Made by a program: the position numbers and the translations under genes
In this document: positions 1 through 64,000 of the stretch, piece after piece
Layout: the number at the start of each line of letters is the position of its first letter
Numbering within the stretch: the stretch's first letter is position 1
Assembly: GCA_963736675.1 (NCBI GenBank)
Contig: CAVTPT010000002.1
Location: 352,361-416,360 of the forward strand
DNA from: an uncultured Bacteroidales bacterium
Lineage (GTDB): Bacteria > Bacteroidota > Bacteroidia > Bacteroidales > VadinHA17
DNA length: 64,000 bases
Direction of reading: 5' to 3'
The notes under the pieces: model-generated
What the model saw: only the letters and a program-made list of their open reading frames with translations
What the model was told of the DNA's origin: nothing
The model's database searches: none

Positions 1-232
1 GCTCGGATTTAACTGCCATCTGGCATCGTATGCATACCATATTTTTTATGTACAGTTTCAAAAAAACTAATTTTAAGGTTCAACCTGCTCTTAAAACAAA
101 AATATACAAATTTTTCTGAAAAGTTACATCATTTCACGGATTTGATCCGCTGTTATCTTACCATACAGTGCTTTTACCGTATCTTCGTATTCTTATTATA
201 ATTAACCGTAAAACTCTCAGATAGAGCAAGAT

Positions 233-3219
233 ATGCAAAAACTCATTGCTAAAATATCTTTTCAGGCAGTATCTGCTCTTCAGTCCTGTCATATTATTGC
301 CTTTTACGAATGCTTCGTCACAGGATTATTTTCAGCAGGAAGTAAATTATAAAATTCAGGTGACTCTTAATGACAAAAAACATGAACTGAATGGATATCG
401 AGTCAGTTGAGTATATTAACAATTCTCCCGACACTCTGCGGTTCTTATATTTTCATCTCTGGCCGAATGCATATTCAAACAATAATACTGCATTAGCCAG
501 ACAGGTTTTCGAAATGAAGGGGAAGGCAAAACTGTTCAGAGATCAGGAATTAAAAGGATATATTGATTCACTCGATTTCGCGGCAGACAGCAATCAGGTT
601 CAATGGAACCTGTTACCGGAATCTTCTGATATTTGCATGATCATATCTAAATAATCCCCTTAAGCCTGGCGACACTGTGCTTATAACAACTCCCTTTCAT
701 GTAAAAATTCCAAAAGGAGTCACTTCACGGTTAGGTCATATAGGAGAATCGTATCAGATCTCCCAATGGTATCCCAAACCGGCAGTATATGACAGATCAG
801 GCTGGCATCAGATGCCATATCTCGATCAGGCTGAGTTCTATTCCGAATTTGGCAGTTTTGATGTAAGCATTACTCTGCCTGCTAATTATGTAGTTGGGGC
901 AACAGGTAACCTGCAGAATGAAGAGGAGAAGGAAATGCTTGAAATGTTTTCGACCGATACCTTATGGACCAGAACAAGATACTACGGACCATCTGAGTTC
1001 CCTCCAGTCCTCAGAGAATATGAAAACTCTGCGTTATACAGAGAACAATATCCATGATTTCGCATGGTTTGCCGATAAGAGGTTCAATGTCAGAAAAGGA
1101 ACAGTTAAACTCCCTGATTCGGACAGGGAGGTAACCACCTGGGTAATGTTCACCGATCAGGAAGCCTATCTCTGGAAGAATGCTATCTCATATGTAAATG
1201 ATGCCATATCGGTACTTTTTCAAAATGGATCGGAGAGTATCCTTATAATACTTTTACTGCTGTTCAGAGCGCTCTGAATTCAGGTGCTGGGATGGAGTAT
1301 CCCGGTCTGACAGTTATTGGTCTTGCAGGCGATCCCTACCTTCTGGATCAGGTGATAGCCCATGAGATTTGTCACAGCTGGTTTTACAGTGCAATCGGCT
1401 CCGATGAACGAAGATTCCCTTTTATGGATGAAAGTATTGCCACTGCATATGAATCAAGATATCTGAATGAGAGATATCCTGAAAAAAAACTTTGGGAAAT
1501 TGGATTCAAAAACAGAAAACTGGCCAGGTTTTTCCAGATTGATGATATACCGGTACAACGAATTCAGGAGCTCGAATGGCTTGTTCCGGCCCGCAGGAAC
1601 CTGGAACAACCTCTAAACCTGAGCAGCTATTGATTACAGCTACGATAATTATGGCAGTATAATTTATACAATAAAGCTGCACAGGGATTCAATTATCTGA
1701 GGGCTTATCTTGGAGATTCACTCTTTGATTCCATTATGCACGATTACTTCAGCAAATGGAAAAACAAACATCCCGGACCTGAAGATCTGAGAGCGGTCTT
1801 TGAAACTAATACCACAAAAAATCTCGCTTGGTTCTTTGATGATTTTCTGGGAACAACACAAACGGCTCGATTATAAAATAGTCCGCTATGAGAATCAGAA
1901 ATTGCTTATCAGGAACAAAGGTGAGCTGAATGCTCCCCTGGTCATTAACAGTAACGACAGGAGATTCAATCTCTTCAGAATACTGGGAAGACGGATTTGA
2001 AGGGAAGAAATGGATTGATGTCCCATGGACTGATAATTCGGAAATAATAATCGATCCGGAGCATAGGATGACTGAATTATACAGGCTTAACAACAACATC
2101 CGGACATCAGGTCTTTTCCGAAAAGCTGATCCTTTTCAACTCCGGTTCCTATATACAATTGAGGAGCCTGATAACAGATCTCTGGTTTATATTCCTGCTT
2201 TTGACTGGAACAGCTCCGATGGCTTTATGGCAGGTCTGGTATTAAATAACGGCACATTCATACCCAAACCAGTGGAATATTTTTTCATTCCTTTTTATTC
2301 ATTCCGTAATCAGGGACTTACCGGGTATGGGAGGATATCGTTTAATATAACTCCTTATGACAACCTGATCAGGATTGCAACATTTACACTTGATGGGGAA
2401 CAATTCGGAGCCCCCGGCAATCAGAATTATCAAAAAGCAAGGATAGGATTGGACCTTGGATTCAGACCCCACAATATTATTAACCCGGTATATCATAAGG
2501 TTTTTGGATATTGGCTTACTGCATCGGACCTCCGGCAGATTGAACTTCTGATTCCCGCAAAGATGCGTTCATTCATTCAGTTCGGATACAATCTGGAGAG
2601 ACCCGGAATAATAAATCCCTTTAATCTGTTGGTTTCTTCTGAATCAGGAAAATCGTTTCACAAGACATCGCTTGATTTTAATTATACATTAAGTTACTAT
2701 GGCAGGAAGAGAGGTCTGGGTATCAGATTTTTTGCCGGAGCCATGCTGAAGAATGATTCTGCAAATCCGTTTTATGCATTTTCCGCCAGCGGGAGAAGTG
2801 GCAGTGAACAATATTTATACAGGGGATTATATCCCGACCGTTTCGGTGAGCTTGCAACAAGCTTCTGGTCGCGGCAGATGGACCTGTCTGAAGGAGGATT
2901 GGTATCTCCGGTCAATGATGCCCTTGGATACAGCCGCTGGCTCTTTTCACTCTCTTTAACAAGCAGTTTGCCTGAAAAATTGTCATGGATTCCTGTAAAA
3001 CCTTTTATTAATGTATTGCTTAACGATCATGGCGCTGAAACGACTTATGAATCGCCACTTTTTTTTGAAGCAGGATTTAAGGCTGGGATATGGAACTTCT
3101 TCGAGATATACATTCCCCTGCTTGTTTCTGACAATATTGAATCAATAACCGGATCATTTAAAGACAGGATTCGTTTTGTATTCAAGCTTGATATGCTAAA
3201 TCCTCTCAAATTAAAATGA
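233..3219 (+). pseudogene. M1-family zinc metallopeptidase (aminopeptidase N-like) with a ~430-aa C-terminal extension; reading frame broken at least 6 times
   Basis: ORF pieces 391-654, 677-1057, 894-1277, 1292-1633, 1800-2000 and 1930-3219 lie in different frames but read in order as one protein. An exact HExxH-X18-E gluzincin signature is present (HEICHSWFYSAIGSDERRFPFMDE, from ~1361). The signal-peptide-like N-terminus (KYLFRQYLLFSPVILLPFTNASSQ) appears only after a frame change near the A-run at 236-241. Confidence 0.75.
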
Positions 3220-3318
3220 TCTTTTAAAAACGACTTTGCATTGTCCGGGCCGGGCGGATCTGAGAATTTTTATTAAATGGGTATCGGCTATCAATAATAA
3301 ACCTAAAACATCGATTAT

Positions 3319-3502
3319 GGGATTCCTCGCTTCACTTTGTTTCGCGTCGGAATGACAGGAATGATTTTTGAGAAGCGGGAGGGAAGCAACGGCGATTCAG
3401 GGCAGATGTCATACCTGCATATATGTATGCACGAATCGCCGTTGCTTCCCTCCACCCACTCTTAAAGATTCCTGTCAATCCCGAACGAAGTGAGGGATCT
3501 CC
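3319..3502. repeat. Imperfect ~185-bp palindromic element in the convergent gap between the peptidase and ACR3
   Basis: There is a 21-bp perfect inverted core: GGAGGGAAGCAACGGCGATTC at 3378-3398 against GAATCGCCGTTGCTTCCCTCC at 3433-3453. The outer arms pair imperfectly (ggattcctcgcttcac...ggaatgacaggaat against attcctgtcaatcc...gaagtgagggatc). Related half-motifs (caaagtaaagcg, cgacgaagtaaaag) recur at 3560-3620. Confidence 0.6.
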
Positions 3503-3709
3503 ACCAATTATGGCTGTACATGTAAAAAACCCTCTATTCTCCCGCTTCACCCCTCCGGCTGAAAGTGAATCGCAAGCCCCTGAATCAAAGTAAAGCGGAC
3601 ATCGACGAAGTAAAAGTCAAATTGGGTCTATGTATGATTCCCGATATACATATTTTATTATTTACTGTTTATCAGTAAAATTAAATGTGAAATTGGTTTA
3701 ATGCCAAAA

Positions 3710-4782
3710 TTAAGCCCATACAAATTTCCGCTTAAAATAAAGAGCAACATTAACCAGGCCTATCATTACCGGAACCTCTACCAAAGGGCCGATAACAGCA
3801 GAGAATGCTTCTCCTGAGTTTATCCCGAATACTGCAATCGCAACTGCAATAGCCAGTTCGAAATTATTACTGGCAGCAGTGAAGGACAATGTAGCAGTCT
3901 GCCCATATGTCGCACCAGCTCTTCTGCTCATGAAGAATGAAAACAGAAACATAAACACAAAATATATTATGAGAGGAATTGCAATCAATTAATAACATCC
4001 AGTGGTAATTTAACAATGTATTCACCCTTGAGTGAAAACATTACTATTATGGTGAACAATAGAGCGATAAGCGTAATCGGACTTATTCTGGGAATAAATT
4101 TGGTATTATACCAATCCTTACTCTTAACTCTTATTAAGAAATATCTTGTCAGGAAACCTGCTATAAAAGGTATTCCAAGATATATAAAAACACTCCTGGC
4201 AATTTGTCCTATCGTAATATTTTCAACAACTGAACTTGTCGGTACACCGAACCATCCTGGTAAAATTGCAATAAATACCCAGGCATAAACCGAGAATAAC
4301 AATACCTGGAAGATTGAATTAAAGGCTACCAGTCCTGCACAATATTCTGTGTCTCCTTTAGCCAGGTCGTTCCATACAATAACCATAGCAATACAACGGG
4401 CAAGTCCGATCATAATAATTCCATACATATATGGAAGATTGGCGTTGTCTTTCCCGGGGAAGAGCTTGAAGAATATTATTGCCAATGCAAACATAAGTAC
4501 AGGTCCTATTATCCAGTTCTGCACAAGCGACAGCCCCAGAATCTTAAAATTTCTGAATACACCGCCCAATTCATCATATTTAACTTTTGCCAATGGCGGA
4601 TACATCATCAGAATAAGTCCAATAGCAATGGGAATATTAGTTGTACTTTCAGGAGAAGATTTTAATGAATCCCAGAATGTTGCTATTGACGGGAAAAAGA
4701 ATCCTGAAAATACACCGATAAACATTGCAAGAAAAATCCAAAGTGTCAGATACCTGTCGAGAAATTTTAATCTGGGTTTCAT
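3710..4782 (-). pseudogene. acr3: ACR3-family arsenite efflux transporter with one frameshift
   Basis: The 265-aa piece (3985-4782, [13 protein letters not shown]...) and the 92-aa piece (3710-3988, ...[19 protein letters not shown]...) abut in different frames. The junction LPLDVIN* / IAIPLIIYF needs a 1-nt correction near 3986. Joined, they give a ~355-aa polytopic membrane protein. Confidence 0.85.
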
Positions 4783-4789
4783 CTGGGAT

Positions 4790-4852
4790 AATTTGAAAAT
4801 TTGAAAATGTGTGATACAATTTGAAAATTTGAAAATTTGAAAATTTGAAAAT
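4790..4852 (-). repeat. (ATTTTCAA)n array A1: 2 units, a GTGTGATAC spacer, then 4 units; reads ATTTTCAA on the minus strand
   Basis: Plus strand reads aatttgaaaatttgaaaat-gtgtgatac-aatttgaaaatttgaaaatttgaaaatttgaaaat. The array ends 7 nt upstream of the ACR3 ATG (4780-4782). Confidence 0.9.
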
Positions 4853-4853
4853 G

Positions 4854-5207
4854 CTAATTTGATTTTGAGGAGCTTATGATTTTGGAAAGAATTTTAATTA
4901 ATTCCGTTACAAGGATCAAGAGTTTTTCATCAAAAGGGTAAGCTGGAGTATGCTTACAAATTAACAGCCAATATTCAGTTTCATCGGCTTCCTTGGCTGC
5001 TAATTTTATCTTATGTATAAAATCAACCTTGCTCTCAGCGTTTTGTGCTTCACGTATATTAGCTCCTATTGATGTACCGGATCTCAGCAGTTGCCTTGAA
5101 AAAACATATTTTTTGCTTTCTTCTAATAATTCGCAGTATAAGACTATTTCCAGTGCAAAATGAAACGATTTCTCAACAATTACGTTCTCTTTATCATTCC
5201 TCATCAA
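4854..5207 (-). CDS. Four-helix-bundle protein (23S rRNA intervening-sequence protein / Avd fold family), copy 1
   Basis: 117-aa intact ORF with the family core [42 protein letters not shown]. Confidence 0.8.
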
Positions 5208-5230
5208 ATCATATATTTAGTGTCTTGATA

Positions 5231-5265
5231 ATTTTCAAATTTTCAAATTCCCAAATTTTCAAATT
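5231..5265 (+). repeat. (ATTTTCAA)n array A2, inverted relative to A1
   Basis: Plus strand reads attttcaaattttcaaattcccaaattttcaaatt, directly between the arsM stop and the start of 4HB copy 1. Confidence 0.9.
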
Positions 5266-6029
5266 AATTAGCTTTCTCAGCATAAACAGTGATACTGAAA
5301 ATTCCGGAACCTGATTCTTTAAAATCCTTTAATTCTTTTTGATCAAGATAATTCTGTAAAGTATCATCAGGGATTGATATGATTTTATCCTTATGTACTT
5401 TGACATTTTCCAAACCGGAATCTTCAATCATTTTCAGATACCTGTCATTTCAATTGCTCCGGAAACACATCCGGCATACATTTCAGCATGCCTGTTGCAT
5501 TTTTTCATGACAGGGTGCCTTTAATAACCACATCTGAGACACGGAAAGATGTCCACCAGGTTTCAGAACCCTGAAAATCTCCTGGAATGCTTTTGCTTTA
5601 TCAGGAACAAGGTTAAGCACACAATTGCTGAAATTACAACATCAGCTGTATTTTCTAACTGGCATATCTTCAATATCCCCAGCACAAATTCAACATTTGT
5701 GAATCCCAGTTTCTCAGTATTTTCTCTTGCTTTTTCTATCATTGCTTCAGTCATATCCAGCACCGGTAACCTTTCCGGTTTCTCCAACTATTGCCCTTGC
5801 AACAAAACAATCATTCCCTGCACCGCTACCAAGGTCAAGAACTGATCACCTTTTTAATATGGGCAAAATCTGTGGGGATTCCGCAACCAAGATTCAGGTC
5901 AGCATCAGGATTATATCCTTTCTGATTTTCATAATTTTCGCTGAATACAGTATAATCAACTCCCGAACAACAGGATGAAGTTCCGCAGCAGGAGGATTGC
6001 TGGTTAGTTCTGCTTTGCAATTTCTCCAT
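5264..6029 (-). pseudogene. arsM: Arsenite S-adenosylmethionine methyltransferase (ArsM-like) with at least 5 frame changes
   Basis: Piece 5835-6029 reads CCGTSSCC...DADLNLGCGIPT and piece 5563-5787 reads LDMTEAMIEKARENTEKLGFTNVEF. Hand translation of the other frames recovers VLDLGSGAGNDCFVARAIVGETGKVTG (SAM motif I), [28 protein letters not shown], and the C-terminus GSGIFSITVYAEKAN*. Confidence 0.75.
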
Positions 6030-6074
6030 ATTTTTCTTTTACAATTTGTTTTAATTCTTCTGATTTCATATAAT

Positions 6075-6173
6075 AATTTGAAAATTTGAAAATGTGTAAT
6101 CAATTTGAAAATTTGAAAATTTGAAAATTTGAAAATGAACTATTTAATTTGAAAATGTGACAATTTGAAAATT
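6075..6173 (-). repeat. (ATTTTCAA)n array A3, same composite layout as A1 plus two extra partial blocks
   Basis: Plus strand reads aatttgaaaatttgaaaat-gtgtaatc-aatttgaaaatttgaaaatttgaaaatttgaaaat-gaactattt-aatttgaaaat-gtgac-aatttgaaaatt. Confidence 0.9.
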
Positions 6174-6189
6174 ATTTTTAAAATAGTTA

Positions 6190-6538
6190 TCAGGACTTTG
6201 AAGAACCAGGAATTTCAGACAAGATCTTAATTAATTCTCCTGGATCATTAATAAGGAGTTCATCAAAGGGATATGAGTTTGAGTTTTTACATAATAATAA
6301 CCAATATTCTGTTTCGTCTGCTTCTTTAGCGGCAAGCTTTATTTTATGAATAAAATCAAGTTTGCTTTCTGCATTCTGTGCCTCCCGCACATTTGCTCCA
6401 ATCGAAGTTCCGGACCTTAATAATTGACGTGATATTACAAACTTCTTATTCTTCTTCTGACAACTCACAGTATTGTACTACTTTAAGTGCAAACCGGAAT
6501 GATTTTTCAACAATGATATTTTCTTTATCATTTCTCAT
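6190..6538 (-). pseudogene. Four-helix-bundle protein, copy 2 (paralog of 4854-5207), with one frameshift
   Basis: The N-terminal frame from the ATG at 6536-6538 reads MRNDKENIIVEKSFRFALKVVQYCELSEEE*. The listed ORF 6190-6468 continues with [52 protein letters not shown] 1-nt shift lies in gaagaagaataagaag. Confidence 0.75.
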
Positions 6539-6557
6539 AAAATTTAATTGCTTTAAC

Positions 6558-6593
6558 AATTTTCAAATTTTCAAATTTTCAAATTTTCAAATT
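6558..6593 (+). repeat. (ATTTTCAA)n array A4, inverted relative to A3
   Basis: Plus strand reads aattttcaaattttcaaattttcaaattttcaaatt. It overlaps the last codons and the stop codon of arsC. Confidence 0.9.
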
Positions 6594-6999
6594 CTTCTCA
6601 TAAAATTTCCGAAACTCATCCCTTATCAGATCTCTGACTCTGCGGAATTCACTCATTATGAATTCTTCTGAACCGGTGGCATTTGACGGATCTTCAAAAC
6701 CTATATGCAACCTATGTTTCACTTTGCCCATGAACAAACGGGCATGTTTCATTTGCATGATCACAAACAGTTATTACATAATCCCATTCTTCGCCAAGGT
6801 ATTGGTCAACAAGCTTGGGAGTGTGATGGCTTATATCAATTCCTGCTTCCTTCATCACCATTACTGCCTTTTGATTTATCTGTTTTGCCGGTTCTGTACC
6901 AGCTGAACGGACAGTGATTTTATCGTCGAAACTCTGCAGGAAGCCATGAGCCATCTGACTGCGGCAGCTGTTACCGGTACAAAGAATCAGGATTTTCAT
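6579..6999 (-). pseudogene. arsC: Arsenate reductase, LMW-PTPase (thioredoxin-coupled) type, with one frameshift
   Basis: MKILILCTGNSCRSQMAHGF carries the CX5R P-loop. The piece ending ...DHANETCPFVHGQSET* continues in another frame as (F)FMGKVKHRLHIGFEDPS. Deleting one nt in cccgtttgttcatg restores CPFFMGKVKH. The likely start is the ATG at 6997-6999, inside listed ORF 6712-7107. Confidence 0.8.
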
Positions 7000-7039
7000 G
7001 TTTCTGAATTTATAATTATTTAAGAAACTATTGATGCTA

Positions 7040-7071
7040 CAAATATAAAAACATTTCGTATATTTGCGAAA
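7040..7071. promoter_or_regulatory. Divergent arsC/arsR promoter-operator region: back-to-back TATATTTG boxes and a TTTCG-N8-CGAAA dyad
   Basis: TATATTTG occurs on the minus strand at 7040-7047 and on the plus strand at 7059-7066; both match the Bacteroidota -7 consensus TAnnTTTG. The dyad TTTCG(7054-7058)-tatatttg-CGAAA(7067-7071) encloses the plus-strand box. Confidence 0.4.
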
Positions 7072-7096
7072 CATCAAAATAAAAATATTCATAATA

Positions 7097-7450
7097 ATGT
7101 CAGGCAAATTGGAATTTACTCATGAAGTGCAGCAAATAGCCAGATTTTCAAAGGCTCTGAGTCACCCGGTAAGAGTATATATTCTTCAGAAACTGTCGAA
7201 GATGAACTCTTGTTGCTACAGCGGAGATCTGGTTGAAGAGCTGCCGGTTGGCAGATCTACTCTTTCACAACATCTGAAGGAGTTGAAATATGCCGGTCTG
7301 ATACAGGGAGAAATTAATCCTCCATATATTAAATATTGTATTAACAGAAAAAACTGGGAAGAAGCGAAACAACTTTTTACTTCATTTCTTAATGAAAGTG
7401 AAACCGCAGAGGTAAACTGTGAAATACACGATAATTCCGGTCACAAATAG
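7097..7450 (+). CDS. arsR: ArsR/SmtB-family metalloregulator (copy 1)
   Basis: ARFSKALSHPVRVYILQKL...CCYSGDLVEELPVGRSTLSQHLKELKYAGLI shows a winged HTH with a Cys pair before the HTH. The ATG at 7097 is preferred over the listed upstream start at 7064. Confidence 0.8.
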   Translation: MSGKLEFTHEVQQIARFSKALSHPVRVYILQKLSKMNSCCYSGDLVEELPVGRSTLSQHLKELKYAGLIQGEINPPYIKYCINRKNWEEAKQLFTSFLNESETAEVNCEIHDNSGHK

Positions 7451-7461
7451 AATAACTACTT

Positions 7462-7497
7462 AATTTTCAAATTAACTCATTTTCAAATTTTCAAATT
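7462..7497 (+). repeat. (ATTTTCAA)n array A5
   Basis: Reads aattttcaaatt-aactc-attttcaaattttcaaatt and ends 6 nt before the ATG at 7504. Confidence 0.85.
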
Positions 7498-7503
7498 AAT
7501 ACC

Positions 7504-7743
7504 ATGGAAATAAAAATCTTAGGCACAGGATGTCCCAAATGCAAAACACTTGAAAAAGTGACACGTGAAGCTGTTGCAGAAACTGGTATTAATGCAACAA
7601 TCGAAAAAGTTGAAGATATCGTTAAAATAATGGAGTACAGTGTAATGCATACACCTGTTCTTGTTATTAACGGGAAGGTCGTTCTCAGCGGCCAGGTACC
7701 AACAGTGAATCAGGTAAAAGAAATACTAATTAAAAATCAATAA
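7504..7743 (+). CDS. Small thioredoxin-fold protein (redox-active disulfide protein 2 type)
   Basis: 79 aa, starting MEIKILGTGCPKCKTLE with an N-terminal CxxC. Confidence 0.75.
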   Translation: MEIKILGTGCPKCKTLEKVTREAVAETGINATIEKVEDIVKIMEYSVMHTPVLVINGKVVLSGQVPTVNQVKEILIKNQ

Positions 7744-7753
7744 ATCAGAAACT

Positions 7754-8200
7754 ATGAAAACTTTCAGATTAATTATTGCCATTTTATTGTTTGCCCCGGT
7801 TATTGCATGTACAGCACAGCCATCAAATAAACAGGCAGAAGCTTCTGACAACAACTCCGATAAAATTGAAGCTTACTACTTTCACTTCACTGCCCGCTGC
7901 ACAACCTGCAAAACAATTGAAGCCAGTGCTAAAGAAAATCTTGAAACTCTTTATCCAAACCAGTTTAAACAGGGATTAATTACGTTTCAGTCTGTTAACC
8001 TTGAAGAAGCACCCAATAAGCCTCTTGCAGATAAACTTGGTGTTTCAGGGCAGACTCTGCTTATTGTAAAAGGTGATAAGAAGATCAACCTTACCAACGA
8101 AGGTTTCATGTATGCAGTTGTCAAACCTGAGAAATTCAAAGAGATAATCAACGAAAAAGTTGATGGTCTCCTGGCTCAGATAACTGTATGGAATTTCTGA
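7754..8200 (+). CDS. Exported thioredoxin-like CxxC protein; possibly ArsF-family, from memory only
   Basis: Signal or lipoprotein N-terminus (LLFAPVIACTAQ) and FTARCTTCKTIE (CxxC). The ORF overlaps the next gene by 13 nt. Confidence 0.5.
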   Translation: MKTFRLIIAILLFAPVIACTAQPSNKQAEASDNNSDKIEAYYFHFTARCTTCKTIEASAKENLETLYPNQFKQGLITFQSVNLEEAPNKPLADKLGVSGQTLLIVKGDKKINLTNEGFMYAVVKPEKFKEIINEKVDGLLAQITVWNF

Positions 8201-8886
8201 CAAATTTATTGGAAAACAGCACAATGCCGTGGCTAACGGCATTGCTGCTGGGTTTAATGACTGCAATAAGTCCCTGTCCGCTTGCCACAAACATTACTGC
8301 AATCGGATTTATAAGCAAAGACATTGAAAACCGCAACAGGGTATTCATTAATGGACTGGTCTATACTCTTGGCAGGGCAATCACTTATACTGCAATCGCA
8401 TTAATAATCTTCCTCGGAGCTGACCAGCTGAAGTTTGGAGGATTCTTTCAACGCTATGGTGAAAAGATTGTTGGTCCGTTGCTGATCTTAATAGGGTTAT
8501 TCATGCTCGATATAATCAAAATAAAATTCCCGGGATTTAACAGACTGACATCAGGGATGCAGGATAAAAAGAAATGGGGGTATTTTGATGCATTACTGCT
8601 TGGTTTGCTTTTTGCCCTTGCATTCTGCCCGTACAGCGGCGTACTTTATTTCGGGATGCTTGTTCCCCTTACTGTTTCAAGTGCCTCCGGACTTTACCTC
8701 CCGGTCATCTTTGCAGTGGCAACGGGAATTCCGGTGATAATTATAGCATGGGTACTTGCTTATACAGTTTCCGGGATCGGTAATGTCTATAACAAGATCA
8801 AATCATTTGAACTCTGGTTCAGACGGATCATAGCTGTTCTGTTTATTGCTGTCGGGATTTATTATATAATAAGGGTTTATCTGTAA
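8188..8886 (+). CDS. DsbD/CcdA-fold polytopic membrane protein; candidate thiol-disulfide transducer or ArsG-type permease
   Basis: About 6 TM segments, with Cys-Pro motifs inside TM segments (AISPCPLATN and FCPYSGVLYF). Confidence 0.55.
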   Translation: MEFLTNLLENSTMPWLTALLLGLMTAISPCPLATNITAIGFISKDIENRNRVFINGLVYTLGRAITYTAIALIIFLGADQLKFGGFFQRYGEKIVGPLLILIGLFMLDIIKIKFPGFNRLTSGMQDKKKWGYFDALLLGLLFALAFCPYSGVLYFGMLVPLTVSSASGLYLPVIFAVATGIPVIIIAWVLAYTVSGIGNVYNKIKSFELWFRRIIAVLFIAVGIYYIIRVYL

Positions 8887-8902
8887 TTTTTTTAATAAAA
8901 TG

Positions 8903-8920
8903 TTTCGTTATTTCACGAAA
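8903..8920. promoter_or_regulatory. Second TTTCG-N8-CGAAA dyad, operon-internal
   Basis: TTTCG-ttatttca-CGAAA, overlapping a second dyad gttatttc-ac-gaaataac. It lies between the DsbD-like gene and array A6. Confidence 0.35.
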
Positions 8921-8933
8921 TAACATCACTGAC

Positions 8934-8987
8934 ATTTCAAATTTCAAATTACATTTTCAAATTATCTCATTTTCAAATTTTCAAATT
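8934..8987 (+). repeat. (ATTTTCAA)n array A6
   Basis: Reads atttcaaatttcaaatt-ac-attttcaaatt-atctc-attttcaaattttcaaatt and ends 3 nt before the ATG at 8991. Confidence 0.85.
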
Positions 8988-8990
8988 AAA

Positions 8991-10336
8991 ATGGAACTCA
9001 AAAAAGAATTAAAAATACTTTCTGGATAGCAGCAGTTTTTGCATTTGCATTTTTTCTTCCTATAGAAAGTGCCAGGTTTAATACTGCAATTGCAGCAACA
9101 CTTGATCTTGTAAAATGGTATGCACGTGAGCATTTTATATCTATGCCTTCTGCCTGCATTTTTTATTGCAGGAGTAATTTCTGTCTTCGTGAGTCAGGCA
9201 TCAGTATTAAAATATTTCGGTGCACAGGCAAAGAAATGGGTAGCATATACTGTTGCAGCTGTTTCAGGAACAATCCTGGCTGTCTGTTCATGTACTATAC
9301 TTCCTTTGTTTTCAAGTATTCACAAACGAGGTGCAGGACTTGGTCCGGCAATAGCATTTCTTTATTCAGGACCTGCAATCAATATTCTGGCAATTATTCT
9401 TACAGCTCGTATTTTAGGTCTTGAGATGGGAGTTGCAAGGACAGTAGGTGCTGTCTCATTCAGCGTATTAATCGGACTTGTAATGGCTTTCATCTACCGT
9501 AAGGAAGAAAAAGCCAAAAAAGAAGAACAGATGAATATTACTCCCCCTCCTGAGAAAAGACCGATGTGGCAGACATCATTACATTTTTTTACACTTGTTC
9601 TGATCCTTGTCTTTGCCAACTGGGGTAAACCTGCTGAAGGAGATACCACAAGTACATGGTACTATCTATCTGGCATTATAAATGGTATATAACAGGATTT
9701 TTCAGTCTTGTTCTGGGTTATTCATTAATTAAGATATTAAAGATCAAATGGCAATGGGTACTTGGTGCAGTTGTGGTCACAGTTGCTTCAGTAATTCTGG
9801 CCAATAATCTGATTGAAAATGATAAACTCAGACCTCTTGTTCCAATGCTTGTCGGAATCATTTCTCTGAGTGTCATTACTCTTTTGGACAAAAATGATGA
9901 AGAAAACAAAGCCTGGACAATCGCAACCTGGGACTTTGCAAAACTAATTATTCCATTGCTTGCAATTGGAGTTGTTATTGCAGGATTCCTGTTAGGCTCA
10001 ACCCATGACGGAAAGACGATTGCAGGTGTAATTCCAAATGAATGGATATCTGCTCTTGTCGGAGGAAATTCTGTCTTTTCAAATTTCTTTGCATCGATAG
10101 TTGGTGCTTTCATGTATTTCGCCACACTGACGGAGGTTCCTATTGTTCAGGGACTTCTGGCTGCAGGAATGGGGAAAGGGCCTGCTCTTGCACTTCTTCT
10201 TGCCGGACCATCACTGTCATTGCCAAGTATGCTTGTTATCCAGAAAGTAATGGGAACTCAAAAGACAGTTGTCTATGTAACTCTTGTTGTTGTTTTTTCT
10301 ACAATAGCAGGCTTGGTTTTTGGTTCAATTTTTTAA
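8991..10336 (+). pseudogene. ArsP-like / COG0701-type permease with about 3 frameshifts
   Basis: Starts with MELKKELKIL at 8991. The next frame gives IAAVFAFAFFLPIESARFNTAIAATLDLVKWYAREH. It then continues through listed ORF 9120-9692 (LLPAFFIAGVISVF...TILAVCSCTILPLF) and 9656-10336 (...MYFATLTEVPIVQGLL...). Frame changes lie near 9030, 9135 and 9665. Confidence 0.7.
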
Positions 10337-10354
10337 TCCTTTATATAATTCACT

Positions 10355-10681
10355 ATGGAAACAAAAAAGACACCAATGGAATTGCTGAAGGAGTTCGCAC
10401 CAGATTTTGCCCGGCACCAGATGAACGATAAAGCTCTTCTATTTGAAAGTGAGAAATACCAGGCTCTTCCGAAGAAATACAAATTGCTTGCAGGTATAGC
10501 AACTGCTGCTGCTCTCGGATCAGACACATGTGTCAGAATGTGGGTAAAGCAGGCTAAAGATGCCGGTATCAAAAATGGGGAAATAGTTGAAGCAATAATG
10601 GTTGCACGATACATGAAACAGGCAGTTGTAAATGATACCGTTGCAAATACTCTGGCTTTGCTCTCAGAAAAAAAATTATAG
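10355..10681 (+). CDS. Carboxymuconolactone decarboxylase (AhpD-like) family protein
   Basis: 108 aa, with KYKLLAGIATAAALGSDTCVRMWVKQAKDAGIKNGEIVEAI. Confidence 0.55.
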   Translation: METKKTPMELLKEFAPDFARHQMNDKALLFESEKYQALPKKYKLLAGIATAAALGSDTCVRMWVKQAKDAGIKNGEIVEAIMVARYMKQAVVNDTVANTLALLSEKKL

Positions 10682-10692
10682 TGCTTCTTTAA

Positions 10693-10935
10693 ATGCTGGA
10701 CATTAAAATCCTTGGAACCGGTTGTCCTAACTGCATCAGACTTGAAAATATGTGCGGGGAGGTGGTTGCTGAAAACAATCTGGATGCTGCTATCGAAAAG
10801 GTTTCAAATGTAGACGATTTCTGGAAATATGGAGTAATGCTGACACCAGCATTAATACTTAATGGAAAGCTTCTGATCCAGGGTAAGTTGCCAACAAAAC
10901 ATACCCTTGTTCACTGGTTGGTTGATAATCGATAG
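10693..10935 (+). CDS. Small thioredoxin-fold protein (redox-active disulfide protein 2 type), second copy
   Basis: 80 aa, starting MLDIKILGTGCPNCIRLE; a paralog of 7504-7743. Confidence 0.75.
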   Translation: MLDIKILGTGCPNCIRLENMCGEVVAENNLDAAIEKVSNVDDFWKYGVMLTPALILNGKLLIQGKLPTKHTLVHWLVDNR

Positions 10936-10965
10936 TATTATTCTATAAATCATAATCATAAGCAT

Positions 10966-11193
10966 ATGAAAATACCAAAAAAGCATGAAATGAAAGTTTC
11001 GCTCACAATCATGGTTCTTATAATGACCGTTGTAGTAACCTTCGTCAGTGTTTCTGTAAATTTTGGATATAATACGGGAATTACATTAACCTGGCTCAAA
11101 TCGTGGGGACTGGCTTTTATTGTTGCTTTACCGGTGGTAATGATCATAATGCCATATATTAAAAAGTTAGTAGGTAAGTTTGTAAAGGATTAA
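10966..11193 (+). CDS. DUF2798-like small two-TM membrane protein
   Basis: 75 aa with two hydrophobic helices (LTIMVLIMTVVVTFVSV and WGLAFIVALPVVMIIM). Confidence 0.45.
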   Translation: MKIPKKHEMKVSLTIMVLIMTVVVTFVSVSVNFGYNTGITLTWLKSWGLAFIVALPVVMIIMPYIKKLVGKFVKD

Positions 11194-11207
11194 ATAAAGT
11201 TCAGGAA

Positions 11208-11444
11208 ATGGAACAATTTAAACATCTTGATTCAAAAACAGTTGAGCTTGCAGGGATAGCAGCATCAATAGCCGGAGGATGCCGTCCTTGTCTCGATTAT
11301 CATTTTAAGAAGGGGATTGAAACAGGCTGCACTATTGATCAGGTAAAAGAAGCTATTGAGCTGGGTAAAATGATAAAGCAAAGACCGATAAAAGATATTT
11401 ACGGGCAGGCCGAAAAACTGATCGGAAATATAAACAAACCATAG
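11208..11444 (+). CDS. AhpD/CMD-like protein with a CxxC motif
   Basis: 78 aa, with LAGIAASIAGGCRPCLDYHFKKG. Confidence 0.55.
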   Translation: MEQFKHLDSKTVELAGIAASIAGGCRPCLDYHFKKGIETGCTIDQVKEAIELGKMIKQRPIKDIYGQAEKLIGNINKP

Positions 11445-11479
11445 TGTTATTTACTGTTAATAAAATAATTAGGGATAAT

Positions 11480-11881
11480 ATGAAAACAAAAAGAAAATTG
11501 TTTTTGCTCTTCGTAATACTGACTGCTATTGTTATAAACACAGACTGTTCAGGACAATCTTCAAAAGCAGAAGATAAGGCAGGTAAGGGAACCGGAAAGT
11601 ATAAAGTTACTTTTATTGAGCTTGGTTCAGTCCGCTGTATCCCATGCCAGCAAATGCAGCCTGTAATGAAATCAGTTGAAGAGAAATACGCTAAAGATGT
11701 AAAGGTTGTTTTCCATGATGTATGGACCGAAACAGGTGCACCTTATGCAAAACAATATGGTATTGAAGCGATTCCCACCCAGGTTTTTCTTGACAAGGAT
11801 GGAAAAGAGTTCTTCAGACATGTCGGCTACTTCCCGGAAGAGGAACTTGTAAAAGTACTTCAGCAGAAAGGAGTCAAATAA
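11480..11881 (+). CDS. Exported thioredoxin-family protein
   Basis: MKTKRKLFLLFVILTAIVINTDCSGQ looks like a signal or lipoprotein sequence. CIPCQQM is the CxxC. The listed ORF starts at an upstream GTG (11444); the ATG at 11480 is preferred. Confidence 0.7.
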   Translation: MKTKRKLFLLFVILTAIVINTDCSGQSSKAEDKAGKGTGKYKVTFIELGSVRCIPCQQMQPVMKSVEEKYAKDVKVVFHDVWTETGAPYAKQYGIEAIPTQVFLDKDGKEFFRHVGYFPEEELVKVLQQKGVK

Positions 11882-11883
11882 TT

Positions 11884-12297
11884 ATGACCACTTCTGACAC
11901 ACCGGGTTTCCATGACTTTAACATTGCAGGTGTTAAACACATAACCCCCGATAATGCTTATTCAGCATTGAAGTGCGGTGGCGCAATTATGATAGATGTC
12001 AGGGAAGAGTATGAATACATGGTTGAATTCATTTCCCTGAATGGTGTATATCACCTGCCTATGTCATCAATAATGGATAATCTTCATAGTATTCCTAAGG
12101 ATAAACCTGTAATAACCATGTGTAACGCAGGCGTTCGTAGCACAAAGGTGACCAATATGCTTAAACGCAACGGGTTTCCTGATTCAGTCAATCTCGATGG
12201 TGGACGTCATAAATGGAAAGAAAAAGGTCTGCCATATGAAAACATTCTTCCTGATGCATGCAACCATTGCCATGGATCATGCAACTGCGCACATTAG
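11884..12297 (+). CDS. Rhodanese-domain sulfurtransferase with a Cys/His-rich tail
   Basis: Active-site loop MCNAGVRS (CX4R) and C-terminal DACNHCHGSCNCAH. Confidence 0.7.
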   Translation: MTTSDTPGFHDFNIAGVKHITPDNAYSALKCGGAIMIDVREEYEYMVEFISLNGVYHLPMSSIMDNLHSIPKDKPVITMCNAGVRSTKVTNMLKRNGFPDSVNLDGGRHKWKEKGLPYENILPDACNHCHGSCNCAH

Positions 12298-12314
12298 AAA
12301 TATAAATAAGGCAG

Positions 12315-12545
12315 ATGATACTACTAAGTATATTTACAGGTTTATGCATTATAGTTTCACTGATTGTTAACCCTCAGAAGACCTGGGCAGACGTTAAAAA
12401 AGGAGCGCTTATGTTTCTCAGGCTTCTTCCCACACTTATATTAATGCTTGATCTGGTCAGCGAAACCCTGTATGTGATCCCCGAAGAAAAGCTTGTAAAG
12501 TATATGGGTGAAGGATCAGGTATCGCTGGCTGGGCTTCATATTAA
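12315..12545 (+). other. Possible N-terminal fragment of a small permease
   Basis: 76-aa ORF with two hydrophobic segments, ending abruptly where the opposite-strand rhodanese gene begins. No family motif was recognised with confidence. Confidence 0.25.
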
Positions 12546-12551
12546 AATATA

Positions 12552-12974
12552 TCAGGGTTTACTTTTTCTGGTTTCTCTTGCTTTTAGCTGGCACATACAC
12601 GATCCTGACAGTCTGTTGTTAATGTCAGTGGTCAATGGTAATCCATCTCTTTCCCAGTCAACAATTCCCCCGGCCATATTAAAGGCATTATCATAACCAT
12701 GTTCATTCATGAACAGAACACTTTCACGGCTCCTTAAGCCAACAGTATCTGCAAAAATCAGCGGCTTATCCACAGGAAGGTCAGAATATGAACCGGCAAG
12801 TTCGCTATAAGGCAGGTAAATCACATTTTCGACGCTGAACATTTTGAAATGGTTCAGATAAGATTCCCTGACATCAACAATTACGGCGCCTTCGCTGCAT
12901 AATTTAAAACTTTCCTTCGGGGTCAGATTTTGTACTCCGTGAGCTGAGAATCCCATGTTAAACCAAGTACTCAT
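12552..12974 (-). CDS. Rhodanese-homology-domain protein, probably catalytically inactive
   Basis: The loop FADTVGLRS aligns with MCNAGVRS of the neighbouring rhodanese, with Asp in place of the Cys. The C-terminus carries SGSCMCQ. Confidence 0.6.
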   Translation of the reverse strand: MSTWFNMGFSAHGVQNLTPKESFKLCSEGAVIVDVRESYLNHFKMFSVENVIYLPYSELAGSYSDLPVDKPLIFADTVGLRSRESVLFMNEHGYDNAFNMAGGIVDWERDGLPLTTDINNRLSGSCMCQLKARETRKSKP

Positions 12975-13012
12975 CTGCCTTGCTATTACTTGTCCTCCTC
13001 GTATTTAATTAT

Positions 13013-13318
13013 TTAAATTTGTGCGAATTCCTTAAAGCGTTTCCTTAGTAACTCCCAGTTTTCGTAGTTTATACAATACTGAAGTTTAGGAGGGTCGATG
13101 CTGCCCTGTATCAATCCGGCTTTTTTTAATTCGGCCAGATGCTGATAAACCGTAGAATTAGCAAGATGAAATTCATTTGATATTTCAGTGAAACGGCAGG
13201 TTTCAAGCGAGGCGAGATGTTTAATTATCCCTATTCTTACCGGATGCCCAAGTGCTTTGGCAAATCGAGCTAACTTAACATCTTCGGGCGGATAATTATT
13301 CTTATTCGATGCTTTCAT
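13013..13318 (-). CDS. arsR: ArsR/SmtB-family regulator (copy 2)
   Basis: ARFAKALGHPVRIGIIKHLASLETCRFTEISNEFHLANSTVYQHLAELKKAGLI. Confidence 0.8.
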   Translation of the reverse strand: MKASNKNNYPPEDVKLARFAKALGHPVRIGIIKHLASLETCRFTEISNEFHLANSTVYQHLAELKKAGLIQGSIDPPKLQYCINYENWELLRKRFKEFAQI

Positions 13319-13360
13319 GATTTCTAAATATGAATAAGAAAAAACATTTTCAGGTGTAGC

Positions 13361-13378
13361 TTTCGTAAATTTACGAAA
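13361..13378. promoter_or_regulatory. Third TTTCG-N8-CGAAA dyad, a perfect 18-bp palindrome upstream of arsR copy 2
   Basis: TTTCGTAAATTTACGAAA. The spacer TAAATTTA resembles a TAnnTTTG box on both strands. It lies 43 nt from the arsR-2 start. Confidence 0.4.
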
Positions 13379-13403
13379 TATTACTAATTATTAAATACAG
13401 GCC

Positions 13404-13593
13404 GGCCCTCAAATGCAGAAAATAAAGCAACCAAAGAAACATAAAAGTATAAAGTAACTTTTCCTGAGTCTTGTTCTGGTCGTGGTATCCCCCCTTGTCA
13501 GCAGATGAAACCGGACAGGTAAATTTCAGGCATGTCGGCTACTTCCCGGAAGAGGAACTTGTAAAAGTACTTCAGCAGAAAGGAGTAAAATAA
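13404..13593 (+). pseudogene. Remnant of a second exported-thioredoxin gene, degenerate and internally deleted
   Basis: aagtataaagtaacttttcctgag...ggtatccccccttgtcagcagatgaaaccg is homologous to aagtataaagttacttttattgag...tgtatcccatgccagcaaatgcagcct of gene 11480-11881. The last 63 bp (13531-13593) match 11819-11881 at 62/63 positions. The central ~170 bp are missing. Confidence 0.65.
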
Positions 13594-13610
13594 ATTTGTT
13601 AAATCTGTTT

Positions 13611-15210
13611 TCAGGTGATCCTGAAGCTTTCAGAGGTTTTATGAAAACTGATTGAAGGATATCTGTCCTGAATTATTTTAATCATCCATTCACTTTCGGC
13701 AAAAAAGACAGGAGCATTTTCTTTATCATATGCTATAAATCCTGCTTTCCGGCTAAGAAACTCGTTTAATTCCTCTGGGTCATCAGAAGTAAACCATAGT
13801 GCCTTCACAAAAGGAAGCGGACTGAAGATCGCATGTAGCACCATATTCATGTTCAAGTCTGAATTTTATCACATCGAACTGAAGCTCTCCCACTGTTCCG
13901 ATTATTTTTCTGTTTCCGGGTTGCTGAAGGAACAGTTGGGCAAGTCCTTCATCTGTAAGTTGCCTGACTCCCTTTTCAAGCTGTTTGCTTTTTGAAGGGT
14001 CGCGATTTATGACCTCTCTTAATAACTCCGGTGCGAAATTGGGAACTCCCTTAAAATGCAGAACTTCACCTTCGGTAAGGGTATCCCCTATTTTCAAAGA
14101 TCCTGTATCATACACTCCGATTACATCACCTGGGAATGCCTCATCAATAGTGTTTTTTGTATTAGCAATAAATGCTGCAGAGGAGGAAAAACGCATTTTC
14201 CTCTTTAACCGGGTATGGTAATATAGTCTGTTTCTTTCGAACACACCGGAACATACTCTCATAAATGCTATCCGGTTACGATGGTTGGGATCGAGATTTG
14301 CATGGATCTTAAAAATGTATCCCGTAAAATCAGATTCATCAGGTCTGACTTCACGTTCATATGATTCTGATCGGGTTGGTGACGGAGCTATTTCAATAAA
14401 AGTCTCAAGCAGCTCAAGAACACCGGTATTATTAAGAGCACTCCCGAAGAAAACCGGAGCAAGATATCCTTCAAGATAAAGGTTTTCCTGAAACGACTCG
14501 TACAGATCTGTTGCCAGGTCTATCTCTTCCCAGAGTCGGCTTAATATTTCCGGTCCGACATATTCTTTAAGCACAGGATCAGAAATATCGCCTGTTTCCA
14601 TGAGAAGTTCCGACATATTACTCTTTTCAGGAGTGTAAAGCTGTATGTTGTTTCTGAAAATATTGTACACTCCTTTGAAATTACTACCCCTGCCAACAGG
14701 CCAGGTAAAAGGTGTTACTGCTATCTTTAATTCATCTTCCAGTTCCTCCAGCAGTTCAAAAGGTTCTTTACCATCCCTGTCCATCTTGTTGACAAAGATC
14801 ATTACAGGGGTTGCTCTCATACGGCATACCTCCATTAATCTCCGGGTTTGTTCTTCCACCCCTTTTGCACTGTCAACCACAAGTATTACACTGTCGACAG
14901 CCGTCAGGGTACGGTATGTATCCTCGGCAAAGTCCTTATGCCCCGGAGTATCCAGTATGTTTATCTTAATTCCCTTGTAATCAAAACTCATCACTGAGGT
15001 GGCAACTGAAATACCTCTCTGTTTTTCTATCTCAAGGAAATCAGATGTAGCAGTTTTTCTGATCTTATTATTTTTTACGGCTCCTGCAACATGTATGGCA
15101 CCACCAAAGAGGAGCAGCTTTTCGGTAAGGGTTGTTTTACCTGCATCCGGATGCGAAATGATTGCAAATGTCCGTCTTCTTTTTATCTCATCAATTATAG
15201 CCACAAACAA
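13611..15210 (-). pseudogene. prfC: Peptide chain release factor 3 with one frameshift near the 3' end
   Basis: [29 protein letters not shown] is the G1 motif; DTPGHKDF and NKMD follow. Listed ORF 13783-15210 ends ...[12 protein letters not shown] and continues in another frame (13611-13856) as [21 protein letters not shown]...YPSISFHKTSE. Confidence 0.8.
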
Positions 15211-15466
15211 AATTTATGTGAATACCCAGGGGGTATTTCTGTTAATAATTTTAAAGGGATTTGGCAGTAAAGCACAATATAATATGACCGCTGCCTGAAG
15301 CCATCCGACAGGCGAATCAGGGTGGAGTATTAGCGCAATATTTTGAGAACCGTTTCTTCATTTGACGGCGCAAAACTAATAAAAAATAAAGCATTGACAA
15401 ATATGAGCATAAATGGAGTCATTATACAGAAGTACCTTTTTGCCGGTTTTTTCAGGGGAAAAAGCT

Positions 15467-15551
15467 AATGAAACCCACATGTATTGAAAACATAAACACT
15501 TATGTATATAATATTCTGAAATGCGGGTTACATCAGACAATTAAAATAAAA
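15467..15551 (+). repeat. ~85-nt hairpin element, copy 1
   Basis: aatgaaacccacatgt-[38 nt]-aaatgcgggttacatcagacaattaaaataaaa aligns along its whole length with the reverse complements of 52436-52521 and 62929-63013. Confidence 0.7.
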
Positions 15552-15622
15552 TATGAGTATCCGGAATGAAGAACAATTAAACTGGAATGACAATTCATTT
15601 TATATAAATTTGTAAACAAATT

Positions 15623-16516
15623 ATGAAAGAATCTGAACATAATCACCGCGAAGTAAGCAGTAAAAATCTGGGGTTAACCATCCTGCTTAACTTATGCATT
15701 ACTTTAGCTCAGGCAATAGGTGGTGTTATATCGGGCAGCATGGCTTTACTTAGTGATGCAGCCCATAATTTCAGTGATGTGTTGTCGCTGATAATAAGTT
15801 ATATAGCTAACAGATTAGCTAAAAGAGAAGCTACCGGGAAACAAACGTTCGGCTTCAGAAGGTCTGAAATTCTGGCTGCCTTCATAAATTCTGCGACGTT
15901 GATTATAATTTCAGTTATTATTCTATTTGAAGCGGTGCAACGATTATTTGATCCGGTACCGGTTTCTGCCACTCTTGTTATTTATCTGGCTATTGCCGGA
16001 ATACTTTTAAATGGGGTCAGTGTACTGTTCATAAGGAAAGACTCTAAGAAGAATCTGAACATGAAATCTGTCTACCTTCATTTGTTTGGCGATATGCTTA
16101 CCTCCGTTGCAGTATTATCGGGAGGAATTGCCATGAAATATCTGCATTGGTACTGGACTGATAGTGTTTTTTCGATGGCCATAGCTATATATCTGCTCTA
16201 TATGAGCTGGGGCGTAGTCAGATCATCCATTCGTATCATTATGCAATTTACACCGGAAGAAGTTGACGTTCATAACATTGTGAATGAAATTGAGAACATA
16301 CAGGGAGTGAAAAACATACATCATATTCATGTATGGCAGATCAATGAACACGATCTGATGTTTGAAGCACATATTGATATATCAGAAGATATGAAGGTAA
16401 GCGGTTTCGAGAAAATACTAGATCAGATAAAAGCTGTTTTAATTCATCACAATATAGATCATTCAACAATTCAACCCGAATTTACTGTTGATGACAGCAA
16501 ACAAATTATTTATTAA
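15623..16516 (+). CDS. Cation diffusion facilitator (CzcD/ZitB-like) divalent-metal exporter
   Basis: HNFSDVLSLIISYIA...FGFRRSEILAAFINS...HLFGDMLTSV, six TM segments, and a cytoplasmic C-terminal domain. Confidence 0.85.
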   Translation: MKESEHNHREVSSKNLGLTILLNLCITLAQAIGGVISGSMALLSDAAHNFSDVLSLIISYIANRLAKREATGKQTFGFRRSEILAAFINSATLIIISVIILFEAVQRLFDPVPVSATLVIYLAIAGILLNGVSVLFIRKDSKKNLNMKSVYLHLFGDMLTSVAVLSGGIAMKYLHWYWTDSVFSMAIAIYLLYMSWGVVRSSIRIIMQFTPEEVDVHNIVNEIENIQGVKNIHHIHVWQINEHDLMFEAHIDISEDMKVSGFEKILDQIKAVLIHHNIDHSTIQPEFTVDDSKQIIY

Positions 16517-16869
16517 TAAAAATTTGCCTTAAATTTTACAATCATCATTCATCCTGCCGGAATCAGCAACATAAACAAGAATTAACTGTAATTCGTTTTA
16601 GAGCCGGATTTCATCCGGTGAACCGGTATTTCATTCAACATTCTTCTGACCGGGAATATTTTTTTTAAATTATTTCTTTTATATTTACACGAGAAAGTAC
16701 GCGTGTAATTAAAATATAAAAAATGGAGGCAACCGGTCTGTTTTTCATTAATAACACTGTATGTCAGATCACCTTAGACCAGTCCTGATACAACTAAATC
16801 AGCTATAAGGCCCGGAAACTAATTCCTTTTCAATTTACATAGTAAGTATCCCCGTTTAAACTATAGATT

Positions 16870-18735
16870 ATGAAGAGACTATTTATCCTTTTTCTGGCTG
16901 TACAGGTTTTAAATGCCTGCCAGACTAAAAATCAGACAGATACCAATTCTGACGTACAACTGGCTTTTCGCGAATGGGCACCGGTTCCGCCGATGGGTTG
17001 GAACAGCTGGGACTGTTATGGCCCTACTGTGGTCGAGGCGGAAGTTAAGGCAAATGCCGATTATATGGCAAAATATCTTAAAAAATCAGGCTGGGAATAC
17101 ATTGTCGTTGATATCCGCTGGTATGTTGAAAATGACAAGGCTGGAGGTTATAACCAGACCGACCCTATTTATACGATGGATGAATATGGTCGAATGACTC
17201 CTGCTTTAAACCGGTTCCCATCGGCAGAAAACGGGAAGGGGTTTAAACCACTTGCCGATTATGTCCATGGAAAAGGATTGAAATTCGGGATCCATATAAT
17301 GCGTGGGATTCCTGTATTGGCAGTTAGTAAAAATACCCCTATCCTCAAAAGTGAGGCAAAAGCACAGGACATCTATAGTCCCGAAGGTCAGTGTACATGG
17401 CTCAGGGACATGTACACTATTGTTGCTGCGAAAGCGGGTGCACAGGAATACTATAATTCACTGTTTGAGCTATATTCCTCATGGGGTGTGGACTTTGTGA
17501 AAGTAGATGACCTTTCGGGAAGAACACAGGAGATCGAAATGGTGAGAAAAGCCATTGATAATTGCGGCAGGCCGATTGTTTTAAGTATTTCACCCGGGGG
17601 TGACTTGCCTGAAACAGCCGGTTTTCTAAAGGAAAATGTTAATATGTGGCGTACTTCAAATGACTTCTGGGATAACTGGGCACAGCTTAAAAATCAGTTC
17701 ACAATTCTTGAAAGATGGACCGGGCTCGGGATAACAGGTTGCTGGCCCGACGGAGACATGCTGCCACTTGGAAGAATAGGGCTCAGGGCAGAAAGAGGAG
17801 AACCCCGCAGATCGGGATTCACAAAAAATGAACAATACACATTAATGACCCTTTTTTCAATATTCCGCTCCCCGCTGATGTTCGGAGGAGATCTCCCCGG
17901 CAATGATGAGTTCACACTTTCGCTGATAACCAATAAAGATGTTCTAAATGTAAATCAGCACAGTGCAAACGGCAGACAGCTTTTCAGGGAGGATGACTTA
18001 ATAGCCTGGTGCGCCGACGATCCGAAGACGGGAGATAAGTACCTTGCCCTCTTTAATGCCAGTGACCAGAAACAGGTGGACGAGAGCAGGGCTATCTGGA
18101 AAAGCAGGAATATAACCAATGAAGATTCAGTTCAGAGCATCGATATTGATCTGGACATTACCGGGGCAAAAAAATTATACCTTGTGACATCATATGATGA
18201 TGTTCTGGGATTTGCCGGCCACAGCTGCAATTGGATCGAACCTAAGCTCACAGGGCCTGAAGGAACAATAAATCTGACTGATCTTACATGGGTAAAAGCT
18301 TCTGCAGGCAGAGGTCAGCCTTCAATAAATCAGACCCCGAGAGGAGGTAAACTCACTGTTGAAAATAAAGAATATAAGAATGGAATAAATGCCAGTGCAA
18401 CTTCCATTATTGAGTATGACCTGCCCGCCGGAGTCACACGATTTCAGGCTAAAGCAGGGCTGGAGAACGGGTCTTCCTCAACAGGATTCCCGCAACAGGG
18501 AAGTAATCCCCAACCTGTGAGACCAAACAATGGTAAATTTCTGGTCTTCACCGTCGATCCTGCCGGACCTGAACCAGGCGTAACTGCAGATATTACTGTT
18601 ACATTTGAACAGCTTGGGTTGACAGGGACGCATTCAGTAACAGATCTGTGGACTGGCGAAAAGCTCGGCAAATTTACCGACTCCATCACAAGAACAATCA
18701 ATCGTCACGGAGCCGGGCTATTCAGAATACATTAG
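16870..18735 (+). CDS. GH27 alpha-galactosidase-like glycosidase with an NPCBM-type carbohydrate-binding module
   Basis: Lipoprotein-type signal (VLNAC). PPMGWNSWDCYG and GVDFVKVDD are catalytic-barrel motifs. An internal ~150-aa module (...NWIEPKLTGPEG...YKNGINASATSIIEYDL...) looks like NPCBM. Confidence 0.75.
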   Translation: MKRLFILFLAVQVLNACQTKNQTDTNSDVQLAFREWAPVPPMGWNSWDCYGPTVVEAEVKANADYMAKYLKKSGWEYIVVDIRWYVENDKAGGYNQTDPIYTMDEYGRMTPALNRFPSAENGKGFKPLADYVHGKGLKFGIHIMRGIPVLAVSKNTPILKSEAKAQDIYSPEGQCTWLRDMYTIVAAKAGAQEYYNSLFELYSSWGVDFVKVDDLSGRTQEIEMVRKAIDNCGRPIVLSISPGGDLPETAGFLKENVNMWRTSNDFWDNWAQLKNQFTILERWTGLGITGCWPDGDMLPLGRIGLRAERGEPRRSGFTKNEQYTLMTLFSIFRSPLMFGGDLPGNDEFTLSLITNKDVLNVNQHSANGRQLFREDDLIAWCADDPKTGDKYLALFNASDQKQVDESRAIWKSRNITNEDSVQSIDIDLDITGAKKLYLVTSYDDVLGFAGHSCNWIEPKLTGPEGTINLTDLTWVKASAGRGQPSINQTPRGGKLTVENKEYKNGINASATSIIEYDLPAGVTRFQAKAGLENGSSSTGFPQQGSNPQPVRPNNGKFLVFTVDPAGPEPGVTADITVTFEQLGLTGTHSVTDLWTGEKLGKFTDSITRTINRHGAGLFRIH

Positions 18736-18800
18736 AATTGCAGGATAAACCCGTTATAAGAAATCTTGAAGATCTCAAAGCAAATAAGAATATTAAAAAA

Positions 18801-19811
18801 ATGGATATCATGAAAAAAATAGTTATTGCAGGTGCTGGTGGATTCATTGGAGGACACCTTGTAAAAGAGATGATAAAAAAAGGTCATACTGTCAGAGCAG
18901 TAGATATTAAACCGCTTAATGAATGGTATCAGGTCTCCGACTCTGCCGATAACCTTGTTCTTGACCTGCGGCTCAGGGAGAATTGTTATCAGGCAGTTAA
19001 CGGATATAATGAGGTATTTAACCTTGCTGCCGATATGGGAGGGATGGGTTTTATTGAGAATAATAAAGCAGCGTGTATGATAAGTGTTCTTATAAACACA
19101 CATCTTCTTATCGCATCACTCGATTGTGGCATCACCAGGTTTTTTTACGCTTCTTCCGCCTGCGTTTACAATGGGGAGAAACAGACAGATCCGAATAATC
19201 CAGGTCTGAGGGAATCAGATGCATATCCGGCCCTTGCCGAGGATGGGTATGGATGGGAAAAGCTATTCAGTGAACGTATGTGCCGCCATTTCATGGAAGA
19301 TTTCGGCCTGACAACAAGAGTCGCGAGGTTTCACAACGTTTATGGCCCTTCCGGGACATACGACGGTGGAAGGGAAAAGGCCCCTGCAGCGATCTGCCGC
19401 AAGGTAATAGAGGCATCGGTAAGTGGAAATAAGGAGATCATTATCTGGGGTGACGGTCATCAGACCCGGAGCTTTATGTATATCGACGACTGTATAAAAG
19501 GTATTACCGATATAATGTACAGTAATATAAAAGAGCCTATAAACCTCGGAAGCAGTGAAATGGTTTCGATTAACCAGCTGGTCGACATTGTTGAAGAGAT
19601 AGCCGGATATAAACTTGAACGAAAATATGATCCTGATGCTCCCAAGGGAGTAAGAGGCAGAAACAGCGAAAATACGCTTATCAGAAAATACCTGGGATGG
19701 GAACCCTCAATCCCGCTTAAGACAGGAATGAAGAAGACCTACGACTGGATTAAAGAGCAAATGCTTGAACATCACGTAAGTAAAAAGACAACAAGCCGAT
19801 TCAACAAATAA
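18801..19811 (+). CDS. Extended-SDR NAD-dependent epimerase resembling GDP-mannose 3,5-epimerase
   Basis: GAGGFIGGHL is a Rossmann motif. Also present: NLAADMGGMGFI, FYASSACVY, YGWEK (YxxxK), RFHNVYGP, GGREKAPAA, IWGDGHQTRSF and GVRGRNS. The internal ATG at 18801 is preferred because the listed ORF start at 18648 overlaps the GH27 gene. Confidence 0.6.
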   Translation: MDIMKKIVIAGAGGFIGGHLVKEMIKKGHTVRAVDIKPLNEWYQVSDSADNLVLDLRLRENCYQAVNGYNEVFNLAADMGGMGFIENNKAACMISVLINTHLLIASLDCGITRFFYASSACVYNGEKQTDPNNPGLRESDAYPALAEDGYGWEKLFSERMCRHFMEDFGLTTRVARFHNVYGPSGTYDGGREKAPAAICRKVIEASVSGNKEIIIWGDGHQTRSFMYIDDCIKGITDIMYSNIKEPINLGSSEMVSINQLVDIVEEIAGYKLERKYDPDAPKGVRGRNSENTLIRKYLGWEPSIPLKTGMKKTYDWIKEQMLEHHVSKKTTSRFNK

Positions 19812-19824
19812 ATCCGGCAGGGCA

Positions 19825-20961
19825 ATGAAAAATAAAATAGTCCTTGTCAGCGGTTGTTACGATCTTCTGCATGGCGGACATATCGCTTTCTTTAAGACAG
19901 CTTCGGCCTACGGTGATCTTTATGTCAGTATCGGTAAAGATGAAAACCTCCTTAAACTGAAGGGGAAAAAACCTGTCTTTTCTGAATTGGAAAGATTGTT
20001 TATTGTCCGGTCGGTAAGATATGTTCATGATGCTTTTCTGGCCTCCGGAACGGGGATGCTTGATTTTGAGCCTGACATGAAAAGGCTTAAACCTGATATC
20101 TTTATTGTGAACCACGACGGGCATACTCCCGAAAAAGAGACTCTTTGCAAAACCCTTGGAATTGAATATATTGTTCTTGACCGGATCCCTGAGCCCGGCC
20201 TTCCTGCCAGGTCAAGTTCGGGTACAAAAAGAGACCTGCGGTTTCCCTACAGACTCTGTCTTGCTGGTGGATGGGTGGACCAGCCCTGGATCTCAAAAAT
20301 CCATCCCGGATCGGTTGTCGTTGCACAGATATGGCCAGGGATGGATTTTAATTTCCGTTCAGGTCTTGCAACAAGTTCGAGAGAGTATGCAATAAAACTC
20401 TGGGGCAACAGGTACCCTGATGGTGATCCTTTGGAAAATGCCAGGCTGCTGTTCGGAGCTGAAAATCCTCCGGGAACCGAATATGTATCAGGCTCCCAGG
20501 ATCATCTTGGATTACTTCTTCCGGGAATTTCACGTCTTTATTACAATGGAGGATACTGGCCCGAAAAGATTGAATCTGCCATCGACAGGTCAACCTGCGA
20601 ATGGCTGTCGGATGTCATTCATCTTGTAGAACTTGACCCCAGACCACAGGGCTATGACCCGTTAAAGGAGATGAACCTGAATAAACAGTATATAAAAGAG
20701 CTTGGCGAAGCAGGAGATTTATGCTGGGAAAGTATCAGACGAAAAGATATTACCGGACTCGGAAAGTCATTAACCGGTACTTTCCTGTCGTGGAAAAAGA
20801 TATTACCAAACACCGTTCCTGATCCTGTTCTGAAGGAGGTGGAAACCAAATTCCTTTCAGACTATCCGGGAGCAGTTACTTCGGGTGCCGGAGGTGGCTA
20901 TGTAATTGTAGTTTCGGAGAAACCTGTCAGCGGCTCGATTAAGATTAAAGTGAGATTTTAG
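19825..20961 (+). CDS. Fusion of a cytidylyltransferase-fold nucleotidyltransferase domain and a fucokinase/HddA-like GHMP sugar-kinase domain
   Basis: The N-terminus VLVSGCYDLLHGGHIAFF carries an HxGH motif. The C-terminal domain has LAGGWVDQPW, RSGLATSS (GHMP motif II-like), GSQDH and SGAGGGYVIV (motif III-like). Confidence 0.6.
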   Translation: MKNKIVLVSGCYDLLHGGHIAFFKTASAYGDLYVSIGKDENLLKLKGKKPVFSELERLFIVRSVRYVHDAFLASGTGMLDFEPDMKRLKPDIFIVNHDGHTPEKETLCKTLGIEYIVLDRIPEPGLPARSSSGTKRDLRFPYRLCLAGGWVDQPWISKIHPGSVVVAQIWPGMDFNFRSGLATSSREYAIKLWGNRYPDGDPLENARLLFGAENPPGTEYVSGSQDHLGLLLPGISRLYYNGGYWPEKIESAIDRSTCEWLSDVIHLVELDPRPQGYDPLKEMNLNKQYIKELGEAGDLCWESIRRKDITGLGKSLTGTFLSWKKILPNTVPDPVLKEVETKFLSDYPGAVTSGAGGGYVIVVSEKPVSGSIKIKVRF

Positions 20962-21077
20962 CCTGTCGGACCGATACAGAAACCGCAGGGTTTAACGGAT
21001 ATTACCGGATGCAAAATTAATCTTTCAACATACTTGGTGGAACTATTAAACAGGTAACCAGATAAAAAACCAGAGAA

Positions 21078-22598
21078 ATGAAAAGTAAAATTTCCAGACA
21101 ATTGATTATTACAGGTTTCTGTGCCATGATTTTTTCCATGGCGCTGCATGCCCAGGAAGCGAAACTTCCGATCGCTGAAGGACCTTTCAGCCCGTCTGAC
21201 GAATCGCTGTTACAATACCAGTATCCCGAATGGTTCCGCGATGCCAAATTTGGTATCTGGTCGCACTGGGGACCCCAGGCAGTTCCCCGCCAGGGCGACT
21301 GGTATGCAAAAAGAATGTACCAGGAGAAAGATCCCGCTTATAAATACCATCTTGAAAATTATGGTCATCCATCAGTTTTCGGTTACAAAGATATAATCCC
21401 GCTCTGGAAAGCTGAGAAGTGGGATCCCGACAAACTTATGGAACTCTATAAAAAAGCCGGGGCAAAGTATTTTGTGAGTATGGCAACACATCACGACAAT
21501 TTTTTTCTTTGGGATTCAAAGATCCACAAGTGGAACTCCGTGAACATGGGTCCGGAAAAGGATGTGGTCGGTCTATGGCAGGAAGCAGCAAGGAAACAGG
21601 ACATGAAGTTCGGAGTTTCAGAACATCTCGGTGCAAGTTATACATGGTTCCAGAATGCTCACTTATCTGATAAGGAAGGGCCAAAAGCAGGTGTCCCTTA
21701 TGACGGAGCGGATCCTGAATACAACGATCTCTACCATGCAAAAACCACACCCGACGATAAAGGATGGTTAACCAATAACCTTATTTCCCAGGTCGAATGG
21801 TTCAGAAGCATAAAGGAACTGCTGGACAACTACAACCCCGATCTGCTTTATTCCGACAGTCAGATGCCATTCGAAAATATCGGGAGAAGTCTGGTCGCTC
21901 ATTACTATAACCAGAATATTGATAGTAACAATAACCCCGTGGTTGTCTATACCTGCAAACAGAGTTCCGGAGGAAAATGGGTACAGGATGTGGAACGGGG
22001 TGTTCTTGATACTGTCAGCCCTTTTCCCTGGCAGACCGACACCTCCATCGGGGACTGGTATTACCGGACAGGGCAGAAATACAAATCTGCAAATGAGGTT
22101 ATACAGATGCTGGTTGATATTGTAAGCAAGAACGGGAACCTTCTTATAAATGTTGTTCAGACACCCGAAGGAGACCTTGAGCCTGATATGCTTAATATCC
22201 TTGAAGGTATCGGGATATGGACCTCTGCAAACGGTGAAGGCATTTACGGAAGCCGCCCATGGAAAACATTCGGTGAACTCTCAGCAGAATCAAAAGCATT
22301 TAAAAAAGGGCGCTTTAACGAGAACTATCAGTTCAACTCAAAAGATATTCGCTTTACGACCAGGGATGGTTTCCTTTACGCCTTCTGCCTGGGAACTCCT
22401 ACAGAGGATATTGTGGTAAAATCTCTTGGGACGACCTCAAAATTTGAATCAACACCGGTAGTATCAGTTAAAATGCTTGGCAGCGAACAGAAAATCAGGT
22501 TTTCGCAGAATGAGTCAGGACTGGTCATTAAAAAACCGGCTAAACTGCCTGCATGGCAGGTAATCGGATTTAAAATAGAGTTTAAGGCAACAGAATAA
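21078..22598 (+). CDS. GH29 alpha-L-fucosidase
   Basis: Signal peptide, KFGIWSHWGP, YFVSMATHHDNFFLWDS and a C-terminal beta-sandwich. Confidence 0.8.
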   Translation: MKSKISRQLIITGFCAMIFSMALHAQEAKLPIAEGPFSPSDESLLQYQYPEWFRDAKFGIWSHWGPQAVPRQGDWYAKRMYQEKDPAYKYHLENYGHPSVFGYKDIIPLWKAEKWDPDKLMELYKKAGAKYFVSMATHHDNFFLWDSKIHKWNSVNMGPEKDVVGLWQEAARKQDMKFGVSEHLGASYTWFQNAHLSDKEGPKAGVPYDGADPEYNDLYHAKTTPDDKGWLTNNLISQVEWFRSIKELLDNYNPDLLYSDSQMPFENIGRSLVAHYYNQNIDSNNNPVVVYTCKQSSGGKWVQDVERGVLDTVSPFPWQTDTSIGDWYYRTGQKYKSANEVIQMLVDIVSKNGNLLINVVQTPEGDLEPDMLNILEGIGIWTSANGEGIYGSRPWKTFGELSAESKAFKKGRFNENYQFNSKDIRFTTRDGFLYAFCLGTPTEDIVVKSLGTTSKFESTPVVSVKMLGSEQKIRFSQNESGLVIKKPAKLPAWQVIGFKIEFKATE

Positions 22599-22614
22599 AA
22601 TCAGTTCACTAAGA

Positions 22615-23031
22615 ATGGAGTTCAAATATAAAAGGTATTGCAAGATCCTTACCCTCAGGGATGACCCTGACCTTATCAGACAGTATAAAGAGGTACATGG
22701 CATTAACAGGGCCTGGCCGGAAATAACCCGGGGAATGAAGGATGTTGGTATTATAGATATGGAGATCTATATTCATGAGAATACTCTTTTCATGATAATG
22801 GATACCACTGTTCAGTTTGATCACGGGAAAGCGATGATGGCACTTGCTTCAATGCCACGACAGCAGGAGTGGGAGAAATTTGTGTCGGAATTTCAGGTTT
22901 CGGCTTCCGATGCCAGTGCCGGAGCTAAATGGACTCTTATGGAACGGATCTATGAAATGGATCAGAAAGAAGAGTACGGTGCTCAGGCAGGGCAGTTGAA
23001 AACCGTTATCAAACCGGAGACACGATTGTGA
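22615..23031 (+). CDS. L-rhamnose-mutarotase (RhaM/DUF718) family protein
   Basis: YCKILTLRDDPDLIRQYKEVHGINRAWPEITRGMKDVGIIDMEIY. Confidence 0.6.
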   Translation: MEFKYKRYCKILTLRDDPDLIRQYKEVHGINRAWPEITRGMKDVGIIDMEIYIHENTLFMIMDTTVQFDHGKAMMALASMPRQQEWEKFVSEFQVSASDASAGAKWTLMERIYEMDQKEEYGAQAGQLKTVIKPETRL

Positions 23032-23087
23032 TCTTAACTGACAGAGGTGCCGGAAGCCGGCTCTTAGCTTAACTAAAAGGTGATGAG

Positions 23088-24107
23088 ATGGTAAATATCA
23101 CACAATCTGACATAGCCAGGGAACTTAAAATTTCAAGGGTCTCAGTATCAAAAGCCCTGAGAGACCACCCTGACATTTCGCAGACAATGAAAAAGAAGAT
23201 TGTGGATACTGCAAGGAAAATGGGCTACGTGCCCAATTTAATAGCAAGGCAACTTAATTCCCGGAGGACTTTTACGATCGGAATTACCGTGCCCGACCTT
23301 GAAAACAGTTTCTTCTCCTTTATTGTGGACAGAATGATTGACTATGCAACATTGCATAATTACTATGTCATTCTTACTGTCTCGAGAGAAAACCAGGATA
23401 TCGAAAAACAGAATATCGAAAACCTGATCGGAATGAGGGTTGACGGATTGCTTGTGTGCCTTTCGCAGGAATCGACAGACAGGAAAATCTTCAAAACTGT
23501 CGAAAAGATGAAAATTCCGCTTGTTTTTTTTGACAGAACTTTCGATAACCTGAAATTTTCAACAGTTACTTACAATGATAAATCGGGTGCACTGAATGGC
23601 ACTAACATGATCATTCAGGAAGGATATTCAAGGATTGCCCACTTTGCCGGTTACTCAACAACCAATATCGGGAAACTGAGGTTGGAAGGTTATACCGACG
23701 CATTAAAACAAAATAAAATCCCCGTTAGAAAGGAATGGATAATTGAAAGCGGTTTTGAATTTCAGGATGGTTATGAATCATTCAAAAAACTAAACAGTAC
23801 CGGACCCCTGCCCGAGATCATTTTTGCAGTGAACGACAGGGTAGCCCTGGGAATATACAGGGCGGTTAAAGAAGCTGGTTTGAGAATCCCCGGGGATATA
23901 GGTATTTTCGGATTTGGCTTTAATGAAACTATAGATTTCTTTGATCCGCCCCTGACAGTTATTAACCAGGATCCCCGGAAACTGGCTGTTGAGGCAATAA
24001 AGCTTCTGATTGATGAGATAGAATATACCGGTAAAAAACCAAAGAATCGCAGCCGGGTTATTATTGAAGAGGAGTTTATGTGGAAAAAATCCGTTTTACG
24101 AAAGTAA
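23088..24107 (+). CDS. LacI-family transcriptional regulator
   Basis: N-terminal HTH ITQSDIARELKISRVSVSKALRD followed by a periplasmic-binding-protein-like sugar-binding fold. Confidence 0.85.
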   Translation: MVNITQSDIARELKISRVSVSKALRDHPDISQTMKKKIVDTARKMGYVPNLIARQLNSRRTFTIGITVPDLENSFFSFIVDRMIDYATLHNYYVILTVSRENQDIEKQNIENLIGMRVDGLLVCLSQESTDRKIFKTVEKMKIPLVFFDRTFDNLKFSTVTYNDKSGALNGTNMIIQEGYSRIAHFAGYSTTNIGKLRLEGYTDALKQNKIPVRKEWIIESGFEFQDGYESFKKLNSTGPLPEIIFAVNDRVALGIYRAVKEAGLRIPGDIGIFGFGFNETIDFFDPPLTVINQDPRKLAVEAIKLLIDEIEYTGKKPKNRSRVIIEEEFMWKKSVLRK

Positions 24108-24123
24108 TAATCTTAAGGATCGC

Positions 24124-24783
24124 TTAAGACTCGCTTAAAATAAGACCGTCTTTTATCTGAAGTATCCTGTCGGACATGCCAGCCAGTTGCCGGTCGTGGG
24201 TAACAATTATTATCGTCTGGCCAAAGGTGTCCCTTAATTTAAAAAAAAGCTTATGCAGCTCGTTTTTATTCTCCGAGTCAAGGTTTCCGGAAGGTTCATC
24301 GGCAAGGATAACTGAAGGGTTGTTAACTAATGCCCTTGCCACCGCAACACGCTGTTGTTCACCACCGCTCAGCTCGGCAGGTTTATGTTCGAGCCTGTCA
24401 GTAAGATTAAGAAAACCCAGCAGTTCCGCAGCCCTCGATTCAGCCTCAGCTTTGGTCTTACCTGCAATATAAGCAGGGATACAAACATTTTCAAGCGCTG
24501 TGAATTCGGGAAGAAGCTGATGGAACTGAAAAACAAACCCTATATTACTGTTCCGGAAAGAGGCAAGCGATTTATTGCCAAGGCGGCTTACATCAGTTCC
24601 GTTAAAGAATACGGTTCCGTTATCCGGCCTGTCGAGTGTCCCGATTATCTGAAGAAGTGTAGTTTTGCCCGCTCCGCTGGCACCAACAATAGAGACGACC
24701 TCCCTGTCGTTAATATCAATATCAATCCCTTTAAGGACTTTAAGATCCCCGTAAGCCTTTGTAATGCCGCTTGTCCTGATCAT
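24124..24783 (-). CDS. ABC transporter ATP-binding protein (LolD/MacB-ATPase type)
   Basis: Walker [10 protein letters not shown], signature LSGGEQQRV and Walker B ILADEPSG. Confidence 0.85.
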
Positions 24784-24846
24784 TGCCTGTGGTAGAGAGA
24801 TAGATGTGGGTTAAATAATTTACAGACCGGCCTGAGAAGATATGAT

Positions 24847-25281
24847 CTAGTCGTTATTATACCCGTAATTATAGTGATTATCGTCAGGTTCATTAATATT
24901 CTTCTGATAATTGCTCTTTATTTCGCCGGTATCTTTTTCTATATTATCTTTTACCTCATTAACTCCGCTCTGAATATCATTTGCAGCCTGATTAACCTCT
25001 TTATTGATGTTTGCGGTCACTTCATCCACATCCTTACGGATATTGCCTGAGATATCACTAACTTCGCTTTTTATAGTGCCGGTAACATCGTTGATATCCT
25101 TCCGGATCTCTCTTGTGCTCTCTTCAAACTCTCTTTTGATGTCATCAGTGGCTTTTCTGAAATCGCGCATACCCTTTCCTACACCCCGTGCAATCTCTGG
25201 CAGTTTGTCAGCTCCAAACAGCAGAAGTACAACGATTACAATCACAAATATTTCCTGTCCGCTCATTTGATTATGAATCAA
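24847..25281 (-). CDS. tatA: TatA/E-family twin-arginine translocase subunit with a long repeat tail
   Basis: IFVIVIVVLLLFGADKLPEIARGVGKGMRDFRKA. The start is possibly the internal Met at 25266. The tail holds six 11-residue repeats. Confidence 0.8.
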   Translation of the reverse strand: MIHNQMSGQEIFVIVIVVLLLFGADKLPEIARGVGKGMRDFRKATDDIKREFEESTREIRKDINDVTGTIKSEVSDISGNIRKDVDEVTANINKEVNQAANDIQSGVNEVKDNIEKDTGEIKSNYQKNINEPDDNHYNYGYNND

Positions 25282-25348
25282 TTATTCATCCGGCTGACAA
25301 AGTTAAAAAAAAGTAACGACTTTAACGTTAACCCCGGCATTGAAGCAT

Positions 25349-25379
25349 AAAAAAAAGAGGGTTCCACCGAAACCCTCTC
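25349..25379 (-). terminator. Rho-independent terminator after secDF
   Basis: The minus strand reads GAGGGTT-tcggtgg-AACCCTC followed by T8, beginning about 20 nt after the secDF stop. Confidence 0.65.
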
Positions 25380-25399
25380 AAGTAACTATTTAATATCTG

Positions 25400-28375
25400 T
25401 TAATACTTTATTCCCTTTTTCTTAGTCGAGTCATAAACAATCGACGAAGCAATAAATACCGAAGAGTAAGTCCCCACGACAATCCCTATTATCATGGCAA
25501 AAAGGAATCCCCTGATAGTTGCACCTCCGAAGAAGAACATCACAATAAGCACAAGGATCGTGGTCACCCCGGTATTCATGGTACGGCTAAGTGTATCATT
25601 CATTGCCAGATTGATAACCTCCTTGACAGGCCGTTTCCGGTGCAGCGGAAGGAACTCCCTCAGACGGTCAAAAACAACAACTGTATCATTAATGGAATAA
25701 CCTATCACGGTAAGTATTGCTGCAATAAAGGACTGATCCATTTCCATCGAAAAAGGCAGTATCCCCCATAGCAGTGAGTAAATCCCGATGACTATCATAA
25801 CGTCATGAGCAACAGCAACAAATGCCCCAAGTCCATACTGCCAGTTTCTGAAGCGCATGAAAATATAGAGGAACATAATTATCAGCGAGAGTCCCACGGC
25901 CCATACAGCCCTGGTTTTAATATCACTTGCTATTGTCGGCCCGACAGTTTCAGAACTCACCCTGTAATCGGAGAGAAACTCTTCTTTTGAAACATCGGCT
26001 CCTATCATACCCTTCAGACCATTGTAAAGTGCAGTTTCTATCTCATCGTCAACGCCTGTTTCATTAATCTTATATTTTGTGATGATCCTTACCTGATCTT
26101 CTTTACCGAAGGTAACAACCTGAGGCGCTTCACCAAAGGCACCGGTAAGGTTACGGGCGACATCTGCGGTCCTGACCGGTTCGTCAAACCTGATAACATA
26201 TGAACGTCCACCCGAAAAATCGATACCCGGATTGAGGCCTTTTATTACAAGAGATGCAATACCTATCACAGTGACAGCGATGGATATCGCATAAAAGATC
26301 TTTCTTTTCCCCATAAAATCGATATGGGTATTTTTAAGAATATTTGCCGTAATCTTAATTGAAAATGAAAGATCTGCATTTTTCTTAAGCAGCCTCTCAT
26401 AAATCAGACGGGTGATATAGATTGCACAGAACAGTGAAGTGAAAATACCAATTATGAGGGTCGTTGCAAAACCTTTGATAGGACCTGTTCCAAATAAATA
26501 AAGCACGACACCGGTAAGAAGGGTTGTAATGTTTGAGTCAAGAATAGCTGACAGGGAGCCTTTATAACCATCGGCAACAGCCAGTTTTATTCCCTTTCCC
26601 GCCCGCAGTTCTTCCCGGATCCGTTCATATATAAGCACATTCGCGTCGACCGACATACCCATCGACAATACAATACCTGCAATACCGGGTAAGGTAAGCA
26701 CGGCCCCGAGGGAAGTCGTCACTCCCATTATCAGGAAGACGTTTCCAAATAGTGCTATATCAGCAATTGTCCCGGCACTCTTGCTGTAATAAAATATCAT
26801 GTAAAGCAGTACAATTACAAAGGATATGAGGAATGATTTGACACCGGCATTAATAGCCTCTTTACCCAATGTAGGACCAACAACAGTATCAGATATTATT
26901 GTGGCCGGCGCCGGGAGTTTTCCCGATTTCAGTATGTTTGCAAGGTCGTCTGCTTCTTCTATGGTAAAATCACCTGTTATCTCAGTATTACCTCCTGTAA
27001 TCTCAACTTCAACCCGCGGGTAAGAGCGGACGTAACCATCGAGTACAACTGCAATACACCGGCCAATATTTTCACGTGTTATCCTTGCCCAGGTCTTGGC
27101 GCCTTCGGCATTCATCGTGAAATCAACCTGTACCTCCGATCCTGTTACTCCTGAGGAAGGTCTGGCTGATGTAATTACATCTCCGTTCAGGGGAGGACGT
27201 CCGTCGCGTGTAGTGACTTTTACTGCATGCAGTTCATAGAGTGTTCCTGTCGGATCATATTTATAAGGTTTCTGGCTCCAGAGAAGCCTCAGATCACGCG
27301 GGAAAACAGCCTTTACACGGTTCATGTTCAGAAACCTGTTCACCTTTGCCGTATCTATTCCGGCTGCAAGTCCGACCATGCTGGAGGGCAAGGGCTCTCC
27401 CTGCTCGGTGACACGCGGATTAAGTATCCCGAACAAAGGATTCTGAATATTGAACTCTTCCCGGTTTGCAGCAGGTGCAGGTTGTGTGGAATCTGTTTCA
27501 ATGAGATCAAGTAGCGACTGATCTCCCTTTGTTGAATCAGCTGCAGCCGTTTCCTCTCCCGAAACCGCTGTTATTGTGTCGCTGACAATAGTGTTTGCCT
27601 GTATATCTCTCAGGAGGTTATTTGCCTCTGCAAGGTAATTTATTATCTCAGCATTCTCGTAAGTCTCCCAGAATTCAAGGTTGGCAGTCCCCTGAAGGAG
27701 TTCACGTACCCTGGTCGCATCATCCTGTCCCGGAAGTTCGATGAGTATACGGCCTGCGGTAGACATCGTTGAGATGTTTGGCGATACAACCCCAAAACGG
27801 TCGATCCTTGAGCGAAGGATATTAAAGGCATTTTCAATGGCTGATGCTATCTCATCGTCGAGAACCTTCAGAACATCATCATTTGAAGAATTGAAATTTA
27901 TCTTATCCCTGAGTTCTACAGTTCCGAATATTGCAGCAAGACTTGCATTAGGATCATTTTCCTGGAATGCCCTTCCAAAATATGTAAGAAAATCTGTCTG
28001 GCTCTGATTCTGGTATAGCTTCCTGGCCTGAAGCAATGCATCGTTAAAAGACTTATCAGTACTATAGTTCGAGAGTGCTTTTAAAATATCTTCAACAGAG
28101 ACTTCAAGTATTACGTTCATACCTCCCTTGAGGTCGAGACCAAGATTTATCTCTTTTTTCTGAACTTCCTTAAAAGTATTGCCAAGGTAACTCCATTCAT
28201 CCTCCGGTAATGCATTTATCGAATCTATATAAGCGCGTTGTTTTACCAGGTCGCCCTGCGAATATTCTTTTGCCTCTTTTCTGACTTTATAAGCTGCACC
28301 GGTAAATGAAAGCTGGTAAATCGATACCAGCGCCAATGCAATTGCAAGAATAATAATAGCTGCTTTGTTTTGCAT
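25400..28375 (-). CDS. secDF: Fused protein-export membrane protein SecDF
   Basis: 991 aa. SecD-type periplasmic domains are followed by two 6-TM blocks (GIAGIVLSMGMSVDANVLIYERIREE and IGYSINDTVVVFDRLRE). Confidence 0.9.
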   Translation of the reverse strand: MQNKAAIIILAIALALVSIYQLSFTGAAYKVRKEAKEYSQGDLVKQRAYIDSINALPEDEWSYLGNTFKEVQKKEINLGLDLKGGMNVILEVSVEDILKALSNYSTDKSFNDALLQARKLYQNQSQTDFLTYFGRAFQENDPNASLAAIFGTVELRDKINFNSSNDDVLKVLDDEIASAIENAFNILRSRIDRFGVVSPNISTMSTAGRILIELPGQDDATRVRELLQGTANLEFWETYENAEIINYLAEANNLLRDIQANTIVSDTITAVSGEETAAADSTKGDQSLLDLIETDSTQPAPAANREEFNIQNPLFGILNPRVTEQGEPLPSSMVGLAAGIDTAKVNRFLNMNRVKAVFPRDLRLLWSQKPYKYDPTGTLYELHAVKVTTRDGRPPLNGDVITSARPSSGVTGSEVQVDFTMNAEGAKTWARITRENIGRCIAVVLDGYVRSYPRVEVEITGGNTEITGDFTIEEADDLANILKSGKLPAPATIISDTVVGPTLGKEAINAGVKSFLISFVIVLLYMIFYYSKSAGTIADIALFGNVFLIMGVTTSLGAVLTLPGIAGIVLSMGMSVDANVLIYERIREELRAGKGIKLAVADGYKGSLSAILDSNITTLLTGVVLYLFGTGPIKGFATTLIIGIFTSLFCAIYITRLIYERLLKKNADLSFSIKITANILKNTHIDFMGKRKIFYAISIAVTVIGIASLVIKGLNPGIDFSGGRSYVIRFDEPVRTADVARNLTGAFGEAPQVVTFGKEDQVRIITKYKINETGVDDEIETALYNGLKGMIGADVSKEEFLSDYRVSSETVGPTIASDIKTRAVWAVGLSLIIMFLYIFMRFRNWQYGLGAFVAVAHDVMIVIGIYSLLWGILPFSMEMDQSFIAAILTVIGYSINDTVVVFDRLREFLPLHRKRPVKEVINLAMNDTLSRTMNTGVTTILVLIVMFFFGGATIRGFLFAMIIGIVVGTYSSVFIASSIVYDSTKKKGIKY

Positions 28376-28487
28376 CTCTCTTCTTTTTGGATTATTTCGA
28401 TCTTATTTTCTGAATATTCTTTTGTTGAGGCGCAAAGATATTAAATTTTTATAAAAACCTTTTACAATTATCAGCATGAATAGAGAT

Positions 28488-28521
28488 AAAAAAAAAGGGC
28501 CAGCCTCTTAAGACCTGACCC
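28488..28521 (-). terminator. Rho-independent terminator after the TolC-family gene
   Basis: The minus strand reads GGGTCAG-gtcttaagagg-CTGGCCC (one G-U pair) followed by T9, about 27 nt after the stop at 28548. Confidence 0.6.
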
Positions 28522-28547
28522 TGAAATCTGACTGTAATATATACTGG

Positions 28548-30047
28548 TTAATCGAGAAGCATGTCATAATCTGTTTCAATGGGCTTCCTGTTAACAAAGT
28601 CGTACAGTGCAAGTGACCGGATGTTATAAAAGTAATTCCAGTAATTCTGCAATGCCTGAACGTAAGCCCTTTTGTTGGTATCTTTTCTTGTATCAGCGTT
28701 ATTCAGGTCGAGAACAGCTATTTTCCCGATCAGGAACCTGGCTTTGGTCACTTCGTACATCTTCATAGCCACAGTATCTGATTTGGCTGCTATTGCTACC
28801 TGCTGGGCCTGCAGGTTAAACTGGTCCACGTCAAGAAGAAGATTCTGTTCAAAATCGTTGACCGCCTGATCTGACTGGACCTGAGCAAGTTCAAGACTTG
28901 ACACTGCCATTTTATATCTTCCACGCCCCAGTCCCCAGTCCAGGATTGGCATGGTAACTCCCAACCTGATGCTCTGCTGCTGATTCGACTGGGCATAAGC
29001 CAGATCAAAATCTGAGTCCTGGTCCCTTGTTCCGAACGAAGCGACCAGATTGGCATTCAGCCCCTTCTCAGCTTTGGCCTGCGCCACACTGCTCTGTGCA
29101 TTAAGTATAGTGAGTTGCTGGGTAAGTATCTCAGGGTTATTTGCCATTGCCATATCAAGTACCTCCTGCGAATTAACCTGCAGCTCGGGTATCTCATTTG
29201 GGATTACCAGTTCAAGTCTCACGTTATCGTTAAATCCCAGGAATGACCTCAATCTGATCTCCCTGTCCCTCAGGTTCATCTCAGCTTCTGCCCTTGCAGT
29301 CTGGGAGTTGAGCCACGAAAGCTGCATCTGAAGCAATTCGTCTTCTGCAATTGTACCGAGCTCATACCTTCCCTGTGCCATCCTGAAAAGTGTATCTGAG
29401 TTTGAGTAGTTCATTTCGGCTATCTGAGTATTTATCTGGGCCAGGGCAAGCGAAAAGAAATACGATACAGCCTGGGAATGGACCGACTCCATGTTGGAGA
29501 GAAATGTCTTTTTTGCAGTTTCATATTTCAATGGTTCGGTCTTTTTCTGCCATTTAAGGGAATTATATCTGAATAACGGCTGAGTCAGTCCAATGCTTAC
29601 CGGTACGGTAATATAGTTGCGGCTATCTTTCTCAAAATCGTTTTCAAGGGTAAGATCCGAATTAAGGGAGATAGTACCACCTGTTAATCCAATATTTTGC
29701 GAAAGTGCCAAAGATCCGATGTTACGCATTACATTTGTGGATTTGTAATCCCATTGTTCTGTAAATGAGTTCCATACTCTCTCGTATGCAGTACTGTAAT
29801 ACGGAGTTGTTCCGGTGAACGTAAGTGATGGTCTGTATTCTGCCACAAATGTCCTGTATGACCAGTAGCTTGCGCGAAACCGGTGCTTTGCCATAAGGGC
29901 ATTCGGGGAATTCTCCTCAGCAGTCTTGATAACATCATCCAGAGAGAGTCTTTTTACTTCCTGGGCTACTGATTCGGGTTGTGAAATAAGGAATAAACCT
30001 ATCGACAATAATAAAATTAACTTCTTCATTTTAAATTTTTTATTCAT
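28548..30047 (-). CDS. TolC-family outer-membrane efflux protein
   Basis: Signal peptide and two tandem OEP-type coiled-coil/barrel repeats; overlaps the upstream permease gene by 8 nt. Confidence 0.8.
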   Translation of the reverse strand: MNKKFKMKKLILLLSIGLFLISQPESVAQEVKRLSLDDVIKTAEENSPNALMAKHRFRASYWSYRTFVAEYRPSLTFTGTTPYYSTAYERVWNSFTEQWDYKSTNVMRNIGSLALSQNIGLTGGTISLNSDLTLENDFEKDSRNYITVPVSIGLTQPLFRYNSLKWQKKTEPLKYETAKKTFLSNMESVHSQAVSYFFSLALAQINTQIAEMNYSNSDTLFRMAQGRYELGTIAEDELLQMQLSWLNSQTARAEAEMNLRDREIRLRSFLGFNDNVRLELVIPNEIPELQVNSQEVLDMAMANNPEILTQQLTILNAQSSVAQAKAEKGLNANLVASFGTRDQDSDFDLAYAQSNQQQSIRLGVTMPILDWGLGRGRYKMAVSSLELAQVQSDQAVNDFEQNLLLDVDQFNLQAQQVAIAAKSDTVAMKMYEVTKARFLIGKIAVLDLNNADTRKDTNKRAYVQALQNYWNYFYNIRSLALYDFVNRKPIETDYDMLLD

Positions 30048-31431
30048 ATCTTAATGATTCTATCGGATCTTTTTCAGATGCTCTTTTTGCAGGAGAATAA
30101 CCAAAAATTACTCCAACAGCTGCCGAAACACCGAAAGCTATAAATACCGAGAAAAACGAAACCAGGGTCATAATACCGGCGATCTGCTCGATCAGTTTCG
30201 CCATGATAACCCCCAGGAATATTCCGATAAAGCCTCCCGTAACACTTATGAGGACAGCCTCAGAAAGGAACTGAACCACGATATCCATTTTTTGTGCCCC
30301 GATGGCCATCCTGGTGCCAATCTCCTTTATTCTTTCCATAACTGATGCGAACATGATGTTCATAATCCCGATACCTCCTACGATCAGCGAGATACTGGCT
30401 ATAGCACCAAGCACAATATTGAAAATATCCTTGGTTCTCTGCTGTTGTTTCAGAAGCAGTTCCGGTACGGTTATCTCAAAATCTTTTACATTTGTGTGAC
30501 GCCTGGTAAGCATACGGCTGATGGTCTCGGTAGTAGGATTAAGCTGTTCGGTCTCATTAACCTGGACCACTATTCTGTCAAGCTGGTTATAATTTGTTTC
30601 CACATCGGCAGCGGCATCAGAACTGCTTACAACAACTCTCGCCATTCCTCCACCGCCCCCCGGGCCTCCGCCAAATATCTGTATATTCGAAGAAGCTTCA
30701 GAAACAAGTTTAGTATTCAGTAAAGCCCTGTTCTGGTATCTTAAGAGCATTGTCTGAATGGGAATATAGATGTTGTCGTTGTACACATTCACACCTTTCT
30801 CTTCAAATCCGGTCAGGCTGACATTTGTCTTCTGAAGAACTCCAATAACCTTCAGCCAGATACCATTAAACTTTATATACTGTCCGATAGGGTCTATTTT
30901 GCTGAAGAATTTAGCCCTGATATTTGCACCTATTATGCACACCTGGATCCCGTTCTCTTCCTGGTAATCATTGAAGAATGCGCCCGAGACAAGAGGAAGG
31001 TTATATAAATAGAAATAGTCATTTGAAACTCCAACAAGCTTAGCTGTATACTTTATACCGTTCAACATAGCCGTAGAGTTAAATGATATCTCCGGGCTGA
31101 TCCTTTTTACAGAAGGCAATGTTTCTTTGATCGCCTCCACATCCAGCATATTCAGACCTCTCGAGAATTTCTTCTGTTGTTTCTCTCCCTCATCCGTTGA
31201 AGAAGATTTATCGGGTATGATCGGGTTGATAAGAATATTGTTCACCCCGACCATTTTCATTTGCTCCATGATCTCCTGCTTTGCTCCTTTACCAATAGCG
31301 AGCATTGCGATAACTGCAGCCACTCCGAAAATAATCCCAAGCGCAGTAAGCATTGATTTAAGCTTGTTGGAAATAATCGATTCAACCGCAATTTCAATAT
31401 CATGAAAATATCTGAAGAAGAATTTTAACAT
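30040..31431 (-). CDS. MacB/FtsX-type ABC transporter permease with a periplasmic domain
   Basis: An N-terminal TM segment, a large periplasmic domain and a C-terminal FtsX 3-TM block (IGIMNIMFASVMERIKEIGTRMAIGA). A Gly run GGGPGGGGGM lies in the periplasmic part. Confidence 0.8.
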   Translation of the reverse strand: MLKFFFRYFHDIEIAVESIISNKLKSMLTALGIIFGVAAVIAMLAIGKGAKQEIMEQMKMVGVNNILINPIIPDKSSSTDEGEKQQKKFSRGLNMLDVEAIKETLPSVKRISPEISFNSTAMLNGIKYTAKLVGVSNDYFYLYNLPLVSGAFFNDYQEENGIQVCIIGANIRAKFFSKIDPIGQYIKFNGIWLKVIGVLQKTNVSLTGFEEKGVNVYNDNIYIPIQTMLLRYQNRALLNTKLVSEASSNIQIFGGGPGGGGGMARVVVSSSDAAADVETNYNQLDRIVVQVNETEQLNPTTETISRMLTRRHTNVKDFEITVPELLLKQQQRTKDIFNIVLGAIASISLIVGGIGIMNIMFASVMERIKEIGTRMAIGAQKMDIVVQFLSEAVLISVTGGFIGIFLGVIMAKLIEQIAGIMTLVSFFSVFIAFGVSAAVGVIFGYSPAKRASEKDPIESLRYE

Positions 31432-31492
31432 ATCATTTCGATTTAGAAAACGTTGTTACTTATGCTTAATTAATAACCGGTAAGACTCTCTA

Positions 31493-33067
31493 TTATTGTC
31501 CCTCTTCCTGGGTCACTGGTCTTCTTGGCTGTTGTCCGGTCTGTCCTCCGGGGGCTCCTCCCTGCTGGGTACCATTATTACGCTGGTTCATCATTCTTCT
31601 CATTGCAGCTGAATCCATTTGTCTTCCTCCGGCTCCGGGAGCGCCAGCTGGCATAGTACCTCTCATATTCTGAAACCGCTCCATCATCTCAGGTGTCATC
31701 TCGCCGCCCATACCGCCCGGCATCATGCCTGGTCTTGTCTGGCTGGCTCTTTCAGCCTCTTCTCTTAGTCTCTTTTCTTCTTCCTTTTTGGCTTTTGCCA
31801 CTTCCCTGTTTACGGCAATAAGCTCTTCACCTGCGATTTTAAAACCTTCGGGATTCTCAGGATTACTGAGATATATTACATCCCCCACCTCAAGACCCTG
31901 CTCAACTACCACATTATTCTCATTGGATTCGCCCATAACAATAATCTGTTTTTTCTTATCCTTGGTATAAACAAAGGGGATACTGTCGGCACCGGACTGA
32001 ACGCACTCGAGAGGAATATATAAAACATCATTGATTGATTTGGTAACGATACTGTTGCCTGTTGTCATCGAAGGTTTCAGGATCGGATCTGATCCGTCGA
32101 CCTTAATGGTAACTTCAAAAACCTTTGCATCGGCGCTGGGAAGCTGCTCCCCGATATTTGCTACTGATATTACCTGGCCGGTATATGACCGTTCAGGGAA
32201 TGCATCTACAATAATGTCCACTTTCTGTCCTATTGTTACCTTGCTGACATCAATCTCATTCACATATGTTTTTGAGATCATGGTCGACATATCGGGAAGA
32301 GTGGCAACAACGTTATCCCATGGGGATACCGATGATCCGACTTTCCTTTTGGCCCCGGTACGGTCTCTTTTATAAATTACCATACCGTCGGAAGGGGCAG
32401 TAATATCAAATTTCGAAAGCAGGTTCTCAATGTCTGACACTCTCTGGCGCTGTTCAACCAGATTGTTTCTGATAGTCTTCATATCTGACCTTGCCTGCTC
32501 AACTCTCAGTGAATAACCTTTGATGGCCTGCTCAAGTGATCGCTCAGCCTTATCCAGTGAAATTTCTGCCTGACGGATGGTTGTCGGTGGTTCATATTTC
32601 GACTGCTGAAGGGTAATTGTAGCTTCCTCAACTGAGAACCTCAGGTTTTTTATGTTGTCCCGTAAATTACTCAGGGTAACTGCAGTATCAAGCATTTTAA
32701 CCTCAAGGTTAGTCTCCATTGTGACAAGCCTTTCCAGTTCATCCTTCAGATTGTTGTCGAAAGTTGTCCGGTCAAGGGTAGCCACAAAATCACCGGCTTT
32801 TACTTCTGTACCCTCTGGTACAAGGTCGGTAATCTTAATATCCATAGCCCTGATATTCCTGCTCTGTGTAAACTCAGGTCCTGTTATATCAGTCGAATTC
32901 TCTGCCTGCAATTCACCGGTAGTTGTGACAACAATGTCAAATTGTCCTTTCTGTGCTTCGGCGTAAAGGTTGGCAATATCTTTCTTTTTTGACGCGCTGC
33001 CAATAATAATCAGTATGATTATCGCCAAAACTGCAACAATACCTGTAATAATAATTGATTTTTTCAT
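31493..33067 (-). CDS. HlyD/MacA-type periplasmic adaptor subunit with a Met/Gly/Pro-rich C-terminal tail
   Basis: Membrane anchor, coiled-coil hairpin and beta-barrel domains. The last ~90 aa are low-complexity (RPGMMPGGMGGEMTPEMMERFQNMRGTMPAG...). Confidence 0.8.
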   Translation of the reverse strand: MKKSIIITGIVAVLAIIILIIIGSASKKKDIANLYAEAQKGQFDIVVTTTGELQAENSTDITGPEFTQSRNIRAMDIKITDLVPEGTEVKAGDFVATLDRTTFDNNLKDELERLVTMETNLEVKMLDTAVTLSNLRDNIKNLRFSVEEATITLQQSKYEPPTTIRQAEISLDKAERSLEQAIKGYSLRVEQARSDMKTIRNNLVEQRQRVSDIENLLSKFDITAPSDGMVIYKRDRTGAKRKVGSSVSPWDNVVATLPDMSTMISKTYVNEIDVSKVTIGQKVDIIVDAFPERSYTGQVISVANIGEQLPSADAKVFEVTIKVDGSDPILKPSMTTGNSIVTKSINDVLYIPLECVQSGADSIPFVYTKDKKKQIIVMGESNENNVVVEQGLEVGDVIYLSNPENPEGFKIAGEELIAVNREVAKAKKEEEKRLREEAERASQTRPGMMPGGMGGEMTPEMMERFQNMRGTMPAGAPGAGGRQMDSAAMRRMMNQRNNGTQQGGAPGGQTGQQPRRPVTQEEGQ

Positions 33068-33265
33068 CGAGATTATACTTATTTATATTTATTGTATGCT
33101 GGTAAAATTCTATAATTCACTTATAACTGCTACAAAATTATTAATTAGAGCTTCAATCCGGGCCTGCTTAACATACTTTAACATCAACAGGAGCCTTTTG
33201 TTTATGTTCTTAAGACATTCATCCGGGTATATTTATTCCGGAGATTTAAAAAAAATGAAAAAGTA

Positions 33266-34648
33266 TTAGAGTTTTTTAACAATCCTGATAACATTTTCTG
33301 CCAGGTTCTCTGCCCCTGAAACAGACTTCTCTTCTGCATATATCCGCATGATCGGTTCAGTATTGGATTTCCTGATCTGAACCCAGCCATCCTTCAAACT
33401 GATCTTCATTCCATCTCTCTCATCAATTTCATTTCCCTGAAAATATTTCCTGACTTCGTCAAGAATAATTCCGAAATCAATATCGGGGGAGAGTGCGAGC
33501 TTCTTTTTTGCAATGACATATTCAGGATAAGTTTTTCGCAACGAACTGCATGTCATCCCGCTCTTTGCCAGATGTGTAAGGAAAAGAGCAATGCCTGCCA
33601 GAGCATCGCGCCCATAATGCAGGACGGGATATATTACCCCGCCGTTACCTTCACCGCCTATTACAGCATTGCATCGTTTCATCTCATTTACCACGTTAAC
33701 TTCTCCCACCGCTGCCGAAAAACAGGTGCCTCCATATGCCTCGGTAACATCCTTAAGGGCCCTTGTGGATGAAAGATTTGATACAGTGTTGCCCGGTGTA
33801 TGTTTCAGGATATAATCCGATATAGCCACCAGGGTGTATTCCTCTCCGAACATTGTACCATCCTCGCAGATAAATGCCAGCCTGTCGACGTCAGGGTCTA
33901 CAACAAATCCGACATCAGCCTTCTCCTTCCTGGTGAGTTCCGAAATCTCTTCAAGGTTCTGCGGAAGAGGTTCCGGGTTGTGAGCAAAATTTCCGTCAGG
34001 TATAGAATTAAGCAAAATAACATTTTTTACTCCCAGAGCTTCAAGAAGGTCCGGAAGAATTATTCCTCCTACCGAATTTATACAGTCAACTGTTACAGAA
34101 AATCCGGCAGCTTTTATGGCATTTACATCGACCAGTTTCAGATCAAGTATCATGTCAATATGTTTTTTAGCCCACGACCTGTCTTCTTTGACTGAACCGG
34201 CCATATCGACTCCGGCAAAATTGAAATCCTCTCTTTCTGCAATCTCAAGCACCTCCGCGCCATCCATCGCCGAGAGGAACTCTCCCCTTTCATTGAGGAG
34301 CTTCAGTGCATTCCATTCAGCCGGATTATGACTTGCCGTGACAATAATTCCACCATCCGATCCTGTGCCTGTCACCGCAATTTCAACTGTGGGCGTTGTT
34401 GCAGGTCCCAGGTCGGTAATATCAATACCAAGGCTGCTCAGTGTAAGGTTGACCAGGCTGTTGACCATACTTCCCGATTTTCGGGCATCACGGCCGGTTA
34501 CAACCTTTAGTTTTTCTTTATTATGCCGTCTTTTCAGCCATGTGCCATAAGCAGCCGAAAACTTTACTATGTCGACCGGGGTCAGAGCCTCGCCGGGCTT
34601 TCCTCCGATTGTACCACGAATTCCTGAGATGGATTTAATGAGTGTCAT
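33266..34648 (-). CDS. glmM: Phosphoglucosamine mutase / phosphohexomutase
   Basis: The active-site loop VTASHNPAEWNALK contains the phosphoserine. DPDVDRL is the metal-binding loop. Confidence 0.8.
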   Translation of the reverse strand: MTLIKSISGIRGTIGGKPGEALTPVDIVKFSAAYGTWLKRRHNKEKLKVVTGRDARKSGSMVNSLVNLTLSSLGIDITDLGPATTPTVEIAVTGTGSDGGIIVTASHNPAEWNALKLLNERGEFLSAMDGAEVLEIAEREDFNFAGVDMAGSVKEDRSWAKKHIDMILDLKLVDVNAIKAAGFSVTVDCINSVGGIILPDLLEALGVKNVILLNSIPDGNFAHNPEPLPQNLEEISELTRKEKADVGFVVDPDVDRLAFICEDGTMFGEEYTLVAISDYILKHTPGNTVSNLSSTRALKDVTEAYGGTCFSAAVGEVNVVNEMKRCNAVIGGEGNGGVIYPVLHYGRDALAGIALFLTHLAKSGMTCSSLRKTYPEYVIAKKKLALSPDIDFGIILDEVRKYFQGNEIDERDGMKISLKDGWVQIRKSNTEPIMRIYAEEKSVSGAENLAENVIRIVKKL

Positions 34649-34721
34649 TTCTGTTTCTTTTTAAGAGGTACAAAGGTGCAAAAATATCTTCAAATCATTA
34701 TATTGGCAAATAATTGTACCT

Positions 34722-35537
34722 TTGCACCCTGATAAATTATTCATAATGGTAAACAGGAAGCGGGAGGATAACCGGTCCGGGGGGAAATCAAGGCCGGCTG
34801 AAAAACCGGGGAAACAGTTAACAACGCCGGTACGTCTTAACAGATTCATTGCCAACAGCGGTACCTGTTCACGTCGCGAAGCTGATGAACTTATTCAGAA
34901 TGGTTTTATTAGTGTTAACGGGAAAATCGTTACAGACCTCGGGACAAAAGTCTCGAATGATGACGATGTGCAATACAAAAACAAGAAGCTCTCAGCAGAA
35001 AAGAAAGTATATATTGTGATGAATAAGCCTAAAGGCTTTGTTACAACAGTCGAAGATCCCCATGCCGATCATACCGTTCTTGAAATTATCGGTGATGCAT
35101 GCCACGAAAGAGTTTACCCTGTGGGAAGACTCGACAAGGCGACAACAGGAGTTCTGTTGCTTACAAACGACGGGGATCTTACAGGGAAACTGACCCATCC
35201 GAAGTACGAAAGGAAAAAGATATATCACGTGTTCCTCGACCGGCAGGTCACAAAAAACGACCTCTTTACACTGACCGAAGGTGTTGAACTTGATGGTGAA
35301 ATTGTTACAGCCGATGCTGTTTCATATGCCGATCCTGAAGACAGAAGTCAGATAGGGATCGAACTGCATTCAGGAAAAAACAGGGTGATAAGGAGAATCT
35401 TTGAATCGCTGGGATATAAGGTGAAAAAACTTGACAGAGTTTATTTTGCGGGTCTCACCAAAAAGAATCTCCCCCGCGGGAAATGGAGATTCCTTACAGA
35501 CAAGGAAATCAACATGCTTAAAAGAGGGATATTTTAA
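34722..35537 (+). CDS. RsuA/RluB-family pseudouridine synthase with an S4 domain
   Basis: RLNRFIANSGTCSRREADELI is the S4 domain and VYPVGRLDKATTGVLLLTNDGDL contains the catalytic Asp. The start may be the internal ATG at 34746. Confidence 0.8.
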   Translation: MHPDKLFIMVNRKREDNRSGGKSRPAEKPGKQLTTPVRLNRFIANSGTCSRREADELIQNGFISVNGKIVTDLGTKVSNDDDVQYKNKKLSAEKKVYIVMNKPKGFVTTVEDPHADHTVLEIIGDACHERVYPVGRLDKATTGVLLLTNDGDLTGKLTHPKYERKKIYHVFLDRQVTKNDLFTLTEGVELDGEIVTADAVSYADPEDRSQIGIELHSGKNRVIRRIFESLGYKVKKLDRVYFAGLTKKNLPRGKWRFLTDKEINMLKRGIF

Positions 35538-35546
35538 TCAGAAGGG

Positions 35547-36425
35547 ATGGGACACAGATCAGGTTTTGTAAATATCGTCGGTAATCCGAATGTGGGGAAA
35601 TCCACAATAATGAATGCCCTTGTCGGGGAAAAGCTTTCAATTATTACACCGAAGGCCCAGACAACGCGTCACAGGATTATGGGCATTGTTAATGGTGACG
35701 ATTTCCAGATAGTATATTCCGATACTCCGGGTATCCTCAAGCCCAGATATAAGCTTCAGGAATCAATGATGAACTTTGTCAATATAGCGCTTAACGATGC
35801 GGATATAATTCTTTACGTTACTGATGTTACTGAAAAAGAGGAGAATACCATTGAATATCCTGATAAAATAAAAAGTTCCGGAATACCGGTGATTGTTGCG
35901 GTAAATAAGATTGACCTGAGTAACCAGCAGGAACTTGAGACCATTACCGGAACCTGGGAAAAGATTTTTCCCGGCTCACCTGTTATCCCTCTTTCGGCAC
36001 TTAAAGGTTTTAACCTCGACACTCTTCTTAATGCGGTGCTCAGCCGGTTGCCGCAGGGTGAACCCTATTTCCCAAAAGATCAGCTGACTGATAAATATGA
36101 ACGATTCTTTGCGTCCGAGATAATCCGTGAGAAAATTCTTCTGCATTACCAGAAAGAGATCCCCTATTCTGTAGAGATAGAAATTGAAAGTTTTACCGAG
36201 GAAGAAAAACTCTACAGGATAAGAGCTCTGATTCATGTTACCCGGGATAGCCAGAAAGGAATCATTATCGGCCATAAAGGTTCGAAACTTAAGAGGGTAG
36301 GAACTGAAGCCCGTAAGGATATGGAAGATTTTTTTGGCCGGAAGGTATTTCTTGAGATGTATGTTAAGGTCAGCAAGGACTGGCGGGAAAAGTCTCCGAT
36401 GCTTAAAAGGTTCGGATACCGTTAA
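35547..36425 (+). CDS. era: GTPase Era
   Basis: [13 protein letters not shown] and NKID, plus a C-terminal KH domain ([13 protein letters not shown]). Confidence 0.9.
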
Positions 36426-36442
36426 TAGCGACAAAAAATTAT

Positions 36443-37747
36443 ATGAGCAGAATAGTAGCAATAGTCGGAAGACCCAATGTAGGAAAATCGACACTTTTTA
36501 ACAGGCTTACCGTTTCGAGGGAAGCAATTGTCGACGAAGTCAGCGGAGTCACCCGTGACAGGAATTACGGGCTGGCGAACTGGAATGGCATGGATTTTTC
36601 CGTCATTGATACCGGCGGATATGTCAGAAATTCGGACGATATTTTTGAAGAGGAGATAAACAAGCAGGTGCACCTGGCGATAGAGGAAGCTGATATTATT
36701 CTCTTTATGGTTGATGTCACGACAGGCATACATGAACTCGACATGTCTGTTGCTTCACTCTTAAGAAAGTACAACAAGAAAGTGATACTCGTCGTAAATA
36801 AAGTCGACAACAGTGAAAGACTTTTTGAAGCTACTGAATTCTACAGCCTTGGTCTGGGAGACTATTTCCCGCTAAGCTCAATAAACGGAGGCGGTACGGG
36901 AGATCTTCTTGATGAGGTAGTAAAAAACCTTCCGGATATGGCTCCTGAAATTATCCCCGACATTCCAAGGGTAGCTATTATAGGAAGGCCAAATGTCGGA
37001 AAATCATCGCTGATAAATGCACTCCTTGGTGAGGAAAGAAATATTGTAACTCCCCTGGCCGGTACAACACGCGATTCTATATATACAAGGTTTAACAAGT
37101 ATAATCATGATTTTCTGCTCGTCGATACTGCAGGGCTCAGGAAAAAGGGAAAGGTAAGTGAGGATATTGAATTCTACTCGGTGATGAGGGCTGTCAGGAC
37201 TATCGAAAATTCGGATATCTGTCTTTTACTGATAGATGCGACCCGGGGGATAGAGGCCCAGGATCTTAATATCATCTCACTCATACAAAAGAATAACAAG
37301 GGAATGATAATTCTCGTAAACAAGTGGGATCTTATAGAGAAAGAAAACAGTACTACTACCCGTTTCGAAAAAGATATAAGAGATAAAACATCGCCCTTTA
37401 CCGATTATCACATCCTGTTTATTTCTGCCACCAACAAGCAAAGGATTCACAAAGTACTTGAACTGGTTGAAAAGGTCAACGAAAACAGACGGCGAAAAAT
37501 ACCGACCGCTGAGCTGAATACCGTAATGCAGGAACTTGTCAGGGTTAACCCGCCACCTGCACTCAAAGGGAAGCATATTAAAATAAAATATGTAACCCAG
37601 TTGCCTGTATATACACCATCGTTTGCATTTTTCTGTAATCTTCCTCAATACGTCAAGGAACCATATAAAAGGTACATCGAAAACAGGATAAGGGAGCACT
37701 TTGAGTTTACGGGAGTACCTGTCAGGATATTTTTTAGAAAAAAATAG
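36443..37747 (+). CDS. der: Ribosome-biogenesis GTPase Der (EngA)
   Basis: Two tandem G domains ([12 protein letters not shown] and [12 protein letters not shown]) and a KH-like C-terminus. Confidence 0.9.
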
Positions 37748-37794
37748 TGTATTTTGGTGTAGTTTTTGTATGATAGTTTGCTTACCGGAAAACA

Positions 37795-38313
37795 ATGAGG
37801 ACAATCAGACTTGCAATATCATTTTTGCTCTTCACGATAATAATTATGTCGTGCAGAAAAATCGAGAAACTACCTCCTGAACCATATATTGAATTTACCA
37901 GTTTTTCGGTGTTCGACACTATCGATATTCTTGGGAATGAAGCAAAGGGAGGAAGGCTGAAGTTCTATTTTGAAGACGGTGACGGTGACCTGGGATTACC
38001 TGTGCCTTCGGAAGGACAAACTTCTGACACTGTTAATCTTTTCTTTACACTCTTTAGAAAAACCGGCGGAGTAATGAATCCTGCCCCCGAAGATGACCCT
38101 CTGAACCCGTCGGACTACAGGATCCCATACATGGAAAGGGAAGGGCAGAACAAAATATTAAAAGGCACAATATCAGTAACTTTCCTATACCTGTTCTATT
38201 ACGAAACAGATATAATACGTTATGACTTCTATATCAAAGACAGGGATGGCAACGAAAGTAATACAGTATCAACAGCTGAAATTAATATCTCGGAGAATAA
38301 TATCTACCGCTGA
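37795..38313 (+). CDS. Hypothetical lipoprotein
   Basis: Signal with a Cys (FTIIIMSCRK). No recognised family. An acidic FYFEDGDGDLGLP motif is present. Confidence 0.5.
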   Translation: MRTIRLAISFLLFTIIIMSCRKIEKLPPEPYIEFTSFSVFDTIDILGNEAKGGRLKFYFEDGDGDLGLPVPSEGQTSDTVNLFFTLFRKTGGVMNPAPEDDPLNPSDYRIPYMEREGQNKILKGTISVTFLYLFYYETDIIRYDFYIKDRDGNESNTVSTAEINISENNIYR

Positions 38314-38323
38314 TTGAATAAAA

Positions 38324-41300
38324 TCAGACCCTGACCCCCATGAAAATAATATCATCAACCTGGTCGTGGGGTCCCTTCCATTCGTGGTAAAACCGTGAAA
38401 CTTCTTCACTCTGTTCTTTCATCGGCATTTTTGAAATGTCCTCTATAAGCTGCTTAAGCCTGGCGATCTTCATCTTTTTACCATCCGGACCTCCAAACTG
38501 ATCGGGCAGACCGTCGGAAAACAGATAAATGGTGTCGCCTTTATTAAGATAATATTCCTGGTCGTCGAAAAATTTCTCATTAGCCGATTCTCCTCCTACT
38601 GACGATCTGTTACCTTTTATATAAAGTATTTCACCGTCGATCACAATTATGACCGGCCGCATGGCCGATGCAAACCTGACATGCCTGTCGTGCCTGGTAA
38701 ATTCACATACAACAACATCCATCCCGTCGTTTGAAATCCCCAGCTCAAGATTCTGGTTAAGGGTTGAAAAGATCTGTTTGTCAAGCTTGGAAAGTATTTC
38801 AGAGGGTTTCGAAATTCTCTGACGTGAGACAATATCACGGAGAAGTGTGGAACCAATCACCGACATAAATGCCCCGGGAACCCCGTGCCCGGTCGAGTCG
38901 GCGCAAACAAGAATAAACTTGCCATCGTCAATTTCATCAAACCAGTAAAAATCACCGCTGACAATATCCCTCGGATAAAAAGTTATAAAAGCATCATCGA
39001 AATAGCTCCTAAGCTTGTTAAGATCAGGGAGAATACTTGATTGTATCCTTTTCGCATAATTTATACTGTCTGTAATCTCAATATTCTGAAGCTCTATCTC
39101 GTTCTTTTGCTTCATTACAACTTCAGTCCTCGCCTCAAGTTCCTTCTCAAGATATTCCCGGATCTTTTTCTGGGCTTTCTCCCTTTCACTGACAATGAGT
39201 ACACCTGTCCCCGATACAAAAGCAATTACCGAGAGTACAAACCACCAGCTTCTCCAGAAAGGTTTCTTTATAAGAATGTCGATCATAACCGGAGTCTCCT
39301 GTGAAAGTCCATCTTCATTAACTGATACGATATTGAATTTATATCTTCCATCCCGCAGACTATATGCGACCTCCCTGTTGGATGATAAACCGCTCCAGTC
39401 AGCATCAAAATTTTCCATAAATGTACTGTAAAAGACCTTTTCGGGATTACTGAAACTGATCCCTACAAAACTGATCTTCACAGAATAGCTTTTTTTGTAC
39501 GGAAGTGTAATTGACTGCTGATAAGGGTATTCCACATTGTTGATCGTAACCGAGTTGATGTTGTTGAACGGAGGAACCTGGGTCTTTTTTTCGCGTTGCC
39601 TGTCGTAGACAATAAGGCCACGGGTGGTCCCGATAAGGACTTTGCCATCGGGTGATTCAAATAACCCGTCAGCGTTACAGTCTCCCGCTCCGGCAAAATC
39701 AGTGTCGTAAACTTTTACCATTCCGGTTTCAGAGTTATAGACGGAAAACCCTCTGGAGTGACCGATCCAGACATTCGATTCCGAATCAGCATAAATACTG
39801 TAGCAATAATTCGACAGAAGACCATCCGATACAGTCAGTGATTTCACAGAATCACCATAAAACCAGAAAGCCCCGTTACCCGAGGTAGCAGCCCAGACAC
39901 CACTGTCGCGGGCAACTGTTACAGCCAGGATCTTATTAAGCATTCTGCCTGATATTACAACATTACCTGCCTCAACTCCGGAACCGGCATCAACCCTGTA
40001 TAACCTGTCGCTTTCACATGCCACAAGTGCACTTCCATCGCTGGCAAGAGCCACCTGGTTAATATAGTTGTGCGGCAACCCTGTGTTGATATTATAGTTG
40101 TTCTTATATTCTCCGTCTGCCCTGTCCAATAAAATCAATCCGTTGAGCGTTGCCAGCCAGATGTTCTCCTGATCCATCTCAATATGCATAATGTTGTTCT
40201 CACCGGTATCTTCCGATCTGTAAAACAATCTTACCCTGCCGGAATTATCCATTTTAAACAGACCCGATCCCCTGGTGGCAATCCAGATGTTACTTTCAGT
40301 GTCGATAAAATACGAGCTGATATCGCTCCGGCCGGTACTACCCGACAGATCTTTAAATGCTCCCGGTTCACCACTCAGAGGATCAAAAAGATAGTAACCC
40401 GAAGGAGTACCCAGAAAGTATTTATCACCCAATACATTAATATAAATCACATTATCAGGCATACTCCCTCTTCCGGGAGAATAAAAGCTAATGGCGTCGG
40501 AGCCTAACAGCGAAAGACCCCCGCCATTAAATCCCATCCAGATATTACTCTCAAGATCCTGGTATACACACGATACATTATCCGAGGCAAGGCCCGATGA
40601 TTCATCCATTATCCTTACTTTTCCCGAAGAGTATCGTATCACACCCGATTCAGCAGTTGATATCCATATAACATTCTCATTGTCTTCCATTATTGCCCTG
40701 ACGGCAAGAGTCGCCAGTTCCGGAGGACCATCAACGCGGGACAGAATATTTTCGTTACCGTTTAACTCAAGCTGAAAGAGTCCGTTGCCATCTGTTCCTA
40801 TCAGAAAGCTGTTTCCATCGTCCATCCGGTGAATTGCCATTATTCGAGAATAATCAAACCCCTCAACGATACTTAATACCGAAATTGAGTCGTCCGAAGC
40901 CTTGCATACCATAATATTTTCAAGGGTACCGATAATAAGATCACCATCGGCTGAAAAACATCCTGACGATATAACCGGATCAGCACTTAATGAATACTCC
41001 TGAATATCCTCCTGATTCAGAGGATTAATGCTGAAGACCGGTTTCTTCTGTGGTAGTACCCAGATAAGTCCATCAGGTCCTTCGATAATAGAACTGATAC
41101 CCGAGGTGTTTGATACTTTAATCTGTTCAGGTTTCCCTTCTGCTGTATGAAAAACAGTGCCGTCGTTACAACCGAACCATAATGTCCCGTTTTTGTCCCT
41201 GAGGGAACTTGTTGGATATCTGTTCTCAGCCGAATCGGGGAAAGAGATATTGTGAAATTCTATACCGTCAAACTTCGCCAGTCCCTCCGCAGTACCCGTC

Positions 41301-41470
41301 CAGAGATAACCTGAATTATCCTGAACAATAGTATATACGACACTACTTGGGATACCGCTTCCCTCCCCATAGTTCTTAAACCTGAACGACTGACTTTTCA
41401 GTATCCCTGAAAACAGAAACAGACACACTGTGGCGCTGATCAATACCCTGTGGGTTAAATTAATTCTCAT
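38324..41470 (-). CDS. Sensor protein: two-component-regulator propeller repeats + Y_Y_Y domain + TM + coiled coil + SpoIIE/PP2C phosphatase
   Basis: About 700 aa of propeller-type repeats (D..G.LW.GT..GL), one TM segment (WWFVLSVIAFVSGTGVLIV), a coiled coil, and a PP2C block (SGDFYWF...CADSTGHGVPGAFMS...SDGLPDQFGG). Confidence 0.75.
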   Translation of the reverse strand: MRINLTHRVLISATVCLFLFSGILKSQSFRFKNYGEGSGIPSSVVYTIVQDNSGYLWTGTAEGLAKFDGIEFHNISFPDSAENRYPTSSLRDKNGTLWFGCNDGTVFHTAEGKPEQIKVSNTSGISSIIEGPDGLIWVLPQKKPVFSINPLNQEDIQEYSLSADPVISSGCFSADGDLIIGTLENIMVCKASDDSISVLSIVEGFDYSRIMAIHRMDDGNSFLIGTDGNGLFQLELNGNENILSRVDGPPELATLAVRAIMEDNENVIWISTAESGVIRYSSGKVRIMDESSGLASDNVSCVYQDLESNIWMGFNGGGLSLLGSDAISFYSPGRGSMPDNVIYINVLGDKYFLGTPSGYYLFDPLSGEPGAFKDLSGSTGRSDISSYFIDTESNIWIATRGSGLFKMDNSGRVRLFYRSEDTGENNIMHIEMDQENIWLATLNGLILLDRADGEYKNNYNINTGLPHNYINQVALASDGSALVACESDRLYRVDAGSGVEAGNVVISGRMLNKILAVTVARDSGVWAATSGNGAFWFYGDSVKSLTVSDGLLSNYCYSIYADSESNVWIGHSRGFSVYNSETGMVKVYDTDFAGAGDCNADGLFESPDGKVLIGTTRGLIVYDRQREKKTQVPPFNNINSVTINNVEYPYQQSITLPYKKSYSVKISFVGISFSNPEKVFYSTFMENFDADWSGLSSNREVAYSLRDGRYKFNIVSVNEDGLSQETPVMIDILIKKPFWRSWWFVLSVIAFVSGTGVLIVSEREKAQKKIREYLEKELEARTEVVMKQKNEIELQNIEITDSINYAKRIQSSILPDLNKLRSYFDDAFITFYPRDIVSGDFYWFDEIDDGKFILVCADSTGHGVPGAFMSVIGSTLLRDIVSRQRISKPSEILSKLDKQIFSTLNQNLELGISNDGMDVVVCEFTRHDRHVRFASAMRPVIIVIDGEILYIKGNRSSVGGESANEKFFDDQEYYLNKGDTIYLFSDGLPDQFGGPDGKKMKIARLKQLIEDISKMPMKEQSEEVSRFYHEWKGPHDQVDDIIFMGVRV

Positions 41471-41482
41471 ATCAGAATTGTG

Positions 41483-42487
41483 CTATTTTTTTGGTATCTG
41501 CCGGATGGTTGTCTTAGGCTGATATACGGGCACCCCACCGATAGGTGAGCTGAAAAACTGCAACGCATCACCTCTCTGGTTCTCCAGTGTTACAACCACA
41601 TTATTATTTCGTACAAGAGATCCCTGTTTTTTATGAAACTGAAAATCAAGCGATTTACCTACCTCCGGAGGTTCAATCGGTATCCTCGACATCTCCCAGT
41701 TGTCTTCATTTGAAATTGGCACCGTTATTCCCTGTTTGTATGTTGACACAACAAGAATAGCTCCGTCATCATCCCAGTCGAAATTCCTTTGTCTTACCCA
41801 CACAGTCCCCGTATCGACGTACGGATAAATATGAGCTATGCTTTTGGTATCATTCCACATTCTGAAGGTATATTCGTATGTGAAGGCGTTTGCCCCTTCG
41901 ATCGGGACTTCCTTATCCTTTTCGCGGCTGAGAAAATACCTGTGAAGGTTTCCGTCATCGCCTGTAATCCCTTCGCATACTATTTTGAAAATATAACTGT
42001 TCCATTTCTCGTTGAAGTCACCTTCAGCAGGATTAAAGGGTCCGAATGCATAATAACCGTTATCATATTTCGGGTCATTACCAAAAACCCTCGATGTCAG
42101 AAGATTCCCGGTTTTATAATTGGCCCCTTCGACAAGGCCGCGTGATTCCTCGTTTTTATCCGGATCCACTCCTTTCCCTCCATATACCGAGAACATGGTC
42201 CGTGAATCCCATAATCCCTGAATCTCGTCGTTTTCACCCCCCACATCCGGATCAAAAACCTTTATATAAAATTGTTGGTTAAAATCTTTTGGTATGGTGA
42301 AAAAGAACAGTGAATAAAAATCGTCGTCGCCCCATGAGGTCTCTCCGTTTTTTCCAAAAGTCACGAGGAAGGGGATATTCTCAACCATATTGGGAACAGC
42401 CTGTCCCGACACTCCACGGGGGAGTGCTGCCATCAGAGTGATGACTGTAACAAGGACCTTGATTGTATTGCGAACTTTCATTGGCAT
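41483..42487 (-). CDS. Hypothetical secreted protein
   Basis: 334 aa with a signal peptide. No family recognised. The start-to-stop gap to the upstream gene is 22 nt. Confidence 0.5.
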   Translation of the reverse strand: MPMKVRNTIKVLVTVITLMAALPRGVSGQAVPNMVENIPFLVTFGKNGETSWGDDDFYSLFFFTIPKDFNQQFYIKVFDPDVGGENDEIQGLWDSRTMFSVYGGKGVDPDKNEESRGLVEGANYKTGNLLTSRVFGNDPKYDNGYYAFGPFNPAEGDFNEKWNSYIFKIVCEGITGDDGNLHRYFLSREKDKEVPIEGANAFTYEYTFRMWNDTKSIAHIYPYVDTGTVWVRQRNFDWDDDGAILVVSTYKQGITVPISNEDNWEMSRIPIEPPEVGKSLDFQFHKKQGSLVRNNNVVVTLENQRGDALQFFSSPIGGVPVYQPKTTIRQIPKK

Positions 42488-42509
42488 CCAAAAATAGTAA
42501 TATTAATAA

Positions 42510-43946
42510 TCAGGGGCTCAGCAATATTGTAATATTTTTTGAAACACATGCTTCTCTTGCAAGTCCATCTTCCCCGGCCCTGGAGGTGACGATAAGCTGC
42601 ACATCATAATTGCCGGCAGTTTCAAAAATCTTCCGGACCTCATTCCCGACCGCCACTGTGTTATCACCGAAGTTCCAGTAGTACTCTGCAATATCCCATC
42701 CGGGCAGATTGGTCCCTTCCGACGAGAAAACTACAGAAGAGCCCGCGACAGCACTGTCGGGTGCAGTAATAAAAGGTTGCTCAAACTCGCTTAGCACGAG
42801 AGTGTCTGATTTTTCATTATAAAGGACCTCCCGGGTTAAAAGGTTAACCACATCCAGCTGAACGATATATGTTCCCGGCCCCGCATAGCAATGCTGTACA
42901 AGCGCCCCTGTGTCCTTTGCTCCATCACCGAATCTCCACTCATATCTGAAAGGCATGGAATCGTATTTCACTGCATTCTCCTCGAGGAACTCGTAACAGT
43001 AATTGTTTTCCATCACTGGTTCGCACGACGTTTTCCTTATTGTTGTTGCGTTAAAAGTATAAATATCATCACTCCGGCGTCTGTTCGACGAAAAGAATCC
43101 TGCCCTGAGGTTGTCTCCGGCCACCAGGGCAAAATCATCAGAAGATGAATTGAGCGGCTCCGGAAGCAGCACCGGATCGCTCCATCCTCCGTAACTTAAT
43201 GAGGTGTAATAAATGTCGAGCCCCCCGATACCTCCCTGCCTGTCGGAAGTAAAATACAGATAGCCTGACGGATGAATATTCGGATAGTTTTCAGCAGCAG
43301 GAGTATTTACTTTCGGGCCCAGGTTAACCGGGGGGCCCCATTCACCATCTATCCATTCGCAATAATAAATATCCGAACCTCCCTGGCCTCCCGGCATGTC
43401 AGAGGAGAAAAAGAGGTACTTTGAGTCTGCACTTACCGAAGGCTGGGCAATATCATACTCAATGCTGTTGTAACCGAAAGGCTCAACAGATATCAGTTCA
43501 GACCCCGAAATTCTGGCAGTAAATAATCCGCTGTGATTTTCAAAATCCCTGCTCTTTGCTGCCGGACCAGTTTCAATTTCGCTGGTAAAATAAACAGTAA
43601 TTCCATCAGGTGCAATACATAGTGGCCCGTTATTGAAAAGTGAACTACGCTCAGTCTTGTACTCAACAGGTTTTCCCCAGACCGTTGAGTCTTGCCGTTC
43701 AGCATAAAAGATATTAAAAAGCCTGCGTCCGTCAAATGCCGTCCGGTCAGTAATATTGCTGACACGGCGGTCAGAACAAAATATCACTCCATCAGATACA
43801 ATTACCGGTGATATTTCATTAAAAACAGAAGAGCTGAACGGCATCCTGGTTATACTATATTGCGTTACCTGCTGGGATGAAACATTTCCTGCCAGCAAAA
43901 AGGAGACTAAAATTGATAATATATTCGCGGTGCCTCTGCTCATCAT
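42510..43946 (-). CDS. Secreted PD40/TolB-like beta-propeller protein with two C-terminal PKD domains
   Basis: PD40-like repeats (PSVSADSKYLFFSSDMPGGQGGSDIYY and HPSGYLYFTSDRQGGIGGLDIYY) and PKD motifs (YEWRFGDGA...GTYIVQLDV and YYWNFGDNT...GNYDVQLIV). No OmpA domain was seen. Confidence 0.65.
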   Translation of the reverse strand: MMSRGTANILSILVSFLLAGNVSSQQVTQYSITRMPFSSSVFNEISPVIVSDGVIFCSDRRVSNITDRTAFDGRRLFNIFYAERQDSTVWGKPVEYKTERSSLFNNGPLCIAPDGITVYFTSEIETGPAAKSRDFENHSGLFTARISGSELISVEPFGYNSIEYDIAQPSVSADSKYLFFSSDMPGGQGGSDIYYCEWIDGEWGPPVNLGPKVNTPAAENYPNIHPSGYLYFTSDRQGGIGGLDIYYTSLSYGGWSDPVLLPEPLNSSSDDFALVAGDNLRAGFFSSNRRRSDDIYTFNATTIRKTSCEPVMENNYCYEFLEENAVKYDSMPFRYEWRFGDGAKDTGALVQHCYAGPGTYIVQLDVVNLLTREVLYNEKSDTLVLSEFEQPFITAPDSAVAGSSVVFSSEGTNLPGWDIAEYYWNFGDNTVAVGNEVRKIFETAGNYDVQLIVTSRAGEDGLAREACVSKNITILLSP

Positions 43947-43949
43947 TTA

Positions 43950-44912
43950 TTAAAAATATCTCGGATTAGCAGCACTGACCTTGTATCCAAAATCATACCG
44001 GAGTGTGATTTCTGTCGATCCATTTGAAAATGAGTTCATTCGTCCAGCCGGATAATCATACGATATGCCTGCCATCAGCTGCTGGTTCACCTGAACCTGA
44101 AATATCCCCACGATAACCTGTTCAGGGAACCTCCACGAGGCCCCCGCCCAGAACATATCAGCAATTATGAAATTCGTATTTAAATCAAACTTGTTCAGCT
44201 TTCTTGTTTTACGCATCGAGTAGTCGATCAGCAACGAAGGTTTGAACTTAAGTGAAGGAGAAATATCAAAAATGGCACCTGCTGACAACATGAAACTGTA
44301 CTCTCCGAAGCTGTGATACAACTGAGTGCTCCCGTTACCGGTCCTCTGGTAACTAAGAAATGAAGGAATCGCCAGTCCGGCATAATACCTGCCGGTATAA
44401 TAGTAGGCTCCTGCCCCAACGTTTGGCAGTACATAAGGTTTATTATCTGCCTCAAAAACAGGGTCCTCCTTATCAAAAAGAAGTATACCCGTATAGTCGG
44501 TGTTTGACACATCGACTCCGGCTTTCAAACCAAACGATAATCTCCCGTCCCTGAAACGTATATGATAGGCATAATCGGCGTAAATACTTGTTGATTTTGT
44601 GACACCATACTGCATGAACTGGGCAATCAGTCCCAGAGCCACCTTGTCGTTTTTCATCGGAGAGTGAAATGAAAGAGACTGCAGTAATGGTGAACCTTTT
44701 GTTCCCATCCATTGCATCCTGTACGACATAAATGCACTTAGTGCACCACGGGTGCCTGCATATGCCGGATTGATAACCAGACCGTTCTGCAGATACTGAC
44801 TATACACAGGATACCCCAGACTAATTCTGTTTGAATCGGGGACCAGCTGGGAATAAGAGCTTCCGGTCAGGAACAAAAATAAAAGTACTGTAAAAACCCT
44901 CTCTCTGTGCAT
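43950..44912 (-). CDS. PorP/SprF-family type IX secretion system membrane protein
   Basis: 320 aa. YSQYLQNGLVINPAYAGTRGALS is the family's N-terminal signature and a beta-barrel periodicity follows. It lies directly downstream of a type-B CTD cargo gene. Confidence 0.75.
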   Translation of the reverse strand: MHRERVFTVLLFLFLTGSSYSQLVPDSNRISLGYPVYSQYLQNGLVINPAYAGTRGALSAFMSYRMQWMGTKGSPLLQSLSFHSPMKNDKVALGLIAQFMQYGVTKSTSIYADYAYHIRFRDGRLSFGLKAGVDVSNTDYTGILLFDKEDPVFEADNKPYVLPNVGAGAYYYTGRYYAGLAIPSFLSYQRTGNGSTQLYHSFGEYSFMLSAGAIFDISPSLKFKPSLLIDYSMRKTRKLNKFDLNTNFIIADMFWAGASWRFPEQVIVGIFQVQVNQQLMAGISYDYPAGRMNSFSNGSTEITLRYDFGYKVSAANPRYF

Positions 44913-44955
44913 TATGTATAATTCAATTACCGGGTCTGATAAGGAACTCCGGATG

Positions 44956-47900
44956 CTAATATCTTTTCAGTAAAACAAATCCACTCTTCTTTATCTGCCT
45001 TTCAATCCTGCCCGACCTTATTGTCAGCAGGTAGTAATAAGTCCCTTCAGGCAGATCAATGCCACCGGAGTTTTTCCCATCCCATGGTTTCCACTCGTTA
45101 TCGTTAATATTTGATGTGGAATAGACCTTAACCCCCGCATTGTTAACAATTATCAACTCAATAAGATGATTTGGTCTCCCCGATATTTCGTCAACCGAAA
45201 GATCAAGCCCTTTTATTGTCAGCACGTCATTTTTACCATTGTTGTCCGGCGAAATGCCTTCAGCGATCTGAATATCCATTATTTCAACCGTAACGGTTGA
45301 TGTAAGTTCGCACACTCCGTTAACTACTTTCCATAAAAGAACATTTGACCCCGATGGTGACAGGTGGCTGACAGTAGCATTGTACAGTGACTGGTTGTCA
45401 AAAGATGGAACTCCCTGGCTTGACTGGACGCTCCAGGTCCCCGTTCCCAATACCGGTTCAAGGGCCTGAAGTTTATAGATATTCTCAAAAGAGTTAATTA
45501 TTGTATCCTCTCCTGCATAAACCGGATAAGGCCGGGGTGTTATCGAAATGTCGAGCACATTCGAAAAGCCGGAACATGTATTATATGGTCCGGACCAGAC
45601 CTTACGGCGGTATTTCACAGGTGACGAAAGCAGCGGAAGCTGAAGGTTAGCCCCATCCATTGTGTTTATTGTGTCAGATGTAACATTCGTCCAGGCTATC
45701 CCGTCAGGGCTTGACTCCCAGAGAAACCTGTACTGAGTTCCGGCTCCTCCTGAAAGAATCCCCGTGACGGGAACAGAAGGTGTTTCAAAACAGACTGCAA
45801 GATCTTCAGGTATTGTGTTTACAATGGTTGGTAAGACAGTTATGGTAATTCCGGCACTGCTTTCATTACTGCATGCCCCGGAAGTCACCCGGCGTTTATA
45901 AAATGTCGTCTGGGGAAGAATTCCCGGAATGTATTCCCGGCTGGTTCCGGATGATGCCACCGGATTCCATGTAAGGTTATCGGCCGAATAGATCCATTGG
46001 TATGCATAATTGGTACCATCCCCGCCGGAAGGCACCAGGCCTGTAAGCCTGTTCGGCAATGCTCCTGAGCAGATCGTTGTATCGGTCAACCCCCCTGCAA
46101 GAAGTGATATAGAATTATTAATGACAGGTTTATGCACATTTATTGCAACTGCCGGGCTTATGTCGGAACATGCCGATGAGTAGACAATTCTCCTGTAAAG
46201 AGTTGAATCGGAAAGAGCCGGCGGCGAATAGCCGGGATTGGTAACACCGGTATATCCGGTGATATCCTGCCACGTATGGAATTTATTAAAACTCTGCCAG
46301 GTATAGGTATAGGAACCCGGACCTTTGCCGTCTTCAGGCTGTGAACCGGTAAGTCCTGCCGGCACACTGCCGGCACAAATGGTCTGGTCGCCTGAAGTAA
46401 TAAGATTATTGGTTATTACAGGATACTGAATCAGCAGCACTGTTCCGCTGGTACTTGTACATACATCGTCCGAACCCGAATAGACCACCCTTCTGTAGTA
46501 TTCCTGTCCCGGGAAGGGAGGCAGGTTTTCAACAGGATTATAACTGGCAGCGTTCGATACACCGGCCGCAGTATTCCAGCCTGTTGTTCCATCGGCGCTC
46601 CGTTCCCACCTGTAACTGTACAGGTTGTCTCCACCCGAAAGCTGGGGTGCGACAGTTCCCTGAATATTTTCGAAGATCATTCCTGTGCAAATCTCCTGTG
46701 GCCCTGTAAGTATCGCATTATTGGAGATATTTTCAAGAACATTTATCCTGACGGCTGCGCTTGTGCTTACACATCTTCCCGATATAACCTTACGTCTGTA
46801 CCATGTAGTCTGTGTAAGACCTGCCGGCGGGTCATAATTTTCGGTAACGGCTGCAAGAGATGTATAATTTGAATTGTCGATGCTTGATTCCCAGGCAAAG
46901 CTGAATACTCCGTTGCCATCCCTTACAGAAAGTACTGAACTGAGGGCAGGAGGATCCTGACTGTAACATATGGTATCCGGATCACCGATCACATTATCTT
47001 TAATAAAAGGATGGGCAATAATCATAACAGGTTTGCTTATATCAATAATTGCCGGAGCGCTTGCATCTGTAATCCTTCTTCTGAACCATGTTGTCTGGGT
47101 AATGACCGAAGGAGGAGTATAATGTTGCTGATTATTGACCCCGGGAGCTGCTGAAAAGCCCGACGTCGCTGAAGTAGTACTGTATTCCCAGAGGTAAACA
47201 TAGGGTGCTTTCCCGCCGACAGGCCTGGTCCCATTCAATTGTCCGAAAGGTGTGTCAGAGCATATTGAGTCGGTTGTGGTACCTGTAACGACCGACCATA
47301 TGGAATTAAAAAGGAAGCCGTTCAGTTTTGGTCCGAAGTTGAGTTTGATCTCACCGTTTCCCTCCGAAGGGAGGGCCGGTCCGGGTGTCCCATACGCAAC
47401 CGAAGCTGATATTTCGGACGGGACCGAAGATGAGCTGAGCCATATCATTCCACCGCCTCCACCACCGCCTGATCCGAAGCCGCCTGTATTAATTCCTCCG
47501 TTGCCGCCCTTTGCTGATACCTGCAGCTGCGATGAGAATCCCTGGAAAGAGAGGACGACAGATCCTCCTGCACCACCACCTCCTGCTCCTGCATCGCCCA
47601 GAGCATTGGCAGCTGTGCCACCGTCCGATCTTATAAAATGATTATTCCCCTCTATTGTGTCTGCAATTATTATTACTATACCGCCGCCGTTAGCACCCGG
47701 TGAAGCTGTCGATCCTGTCGCACCGGTCGATGCCCCTCCTCCGCCCCCGGCAAAGATCCCATCCTGAATGGTTGTGCCCGTAATGCTTACTCCACCATAT
47801 CCGCCGGGCTGCGGATTTATGCAACCGCCAAAGAATTTCTCATCGCCGCCATCACCACCAAGTCCCCTGTTTGAACCGCCACCTCCGCCTGAATACTTTC

Positions 47901-48654
47901 CGTTTCCTCCGCCACCACCGGAAAAATTCCTCCCCTGCCCTTTTGCATGGTTAGGATAGAGCAGTGCACTATATTCATCGTGAATTGCAATACCTTCCCC
48001 TTTTATTCCTGCATTATTATAGGATAGCGGATAGGAATCATGATTATAAAGTGAATAATTATCCATAACGCATACACCAATGCCAGGTGTCCCCACTCCT
48101 CCCCGGAAACCGGTACCATTTGCATTTATATCACTCTCGAGAGTCAGTTTCCTGCCTGCAATCAAAACGACAACGCCTCCGGTGTTGTGCGTATTGCTCC
48201 AGGGGCGGGCCAGCAGATTACCTGTCACAACAGGAGTGCTGTAAAAAGGGACTTTTATCAGCTGTATATTTCCGATAACATCATAGGTATTCAGAATAGG
48301 ACTTGTAAAAACCACCCTCCTTGTAGCTATTATGACTGTATCAACGAGGAAAAAGTCATACCCTCCGGGTTGCCCGAACCGTGATTGAATATTCAGCCCG
48401 TAAAATGATTGCGTTGTCTGAATGCCAACTCCCTGCATCTGAATAAGGAGCACCGTGTCTCCCGCTGAAAACTGCGAAATCTGGGTAAGGTCGTTAACAG
48501 TAACATAATCAGACCCGAGAGCATTAACCCTTGCATAACTATTGATCGTATCATTTATCTCCTGAGGTAAGGAGAAAGCAGATCCGCAAAAGCCTAAAAC
48601 GAACAAGTGACTTATTATCAGTTTTCTAATATGGCCAGACAATGTGCCTTTCAT
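44956..48654 (-). CDS. 1232-aa T9SS cargo/adhesin: N-terminal domain, Gly-rich domain, six tandem ~95-aa modules, type-B (gliding-motility-associated) C-terminal sorting domain
   Basis: The C-terminus reads GISPDNNGKNDVLTIKGL...IVNNAGVKVYS...WDGKNSGGIDLPEGTYYYLL. The Gly-rich block covers aa ~244-403. Repeats are marked by (Y/F)xW(E/Q)xS...W...(Y/F)(Y/F/K)RR. Confidence 0.75.
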   Translation of the reverse strand: MKGTLSGHIRKLIISHLFVLGFCGSAFSLPQEINDTINSYARVNALGSDYVTVNDLTQISQFSAGDTVLLIQMQGVGIQTTQSFYGLNIQSRFGQPGGYDFFLVDTVIIATRRVVFTSPILNTYDVIGNIQLIKVPFYSTPVVTGNLLARPWSNTHNTGGVVVLIAGRKLTLESDINANGTGFRGGVGTPGIGVCVMDNYSLYNHDSYPLSYNNAGIKGEGIAIHDEYSALLYPNHAKGQGRNFSGGGGGNGKYSGGGGGSNRGLGGDGGDEKFFGGCINPQPGGYGGVSITGTTIQDGIFAGGGGGASTGATGSTASPGANGGGIVIIIADTIEGNNHFIRSDGGTAANALGDAGAGGGGAGGSVVLSFQGFSSQLQVSAKGGNGGINTGGFGSGGGGGGGMIWLSSSSVPSEISASVAYGTPGPALPSEGNGEIKLNFGPKLNGFLFNSIWSVVTGTTTDSICSDTPFGQLNGTRPVGGKAPYVYLWEYSTTSATSGFSAAPGVNNQQHYTPPSVITQTTWFRRRITDASAPAIIDISKPVMIIAHPFIKDNVIGDPDTICYSQDPPALSSVLSVRDGNGVFSFAWESSIDNSNYTSLAAVTENYDPPAGLTQTTWYRRKVISGRCVSTSAAVRINVLENISNNAILTGPQEICTGMIFENIQGTVAPQLSGGDNLYSYRWERSADGTTGWNTAAGVSNAASYNPVENLPPFPGQEYYRRVVYSGSDDVCTSTSGTVLLIQYPVITNNLITSGDQTICAGSVPAGLTGSQPEDGKGPGSYTYTWQSFNKFHTWQDITGYTGVTNPGYSPPALSDSTLYRRIVYSSACSDISPAVAINVHKPVINNSISLLAGGLTDTTICSGALPNRLTGLVPSGGDGTNYAYQWIYSADNLTWNPVASSGTSREYIPGILPQTTFYKRRVTSGACSNESSAGITITVLPTIVNTIPEDLAVCFETPSVPVTGILSGGAGTQYRFLWESSPDGIAWTNVTSDTINTMDGANLQLPLLSSPVKYRRKVWSGPYNTCSGFSNVLDISITPRPYPVYAGEDTIINSFENIYKLQALEPVLGTGTWSVQSSQGVPSFDNQSLYNATVSHLSPSGSNVLLWKVVNGVCELTSTVTVEIMDIQIAEGISPDNNGKNDVLTIKGLDLSVDEISGRPNHLIELIIVNNAGVKVYSTSNINDNEWKPWDGKNSGGIDLPEGTYYYLLTIRSGRIERQIKKSGFVLLKRY

Positions 48655-48726
48655 TGAAACAGGTATGGACTGCTAATATAAATATTTAAATCAACAATTC
48701 AACAGAATTAATTTGTTAACCGGATA

Positions 48727-51700
48727 TCACCTCATTTTTTCCACAGTGTACAACAAGGGATACTCAATAAAAAAGGTGGATCCTTTGTCCGAAGCTGATT
48801 CGAACCAGATTCTGCCGTTTGCACTCTCAACATATCTTTTTACTATTGATAAGCCTAATCCCGTACCTGATGACTTGGTAGTAAAATTGGGGGTGAACAT
48901 TTTTTTCTTAAGTCCTTCGGGAATTCCCGTTCCGTTATCTGAAACAGAAACTATCACTTTATCGTTTCTGATCTCCAGGTTGATCTTAACGATCCCCTCC
49001 CTGCCCTGAGGTATTGATTGGATTGCGTTCTTGACAAGATTGGAAAAGACTCCGTTAAGATGCTCTTTATCGGCATGGATGAACACCCTGCTCTCATGAG
49101 GCCAGCCAATCCTGAAAGTTATATTGTCGCTGTTTTTGAAAAGTTCCAGACTGGTTTTAACCTGGTCGAGAAGGTCCACCTCCACCGGCCTTATTCCCGG
49201 CATCTTGGCAAATGATGAAAAGGCAGTGGCTATGGACGAGAGATTATCAATGTACTCAATCTGATTCCTAGTAAACCTTTCCAGCTTCTTTTCAAAGCCA
49301 GGGACCCCGTCTTTCCACGATTTAAGTAGTTGCTGCACATTCAGTTTCATGGGTGTAAGGGGATTCTTTATCTCATGAGCTATCTGTTTAGCCATCTCCC
49401 GCCATGCATAGTCCCTTTCGGAATCAGTAAGTTTTTTTGCGCTCTCATCCAGCTCATCAACCATCCTGTTATACTGCTTTACCAGTTCCCCGACCTCATC
49501 ATTCCCGTTGTAAGTGAGATGTTCACTCTTCTTTCCCAATTCAACTGATGCCAGACCTCTGCTTAACATCATCAGCGGCGAGGTAAGACGCCCGCTGATG
49601 ATGACTGCGATACTCATGGTAACTACAATGAGAAGCATCATGAAATTAATAACCGCGACAATCATGTTCGAAATCTCCCTTGCAAGCACGCTCTGCATCC
49701 TGAAATATGGAAGATTCAGATATGCAAGCAGCTCATTCCCTGAATTATAAAACGGAACATATGCCGAGATATATTCAAGATTGCCGATCTTTTCGCTGTG
49801 GATAAATTCGCTGCGCGTAAGATAAATAAGGTTATTTGAAGCCAGAATATTCATACGCTGGCTGATCAGATTCCTGTAAAACACTTCAGGTCTTGAAGTT
49901 GCCATAAGGTATCCGTCGCGTCCGTAAAGGTTAATATCAGTATTGAAAATATTCGAAAGTTCAACAAGCATTATATCAAGTGAACTGTATTCACTGCTGC
50001 TCCAGTCTGAAGAAAGGGCCTTTTCTGAAGATATCCTGTTCTCCAGTTCAATATACACTGAATTCAGCTTCTCCTTGATGTTCTCGGTATGTTTTGTCTG
50101 AAATTGTCTTATGGCCTGGGAGGCGATTACTATTCCTATTAAGGCAAATGAAAAAAGCAGTATCCCGATGAAGGCTAACTGAAGTTTCTGCCTGAAGCTG
50201 AAATACCGGGGGTTTTTTAATGCCGGCGGTTTTACTATTATCAATATCAGCGCCGAAGTAATAAAAATAAAAATGAAGAGATACGCAAAAGAAATAACAT
50301 AATCGCCTGCAGTGAGTCTCTTTCTGCTGATAACCGTTGTTATGTTGCCATTCCTGTACAACACATGATTGAATCCTTCCGATTTAAACAGCCTGTAATC
50401 GGTGCTCCTGTCAATATATTCGGCATCTGTCTTATCATATGCGAATTCGCCTGTCATGAGAATTATTTCTCCATTGACATATTTTGCAAATGAATAATCT
50501 TTGAGCCTCGTATATCCATGATATTTTTTATCAATCAGTAGTTCGGGATATCCCGGCTGGAATACGTCTATGTCGCTGTAAAGATCTATATATAAGCCAT
50601 TTGTAATATATTCTCCGGTGGTATAGTACAGGTACCCCAGATAGTTCGACCGTCCCTGCTGGTTGTCAATGAAATAGAAATCAGTACCGGTAAGCTGATG
50701 CCCATATCTGGTGATCCTCTCATTGAAAAATCCGAAACAGTCCTCATAAATCCCGTCACGTGATTCTACCCTCAGTGAATCGTCAGCCCTGCATAAAACG
50801 ATATTCAGGCTAAAGTTACCCCAATAACCGGTAAAATATTCCCTGTGGAGGTAATCCGATATTGCATCAAAATCTTCTTTCTCAAAGTTTCTCACCTTCA
50901 TCATTCTGCCAAGTACCGAATCGATTGAAATATCATCCCATAAATCGAGAAGGAGATGCTCGGCTTCCGGATCATTTTCGGTGGAATATATAACCGCCTG
51001 TATCTTTATTTTTTCTGTTGTCTTCTTCTCCGATAAATATGTAATCATATAAAGAGAATACAGGGCAAAAACAACTGAAAGAAAAACATTCAGATTAAAG
51101 AATCCAGGCTCCCTGTTGCATGAAAACCAGATAACAATTGATGTAAAAATGTATAATAAAACAAGAGGAATTACCGATAATGGTTCTTTGTACATAAAAA
51201 TCACGAATACAGCAAGCGATGTCAGTACTGAAAGCATAATGGTTTGTGTCCTGACCTTCCGGAGATTCCTGAAGATCTTGAATAGATAAAAGAACGGAAC
51301 GAGAAAAAGCAATATCAGTGTGGTAAATCCAGCTATACTGAAGACGTTAAGGTTCAATACCTTAAAGGTCTCGAAATTAATATTTGAATTATAGATAAGA
51401 TGGTTGAAAACCTGGTGGAACAGAAGAAAGAGCAACGCCCCGGGAATCAGCATGATGGTAAGAAATAGATACTCCCTGCCAGCAATTTTTGCTGCCGTAT
51501 CTTTCATTGGAAAATATCTGAGGAAAATATATGAGAAGAGTGCCATAAGAACACTTACCATCATCAGGTGACCAAGAGTAGGGACACCCTTGTTCATATT
51601 GTAGATATAAGGAGAAAACAGATCTGTCTGAATCAGGACTGCAGGTTTCTTAAAGAAAAGGATTACGGCATATATTGCGGAGAAAATTAAAAGAGCCGGA

Positions 51701-52425
51701 ATGAAAGCCATTATTTTCCAATTCCTGCTTATCAGATAATGTACAAGTTCAACTGTAAGGATTAGTAAAAGGATTATGAATAATGTCCACAGAATAAGGG
51801 GAAGTATTATAAAGTTGGTAGTGGTCTTATTTTCGGGATACAACAGCGAAAAAAGAAATGTGTCTTCGCTGTTTGTTACATGGAATGCCGAAGCATTCAC
51901 GTCTCTGCTGAATCCTATGTTACCGGGGACCCCGAAATCCTTTTCAAAACCGTTTTTTATTATGTCGTTTTCAAAGCCATGGTCGGTACTGATCCTCAGC
52001 AGCCCGATAATATTTTCATTCCCGGCCCTCAGGGTCTTTGGCATAAACCACCCGTTCTGCATAAAGACCAGAGGTTTTGCAAAAACAGTATCATTAAGCA
52101 CTCTGGGAACGTCAAAATTATTGTCGGAATAATAGATCAGTTTATTGTCGATATATTCCAATATTGTTATGCTGTTCTCTTCGGCAAGGGTATAAACGTT
52201 GCTTTCCGATTCAGGAGCCAGTGTCTCTCCCCTGGCAAGGAGAGGTTCCATGCCAAGGAGACACTCCTCCATTATTTTTTCCTTTTCCCTGAGTACCCTG
52301 TTAAATCTTTTTGTCAGAAAGCGGTATTCGAAATCACTGAAATAGACCGATTCGGCTATAAGTGCTGTGATGAACACCACAGCAGTCAGTGCGAAAAGTA
52401 ACAACCTGATCCTTTTTTCTTTCAT
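48727..52425 (-). CDS. Large multi-TM sensor histidine kinase
   Basis: N-terminal extracytoplasmic domain, about 8 TM segments, a second extracytoplasmic domain, a HAMP-like linker, H-box HEIKNPLTPMKL, and an ATPase domain (DNGTGIP, GTGLGLSIVKRYVE). Confidence 0.85.
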   Translation of the reverse strand: MKEKRIRLLLFALTAVVFITALIAESVYFSDFEYRFLTKRFNRVLREKEKIMEECLLGMEPLLARGETLAPESESNVYTLAEENSITILEYIDNKLIYYSDNNFDVPRVLNDTVFAKPLVFMQNGWFMPKTLRAGNENIIGLLRISTDHGFENDIIKNGFEKDFGVPGNIGFSRDVNASAFHVTNSEDTFLFSLLYPENKTTTNFIILPLILWTLFIILLLILTVELVHYLISRNWKIMAFIPALLIFSAIYAVILFFKKPAVLIQTDLFSPYIYNMNKGVPTLGHLMMVSVLMALFSYIFLRYFPMKDTAAKIAGREYLFLTIMLIPGALLFLLFHQVFNHLIYNSNINFETFKVLNLNVFSIAGFTTLILLFLVPFFYLFKIFRNLRKVRTQTIMLSVLTSLAVFVIFMYKEPLSVIPLVLLYIFTSIVIWFSCNREPGFFNLNVFLSVVFALYSLYMITYLSEKKTTEKIKIQAVIYSTENDPEAEHLLLDLWDDISIDSVLGRMMKVRNFEKEDFDAISDYLHREYFTGYWGNFSLNIVLCRADDSLRVESRDGIYEDCFGFFNERITRYGHQLTGTDFYFIDNQQGRSNYLGYLYYTTGEYITNGLYIDLYSDIDVFQPGYPELLIDKKYHGYTRLKDYSFAKYVNGEIILMTGEFAYDKTDAEYIDRSTDYRLFKSEGFNHVLYRNGNITTVISRKRLTAGDYVISFAYLFIFIFITSALILIIVKPPALKNPRYFSFRQKLQLAFIGILLFSFALIGIVIASQAIRQFQTKHTENIKEKLNSVYIELENRISSEKALSSDWSSSEYSSLDIMLVELSNIFNTDINLYGRDGYLMATSRPEVFYRNLISQRMNILASNNLIYLTRSEFIHSEKIGNLEYISAYVPFYNSGNELLAYLNLPYFRMQSVLAREISNMIVAVINFMMLLIVVTMSIAVIISGRLTSPLMMLSRGLASVELGKKSEHLTYNGNDEVGELVKQYNRMVDELDESAKKLTDSERDYAWREMAKQIAHEIKNPLTPMKLNVQQLLKSWKDGVPGFEKKLERFTRNQIEYIDNLSSIATAFSSFAKMPGIRPVEVDLLDQVKTSLELFKNSDNITFRIGWPHESRVFIHADKEHLNGVFSNLVKNAIQSIPQGREGIVKINLEIRNDKVIVSVSDNGTGIPEGLKKKMFTPNFTTKSSGTGLGLSIVKRYVESANGRIWFESASDKGSTFFIEYPLLYTVEKMR

Positions 52426-52435
52426 CAGATTATAA

Positions 52436-52521
52436 TTTTTATTTTAATGGCCTGATGGAACCCACATGTCTGAATATTATATACATACTTGTTTGTGTTT
52501 GCATTACATGTGGGTTTCATC
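52436..52521 (-). repeat. ~85-nt hairpin element, copy 2
   Basis: The minus strand reads gatgaaacccacatgt-[38 nt]-acatgtgggttccatcaggccattaaaataaaaa. The stem is 15/16 bp. It ends about 12 nt before the kinase ATG (52425). Confidence 0.7.
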
Positions 52522-52536
52522 TTTTGCTATTTCGGC

Positions 52537-53010
52537 CTACTCGTGATGATAGGGATCTCCTTTGATTATTGTAAACACCCGGTAAAGCTGCTCCAGGAAC
52601 AATAACCGTACCACCTGATGCGAAAAAGTCATCTTCGAAAGTGAAATACCCGTATCGGCCCTGCCGTACACCTCTTCTGAAAATCCCCAGGGGCCTCCGA
52701 TGACAAACACTATCCGTTTGTGCGACGACATAAACATCTTTTCAAGCCATCCGGCGAATCCGGTGGTAGTGAATTCCCTGCCCTTCTCGTCAAGCAATAC
52801 TACAAAATCATCTGACTTCAATGATAGTAATATCCTTTGCCCTTCCCTGATCTTTTGTTCACCGGGAGGCATGCTCTTTGTGTTTTTTATTTCAGGCAGC
52901 ACAATAACTTCAAACGATGAATACTTTTTTATCCTTCCGGAATAGTCTTCTATCCCTACAGCTATATTCTTTTCTGTTGTCCTTCCGTTAAGATATAATG
53001 CAATCTTCAT
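52537..53010 (-). CDS. rlmH: 23S rRNA (pseudouridine1915-N3)-methyltransferase RlmH
   Basis: 157 aa, SPOUT fold, with FVIGGPWGFSEEV...LSKMTFSHQVVRLLFLEQLYR. Confidence 0.85.
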   Translation of the reverse strand: MKIALYLNGRTTEKNIAVGIEDYSGRIKKYSSFEVIVLPEIKNTKSMPPGEQKIREGQRILLSLKSDDFVVLLDEKGREFTTTGFAGWLEKMFMSSHKRIVFVIGGPWGFSEEVYGRADTGISLSKMTFSHQVVRLLFLEQLYRVFTIIKGDPYHHE

Positions 53011-53185
53011 AAATCTGGCGCGACTTTTGCGATGTTAACTGTGTACCGCACTATTTACAAAAATAATAATTAATAGTGTGCAGCCGTAATTATAATTACG
53101 TAGAATGCGGGGAGCCGAATTATTAAAAAATTACGTTACATTTGTTATGTTAACGAAGAGAAACCGGTCAAAAAAATATTTGTAA

Positions 53186-53590
53186 ATGAAATTTTCAAGA
53201 TTATTTCCGGTTGTTGTGCTTTTATTAAGTGCTTTTACAGCCATGGCACAGGAACAGGCCAGAATACCTGCCGGAATTTCTATTGCCATTAAAGCAGGAA
53301 ATGCGGTTGAATTATCAAAGTACATGAATCCGACAGTTGAGCTTCTTCTTCTTGACAAGGAGGATTTCTACAAAAAGAATGTAGCGGAGACAATTCTCAG
53401 TGATTTTTTTAACAGCCATCATGCTGAAGATTTTATTATCCGTCATCAGGGCGCAAAAAACGACGCTCAATATGCCATAGGGAACCTGAAAACAGACCAG
53501 GGAGAATTCAGGGTCTATTTTCTTCTTAAAAAAGTAGGTCAGGAATTACTTATTCATCAGATTCGTATTGAGCCCGATGATGGAAAATAG
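53186..53590 (+). CDS. DUF4783-like secreted protein
   Basis: Signal peptide, then ISIAIKAGNAVELSKYMNPTVELLLLD...FRVYFLLKK. Confidence 0.5.
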   Translation: MKFSRLFPVVVLLLSAFTAMAQEQARIPAGISIAIKAGNAVELSKYMNPTVELLLLDKEDFYKKNVAETILSDFFNSHHAEDFIIRHQGAKNDAQYAIGNLKTDQGEFRVYFLLKKVGQELLIHQIRIEPDDGK

Positions 53591-54422
53591 AATTCTCAGG
53601 GAGTTCATTCTGAAAAGCCTTGAAGAGGATCTTGGAGACGGGGATCATTCATCACTTGCATGTATTCCTGAAGAAAATACCGGGAAAGCCAGGCTGCTGA
53701 TAAAGGAGAATTGCGTCCTTGCCGGTTGCCGTGTGGCAGAAGAACTCTTCAGGGTAATTGACCCTGACCTGGGCTTTGAATTATTTATAAGCGATGGCAC
53801 CCCTGTTTCGCCGGGTGAGATAGCCTTCATTGTTTCGGGCAGTCAGCAATCAATCCTTAAATCGGAAAGGCTCGTCCTGAATATTATGCAAAGGATGAGC
53901 GGAATAGCTACAAGCACCAGGCAGTATACCGACCTCGTAAAGGATCTCAAAACTAAAATTATCGATACCCGTAAGACAACTCCGGGAATGAGATTTCTTG
54001 AAAAGGAGGCTGTAAGGTTAGGCGGAGGGTATAACCACCGGATGGGATTATATGATATGATAATGCTGAAAGATAATCATATAGATTATGCCGGAGGCAT
54101 TGAAACGGCAATAAAAAAAACAAGGGATTATCTCCGCCTTAAAGGGAAGGACCTGAGGATAGAAATTGAGGCCAGAAGCATTGATGATGTAAAAAGGATA
54201 GTTGCATTTGGCGGAATTGACAGGATCATGCTTGATAACTTCGATGTTGCAGCCACCCGCGAGGCAGTAAGTCTTATAGATGGCCGGTTTGAAACCGAGT
54301 CATCAGGCGGGATAACACTCGCAACTGTCAGGTCTTTTGCAGAATGTGGAGTCGATTTCATTTCGGTAGGAGCTCTGACACATCATATCAGAAGTATTGA
54401 TATGAGTTTAAAAGCGATGTAA
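53568..54422 (+). CDS. nadC: Nicotinate-nucleotide diphosphorylase (carboxylating)
   Basis: IIDTRKTTPGMRFLEKEAVRLGGGYNHRMGLYDMIMLKDNH. The start is possibly the Met at 53580. Confidence 0.85.
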   Translation: MSPMMENRILREFILKSLEEDLGDGDHSSLACIPEENTGKARLLIKENCVLAGCRVAEELFRVIDPDLGFELFISDGTPVSPGEIAFIVSGSQQSILKSERLVLNIMQRMSGIATSTRQYTDLVKDLKTKIIDTRKTTPGMRFLEKEAVRLGGGYNHRMGLYDMIMLKDNHIDYAGGIETAIKKTRDYLRLKGKDLRIEIEARSIDDVKRIVAFGGIDRIMLDNFDVAATREAVSLIDGRFETESSGGITLATVRSFAECGVDFISVGALTHHIRSIDMSLKAM

Positions 54423-54424
54423 AG

Positions 54425-55375
54425 ATGCATATTATCGAAGGAGTAAGACGGTTCAGCGGAAGGGAAAAAATAAAAAAACTGGTTTTACCAGGTTTTGACG
54501 GGATCCCTATAGCTGATGTCTTCAGGTTTGTAATGAAGGGATTCAGGAAAGGAGTTCTTGTTACCAGAGCTTCATCCATTGCCTTTAACCTGCTTATGGC
54601 AGTGCTCCCTGCCACAATCTTCATTTTTACACTGATCCCGTTTGTACCGATCCACAATTTCCAGGATGAGTTCATAAAGCTTTTCGAAAATATCCTCCCT
54701 GAAAATGCTTTCAGTTTGCTCGAAAACACTATAGTCGATATTGTTACCAACAAAAGCGGAGGTCTGCTGCTTGTTATGTTCTTTGCAACCATCATATTTT
54801 CAACGAATGGTATTCATGCTGTAATTCATGCCTTTGTTGTCACCTCACATTCTTTTAAACCACGGTCGTGGGTAAATCAGCGGAAAATTTCTGTTCTGCT
54901 CCTGCTGATCGTGATGCTCATGATCTCCACCGCCGGGTTTCTTGTAATCTTCGGAAAAACAGCTGTCAACAGACTGGTTGAGCTCGACATTCTCGAAAGG
55001 AATCTCGTTATCTTTATACTTATTATCCTGAAATGGATAGTGGTTGTCTTACTGTTATTTGTGGCAATTTCATTCCTGTATTATCTTGCACCCGCAAAAA
55101 GGAGAGACTTCAAATTTATCTCTCCAGGCTCAACACTGGCCACTCTGTTATTCATTATTACATCAATGGGTTTTTCGGCCTATGTGAACACATATGGACA
55201 ATATAACAAATTATACGGATGGATCGGATCCCTTATGGTGATACTTATCTGGTTGTATCTTAATTCAATTGCCCTCCTTATTGGTTTCGAACTCAATGTA
55301 AGTATCAAGGAAGCAAGGGCTAACGACCCATGCAATACGGCACAGGTTATCCTCAACAACGAAGTAACTGCATGA
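54425..55375 (+). CDS. YihY/BrkB-family membrane protein
   Basis: 316 aa, about 6 TM segments, with RASSIAFNLLMAVLPATIF and WLYLNSIALLIGFELN. Confidence 0.75.
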   Translation: MHIIEGVRRFSGREKIKKLVLPGFDGIPIADVFRFVMKGFRKGVLVTRASSIAFNLLMAVLPATIFIFTLIPFVPIHNFQDEFIKLFENILPENAFSLLENTIVDIVTNKSGGLLLVMFFATIIFSTNGIHAVIHAFVVTSHSFKPRSWVNQRKISVLLLLIVMLMISTAGFLVIFGKTAVNRLVELDILERNLVIFILIILKWIVVVLLLFVAISFLYYLAPAKRRDFKFISPGSTLATLLFIITSMGFSAYVNTYGQYNKLYGWIGSLMVILIWLYLNSIALLIGFELNVSIKEARANDPCNTAQVILNNEVTA

Positions 55376-55473
55376 TAATGGCCCGCATAAGATTCCTCTT
55401 CATATTTCGATCGCTTTTAAAATTTTACCCTTTTGACGATTTTTTTAATTATTTTTGCCGCCACAAGTGAGCC

Positions 55474-56778
55474 ATGATGAAAAACCTTATCATTATTTCT
55501 CTTCTTCTACTGCTTGCTGGTTGCAATAATGAGCCGGTTGATACATCTCTGCCGGTAGAAACGGCAACGGGTTATTTTGAGAAGATTAAGCTGATATGTG
55601 ACCGCGACAGCGGGAAATTATGGGGTCACGACCTTTATGGTCCCCTGATGTTCGTCGACCGTAAAACCCGCAGGATAACAGCCAACCAGCCTGATAAAAA
55701 CGGCCTCCTCAAGGAAAAGGATGGAGTTTTTACGGGCTTATATCCAAAGGAACTGATCATTAACAATTCAGCCGTCGAGTTTGGTGGTACCATTTTCGCA
55801 ATGACACCGCTTCCTGCCGATGAAGATGAATACTGGATAATTACCAGGTGCCTCCACAGCCTGTTTCACAGATTACAGTTTATGAACGGCATTCCTCCTG
55901 CTATTTATAATGCAGCGAACATGGATGACAAAAAGGCCAGGCTATGGATAAAACTTGAATGGGAAGCCCTGCGTAAAGCAATTATGACAGAGGGTGAGGA
56001 GAGACAGCTGGCCATCCGGGATGCGCTTATCTTCAGGGGATCAAACAGGGAAACATATCCCAAGTATACTGAGGAACAAAACCGGTTCGAGACCTACGAG
56101 GGCCTGGCAACATTTACCGATTTACTACTGTTTTCAGAATCGAAGGAGGAGTTCAACACTCGACTTTTTGAATACCTCGATATTATATACGGATTTCAGT
56201 CTTATTCGAGGTCATATGGCTTTATCCATGGTGCCCTTTATGCAACGCTCCTGAATGACAAAGGGTTTGACTTCGCTGCTGTCAGTACTGAAAATATCGA
56301 CCTTGGTGGACTCGTCGGAGAGCTTTACAATATTGAACTGCCCGAGGTGTGCAGGGATGTTGCAGGCAGCCTGGCATTTAACTACGATGTCGATAAGATC
56401 CAGAGGGAAGAGGAACAGAGATTAAATGACATGAAAGTAAGGTTATACAGACAGGTCAGCATTTATACTGAAAAACCTGTTGTATTCCTTGAACTTGAAA
56501 GTCCTTATTTTGACTTTGAACCCGAAGATGTTCATTCTCTCGATACGATAGGTACCCTTTACAGCTCAATACGTGTTTCTGATAACTGGGGAAAACTGAC
56601 GGTTGACAAGGGTGGATGCCTTGTATCGTACGATTACAAATATATGCGTGTCACCGCAAAGGGGTTAAAAGAAGAGAAGAATCATATTACAGGTGAAGGC
56701 TGGCAGCTGATCCTGAATAACGACTGGGAACTGGTCGTGGTAAATCAGAACTACTTCGTCAGGAAGTTTATGCCATAA
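55474..56778 (+). CDS. Hypothetical lipoprotein
   Basis: Lipobox LLLAGCNN; 434 aa; no family recognised. Confidence 0.5.
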   Translation: MMKNLIIISLLLLLAGCNNEPVDTSLPVETATGYFEKIKLICDRDSGKLWGHDLYGPLMFVDRKTRRITANQPDKNGLLKEKDGVFTGLYPKELIINNSAVEFGGTIFAMTPLPADEDEYWIITRCLHSLFHRLQFMNGIPPAIYNAANMDDKKARLWIKLEWEALRKAIMTEGEERQLAIRDALIFRGSNRETYPKYTEEQNRFETYEGLATFTDLLLFSESKEEFNTRLFEYLDIIYGFQSYSRSYGFIHGALYATLLNDKGFDFAAVSTENIDLGGLVGELYNIELPEVCRDVAGSLAFNYDVDKIQREEEQRLNDMKVRLYRQVSIYTEKPVVFLELESPYFDFEPEDVHSLDTIGTLYSSIRVSDNWGKLTVDKGGCLVSYDYKYMRVTAKGLKEEKNHITGEGWQLILNNDWELVVVNQNYFVRKFMP

Positions 56779-56842
56779 TATCTGCTCCGGATAAAGAAGA
56801 TCCTTAATCGCAGATATTGAATGCAATCCCGCAGGTTTTCTT

Positions 56843-59467
56843 TTATAAACCCTTTAAAGCCTCCTCAAGAGATCTTATCTTTAGTTCGGTATCGCTCTTC
56901 TTCTTCCGTTCCATGTCAAGGACATTTGCCGGAGCATTTTTAACAAATCTCTCATTATCAAGCTTTTTCATTACAGAAACAAGAAAGCCCCTGTAATATT
57001 CAAGATCTGTCATTATCTTTTTCTTTTCACTTTCAACATCAAGGCGGCCGGCCAGCGGAACATAAAATTCTTTAGTACCTATCATAAAAGAGGCTGCCCC
57101 ATCCTGAATGCTGCCGACATAATTGATACCCGAGAGATTGCAGAGTTTTTTAATAACCGGCGAAAAACCTGTCTCACTGTTCTCTCTGTCATTTCTTACC
57201 AGCAACTCTATTTCATCTTTTACCGGTATCTGCTTATCCTTTCTTATGCTTCTGACAGCGCTTACAGTCTCCTTAACAAGTTCAAAATCAGCTATAAGGT
57301 CTTTGTCAAATTTTTTTACTGCGGGCATCCTGCTGATCATAATGCTCTCTCCGGGCGCCCGTACCTCAATAATCTGCCATATCTCCTCTGTTATAAATGG
57401 CATGAAGGGATGGATTATCTTCAGGAGCTTATCAAAGACTGAGATCGTCGCATCATATGTAACCCTGTCAACAGGGTGCCTGTAAGCAGGCTTGATTATC
57501 TCCAGATACCATCCCGAGAACTCATCCCAGAATAATTTGTAAGTTATCATCAGGGCTTCGGAAATCCTGAATTTCCTGAAGTTGGCATCTATCTCTGCCG
57601 TCCGCTTTTTCAGTATCTCATTCATCCACCTGACAGCCATTTGGGACGATTCAGGTTGCCCTATCTCCTCATCAACCTTCCAGCTATTTACAAGTCTGAA
57701 AGCATTCCATATCTTGTTGGCGAAGTTCCTTCCCTGTTCGGGCAGGCTGTCGTCGTATAAAAGATCATTGCCTGCAGGTGAACATAATAACATTCCCACC
57801 CTTACCCCGTCAGCTCCGTACTTATCAATAAGAACAAGCGGTTCAGGGGAGTTCCCCAGCGATTTTGACATCTTCCTTCTTTGCTGGTCGCGAACCAATC
57901 CTGTCAGATATACATTGCTGAAAGGTTTTTTACCCTGGTACTCATATCCTGCAATTATCATCCGTGCCACCCAGAAAAAGAGAATCTCCGGAGCGGTTAT
58001 AAGATCATTGGTCGGATAGTAGTATTTAAGATCGAGGTTTTCAGGATCATTTATTCCGTCGAATGATGTTATAGGCCAGAGCCACGACGAAAACCAGGTG
58101 TCAAGGACATCCTCGTCCTGCCTCAGATCACTTTCATTCAAGGTGTCGTTCCCGCTCTTTTCCCTTGCAAGGGTCAATGCTTCCGATATATTCCATGCCA
58201 CAACAAATTCGTTATTATCGTAATACCAGGCTGGGATCCTGTGTCCCCACCAGAGCTGACGGCTTATGCACCAGTCGCGTACATTCTCCATCCAGTGCCT
58301 GTACAGGTTCCTGAATTTTGAAGGGTGGAGATGAACATCCCCGTTAAGGACTGCTTCGAGGGCAGGATGGGATAATTCCTTCATTTTCAGGAACCATTGC
58401 ATCGACAGCTTAGGTTCGATCACTGCATTTGTCCGCTCAGAACGGCCTATCTTATTATTATATGGAACAACTTTAATAAGGTTACCTGTCCTCCTCAGTT
58501 CCTTTTCTGCAAGCTCCCTTGCCACAAACCGGTCGGTACCTTCGAACAGACCCGCCTGCCGGCTCATGGTCCCGTTATCATTAAAAACATCAATGGACGG
58601 CAGGTTGTGCCTTAATCCAATTTCGTAGTCATTGATATCGTGCGCCGGAGTTATCTTCAGACAACCGGTACCAAACTCCATATCAACATAGCTGTCAAAA
58701 ATAAAAGGGACCTCCCTGTCAGCCATCGGGACGATAACTTTTTTACCCTGCAGGTGACTGAATCTTTCATCGGCAGGATTGGCGCATACCGCAGTATCAC
58801 CTAATATTGTCTCGGGACGTGTTGTGGCAACCATCACATAATCCTCTTCCCCTGCTATCTTATAACTGACATAATAGAGTTTCGATCTCTCCTCAGTATA
58901 GTTTACCTCTTCATCCGAGACAGCAGTCATGGCTTCCGGATCCCAGTTAACCATTCGTACACCGCGGTAAATGAGGCCTTTGTTATAAAGGTCAACAAAT
59001 ACTTTAATGACCGAGTCATATCTTTTCTCATCCATTGTGAACAGGGTCCTCTCCCAGTCACATGAGGCTCCAAGCTTTTTAAGCTGTTCAAGTATTATTC
59101 CGCCATGTTTCTCTGTCCATTCCCAGGCATGACGAAGGAACTCATCCCGTGTCAGATCTCTTTTATCGATACCTTCTGCCTTCAGTTTTGCCACGACTTT
59201 TGCTTCAGTGGCTATAGAGGCATGATCTGTTCCCGGTACCCAGCAGGCATTCTTACCCATCATCCTGGCCCGGCGAACGAGAACATCCTGAATAGTATTG
59301 TTGAGCATATGACCCATATGCAGTACCCCTGTCACATTCGGAGGGGGGATTACAATGGTGTATGGCTCTCTCTCATCAGGGATGCTGCGGAAAAATCCGT
59401 TTTCCATCCAGTATTTATACCATTTGTTCTCTGTAGCAACAGGTTCGTATCTCGAAGGGATCTCCAT
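56843..59467 (-). CDS. valS: Valine--tRNA ligase
   Basis: [13 protein letters not shown] (HIGH), KMSKS and a C-terminal coiled coil; 874 aa. Confidence 0.9.
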
Positions 59468-59660
59468 TTCAGTAAATGAGTCTTAATTAAAAATCAGAAA
59501 TGCAAAAATATGAAAATTACTGATATGCGGCATCAAAGAATCCGGAGAACCCTGCTGTGTTACCGGAAACCTTTTAAAGATGCAATAAATCATTTCAACA
59601 GCAGTTTAATTTATTTATTTTTGTCACAGTCATTTATTATGAGATTAAAGTAAAATTATT

Positions 59661-60857
59661 ATGCCATCAATATCCGAAAAAGGAAGATCAATGCCAGCCT
59701 CTCCGATAAGAAAGCTGGTACCATTTGCTGAAGAGGCTAAAAGAAAAGGAAGAAAAGTATACCATCTCAATATTGGTCAGCCAGATATCCCCACCCCCGA
59801 AGTTGCCCTGAATGCTGTCAGAAACATTGACCTCAAAGTGATCGAGTACAGTCATTCAGCCGGTAACGAATCATATCGTCGCAAGCTGGCCGGTTTTTAC
59901 CGGAACCTTGGAATCAATGTGGACCATAATGAAATTCTTATCACTACGGGAGGATCGGAAGCCATCCTGTTCACACTTATGACCTGTGTCAATCCGGGTG
60001 AAGAGGTTATCACACCTGAGCCTTTTTATGCCAATTATAACGGATTCGCCACTGCCGCCGGAATTAATATCGTACCGGTAACATCGTCAATCAAAAACGA
60101 TTTTGCTCTTCCTCCCATAAATGAGATCGAGAAAAAAATAACTCCCCTGACCAGGGCAATAATAGTCTGTAATCCAAACAATCCTACCGGATACCTTTAC
60201 TCAAAGGAAGAACTGCTTCAACTGAGGGATATAATAAAGAAATATGATCTTTTCCTTTTTTCGGATGAATCGTACCGCGAGTTCTGCTACGATGGGGCCA
60301 TACATTTTTCGGCAATGAACCTCGGCGACATTGAGCAGAACGTTATCATGCTCGACTCAGTTTCGAAGCGATACAGTGAGTGCGGTGTCCGTATCGGGGC
60401 TCTTGTCACAAAGAACAATGAAGTCATCTCCACGGCGCTGAAATTTGCCCAGGCCCGTCTCTCCCCTCCCGGACTTGGACAAATAGCAGGTGAAGCATCC
60501 ATAGATACTCCCCCGGATTATTTTTCTATCGTGAACAGGGAATATACTGCCCGCCGTAATTTCATGGTGGAAGCCCTCAACAAGATGCCCGGTGTCTATT
60601 GCCCAAAACCAAGAGGTGCCTTTTATGCCGTTGTAAAATTACCGGTCGATGACTCCGATAAATTCGCCCAGTGGCTCCTTGAAGAATTTGAATATAAGAA
60701 TCAGACGGTAATGGTTGCCCCTGCATCAGGATTCTATCATACCCCGGGTCTGGGAAAGAATGAGGTAAGGATTGCTTATGTACTGAATACCGGTGATCTG
60801 AAGAATGCCATGGAGACTCTTTCCGAAGCTTTGAAAGTCTATCCGGGAAGGTGTTAA
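59661..60857 (+). CDS. Class I/II PLP-dependent aminotransferase (aspartate/aromatic type)
   Basis: NPNNPTG and SVSKRYSECGVRIG, which carries the PLP lysine. Confidence 0.8.
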   Translation: MPSISEKGRSMPASPIRKLVPFAEEAKRKGRKVYHLNIGQPDIPTPEVALNAVRNIDLKVIEYSHSAGNESYRRKLAGFYRNLGINVDHNEILITTGGSEAILFTLMTCVNPGEEVITPEPFYANYNGFATAAGINIVPVTSSIKNDFALPPINEIEKKITPLTRAIIVCNPNNPTGYLYSKEELLQLRDIIKKYDLFLFSDESYREFCYDGAIHFSAMNLGDIEQNVIMLDSVSKRYSECGVRIGALVTKNNEVISTALKFAQARLSPPGLGQIAGEASIDTPPDYFSIVNREYTARRNFMVEALNKMPGVYCPKPRGAFYAVVKLPVDDSDKFAQWLLEEFEYKNQTVMVAPASGFYHTPGLGKNEVRIAYVLNTGDLKNAMETLSEALKVYPGRC

Positions 60858-60905
60858 AAATAATCTTGTTTTTATTTATATTGCGGGCCGAAATTTGATC
60901 CGCAA

Positions 60906-61718
60906 ATGAAGAACATGAAAATCGCTATCCTTGGAGGCGGCAACCTGGGCACCTCTCTGGCAAAAGGCCTCATCGCCTCCAAACAGTTCCAGTATTCTGA
61001 AATTACCGTTACCGATAAGCGCGAGACACGAATCACCCACCTCAGGAATCTTGGTTTCGAGGCATCAGACGACAGCAGGAAAGCTGTTCAGCTTGCCGGA
61101 ATTATAATAATGTCAGTAAAACCTCAGCAATTCAACGACCTGGCTGAGGAGATAAAGGATGTAATAACCCACGATCACATTGTCATTTCAACAGTTACAG
61201 GTGTTACATTCAGGGATATAGAGTCAATTTTAGGAAAGGTACCGATGGTCCGGATAATGCCAAATACTGCGCTCGAGATCTGTGAATCGATGACATGCAT
61301 CTCTTTCAGAAACACGCTGCCTGAACAGGAAGAAAAAATTGTGTCCGTTTTTGAAAAAATGGGAAAGACAATCATAATCCAGGAAGATCTGATGGGTGCA
61401 GCAACAGTTATTGGCGCCTGCGGGATAGCATTTGCGCTCAGGTTCATGCGTGCAATGTCGCAGGGAGGTGTCGAGATAGGTTTTAATTCCGAGATATCGC
61501 AGCTTATTACATCCCAAACTGTTAAAGGGGCTGCACTCCTGATCATTGAGACTGACAACCATCCTGAAATGGAGATTGACAAGGTGACAACGCCACAGGG
61601 AATAACAATCTCGGGTCTGAATGAGATGGAACATCAGGGTCTTAGTTCAGCTGTCATCCGCGGATTAATGACATCATTCAATAAACTCGAGAACCTGGGA
61701 TCAAAAACCAAAAAGTAA
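60906..61718 (+). CDS. proC: Pyrroline-5-carboxylate reductase
   Basis: IAILGGGNLG is a Rossmann motif, with VRIMPNTA and TTPQGITISGL. Confidence 0.85.
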   Translation: MKNMKIAILGGGNLGTSLAKGLIASKQFQYSEITVTDKRETRITHLRNLGFEASDDSRKAVQLAGIIIMSVKPQQFNDLAEEIKDVITHDHIVISTVTGVTFRDIESILGKVPMVRIMPNTALEICESMTCISFRNTLPEQEEKIVSVFEKMGKTIIIQEDLMGAATVIGACGIAFALRFMRAMSQGGVEIGFNSEISQLITSQTVKGAALLIIETDNHPEMEIDKVTTPQGITISGLNEMEHQGLSSAVIRGLMTSFNKLENLGSKTKK

Positions 61719-61732
61719 GAAATGAATTTCAC

Positions 61733-62917
61733 TTATTTATAGAGCAGGTACTTCTGCCTGATCGCGGAGAATTTCCTGAGACCCTCTTTCCAGGTACTTT
61801 TTATCTCCTCTGAACTCATTCCCTTCTGTATCTGCTCCCTTAAAACCGGACCTCCCGCAAGTACATCAAAATAGGGAATAAAGAATTTATCCTTTTCCGG
61901 ATAATCATTCCAGGCATCGATAAGCCAGTCGAGATTAATTCCAGGCTTTGGAACAAAACCCATCTTTATTGACTCCCTCAGATCGGTACCGAAACATTTT
62001 ACTCCCGCAAGCGGAGGATTTTTTGCTCCCGGCAGACTACGGGGCGTAAAACTGAATCCCCGGTCAGGCAGCAAAGGTGATCCATATACCTGGAAAGGGA
62101 ATCCGGTGCCCCTGCCAGGTGAAACCTTTGTACCCTCAAAGAAACAGAGCGAAGGGTAAAGGTATACTGAAGTCTGGTTCGGCAGGTTCGGCGAGGGTTT
62201 CACAGGTAGTTCATAGAGGGTTTCGTGAGTGTAGTTTTTACACTTAATGACGGTCAGGTCGCACTGGATCCCATTCTTAAGCCAGCCTTCCCCATTGACC
62301 ATCAGAGCATATTCACCAACAGTCATTCCATGAACAATTGGAACGGCATGCATCCCGGTAAATGAGCTGTATGCTGTGTCGAGGATATTTCCATCGATAT
62401 AAAAGCCATTAGGATTCGGCCTGTCAAACACAATGCATTTCACATTATTCTCGGCACATGCCTCCATAACATAGCAAAGCGTCGAAACATAAGTATAGAA
62501 CCTTACTCCCACATCCTGGATATCAAAAATGACAATGTCGATTCCTTTCAGGTCGTCAGGAGAAGGCTTACGGTGAGAGCCATAGAGGCTTATGACAGGC
62601 AGTCCTGTACCTGCGTCCTTTGTGTCATCAATAATTTCCCCGTCTGATGCAAGATCGCGGAATCCATGCTCGGCAGCAAAAATGGCTGTTAATCCATCAG
62701 GATTGATTTCTTTATTCATAAGGTAATCAACAAGATGGATCTGCCCTACCATTGAAGTCTGGTTAGCCACCACAGCAACCGACCTGCCTTTTATAAGATG
62801 GCCGTAGAGCTCTATCTGCTCAGCCCCGGTTACCGGAACATCCTTTGCACCACGGCAGGCAACCGGAATGACTATTATTGTAGTTATGAACAAGATGAAG
62901 GATCCGCTTTTTATCAT
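61733..62917 (-). CDS. DUF1343-family protein (NamZ-like exo-muramidase family)
   Basis: IDIVIFDIQDVGVRFYTYVSTL and FDRPNPNG. Confidence 0.7.
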   Translation of the reverse strand: MIKSGSFILFITTIIVIPVACRGAKDVPVTGAEQIELYGHLIKGRSVAVVANQTSMVGQIHLVDYLMNKEINPDGLTAIFAAEHGFRDLASDGEIIDDTKDAGTGLPVISLYGSHRKPSPDDLKGIDIVIFDIQDVGVRFYTYVSTLCYVMEACAENNVKCIVFDRPNPNGFYIDGNILDTAYSSFTGMHAVPIVHGMTVGEYALMVNGEGWLKNGIQCDLTVIKCKNYTHETLYELPVKPSPNLPNQTSVYLYPSLCFFEGTKVSPGRGTGFPFQVYGSPLLPDRGFSFTPRSLPGAKNPPLAGVKCFGTDLRESIKMGFVPKPGINLDWLIDAWNDYPEKDKFFIPYFDVLAGGPVLREQIQKGMSSEEIKSTWKEGLRKFSAIRQKYLLYK

Positions 62918-62928
62918 AATATAGTTTT

Positions 62929-63013
62929 GATTTTAATGGTCTGATGTATTCCACATTTTGACAAAATAATATTTATAAGTGTTTGTGTTAGCATACCATG
63001 TGGATTTTCATCC
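62929..63013 (-). repeat. ~85-nt hairpin element, copy 3
   Basis: The minus strand reads gatgaaaatccacatgg-[...]-atgtggaatacatcagaccattaaaatc. It ends about 12 nt before the DUF1343 ATG (62917). Confidence 0.65.
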
Positions 63014-63190
63014 GATAAATTATTATTAACGTAAAACTAACATTTTTTGGACAATCCCGGATTATCTGTCGCCAGGTCATCTGATGGTTCTTCTGTTTCA
63101 TCCGTCTTAACCCATATTAAGGAGGGTGAATCCGCAATAATATAGATTACCCCGGAGAATTTATTAATTTTGACCCTGTTAAATCAAAAT

Positions 63191-64000
63191 ATGAATCTGC
63201 CATATTTCATAGCAAAGAGACTTATAAAAGGGAGGCGTGAGGGTACATCATTTTCACGGCCTATAAATGTAATTGCCATAGTCGGGATAGCCATCGGACT
63301 TGCAGTCATGATACTTGCTGTCTCAATACTCACCGGTTTTAAGCAGCAGATCAGGGAAAAAGTTGCTGGTTTCGGGTCACACATCCAGGTGCTGAACTTC
63401 GATTCAAACATTTCGTTTGAGACCACTCCAATCAGCGATACTCAGCCCTTTATCCCCCGGATAAAACAGATACCCGGGATAAAACATACCCAGGTCTTTG
63501 CCACAAAGGCCGGCATAATAAAGACCGAAGATGATATCCAGGGAGTTGTCCTGAAAGGTGTGGGAAGCGACTTCGACTGGGATTATTTCAAAAGCAATTT
63601 AGTCGACGGGGATCTCTTTTCTGTCACCGATACAGGCCGGACTGACGACGTGCTAATCTCAAAAAAGATATCAGACCTGCTCAGCCTAAAAACCGGGGAC
63701 TCTTTTGCCATGCATTTTGTTCAGGATCCTCCCCGAAGCAGAAAATTTACGATCAGCGGCATCTACGAAACAAGCCTTGAGGAGTTCGACAAGATGTATG
63801 TATTCTGTGATATAGGACATATCAAACGCCTGAACGGATGGAGCGACGACCAGGTAAGCGGATTTGAGATATATATCGATGATTTCGACAAACTCGATGA
63901 GATGACTCTCTCAGTCAGGGATGCCATAGGTTACAGGATCACTGAAGATGAGTCACAGTTTAAAGTCACCAACATAAAGATAAAATATCCACAGATCTTT
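63191..64000 (+). CDS. LolE/FtsX-type ABC permease, 5' part (runs off the window)
   Basis: This ORF is not in the supplied track. The ATG at 63191 opens a frame that stays open for 270 codons to the window end: MNLPYFIAKRLIKGRREGTSFSRPINVIAIVGIAIGLAVMILAVSILTGFKQQIREKV... Confidence 0.75.
   Translation, partial: MNLPYFIAKRLIKGRREGTSFSRPINVIAIVGIAIGLAVMILAVSILTGFKQQIREKVAGFGSHIQVLNFDSNISFETTPISDTQPFIPRIKQIPGIKHTQVFATKAGIIKTEDDIQGVVLKGVGSDFDWDYFKSNLVDGDLFSVTDTGRTDDVLISKKISDLLSLKTGDSFAMHFVQDPPRSRKFTISGIYETSLEEFDKMYVFCDIGHIKRLNGWSDDQVSGFEIYIDDFDKLDEMTLSVRDAIGYRITEDESQFKVTNIKIKYPQIF

Follow-up and report, generated by a model that had tools for sequence, protein, structure and literature searches.

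Four-helix-bundle genes bracketed by inverted tandem-repeat arrays between the cistrons of an ars operon from an uncultured Bacteroidales bacterium

The window considered here, a stretch of 64,000 nucleotides from an uncultured Bacteroidales bacterium, contains an ars operon on its minus strand into which two cassettes are intercalated, each consisting of a gene for a four-helix-bundle (4HB) protein and one tandem-repeat array on either side of it (Table 1). The arsM gene, homologs of which are named arsenite methyltransferase, starts with MKSEELK as do arsM of the related locus L001 and its homologs, and is interrupted by several frameshifts, while a frameshift around position 3985 divides ACR3 and a single one occurs in arsC. 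An aminopeptidase gene and a permease gene of the window are frameshifted as well; the high number of frameshifted genes had been missed in the preliminary description of this DNA. So many frameshifted genes suggest a noisy long-read assembly, and the exact copy numbers of the repeats are therefore uncertain.

Table 1. Genes, arrays and cassettes of the ars region and its surroundings (positions refer to the window).
Feature	Position	Strand	Description	Support
ACR3 gene	3710..4782	-	arsenite efflux; downstream of cassette 1	PF01758 (SBF), E 4.4e-60
Cassette 1	4790-5265		476 nt	
Array A1	4790..4852	-	3' (R) arm, cassette 1	TRF, period 8
4HB gene 1	4854..5204 (ORF 4854-5207)	-	intact, 116 aa	PF05635, TIGR02436
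Array A2	5230..5265	-	5' (F) arm, cassette 1	TRF, period 8
arsM	5264..6069	-	arsenite methyltransferase; between both cassettes	Methyltransf_31/25 on fragments
Cassette 2	6075-6593		519 nt	
Array A3	6075..6173	-	R arm, cassette 2	TRF, period 8
4HB gene 2	6190..6538	-	paralog, one frameshift near 6450-6470	PF05635
Array A4	6558..6593	-	F arm, cassette 2	TRF, period 8
arsC	6579..7000	-	low-molecular-weight phosphatase type; upstream of cassette 2	PF01451 (LMWPc), E 4e-20
Solo array	7462..7497	+	R-type (ATTTTCAA units), neither 4HB gene nor partner arm	TRF
Solo array	8934..8987	+	R-type, without 4HB gene	TRF

Profile searches assign both window genes to the four-helix-bundle family TIGR02436/PF05635 ("23S rRNA intervening sequence protein"), in agreement with the preliminary description, all coordinates of which were correct for the two bracketed genes. 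The protein encoded by gene 1 matches PF05635 with E 1.8e-22 (80 bits, cut-off 33.8) and TIGR02436 with E 3.7e-26 (91.5 bits, cut-off 24), and its sequence aligns over the full length with PDB entry 2RLD (E 8e-27). It is identical to the database protein P0001; an exact look-up of the window's 4HB protein returned no record and a cluster look-up neither accession nor name. From gene 2, a piece of 92 amino acids is recognized by PF05635 (E 2.6e-17, 63.4 bits), and the translations of the two frames join into a full-length protein. With an identity of only 73-77%, the two reading frames are old paralogs rather than recent copies. Strong purifying selection acts on the 4HB protein (dN/dS values of 0.01-0.15 at saturation of synonymous sites). 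A single-sequence search yielded 8,889 representatives of the family at 50% identity, and many copies per genome are present. Apart from the designation "IVS protein" and the relationship to Avd, we know of no role for TIGR02436/PF05635. A function in anti-phage defense was considered and rejected as there was no PADLOC match.

The window arrays are non-coding tandem direct repeats of 4.5-12.5 copies (Tandem Repeats Finder, TRF). Read on the coding strand, A2 has the structure TTTGAAAA-TTTGGGAA-TTTGAAAA-TTTGAAAA and overlaps the arsM stop codon (5264-5266), while A1 consists of (ATTTTCAA)4, a spacer and (ATTTTCAA)2 and ends 7 nt upstream of the ACR3 start codon at 4782. In the second cassette, A4 corresponds to (TTTGAAAA)4.5 and contains the final five codons of arsC together with its TGA stop, and A3 repeats the composite layout of A1 with additional units and leaves 5 nt to the arsM start codon (6069). 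This common layout (two units, a GTGT-type spacer and four units), which had been pointed out before, is real, A1 and A3 being identical at 64 of 67 positions (96%). The arrays of each cassette are indeed reverse complements of one another (94% over 35 nt for A1/A2, 100% over 35 nt for A3/A4). A1 and A4, which belong to different cassettes, are also 100% complementary and offer an equally good alternative pairing in the window. In line with the pairing proposed before, the minus-strand RNA is predicted to form a stem of 34-36 bp in each cassette with the 4HB reading frame in the loop (z = -4.2 and -2.6). The pairing of A1 with A2, to which the GGG variant unit of A2 would contribute G-U pairs, is part of the predicted minimum-free-energy fold, and the A3/A4 stem is likewise predicted.

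A repeat comparison of positions 4700-7600 revealed nothing beyond the arrays and the two paralogous reading frames, and a scan of positions 3500-9500 against Rfam gave neither rRNA nor any other Rfam family. The repeat 16-mers had no match in a literature search. As to a possible promoter in the 5' arm, a sigma-70 scan, which is uninformative for Bacteroidota, gave 27 sites compared to 21 expected; the TTTG motifs of this arm are spaced by 8 nt and on inspection do not fit the -33/-7 spacing of Bacteroidetes.

The same unit also builds two solo arrays in front of plus-strand start codons, which the preliminary description does not mention. The first ends 6 nt upstream of the start codon (7504) of a Thioredoxin_3 gene and the other 4 nt upstream of an ATG at 8992 that is probably the true start of the frameshifted permease gene. 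The succession of CATTTTCAAATTTTCAAATTA, 2-6 nt and ATG is common to ACR3, arsM, the Thioredoxin_3 gene and the permease gene. [quoted passage not shown] Genes preceded by R-type arrays include rpsS, rplP, tsf, groEL and adk.

The converse relationship was assessed by the survey for bracketed 4HB genes that had been suggested at the outset, using 67 4HB genes from relatives in Bacteroidota that were fetched by protein motifs alone, with repeats ignored. With the 99th percentile of 201 control pairs as the threshold to be exceeded, flanking inverted repeats were found around 59 of these genes (88%), compared to 7-8% of 777 other genes of the same loci. The bracketing is thus specific to the family. 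Direct similarity of the flanks occurs in 20 of the 67 cassettes, mostly alongside inverted similarity, and stems in part from the near-palindromic nature of the unit. Cassettes are situated between co-directional genes in 42 of 51 cases and have a median outer length of 468 nt; relative to the last base of the upstream stop codon, the median start of their 5' arm is -1.5 nt, and a median of 7 nt lies between the end of their 3' arm and the next ATG. The repeat unit varies among cassettes while complementarity of the arms is retained (TTTGAAAA, TAATGTGC, CAATGTGC, GATTTGAT, AGATGTGC, GTTTCAAG). In array-containing loci, the loops between the arms measure either 7-100 nt or 350-503 nt, and each long loop carries a 4HB gene in sense orientation. 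Other small genes, encoding GDCCVxC (L209) and GxxExxY (L018) proteins, have also been found inside loops. A variant layout is present in L001, L210, Treponema, Planktothrix and Chlorohelix, where a complete hairpin with both arms is located 5' of the gene and a further array 3' of it; a plain loop position does not describe the 4HB gene there. Together with the other small genes in loops, the surplus of arrays without a 4HB gene and the alternative A1/A4 pairing, this counts against the reading that we prefer below.

A search for empty sites, likewise suggested at the outset, was successful. The ars operons of L208 and L211, whose arsM genes are 86-88% identical to that of L001, contain neither arrays nor a 4HB gene; arsC and arsM overlap (ATGA), and 20 nt separate arsM from ACR3. 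As arrays and gene are missing together, they appear to arrive together. The array-4HB-array arrangement also occurs at unrelated sites, i.e., between sdhA and sdhB, scoA and scoB, sufB and sufC as well as leuC and leuD. Among cultivable carriers, a Flavobacterium has a 4HB gene between scoA and scoB, and F. columnare has one between gmk and nadD. The scoA/scoB site is occupied in L072, L076 and L162 and the sdhA/sdhB site in L037 and L115, each time with diverged 4HB proteins, which points to long vertical residence. Locus L001 contains a tandem arsM-4HB duplication with a period of 1451 nt. The earlier idea of recombination between arrays holds for this duplication, i.e., as a secondary effect, and is not needed for the origin of the cassettes.

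For other phyla, we inspected plasmid-borne 4HB genes of Cyanobacteriota, Spirochaetota, Chloroflexota and Cytophagia. Short-unit tandem arrays adjoin all 13 of them, and in 10 of the 13 they form clear inverted brackets with lineage-specific units; altogether, at least four phyla possess the bracket, and the repeat units that they use for it are unrelated. A degraded copy from Monoglobus (Bacillota), not counted among the 13, appears by eye to have short inverted arrays. Several cassettes of other phyla are located within restriction, DISARM or CRISPR operons.

On balance, we slightly favor the view that each window cassette represents a compact module of about 470 nt that inserts between cistrons, is widespread and is composed of a TIGR02436 4HB gene and reverse-complementary arrays of 7-8-nt units. 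There is little doubt that the window cassettes belong to the class of array-framed 4HB cassettes, and cassettes of this class probably originated by insertion. The behavior expected for insertion modules, as which they had been tentatively described before, is seen in their discreteness, in the existence of occupied and empty sites and in the diversity of integration sites. TGA occurs in each of the three frames of the 5' arm, (TTTGAAAA)n, which would therefore terminate the upstream reading frame, while the 3' arm, (ATTTTCAA)n, lacks stop codons in every frame, is A/U-rich and would thus form the leader for the gene that follows. In the transcribed operon, 5' and 3' arm would anneal, giving a stem of about 30-36 bp from which the 4HB reading frame is looped out, and stop and start codons of the neighbors would be returned to a distance of a few nucleotides, so that the insertion would do little harm to the operon.

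A near-perfect duplex of at least 30 bp is a plausible substrate for RNase III. Judged from the length of the stem and from the same family and topology in the intervening sequences (IVS) of 23S rRNA, IVS-like processing of the cassette stem would be likely; considering all evidence, we treat a functional sense-RNA stem or processing by RNase III as possible rather than probable. In an unbiased sample, transition mismatches of the G-U type were equally frequent for sense and antisense strands (77 vs. 77; 14 vs. 19 in a strict count) and duplex energies did not differ (-37.1 vs. -37.3 kcal/mol, p = 0.6). A hint of sense-strand asymmetry (p = 0.002) obtained earlier with a smaller, biased set vanished in this sample. 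Since neither test revealed a strand asymmetry, selection for pairing specifically in the sense RNA is not demonstrated and a role of the arms at the DNA level fits equally well.

The likeness to rRNA intervening sequences noted in the preliminary description extends to topology, size, stem and cargo. In Coxiella burnetii, the 23S rRNA IVS is 428-444 nt long, contains an S23p ORF and has a stem of 28 bp, inside which RNase III cuts; S23p is apparently not made in vivo (PMC4990558). Like these elements and those of Leptospira, the cassettes carry a PF05635 ORF that is enclosed in a loop by stem-forming terminal inverted repeats, have a G+C content below that of their surroundings and are inserted in a transcribed region, where the stem can hold the flanks together; size and stem length (median 468 nt, about 30-36 bp) are also close. 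In contrast to an IVS, the cassettes reside between the cistrons of protein-coding operons and not in an rRNA helix, and 23S motifs were not found in any of the fetched loci. Their arms are tandem arrays of 7-8-nt units that abut neighboring stop and start codons, and their protein is under purifying selection, unlike the apparently unmade S23p of Coxiella. Furthermore, excision by RNase III has been demonstrated for IVS, whereas it is putative for the cassettes.

Three other explanations have to be weighed. The many frameshifts, together with the unreliability of copy numbers in such assemblies, could be taken to mean that the arrays arose as an artifact of assembling or sequencing a noisy long-read contig, or else are a chance low-complexity feature. 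This is refuted for practical purposes, because independent assemblies (Logan short-read contigs, a GenBank metagenome-assembled genome, RefSeq isolate genomes and finished plasmids) carry the array-4HB-array arrangement; of the 16-mer TTTGAAAATTTGAAAA, moreover, the window contains 18 copies with up to two mismatches, all between 4792 and 8985, against an expectation of 0.37. It is more conceivable, yet still quite improbable, that the arrays are ordinary pre-start-codon repeats of the heptamer, LSSR (long simple sequence repeat) or STRR (short tandemly repeated repetitive) kind, for which a leader or regulatory function is presumed, and that 4HB genes merely inhabit repeat-rich intergenic regions, which would render the bracket meaningless. 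TAACTGA repeats directly upstream of start codons have been published for Beggiatoaceae, cyanobacteria and Bacteroidetes (MacGregor 2015; PMC4679880), and TTTTGAA/TTCAAAA heptamers near start codons for Nostoc (bioRxiv 10.1101/2022.06.06.494920). These repeats, just like the cyanobacterial STRRs and the LSSRs of Mrazek et al., resemble the arrays described here in being oriented, non-coding tandem repeats of 7-8 nt a few nucleotides upstream of a start codon in Bacteroidetes and cyanobacteria. The two solo arrays of the window and most arrays of loci L008-L127 fit this pattern, 85 of 207 R-type arrays precede a long ORF with a peak of the gap at 8-11 nt, and ribosomal-protein genes, too, are sometimes located between inverted arrays. 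On the other hand, the bracket is at least 10-fold commoner at 4HB genes than at other genes of the same loci, brackets surround each of the seven 4HB genes in array-selected loci totaling about 0.9 Mb, every loop of at least 350 nt has a 4HB gene, empty sites are devoid of both gene and arrays, and the bracket is not tied to one phylum or one unit. The papers on pre-start-codon repeats contain neither paired inverted arrays bracketing a gene nor a link to four-helix-bundle proteins, and for TAACTGA it is the stop-containing orientation that faces the start codon whereas in the cassettes it is the stop-free one.

The remaining alternative, which we rate as rather unlikely and still as the strongest competitor, is a mobile or recombining element at the DNA level with the arrays as terminal repeats or attachment sequences (cruciforms, inter-array recombination). 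The 4HB protein would then bind nucleic acid on behalf of the element that encodes it, any pairing of the RNA would be incidental, and ORF-less hairpins would be non-autonomous relatives or empty landing sites, similar to the RAYT/REPIN case. REPIN/RAYT systems and MITEs such as the Correia elements of Neisseria are short intergenic palindromes, dispersed in many copies and co-transcribed with their neighbors, and Correia elements are targets of RNase III. As in these systems, one particular small gene is nearly always accompanied by the elements, a minority of which lie next to it; the asymmetry between 88% of the 4HB genes having arrays and only about 5% of the arrays having a 4HB gene resembles that between RAYT genes and REPINs. 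An element acting as DNA would also agree with arms that are equally complementary on both strands and bear no RNA-specific signature, with sites that are either occupied or empty, with duplicated entire hairpins flanking the gene in Chlorohelix, Planktothrix and L210, and with the tandem duplication in L001. The G+C content of the 4HB reading frames (33.5%) and the ars region (35-38%) is lower than in the remaining window (42-43%), and A1 and A3 are far more similar to each other than are the two reading frames, which points in the same direction. Conversely, searches of the window 4HB reading frames with Pfam, NCBIfam and PADLOC gave PF05635/TIGR02436 only and no transposase, recombinase or nuclease domain, and visual inspection of the two window cassettes revealed no target-site duplication. 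The window copies are old paralogs and not recent transpositions, and the scoA/scoB and sdhA/sdhB sites are occupied across species with diverged proteins. The arms are microsatellite-like arrays of variable length instead of a fixed terminal repeat. A derivation of the ORF-less hairpins from 4HB cassettes by deletion was rejected, as 16 loops of 60-340 nt contained no recognizable 4HB remnant (all E > 1).

In agreement with the statement in the preliminary description that such cassettes were not known inside mRNA operons, a literature search did not reveal any connection of PF05635, TIGR02436 or "four helix bundle protein" with repeats. The feature for which we found no precedent is the 4HB gene framed by inverted arrays exactly between cistrons, while solo pre-start-codon repeats had already been published. 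Arrays of 7-8-nt units in front of start codons have been on record ever since STRRs were described in cyanobacteria, and we know of neither an explanation nor a partner for them. The near-constant framing of the 4HB protein by inverted arrays ties the puzzle of the protein family to that of the arrays, and both to the rRNA IVS. As a speculation in which we place low confidence, 4HB genes and their inverted-array arms could constitute a single cross-phylum class of elements with the 23S rRNA IVS as merely its rRNA-resident case, and the 4HB protein might be the missing trans-acting partner that binds, maintains or spreads the 7-8-nt pre-start-codon arrays (STRR, LSSR, heptamer) of Bacteroidota, cyanobacteria and Beggiatoaceae. 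Avd, the accessory protein of diversity-generating retroelements (DGRs), binds nucleic acid and reverse transcriptase. It shares the four-helix-bundle fold and the family by homology (PMC10053308). Unlike DGR systems, the window cassettes have ars genes as neighbors, with no adjacent reverse transcriptase and no template/variable repeat pair. In practical terms, cassettes of this type break short-read assemblies and can seed operon duplications, and cultivable carriers exist in Flavobacterium, Nostoc and Bacteroides.

The two four-helix-bundle (4HB; TIGR02436/PF05635) genes of the ars operon are each framed by short tandem arrays, and Tandem Repeats Finder returned period-8 arrays at all four places named in the preliminary description (A1-A4). 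The 16-mer TTTGAAAATTTGAAAA (up to two mismatches) occurs 18 times in the window vs. 0.37 times expected, and all matches are confined to 4792-8985. On the coding strand, each cassette consists of a stop codon, (TTTGAAAA)n as 5' arm (F), the 4HB ORF, (ATTTTCAA)n as 3' arm (R) and 5-7 nt preceding the ATG of the next gene. A4 contains the final arsC codons together with their TGA stop, and the arsM stop overlaps A2. 4HB gene 1 is well supported as a family member (PF05635, 80 bits; TIGR02436, 91.5 bits; PDB 2RLD, E 8e-27). A1 and A3 are identical at 64 of 67 positions, while the two 4HB ORFs share just 73-77% identity. Folding of the minus strand agreed with the suggested pairing of the flanks, in that each ORF forms the loop of a predicted 34-36-bp A/U-rich stem (z = -4.2 and -2.6).

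Features of the ars region and frameshifted regions in the window
Feature	Position	Strand	Remark
Frameshifted region	391-3219
Ars/thiol-redox island	3700-12300
ACR3	3710-4782	minus	frameshifted
Array A1		minus-strand order	between 4HB gene 1 and ACR3; period 8
4HB gene 1	4854-5204	minus	intact
Array A2		minus-strand order	between arsM and 4HB gene 1; period 8
arsM	5264-6069	minus	frameshifted
Array A3		minus-strand order	between 4HB gene 2 and arsM; period 8
4HB gene 2	6190-6538	minus	one frameshift
Array A4		minus-strand order	between arsC and 4HB gene 2; period 8
arsC	6579-7000	minus	frameshifted
Solo ATTTTCAA array	7462-7497		no 4HB gene or partner arm
Solo ATTTTCAA array	8934-8987		no 4HB gene or partner arm
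Frameshifted region	8992-10336

Frameshifts split many window genes (an aminopeptidase in about five pieces, ACR3, arsM, arsC, a permease). This suggests long-read errors left uncorrected in the assembly rather than pseudogenisation; a noisy assembly is therefore also the likeliest cause of the frameshift in 4HB gene 2. The related contig L001 has the same problem.

Within the 64 kb, every array of the ATTTTCAA unit lies inside the ars/thiol-redox island. The two solo arrays end 4-6 nt 5' of plus-strand start codons, those of a Thioredoxin_3 gene and the permease, and a leader of CATTTTCAAATTTTCAAATTA plus 2-6 nt before the ATG is common to ACR3, arsM and these two genes. G+C content is 33.5% in the 4HB ORFs, 35-38% in the ars region and 42-43% in the remainder of the window; together with the confinement of the arrays, the low G+C content hints at horizontal acquisition of the island.

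To survey the association of 4HB genes with such arrays, 80 relatives (57-88% identical) were retrieved from metagenomes by protein motifs only, 67 of them with enough flanking DNA. The association held for 59 of these 67, whose inverted-repeat score exceeded the 99th percentile of 201 control pairs; the same threshold was reached by 7-8% of 777 other genes from the same or array-rich loci. Among array-containing loci the F-R loops are bimodal in length (7-100 or 350-503 nt), and every long loop holds a 4HB gene in sense orientation. Where both neighbours were visible, 42 of 51 cassettes are flanked by co-directional genes of the same strand. The median distance from the end of the upstream stop codon to the start of F is -1.5 nt, that from the end of R to the next ATG is 7 nt, and the median outer length is 468 nt. 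Where TTTGAAAA is absent, the arms of a cassette are built from different 8-nt units (TAATGTGC, CAATGTGC, GATTTGAT, AGATGTGC, GTTTCAAG), always with a complementary downstream arm. Occupied junctions include sdhA/sdhB, scoA/scoB (three contigs), leuC/leuD and, in one operon, both sufB/sufC and sufC/sufD. The 4HB proteins of this suf operon (L126, reverse strand, ~300-2100) are deeply diverged and its units differ, TTTGAAAA at sufB/sufC and GTTTCAAG at sufC/sufD. Many 4HB relatives sit on contigs below 2 kb, and four independent Logan short-read contigs (L003-L006) start 59 nt 5' of the same 4HB gene, within the upstream array; arrays seem to break short-read assemblies.

Searches of plasmids with tblastn yielded 4HB genes in cyanobacteria, Treponema, Chlorohelix, Monoglobus and Cytophagia. 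All 13 annotated genes scored adjoin tandem arrays of 7-8-nt units, and ten have clear inverted brackets with lineage-specific units. Nostoc punctiforme, for instance, has (GGAGGTC)n/(GACCTCC)n, N. flagelliforme and Aulosira have (AATTCAA)n/(TTTTGAA)n, Dolichospermum has (TAATTCG)n/(TTACGAA)n, Bernardetia has (GATTAGT)n, and Treponema has arrays of the GGAAAGTG type. A fourteenth locus, in Monoglobus (Bacillota), carries a degraded unannotated copy with apparent short inverted arrays, read by eye only. In a second architecture, the gene stands between two complete hairpins (Chlorohelix, Planktothrix, Treponema, L001 and the related ars locus L210). Cassettes of other phyla often lie within defence or restriction operons (L213, L217, L218, L223, L224, L225), e.g., at hsdS/hsdR, DISARM drmD/MmeI and DUF1156/Swt1-HEPN or adjoining cas1/cas2; the DUF1156/Swt1-HEPN junction is occupied in both a cyanobacterium and a Chloroflexota plasmid.

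The arrays are not confined to 4HB genes. A scan of one genome per species for exact (ATTTTCAA)3 matches gave at least 120 loci, nearly all from Bacteroidota and including isolates. Among the loci listed, six carry a 4HB gene from the subfamily found in the window, and a broader profile added a seventh, in L126. Counted over both strands, 85 of 207 R-type arrays at these loci precede a long ORF, e.g., rpsS, rplP, tsf, groEL or adk, most often at a distance of 8-11 nt. In many cases an F array lies 7-100 nt upstream of the R array, and the pair makes a hairpin that holds no ORF. The solo arrays upstream of ORFs match published heptamer repeats directly 5' of start codons in Beggiatoaceae, cyanobacteria and Bacteroidetes (PMC4679880) and in Nostoc (bioRxiv 10.1101/2022.06.06.494920).

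Empty sites, proposed as a further check, exist: the ars operons L208 and L211 lack arrays and 4HB gene, their arsC and arsM overlap (ATGA) and their arsM/ACR3 spacer measures 20 nt, with arsM 86-88% identical to that of L001. L210 has an ORF-less hairpin at the arsM/ACR3 junction. The 4HB protein is conserved (dN/dS 0.01-0.15, with synonymous sites saturated).

The architecture, its specificity and placement, the empty sites and a conserved protein are observed; the likeliest mode of action is proposed as follows. With a TGA in each of its three frames, F would terminate the upstream ORF in whatever frame; R, being open in all frames and A/U-rich, would supply the leader for the next gene, the same logic as in engineered non-polar cassettes. 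If the arms pair, the 4HB ORF would be looped out, and stop and start codons would return to the proximity found at empty sites. The near-perfect duplex of at least 30 bp would be a plausible RNase III substrate; the stem of the Coxiella IVS, which has the same cargo and dimensions, has been shown to be one (PMC4990558). A serious rival, compatible with RNA pairing, is that the arms act at the DNA level, resembling REPIN/RAYT (dispersed palindromic repeats with a dedicated small gene), because selection on sense-RNA rather than DNA pairing could not be demonstrated: wobble-compatible transitions revealed no asymmetry (77 vs. 77; strict, 14 vs. 19), and duplex energies were equal for both strands, leaving no sense-RNA signature. 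An earlier positive result for strand asymmetry stemmed from a smaller, array-selected set.

Two elements are already known: rRNA IVSs that harbour a 4HB ORF, and short tandem repeats that precede start codons. For the 4HB family (8,889 representatives at 50% identity), we found no description, in open-access papers and preprints, of framing by inverted short-unit arrays as a rule, nor of the exact placement of such units between the cistrons of ordinary operons across several phyla; as the search covered these sources only, an earlier description elsewhere is possible. We rate the cassette as an IVS-like element outside rRNA.

The arrays evidently undergo expansion, and operon rearrangements may start from them. 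L001 has three copies of the 4HB gene, and an arsM-4HB unit is duplicated in tandem there (1453-4543, period 1451 nt); L210 contains very long F "superarrays" (1900-3000) built from a 43-nt higher-order repeat; long-read assembly error is possible in both. Other cargo occurs as well. Between arsM and ACR3 of L209 (3807-4163), F and R arrays frame a 68-aa GDCCVxC-domain gene (NF041374, E 1.3e-32) and no 4HB gene. In L018 (2545-2923), a GxxExxY gene (TIGR04256, E 2e-36) lies within inverted short arrays of the AACGCAACG/CGTTGCGTT type, and this small multi-copy family may represent a second type of cargo in such brackets.

Follow-up and report, generated by a model that had tools for sequence, protein, structure and literature searches.

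A ~95-nt hairpin repeat at ATGAAA start codons of uncultured Bacteroidales is probably a gene-sparing mobile element

The window analysed here, a 64,000-nt stretch of DNA from an uncultured Bacteroidales genome, carries three copies of a long hairpin, which precede the genes for a CDF exporter (copy 1), a histidine kinase (copy 2) and a DUF1343 protein (copy 3; Table 1). A first-pass annotation of the window had reported the three hairpins at these places and in these orientations, which we confirm, and had taken them to be units of ~85 nt. Alignment of the copies together with their flanks reveals that the hairpin is part of a longer conserved unit of ~95 nt, with a period of 95 nt, which runs from ATGAAAC to the ATG of the gene. 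With the boundaries drawn in this way, copies 2 and 3 directly abut the gene starts, instead of ending ~12 nt short of the ATGs as had been thought, and copy 1 sits 52 nt upstream of the exporter ATG (15623). The 3′ end of copy 1 is aberrant (CCGGA-ATGAAG), and the 20-codon ORF that follows it is incidental.

The 16-nt stem arms of the window copies (GATGAAACCCACATGT and ACATGTGGGTT(C/A)CATC) are present as previously described, as is the compensatory C-G to T-A change in copy 3, although the stem of this copy also contains one extra mismatch. The copies are closely similar, with BLAST E-values down to 1e-39 between them, and copy 2 folds as RNA into the full stem, hereafter P1, at -36 kcal/mol (z = -5.3 versus shuffles). 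The present start codon of the DUF1343 gene is the ATG supplied by the element, 3 nt upstream of a decayed hexamer, and the product of the gene begins MIKS. The same ATGATAAA junction as in copy 3 is found at C3:324740.

Table 1 Features of the three window copies, and loci of the mini-hairpin variant. Coordinates are window positions unless a contig or locus is named.
Feature	Position	Strand	Remarks
Copy 1	15468..15565	+	98 nt, divergent 3′ end; nhmmer match C2:367828-367911 +, 67.7 bits
Copy 1, ATGAAAC	15468-15474	+	
Copy 1, 5′ arm	15471-15482	+	
Copy 1, 3′ arm	~15520-15529	+	
Copy 1, CATCAG	15531-15536	+	
ATGAAG hexamer after copy 1	15566..15571	+	Target-type repeat; opens only 4 codons
Copy 2	52426..52520	-	95 nt; BLAST, nhmmer, empty sites, RNA fold
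Copy 2, ATGAAAC	52520-52514	-	
Copy 2, 5′ arm	52517-52506	-	
Copy 2, 3′ arm	52469-52459	-	
Copy 2, P2 5′ strand CATCAG	52457-52452	-	
Copy 2, A-rich tail	52451-52429	-	
Copy 2, junction CTG|ATGAAA	52420..52428	-	Second ATGAAA hexamer
Copy 2, P2 3′ strand CTGATG	52428-52423	-	
Histidine-kinase start codon	52425-52423	-	
Copy 3	62915..63011	-	Sub-family A′, 97 nt; nhmmer match C2:415281-415367 -, 57 bits
Copy 3, ATGAAAA	63011-63005	-	
Copy 3, CATCAG	62946-62941	-	
Copy 3, element-internal ATG	62917-62915	-	Present start of the DUF1343 gene
Decayed target hexamer ATAAAA	62909..62914	-	Formerly ATGAAA; copy 3 3′ junction
Promoter-like box TTAGTTTTAC	63030..63039	-	19 nt upstream of copy 3 5′ ATG
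Mini-hairpin variant, source genome (G000)	C5:214761, C3:349804		
Mini-hairpin variant, other genomes	L045, L052, L112, L157-L164 and others		

Read in the direction of the gene, the unit can be written as upstream-ATGAAA[CCCACATGT...loop...ACATGTGGGTT-c-CATC-NN-ACCATTAAAATAAAAATTATATA-NN-G]ATGAAA-gene. Its left end is ATGAAAC and its right side is ATTAAAATAAAAATTATATA-CTG followed by the ATG of the gene, with ATGAAA at either end. Its parts are a 5′ arm (AAACCCACATGT), an A/T-rich loop of 36 nt containing ACACAAACAC and TATATAAT, a 3′ arm (ACATGTGGGTT), a CATC-NN box, a tail (ACCATTAAAATAAAAATTATATA) and NN-G, which stands directly before the ATGAA(A) of the gene. In the alignment, the true ends of the element, ACCCACATG... 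and ...ATATACTG (ACCCAC... and ...ATACTG), do not form an inverted repeat, which lies instead within the element, and the orientation of the element relative to the hexamer is invariant. The main form, sub-family A, is accompanied by A′, which is one base longer and includes copy 3, and by sub-family B, which is 89 nt long with rewritten stems and whose four copies each adjoin another unit in a tandem array. A further form has a 21-nt G+C-rich hairpin added after the 3′ arm. Variants with a G+C-rich mini-hairpin of 19-22 nt (e.g., CCCCGCTTGAGCGGGGCAGGCT) between the 3′ arm and the CATC box were seen at several loci (Table 1), and this insert has the look of a module added on, or of a REP nested in the element. 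Tandem units have one ATGAAA in common, both in the source genome and at the loci of other genomes. Identity among copies is 85-99% over loop and stems alike, which indicates recent copying.

The three copies originally noticed belong to a far larger set. The source genome (4.06 Mb in 5 contigs, 42% G+C, 100% complete) yielded 40 strong matches when a single copy was used as BLAST query, and an iterated nhmmer profile recovered 49 copies at or above 40 bits together with ~10 that are weak or partial. When compared with ATG-started ORFs of at least 100 aa with overlaps removed, a set that amounts to crude gene calls, 47 of the 49 copies share the orientation of the next downstream ORF, and the majority stop 3-6 nt short of its ATG by HMM coordinates, i.e., they abut it; copies within one genome are related, so that such counts overstate the number of independent events. 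The upstream gene is also co-oriented in 32 cases, sometimes at a distance of only 10-40 nt, which places copies within operons. When public genomes were scanned with a pattern, the element turned up in many MAGs of uncultured Bacteroidales, the sources being digesters, sludge and biofilms, and 83 copies at 80 loci in other genomes keep the same rule: after the unit comes either ATGAA with a long open frame or a further unit. The earlier judgement that a fixed orientation near start codons distinguishes the hairpin from a random REP is borne out by these numbers. Within the genus, 16 of 24 genomes contain the element, with 0 to >60 candidates each, and there are matches in two other genera of the order, in one of which the match is single and weak.

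Among the Met-Lys gene starts of these genomes, ATGAAA (TTTCAT on the opposite strand) is the most frequent. The sixth base of the motif at the 3′ end, which follows ATGAA, is A in 91% of copies as against 56% in the background of ATGAA-started ORFs, so that the full hexamer ATGAAA is what is repeated. ATGAA sites that carry no element amount to 1037 at ORF starts, 2096 elsewhere in non-coding DNA and 13140 within genes. Purging of intragenic insertions alone would predict ~33% of copies at starts, whereas ~80% are observed, and hence an extra context preference or selection must act.

Filled sites were also compared with empty ones. The histidine-kinase locus is filled in the source genome and in G004, and it is empty in G042, G048, G071, G076, G008 and G021, i.e., in 6 of the 7 relatives examined. 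The empty sites consist of an upstream stop codon, 11-18 nt and a single ATGAA(A/G/T), with ATGGAA in G021, while the source genome reads ...AAAAG ATGAAA CCCACATG...AATCTG ATGAAA GAAAAAAGG at this locus. Upstream of the DUF1343 gene the element is absent in 11/11 relatives, in 9 of which the gene starts with ATGAAA. For copy 1 an empty site was also sought in the relatives, where synteny is not conserved and the locus offers no comparison. These sites show target-specific insertion at ATGAAA, in one orientation, that leaves the hexamer on both sides. The fixed position of the hairpins is accounted for by this insertion rather than by a shared regulatory role. The presence of ATGAAA at both ends of filled sites and once in empty sites fits a TAM plus a TEM, and fits equally well a 6-bp target-site duplication made by another enzyme.

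The DUF1343 genes of the relatives carry a conserved box, TTAGTTTTAC, ~19-22 nt before the ATG, and in the source genome the box lies 19 nt before the 5′ ATG of the element. It is seen ~20 nt before the DUF1343 start codon of several species (homologous sites in L195 and L200), and is likely to be a Bacteroidetes -7 promoter element that ends in A/C instead of G. Since this native promoter-like box is kept upstream of copy 3, the whole unit is probably transcribed, and the element would become part of the mRNA 5′ leader at least at the DUF1343 locus. In several other relatives (L192, L193, L196, L199 and L201) the region upstream of the DUF1343 gene holds different palindromic repeats, AACCGCAAAG...CTTTGCGGTT, and CACAAAGG / CACAGAG arrays, which are another dispersed repeat family of the genus.

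Covariation of the stem, sought across the genome and its relatives, is present. We compiled 68 non-redundant units with <92% identity from the source genome, its relatives and other MAGs; the MAG loci were fetched with a pattern that requires exact P1 arms, and P1 is informed only by the copies of the source genome and its relatives. Over the upper part of P1 and a second helix, P2, 95.6% of cells are paired and double-sided changes occur in 9 pairs. The covariation score is 0.166 versus 0.064 ± 0.006 in shuffles, a value reached by 0/500 shuffles, and sliding the helix partners gives much lower values. P2 comprises 6 bp formed by CATCNN, immediately 3′ of the hairpin, with NNGATG, which consists of the last three bases of the element and the rebuilt ATG. 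Double changes are found in 4 of its 6 pairs, with pair 79/105 being UA in 30 units and GC in 28, and its variants include AG/CT, AT/AT, TG/CA, CG/CG, GTG/CAC, ACG/CGT and TCG/CGA. P1 in turn has been rewritten with compensation in another genus, from CCCACATGT/ACATGTGGG to CATCCATGT/ACATGGATG and CATACATGT/ACATGTATG. At the foot of P1, the upstream ATG is paired with the CAT(C) that is also used by P2, and the two ATGs thus compete for one partner. Wobble pairs are symmetric in P1 (G-T 12, A-C 10) and favour the gene sense in P2 (G-T 11 versus A-C 2), in small numbers and from copies that are not independent; the P2 asymmetry fits an RNA or top-strand structure better than it fits mobility on the bottom strand.

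We consider it probable that each hairpin is one copy of a non-autonomous mobile DNA element of ~95 nt that carries no gene and spreads among uncultured Bacteroidales by inserting at the ATGAAA of start codons and rebuilding the ATG. No published description of this Bacteroidales element was found in the literature searched. The element integrates at ATGAAA in one orientation, after which the hexamer flanks it on both sides and the gene that has been hit keeps an intact start codon, now preceded by the A-rich tail of the element. SD-like motifs occur in only 6.8% of genes of the source genome, and the A-run of the tail lies at -11 to -15, where native genes have their A peak (-14 to -10); the tail mimics the native translation-start regions of Bacteroidota. 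The kept start codon with its A-rich tail explains why copies survive before essential genes and look like leaders aimed at genes. Movement of the element on single-stranded DNA most likely requires P1 and P2. The bottom strand reads, in order, TTTCAT | CAG, a ~23-nt linker, the putative guide CTGATG 5′ of the hairpin foot, the hairpin, and TTTCAT |, and we infer that one internal guide could pair with either end, which would be the cleavage-site logic of IS200/IS605 worked on a single hairpin. As a side effect, the element would be transcribed within the 5′ leader, where it may alter translation through the pairing of P2 with the AUG of the gene and of the P1 base with the old AUG. An effect on expression is thus possible.

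The first-pass annotation had favoured a 5′-leader RNA structure or a promoter/operator module; that the unit belongs to the leader is probable, at least at the DUF1343 locus. A host cis-regulatory leader or operator common to a regulon, be it riboswitch-like, an attenuator RNA or a repressor site, would account for the strict orientation, the adjacency to start codons, the covarying helices, the excess of G-U over A-C in P2, and the competition of P2 and the P1 base for the same CAUC, by which each sequesters one AUG. However, relatives have the same genes without the element, copy number among congeners ranges from 0 to >60, units occur in tandem, and the 85-99% identity over loop and stems points to recent copying. 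The functions downstream are unrelated and include the housekeeping genes kdsA and glpK. Pfam assigns 10 downstream proteins to a NifB/X-type domain protein, a methyltransferase, KDO8P synthase, tagaturonate epimerase, a PQQ propeller protein, an acyl-CoA ligase, an M2/M3 peptidase, a LytS-type kinase, MlaE and glycerol kinase, which speaks against a regulon signal. In line with the earlier remark that the hairpin resembles no known riboswitch or sRNA, no Rfam family matches the element at E <= 1 at five loci with copies. The pattern of presence and absence largely refutes a regulatory leader, which we regard as very improbable. A portable promoter, in which the loop provides an outward-facing promoter for the downstream gene, is only slightly less so. 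A sigma-70-like TTGCAN-N17-TATAAT (TTGnnn-N16-18-TATAAT) is present in 42 of 126 copies, the loop contains a near -7 box, TAATTTTC, and many copies follow a co-oriented gene, where an internal promoter could matter; yet the exact Bacteroidetes -7 consensus, TAnnTTTG, is found in only 3/126 copies, and the DUF1343 locus has kept its native promoter-like box upstream. Boxes of the sigma-70 type are not known to be used by the primary sigma factor of Bacteroidetes and are not expected to work in the phylum.

Two further possibilities concern the frame that runs through the hairpin. The element might deliver ribosomes, in the manner of MIRUs, with translation starting at the old AUG through the native leader, passing through the hairpin in a 31-codon frame and re-initiating on the gene at a UGA/AUG overlap (UGAUG). 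The consensus does run from ATG to TGA with a TGATG overlap, the stop overlaps the ATG of the gene (TGATG or ATGA) in 60/113 copies, the variant with the 21-nt GC-hairpin keeps the frame, some +1 variants are compensated, and insertion at start codons with a coupled ORF has a precedent in MIRUs (PMC12548453). Against this, substitutions lack codon-position bias (0.095 / 0.075 / 0.094), premature stops occur in 16 of 55 units as compared with 17.9 +/- 3.3 in a neutral simulation, two of the three frames end in the tail anyway, and the coupled frame is missing from whole sub-families, namely A′ (at +1), B and the forms of other genera. The even substitutions and the neutral level of stops imply that the 31-codon frame is not a gene and that its openness is not detectably selected after insertion. 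Ribosome delivery is in our estimation unlikely as the explanation of the hairpins, but it is compatible with a mobile element, as a mechanism by which the gene is spared. That the frame instead defines a family of small protein genes, with the 31-residue peptide MKPTCIA.TNTYVYN.QTCG.HQTIKIKIIY, is scarcely credible: it is open in roughly half of the copies and has two conserved Cys positions, but there is neither a third-position excess nor avoidance of stops, the Cys codons are the two hairpin arms, and the frames differ between sub-families. An inverton was rejected on account of a 36-nt spacer that is too short and of the lack of any copy with an inverted loop, with the reverse-strand HMM matches reflecting arm symmetry only; an integron attC site was also rejected, as copies are dispersed at core genes with empty sites and not in cassette arrays.

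For the mobile element that we favour, we searched for the enzyme that moves it. No cognate transposase or TnpA with matching ends was found in the complete genome or its relatives, nor was a TnpB found. Y1_Tnp genes occur in 57/61 genomes of the genus, including genomes free of the element, and are absent from G020 and G042, which are rich in it. A Y1 transposase was rejected as the mobiliser, since a profile across the genus gave no correlation with presence of the element, and the local Y1 genes belong to another REP family; the Y1 loci of relatives that were examined hold no element sequence. The two Y1 genes of the source genome, RAYT-like HUH genes of ~152 aa located outside the window (C4:374186-374647 and C4:1039566-1040024), are flanked on each side by short G+C-rich REP hairpins, GTCCCTACGGGAC / GCTCCTACGGAGC, next to TACAAACAGGTCGC, and contain no element sequence in their flanks. 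These genes and their REPs are a REPtron-type system distinct from the ~95-nt element, and their REP also borders Y1 genes in G014 and G007. A fragment of an IS91-like Y2 transposase (C5:261789-262253) is found within 8 kb of an IS110-family transposase (C5:268009-269929), and two further diverged IS110 copies with 76-81% identity lie on C1; IS110 and IS91 genes were rejected as mobilisers, being unrelated to the element. A search for an autonomous parent, with the ends separated by a coding region, returned only chance matches and one copy outside the window (C4:172032-172337), in whose loop sits a nested ~200-nt insert with AATGAGT...ACTCATT at its borders; this insert may itself be a small mobile element of another kind. 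There is no replication-strand bias, with 21/35 copies co-oriented with the leading strand versus a gene background of 60%. Such a bias is not strictly defining for IS200/IS605, since excision of ISGst2 is strand-independent (PMC10055086).

By analogy, the nearest known systems would be MIRUs in behaviour, and PATEs and the REP/RAYT system in mechanism. PATEs are gene-less derivatives of IS200/IS605 elements (IS608, ISDra2 and ISGst1-5) and are moved by the Y1 HUH enzyme TnpA on single-stranded DNA. In IS608, cleavage sites are recognised through base pairing with a guide that lies 5′ of each hairpin (PMC5934647), and ISGst elements have covarying pairs of TAM/TEM and guide, and gene-less PATEs exist among them (PMC10055086). 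The element described here likewise lacks terminal inverted repeats, has asymmetric ends and a sub-terminal hairpin, and is present in tens of gene-less copies per genome. If its two hexamers are not a target-site duplication, it would also resemble PATEs in inserting next to a fixed motif of 5-6 nt in one orientation, with a related motif at its end. Its TTTCAT ends in TTCAT, which is the TAM of ISGst5 (PMC10055086). In both cases the segment directly 5′ of the hairpin foot pairs and covaries with an end or target (PMC5934647, PMC10055086); here CTGATG occupies this position on the bottom strand and P2 covaries, as is characteristic of an IS200/IS605 guide. Unlike PATEs, which have separate LE and RE hairpins, the element possesses one covarying hairpin and one guide for both ends, with no second hairpin unless P2 is counted, and its pairing spans the junction, with 3 nt of target and 3 nt of element. 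It further differs in that no TnpA or TnpB has matching ends, in showing no replication-strand bias, and in a target that coincides with start codons, to which the element supplies a translation leader.

MIRUs, the mycobacterial interspersed repetitive units, are apparently mobile short repeats that lie at start codons in the orientation of the gene, with an internal ORF whose stop overlaps the gene start, so that the gene is spared (PMC12548453). The present element shares the insertion at start codons, the co-orientation, in 60/113 copies the overlap of stop and start, and the occurrence as single units or short tandems, also inside operons. It belongs to another phylum, and the likeness is one of position and behaviour; long covarying hairpins with a guide helix are not a described feature of MIRUs. 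In the present element the coupled ORF is without sign of selection and a defined hexamer target is duplicated. REPs and REPINs with their RAYT (TnpA-REP) are also short, abundant, hairpin-forming extragenic repeats, and both they and the element would probably be handled by a Y1 HUH enzyme that acts on a single hairpin with an adjacent recognition motif. The REPs that flank the RAYT-like genes here are, however, of different sequence (GTCCCTACGGGAC), and REPs have neither a long A/T-rich tail nor a rebuilt start codon. They mostly lie after genes and in either orientation, not on start codons. Correia elements and MITEs, which are moved by DDE transposases, are comparable as non-autonomous units of ~100 bp that are co-transcribed with their neighbours and can change expression, but they have terminal inverted repeats, a symmetric TA duplication and insertions in both orientations. 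A MITE with such repeats and a target-site duplication was rejected, given ends that are not inverted repeats and an orientation invariant relative to the hexamer.

We tentatively suggest, as a possibility that falls short of an even chance, that the element founds an undescribed class of mobile DNA that homes on start codons. Such a unit would rely on a single hairpin and on one guide that pairs alternately with the left junction (P2) and the right end (the P1 base), would owe its movement to an enzyme that differs from a canonical IS200/IS605 TnpA, possibly a RAYT-like or housekeeping HUH protein or something else, and would have evolved to be harmless through the complete Bacteroidota-type translation start, A-rich leader and ATGAAA, that it delivers. 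If this self-guide model is true, few known targetable mobile DNAs would be smaller than this 95-nt unit with its programmable 6-bp guide.

For annotation, the finding means that dozens of identical "structured leaders", "micro-ORFs" and "riboswitch candidates" before unrelated genes in Bacteroidales MAGs would be the insertions of one mobile element. Together with MIRUs, it would provide a second, apparently independent, bacterial repeat that targets and repairs start codons, and it bears on how selfish DNA may colonise gene-dense genomes without killing genes, the essential kdsA included. The tail may show what a minimal translation-start region of Bacteroidota looks like, which would help in building expression tools for a phylum that lacks Shine-Dalgarno signals. 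Presence or absence of the element at individual sites could be used as a strain marker. Furthermore, through the insertions ~50 mRNAs per genome acquire a hairpin of 12-16 bp and a helix that pairs with the AUG, which may be a natural source of variation in expression between strains.
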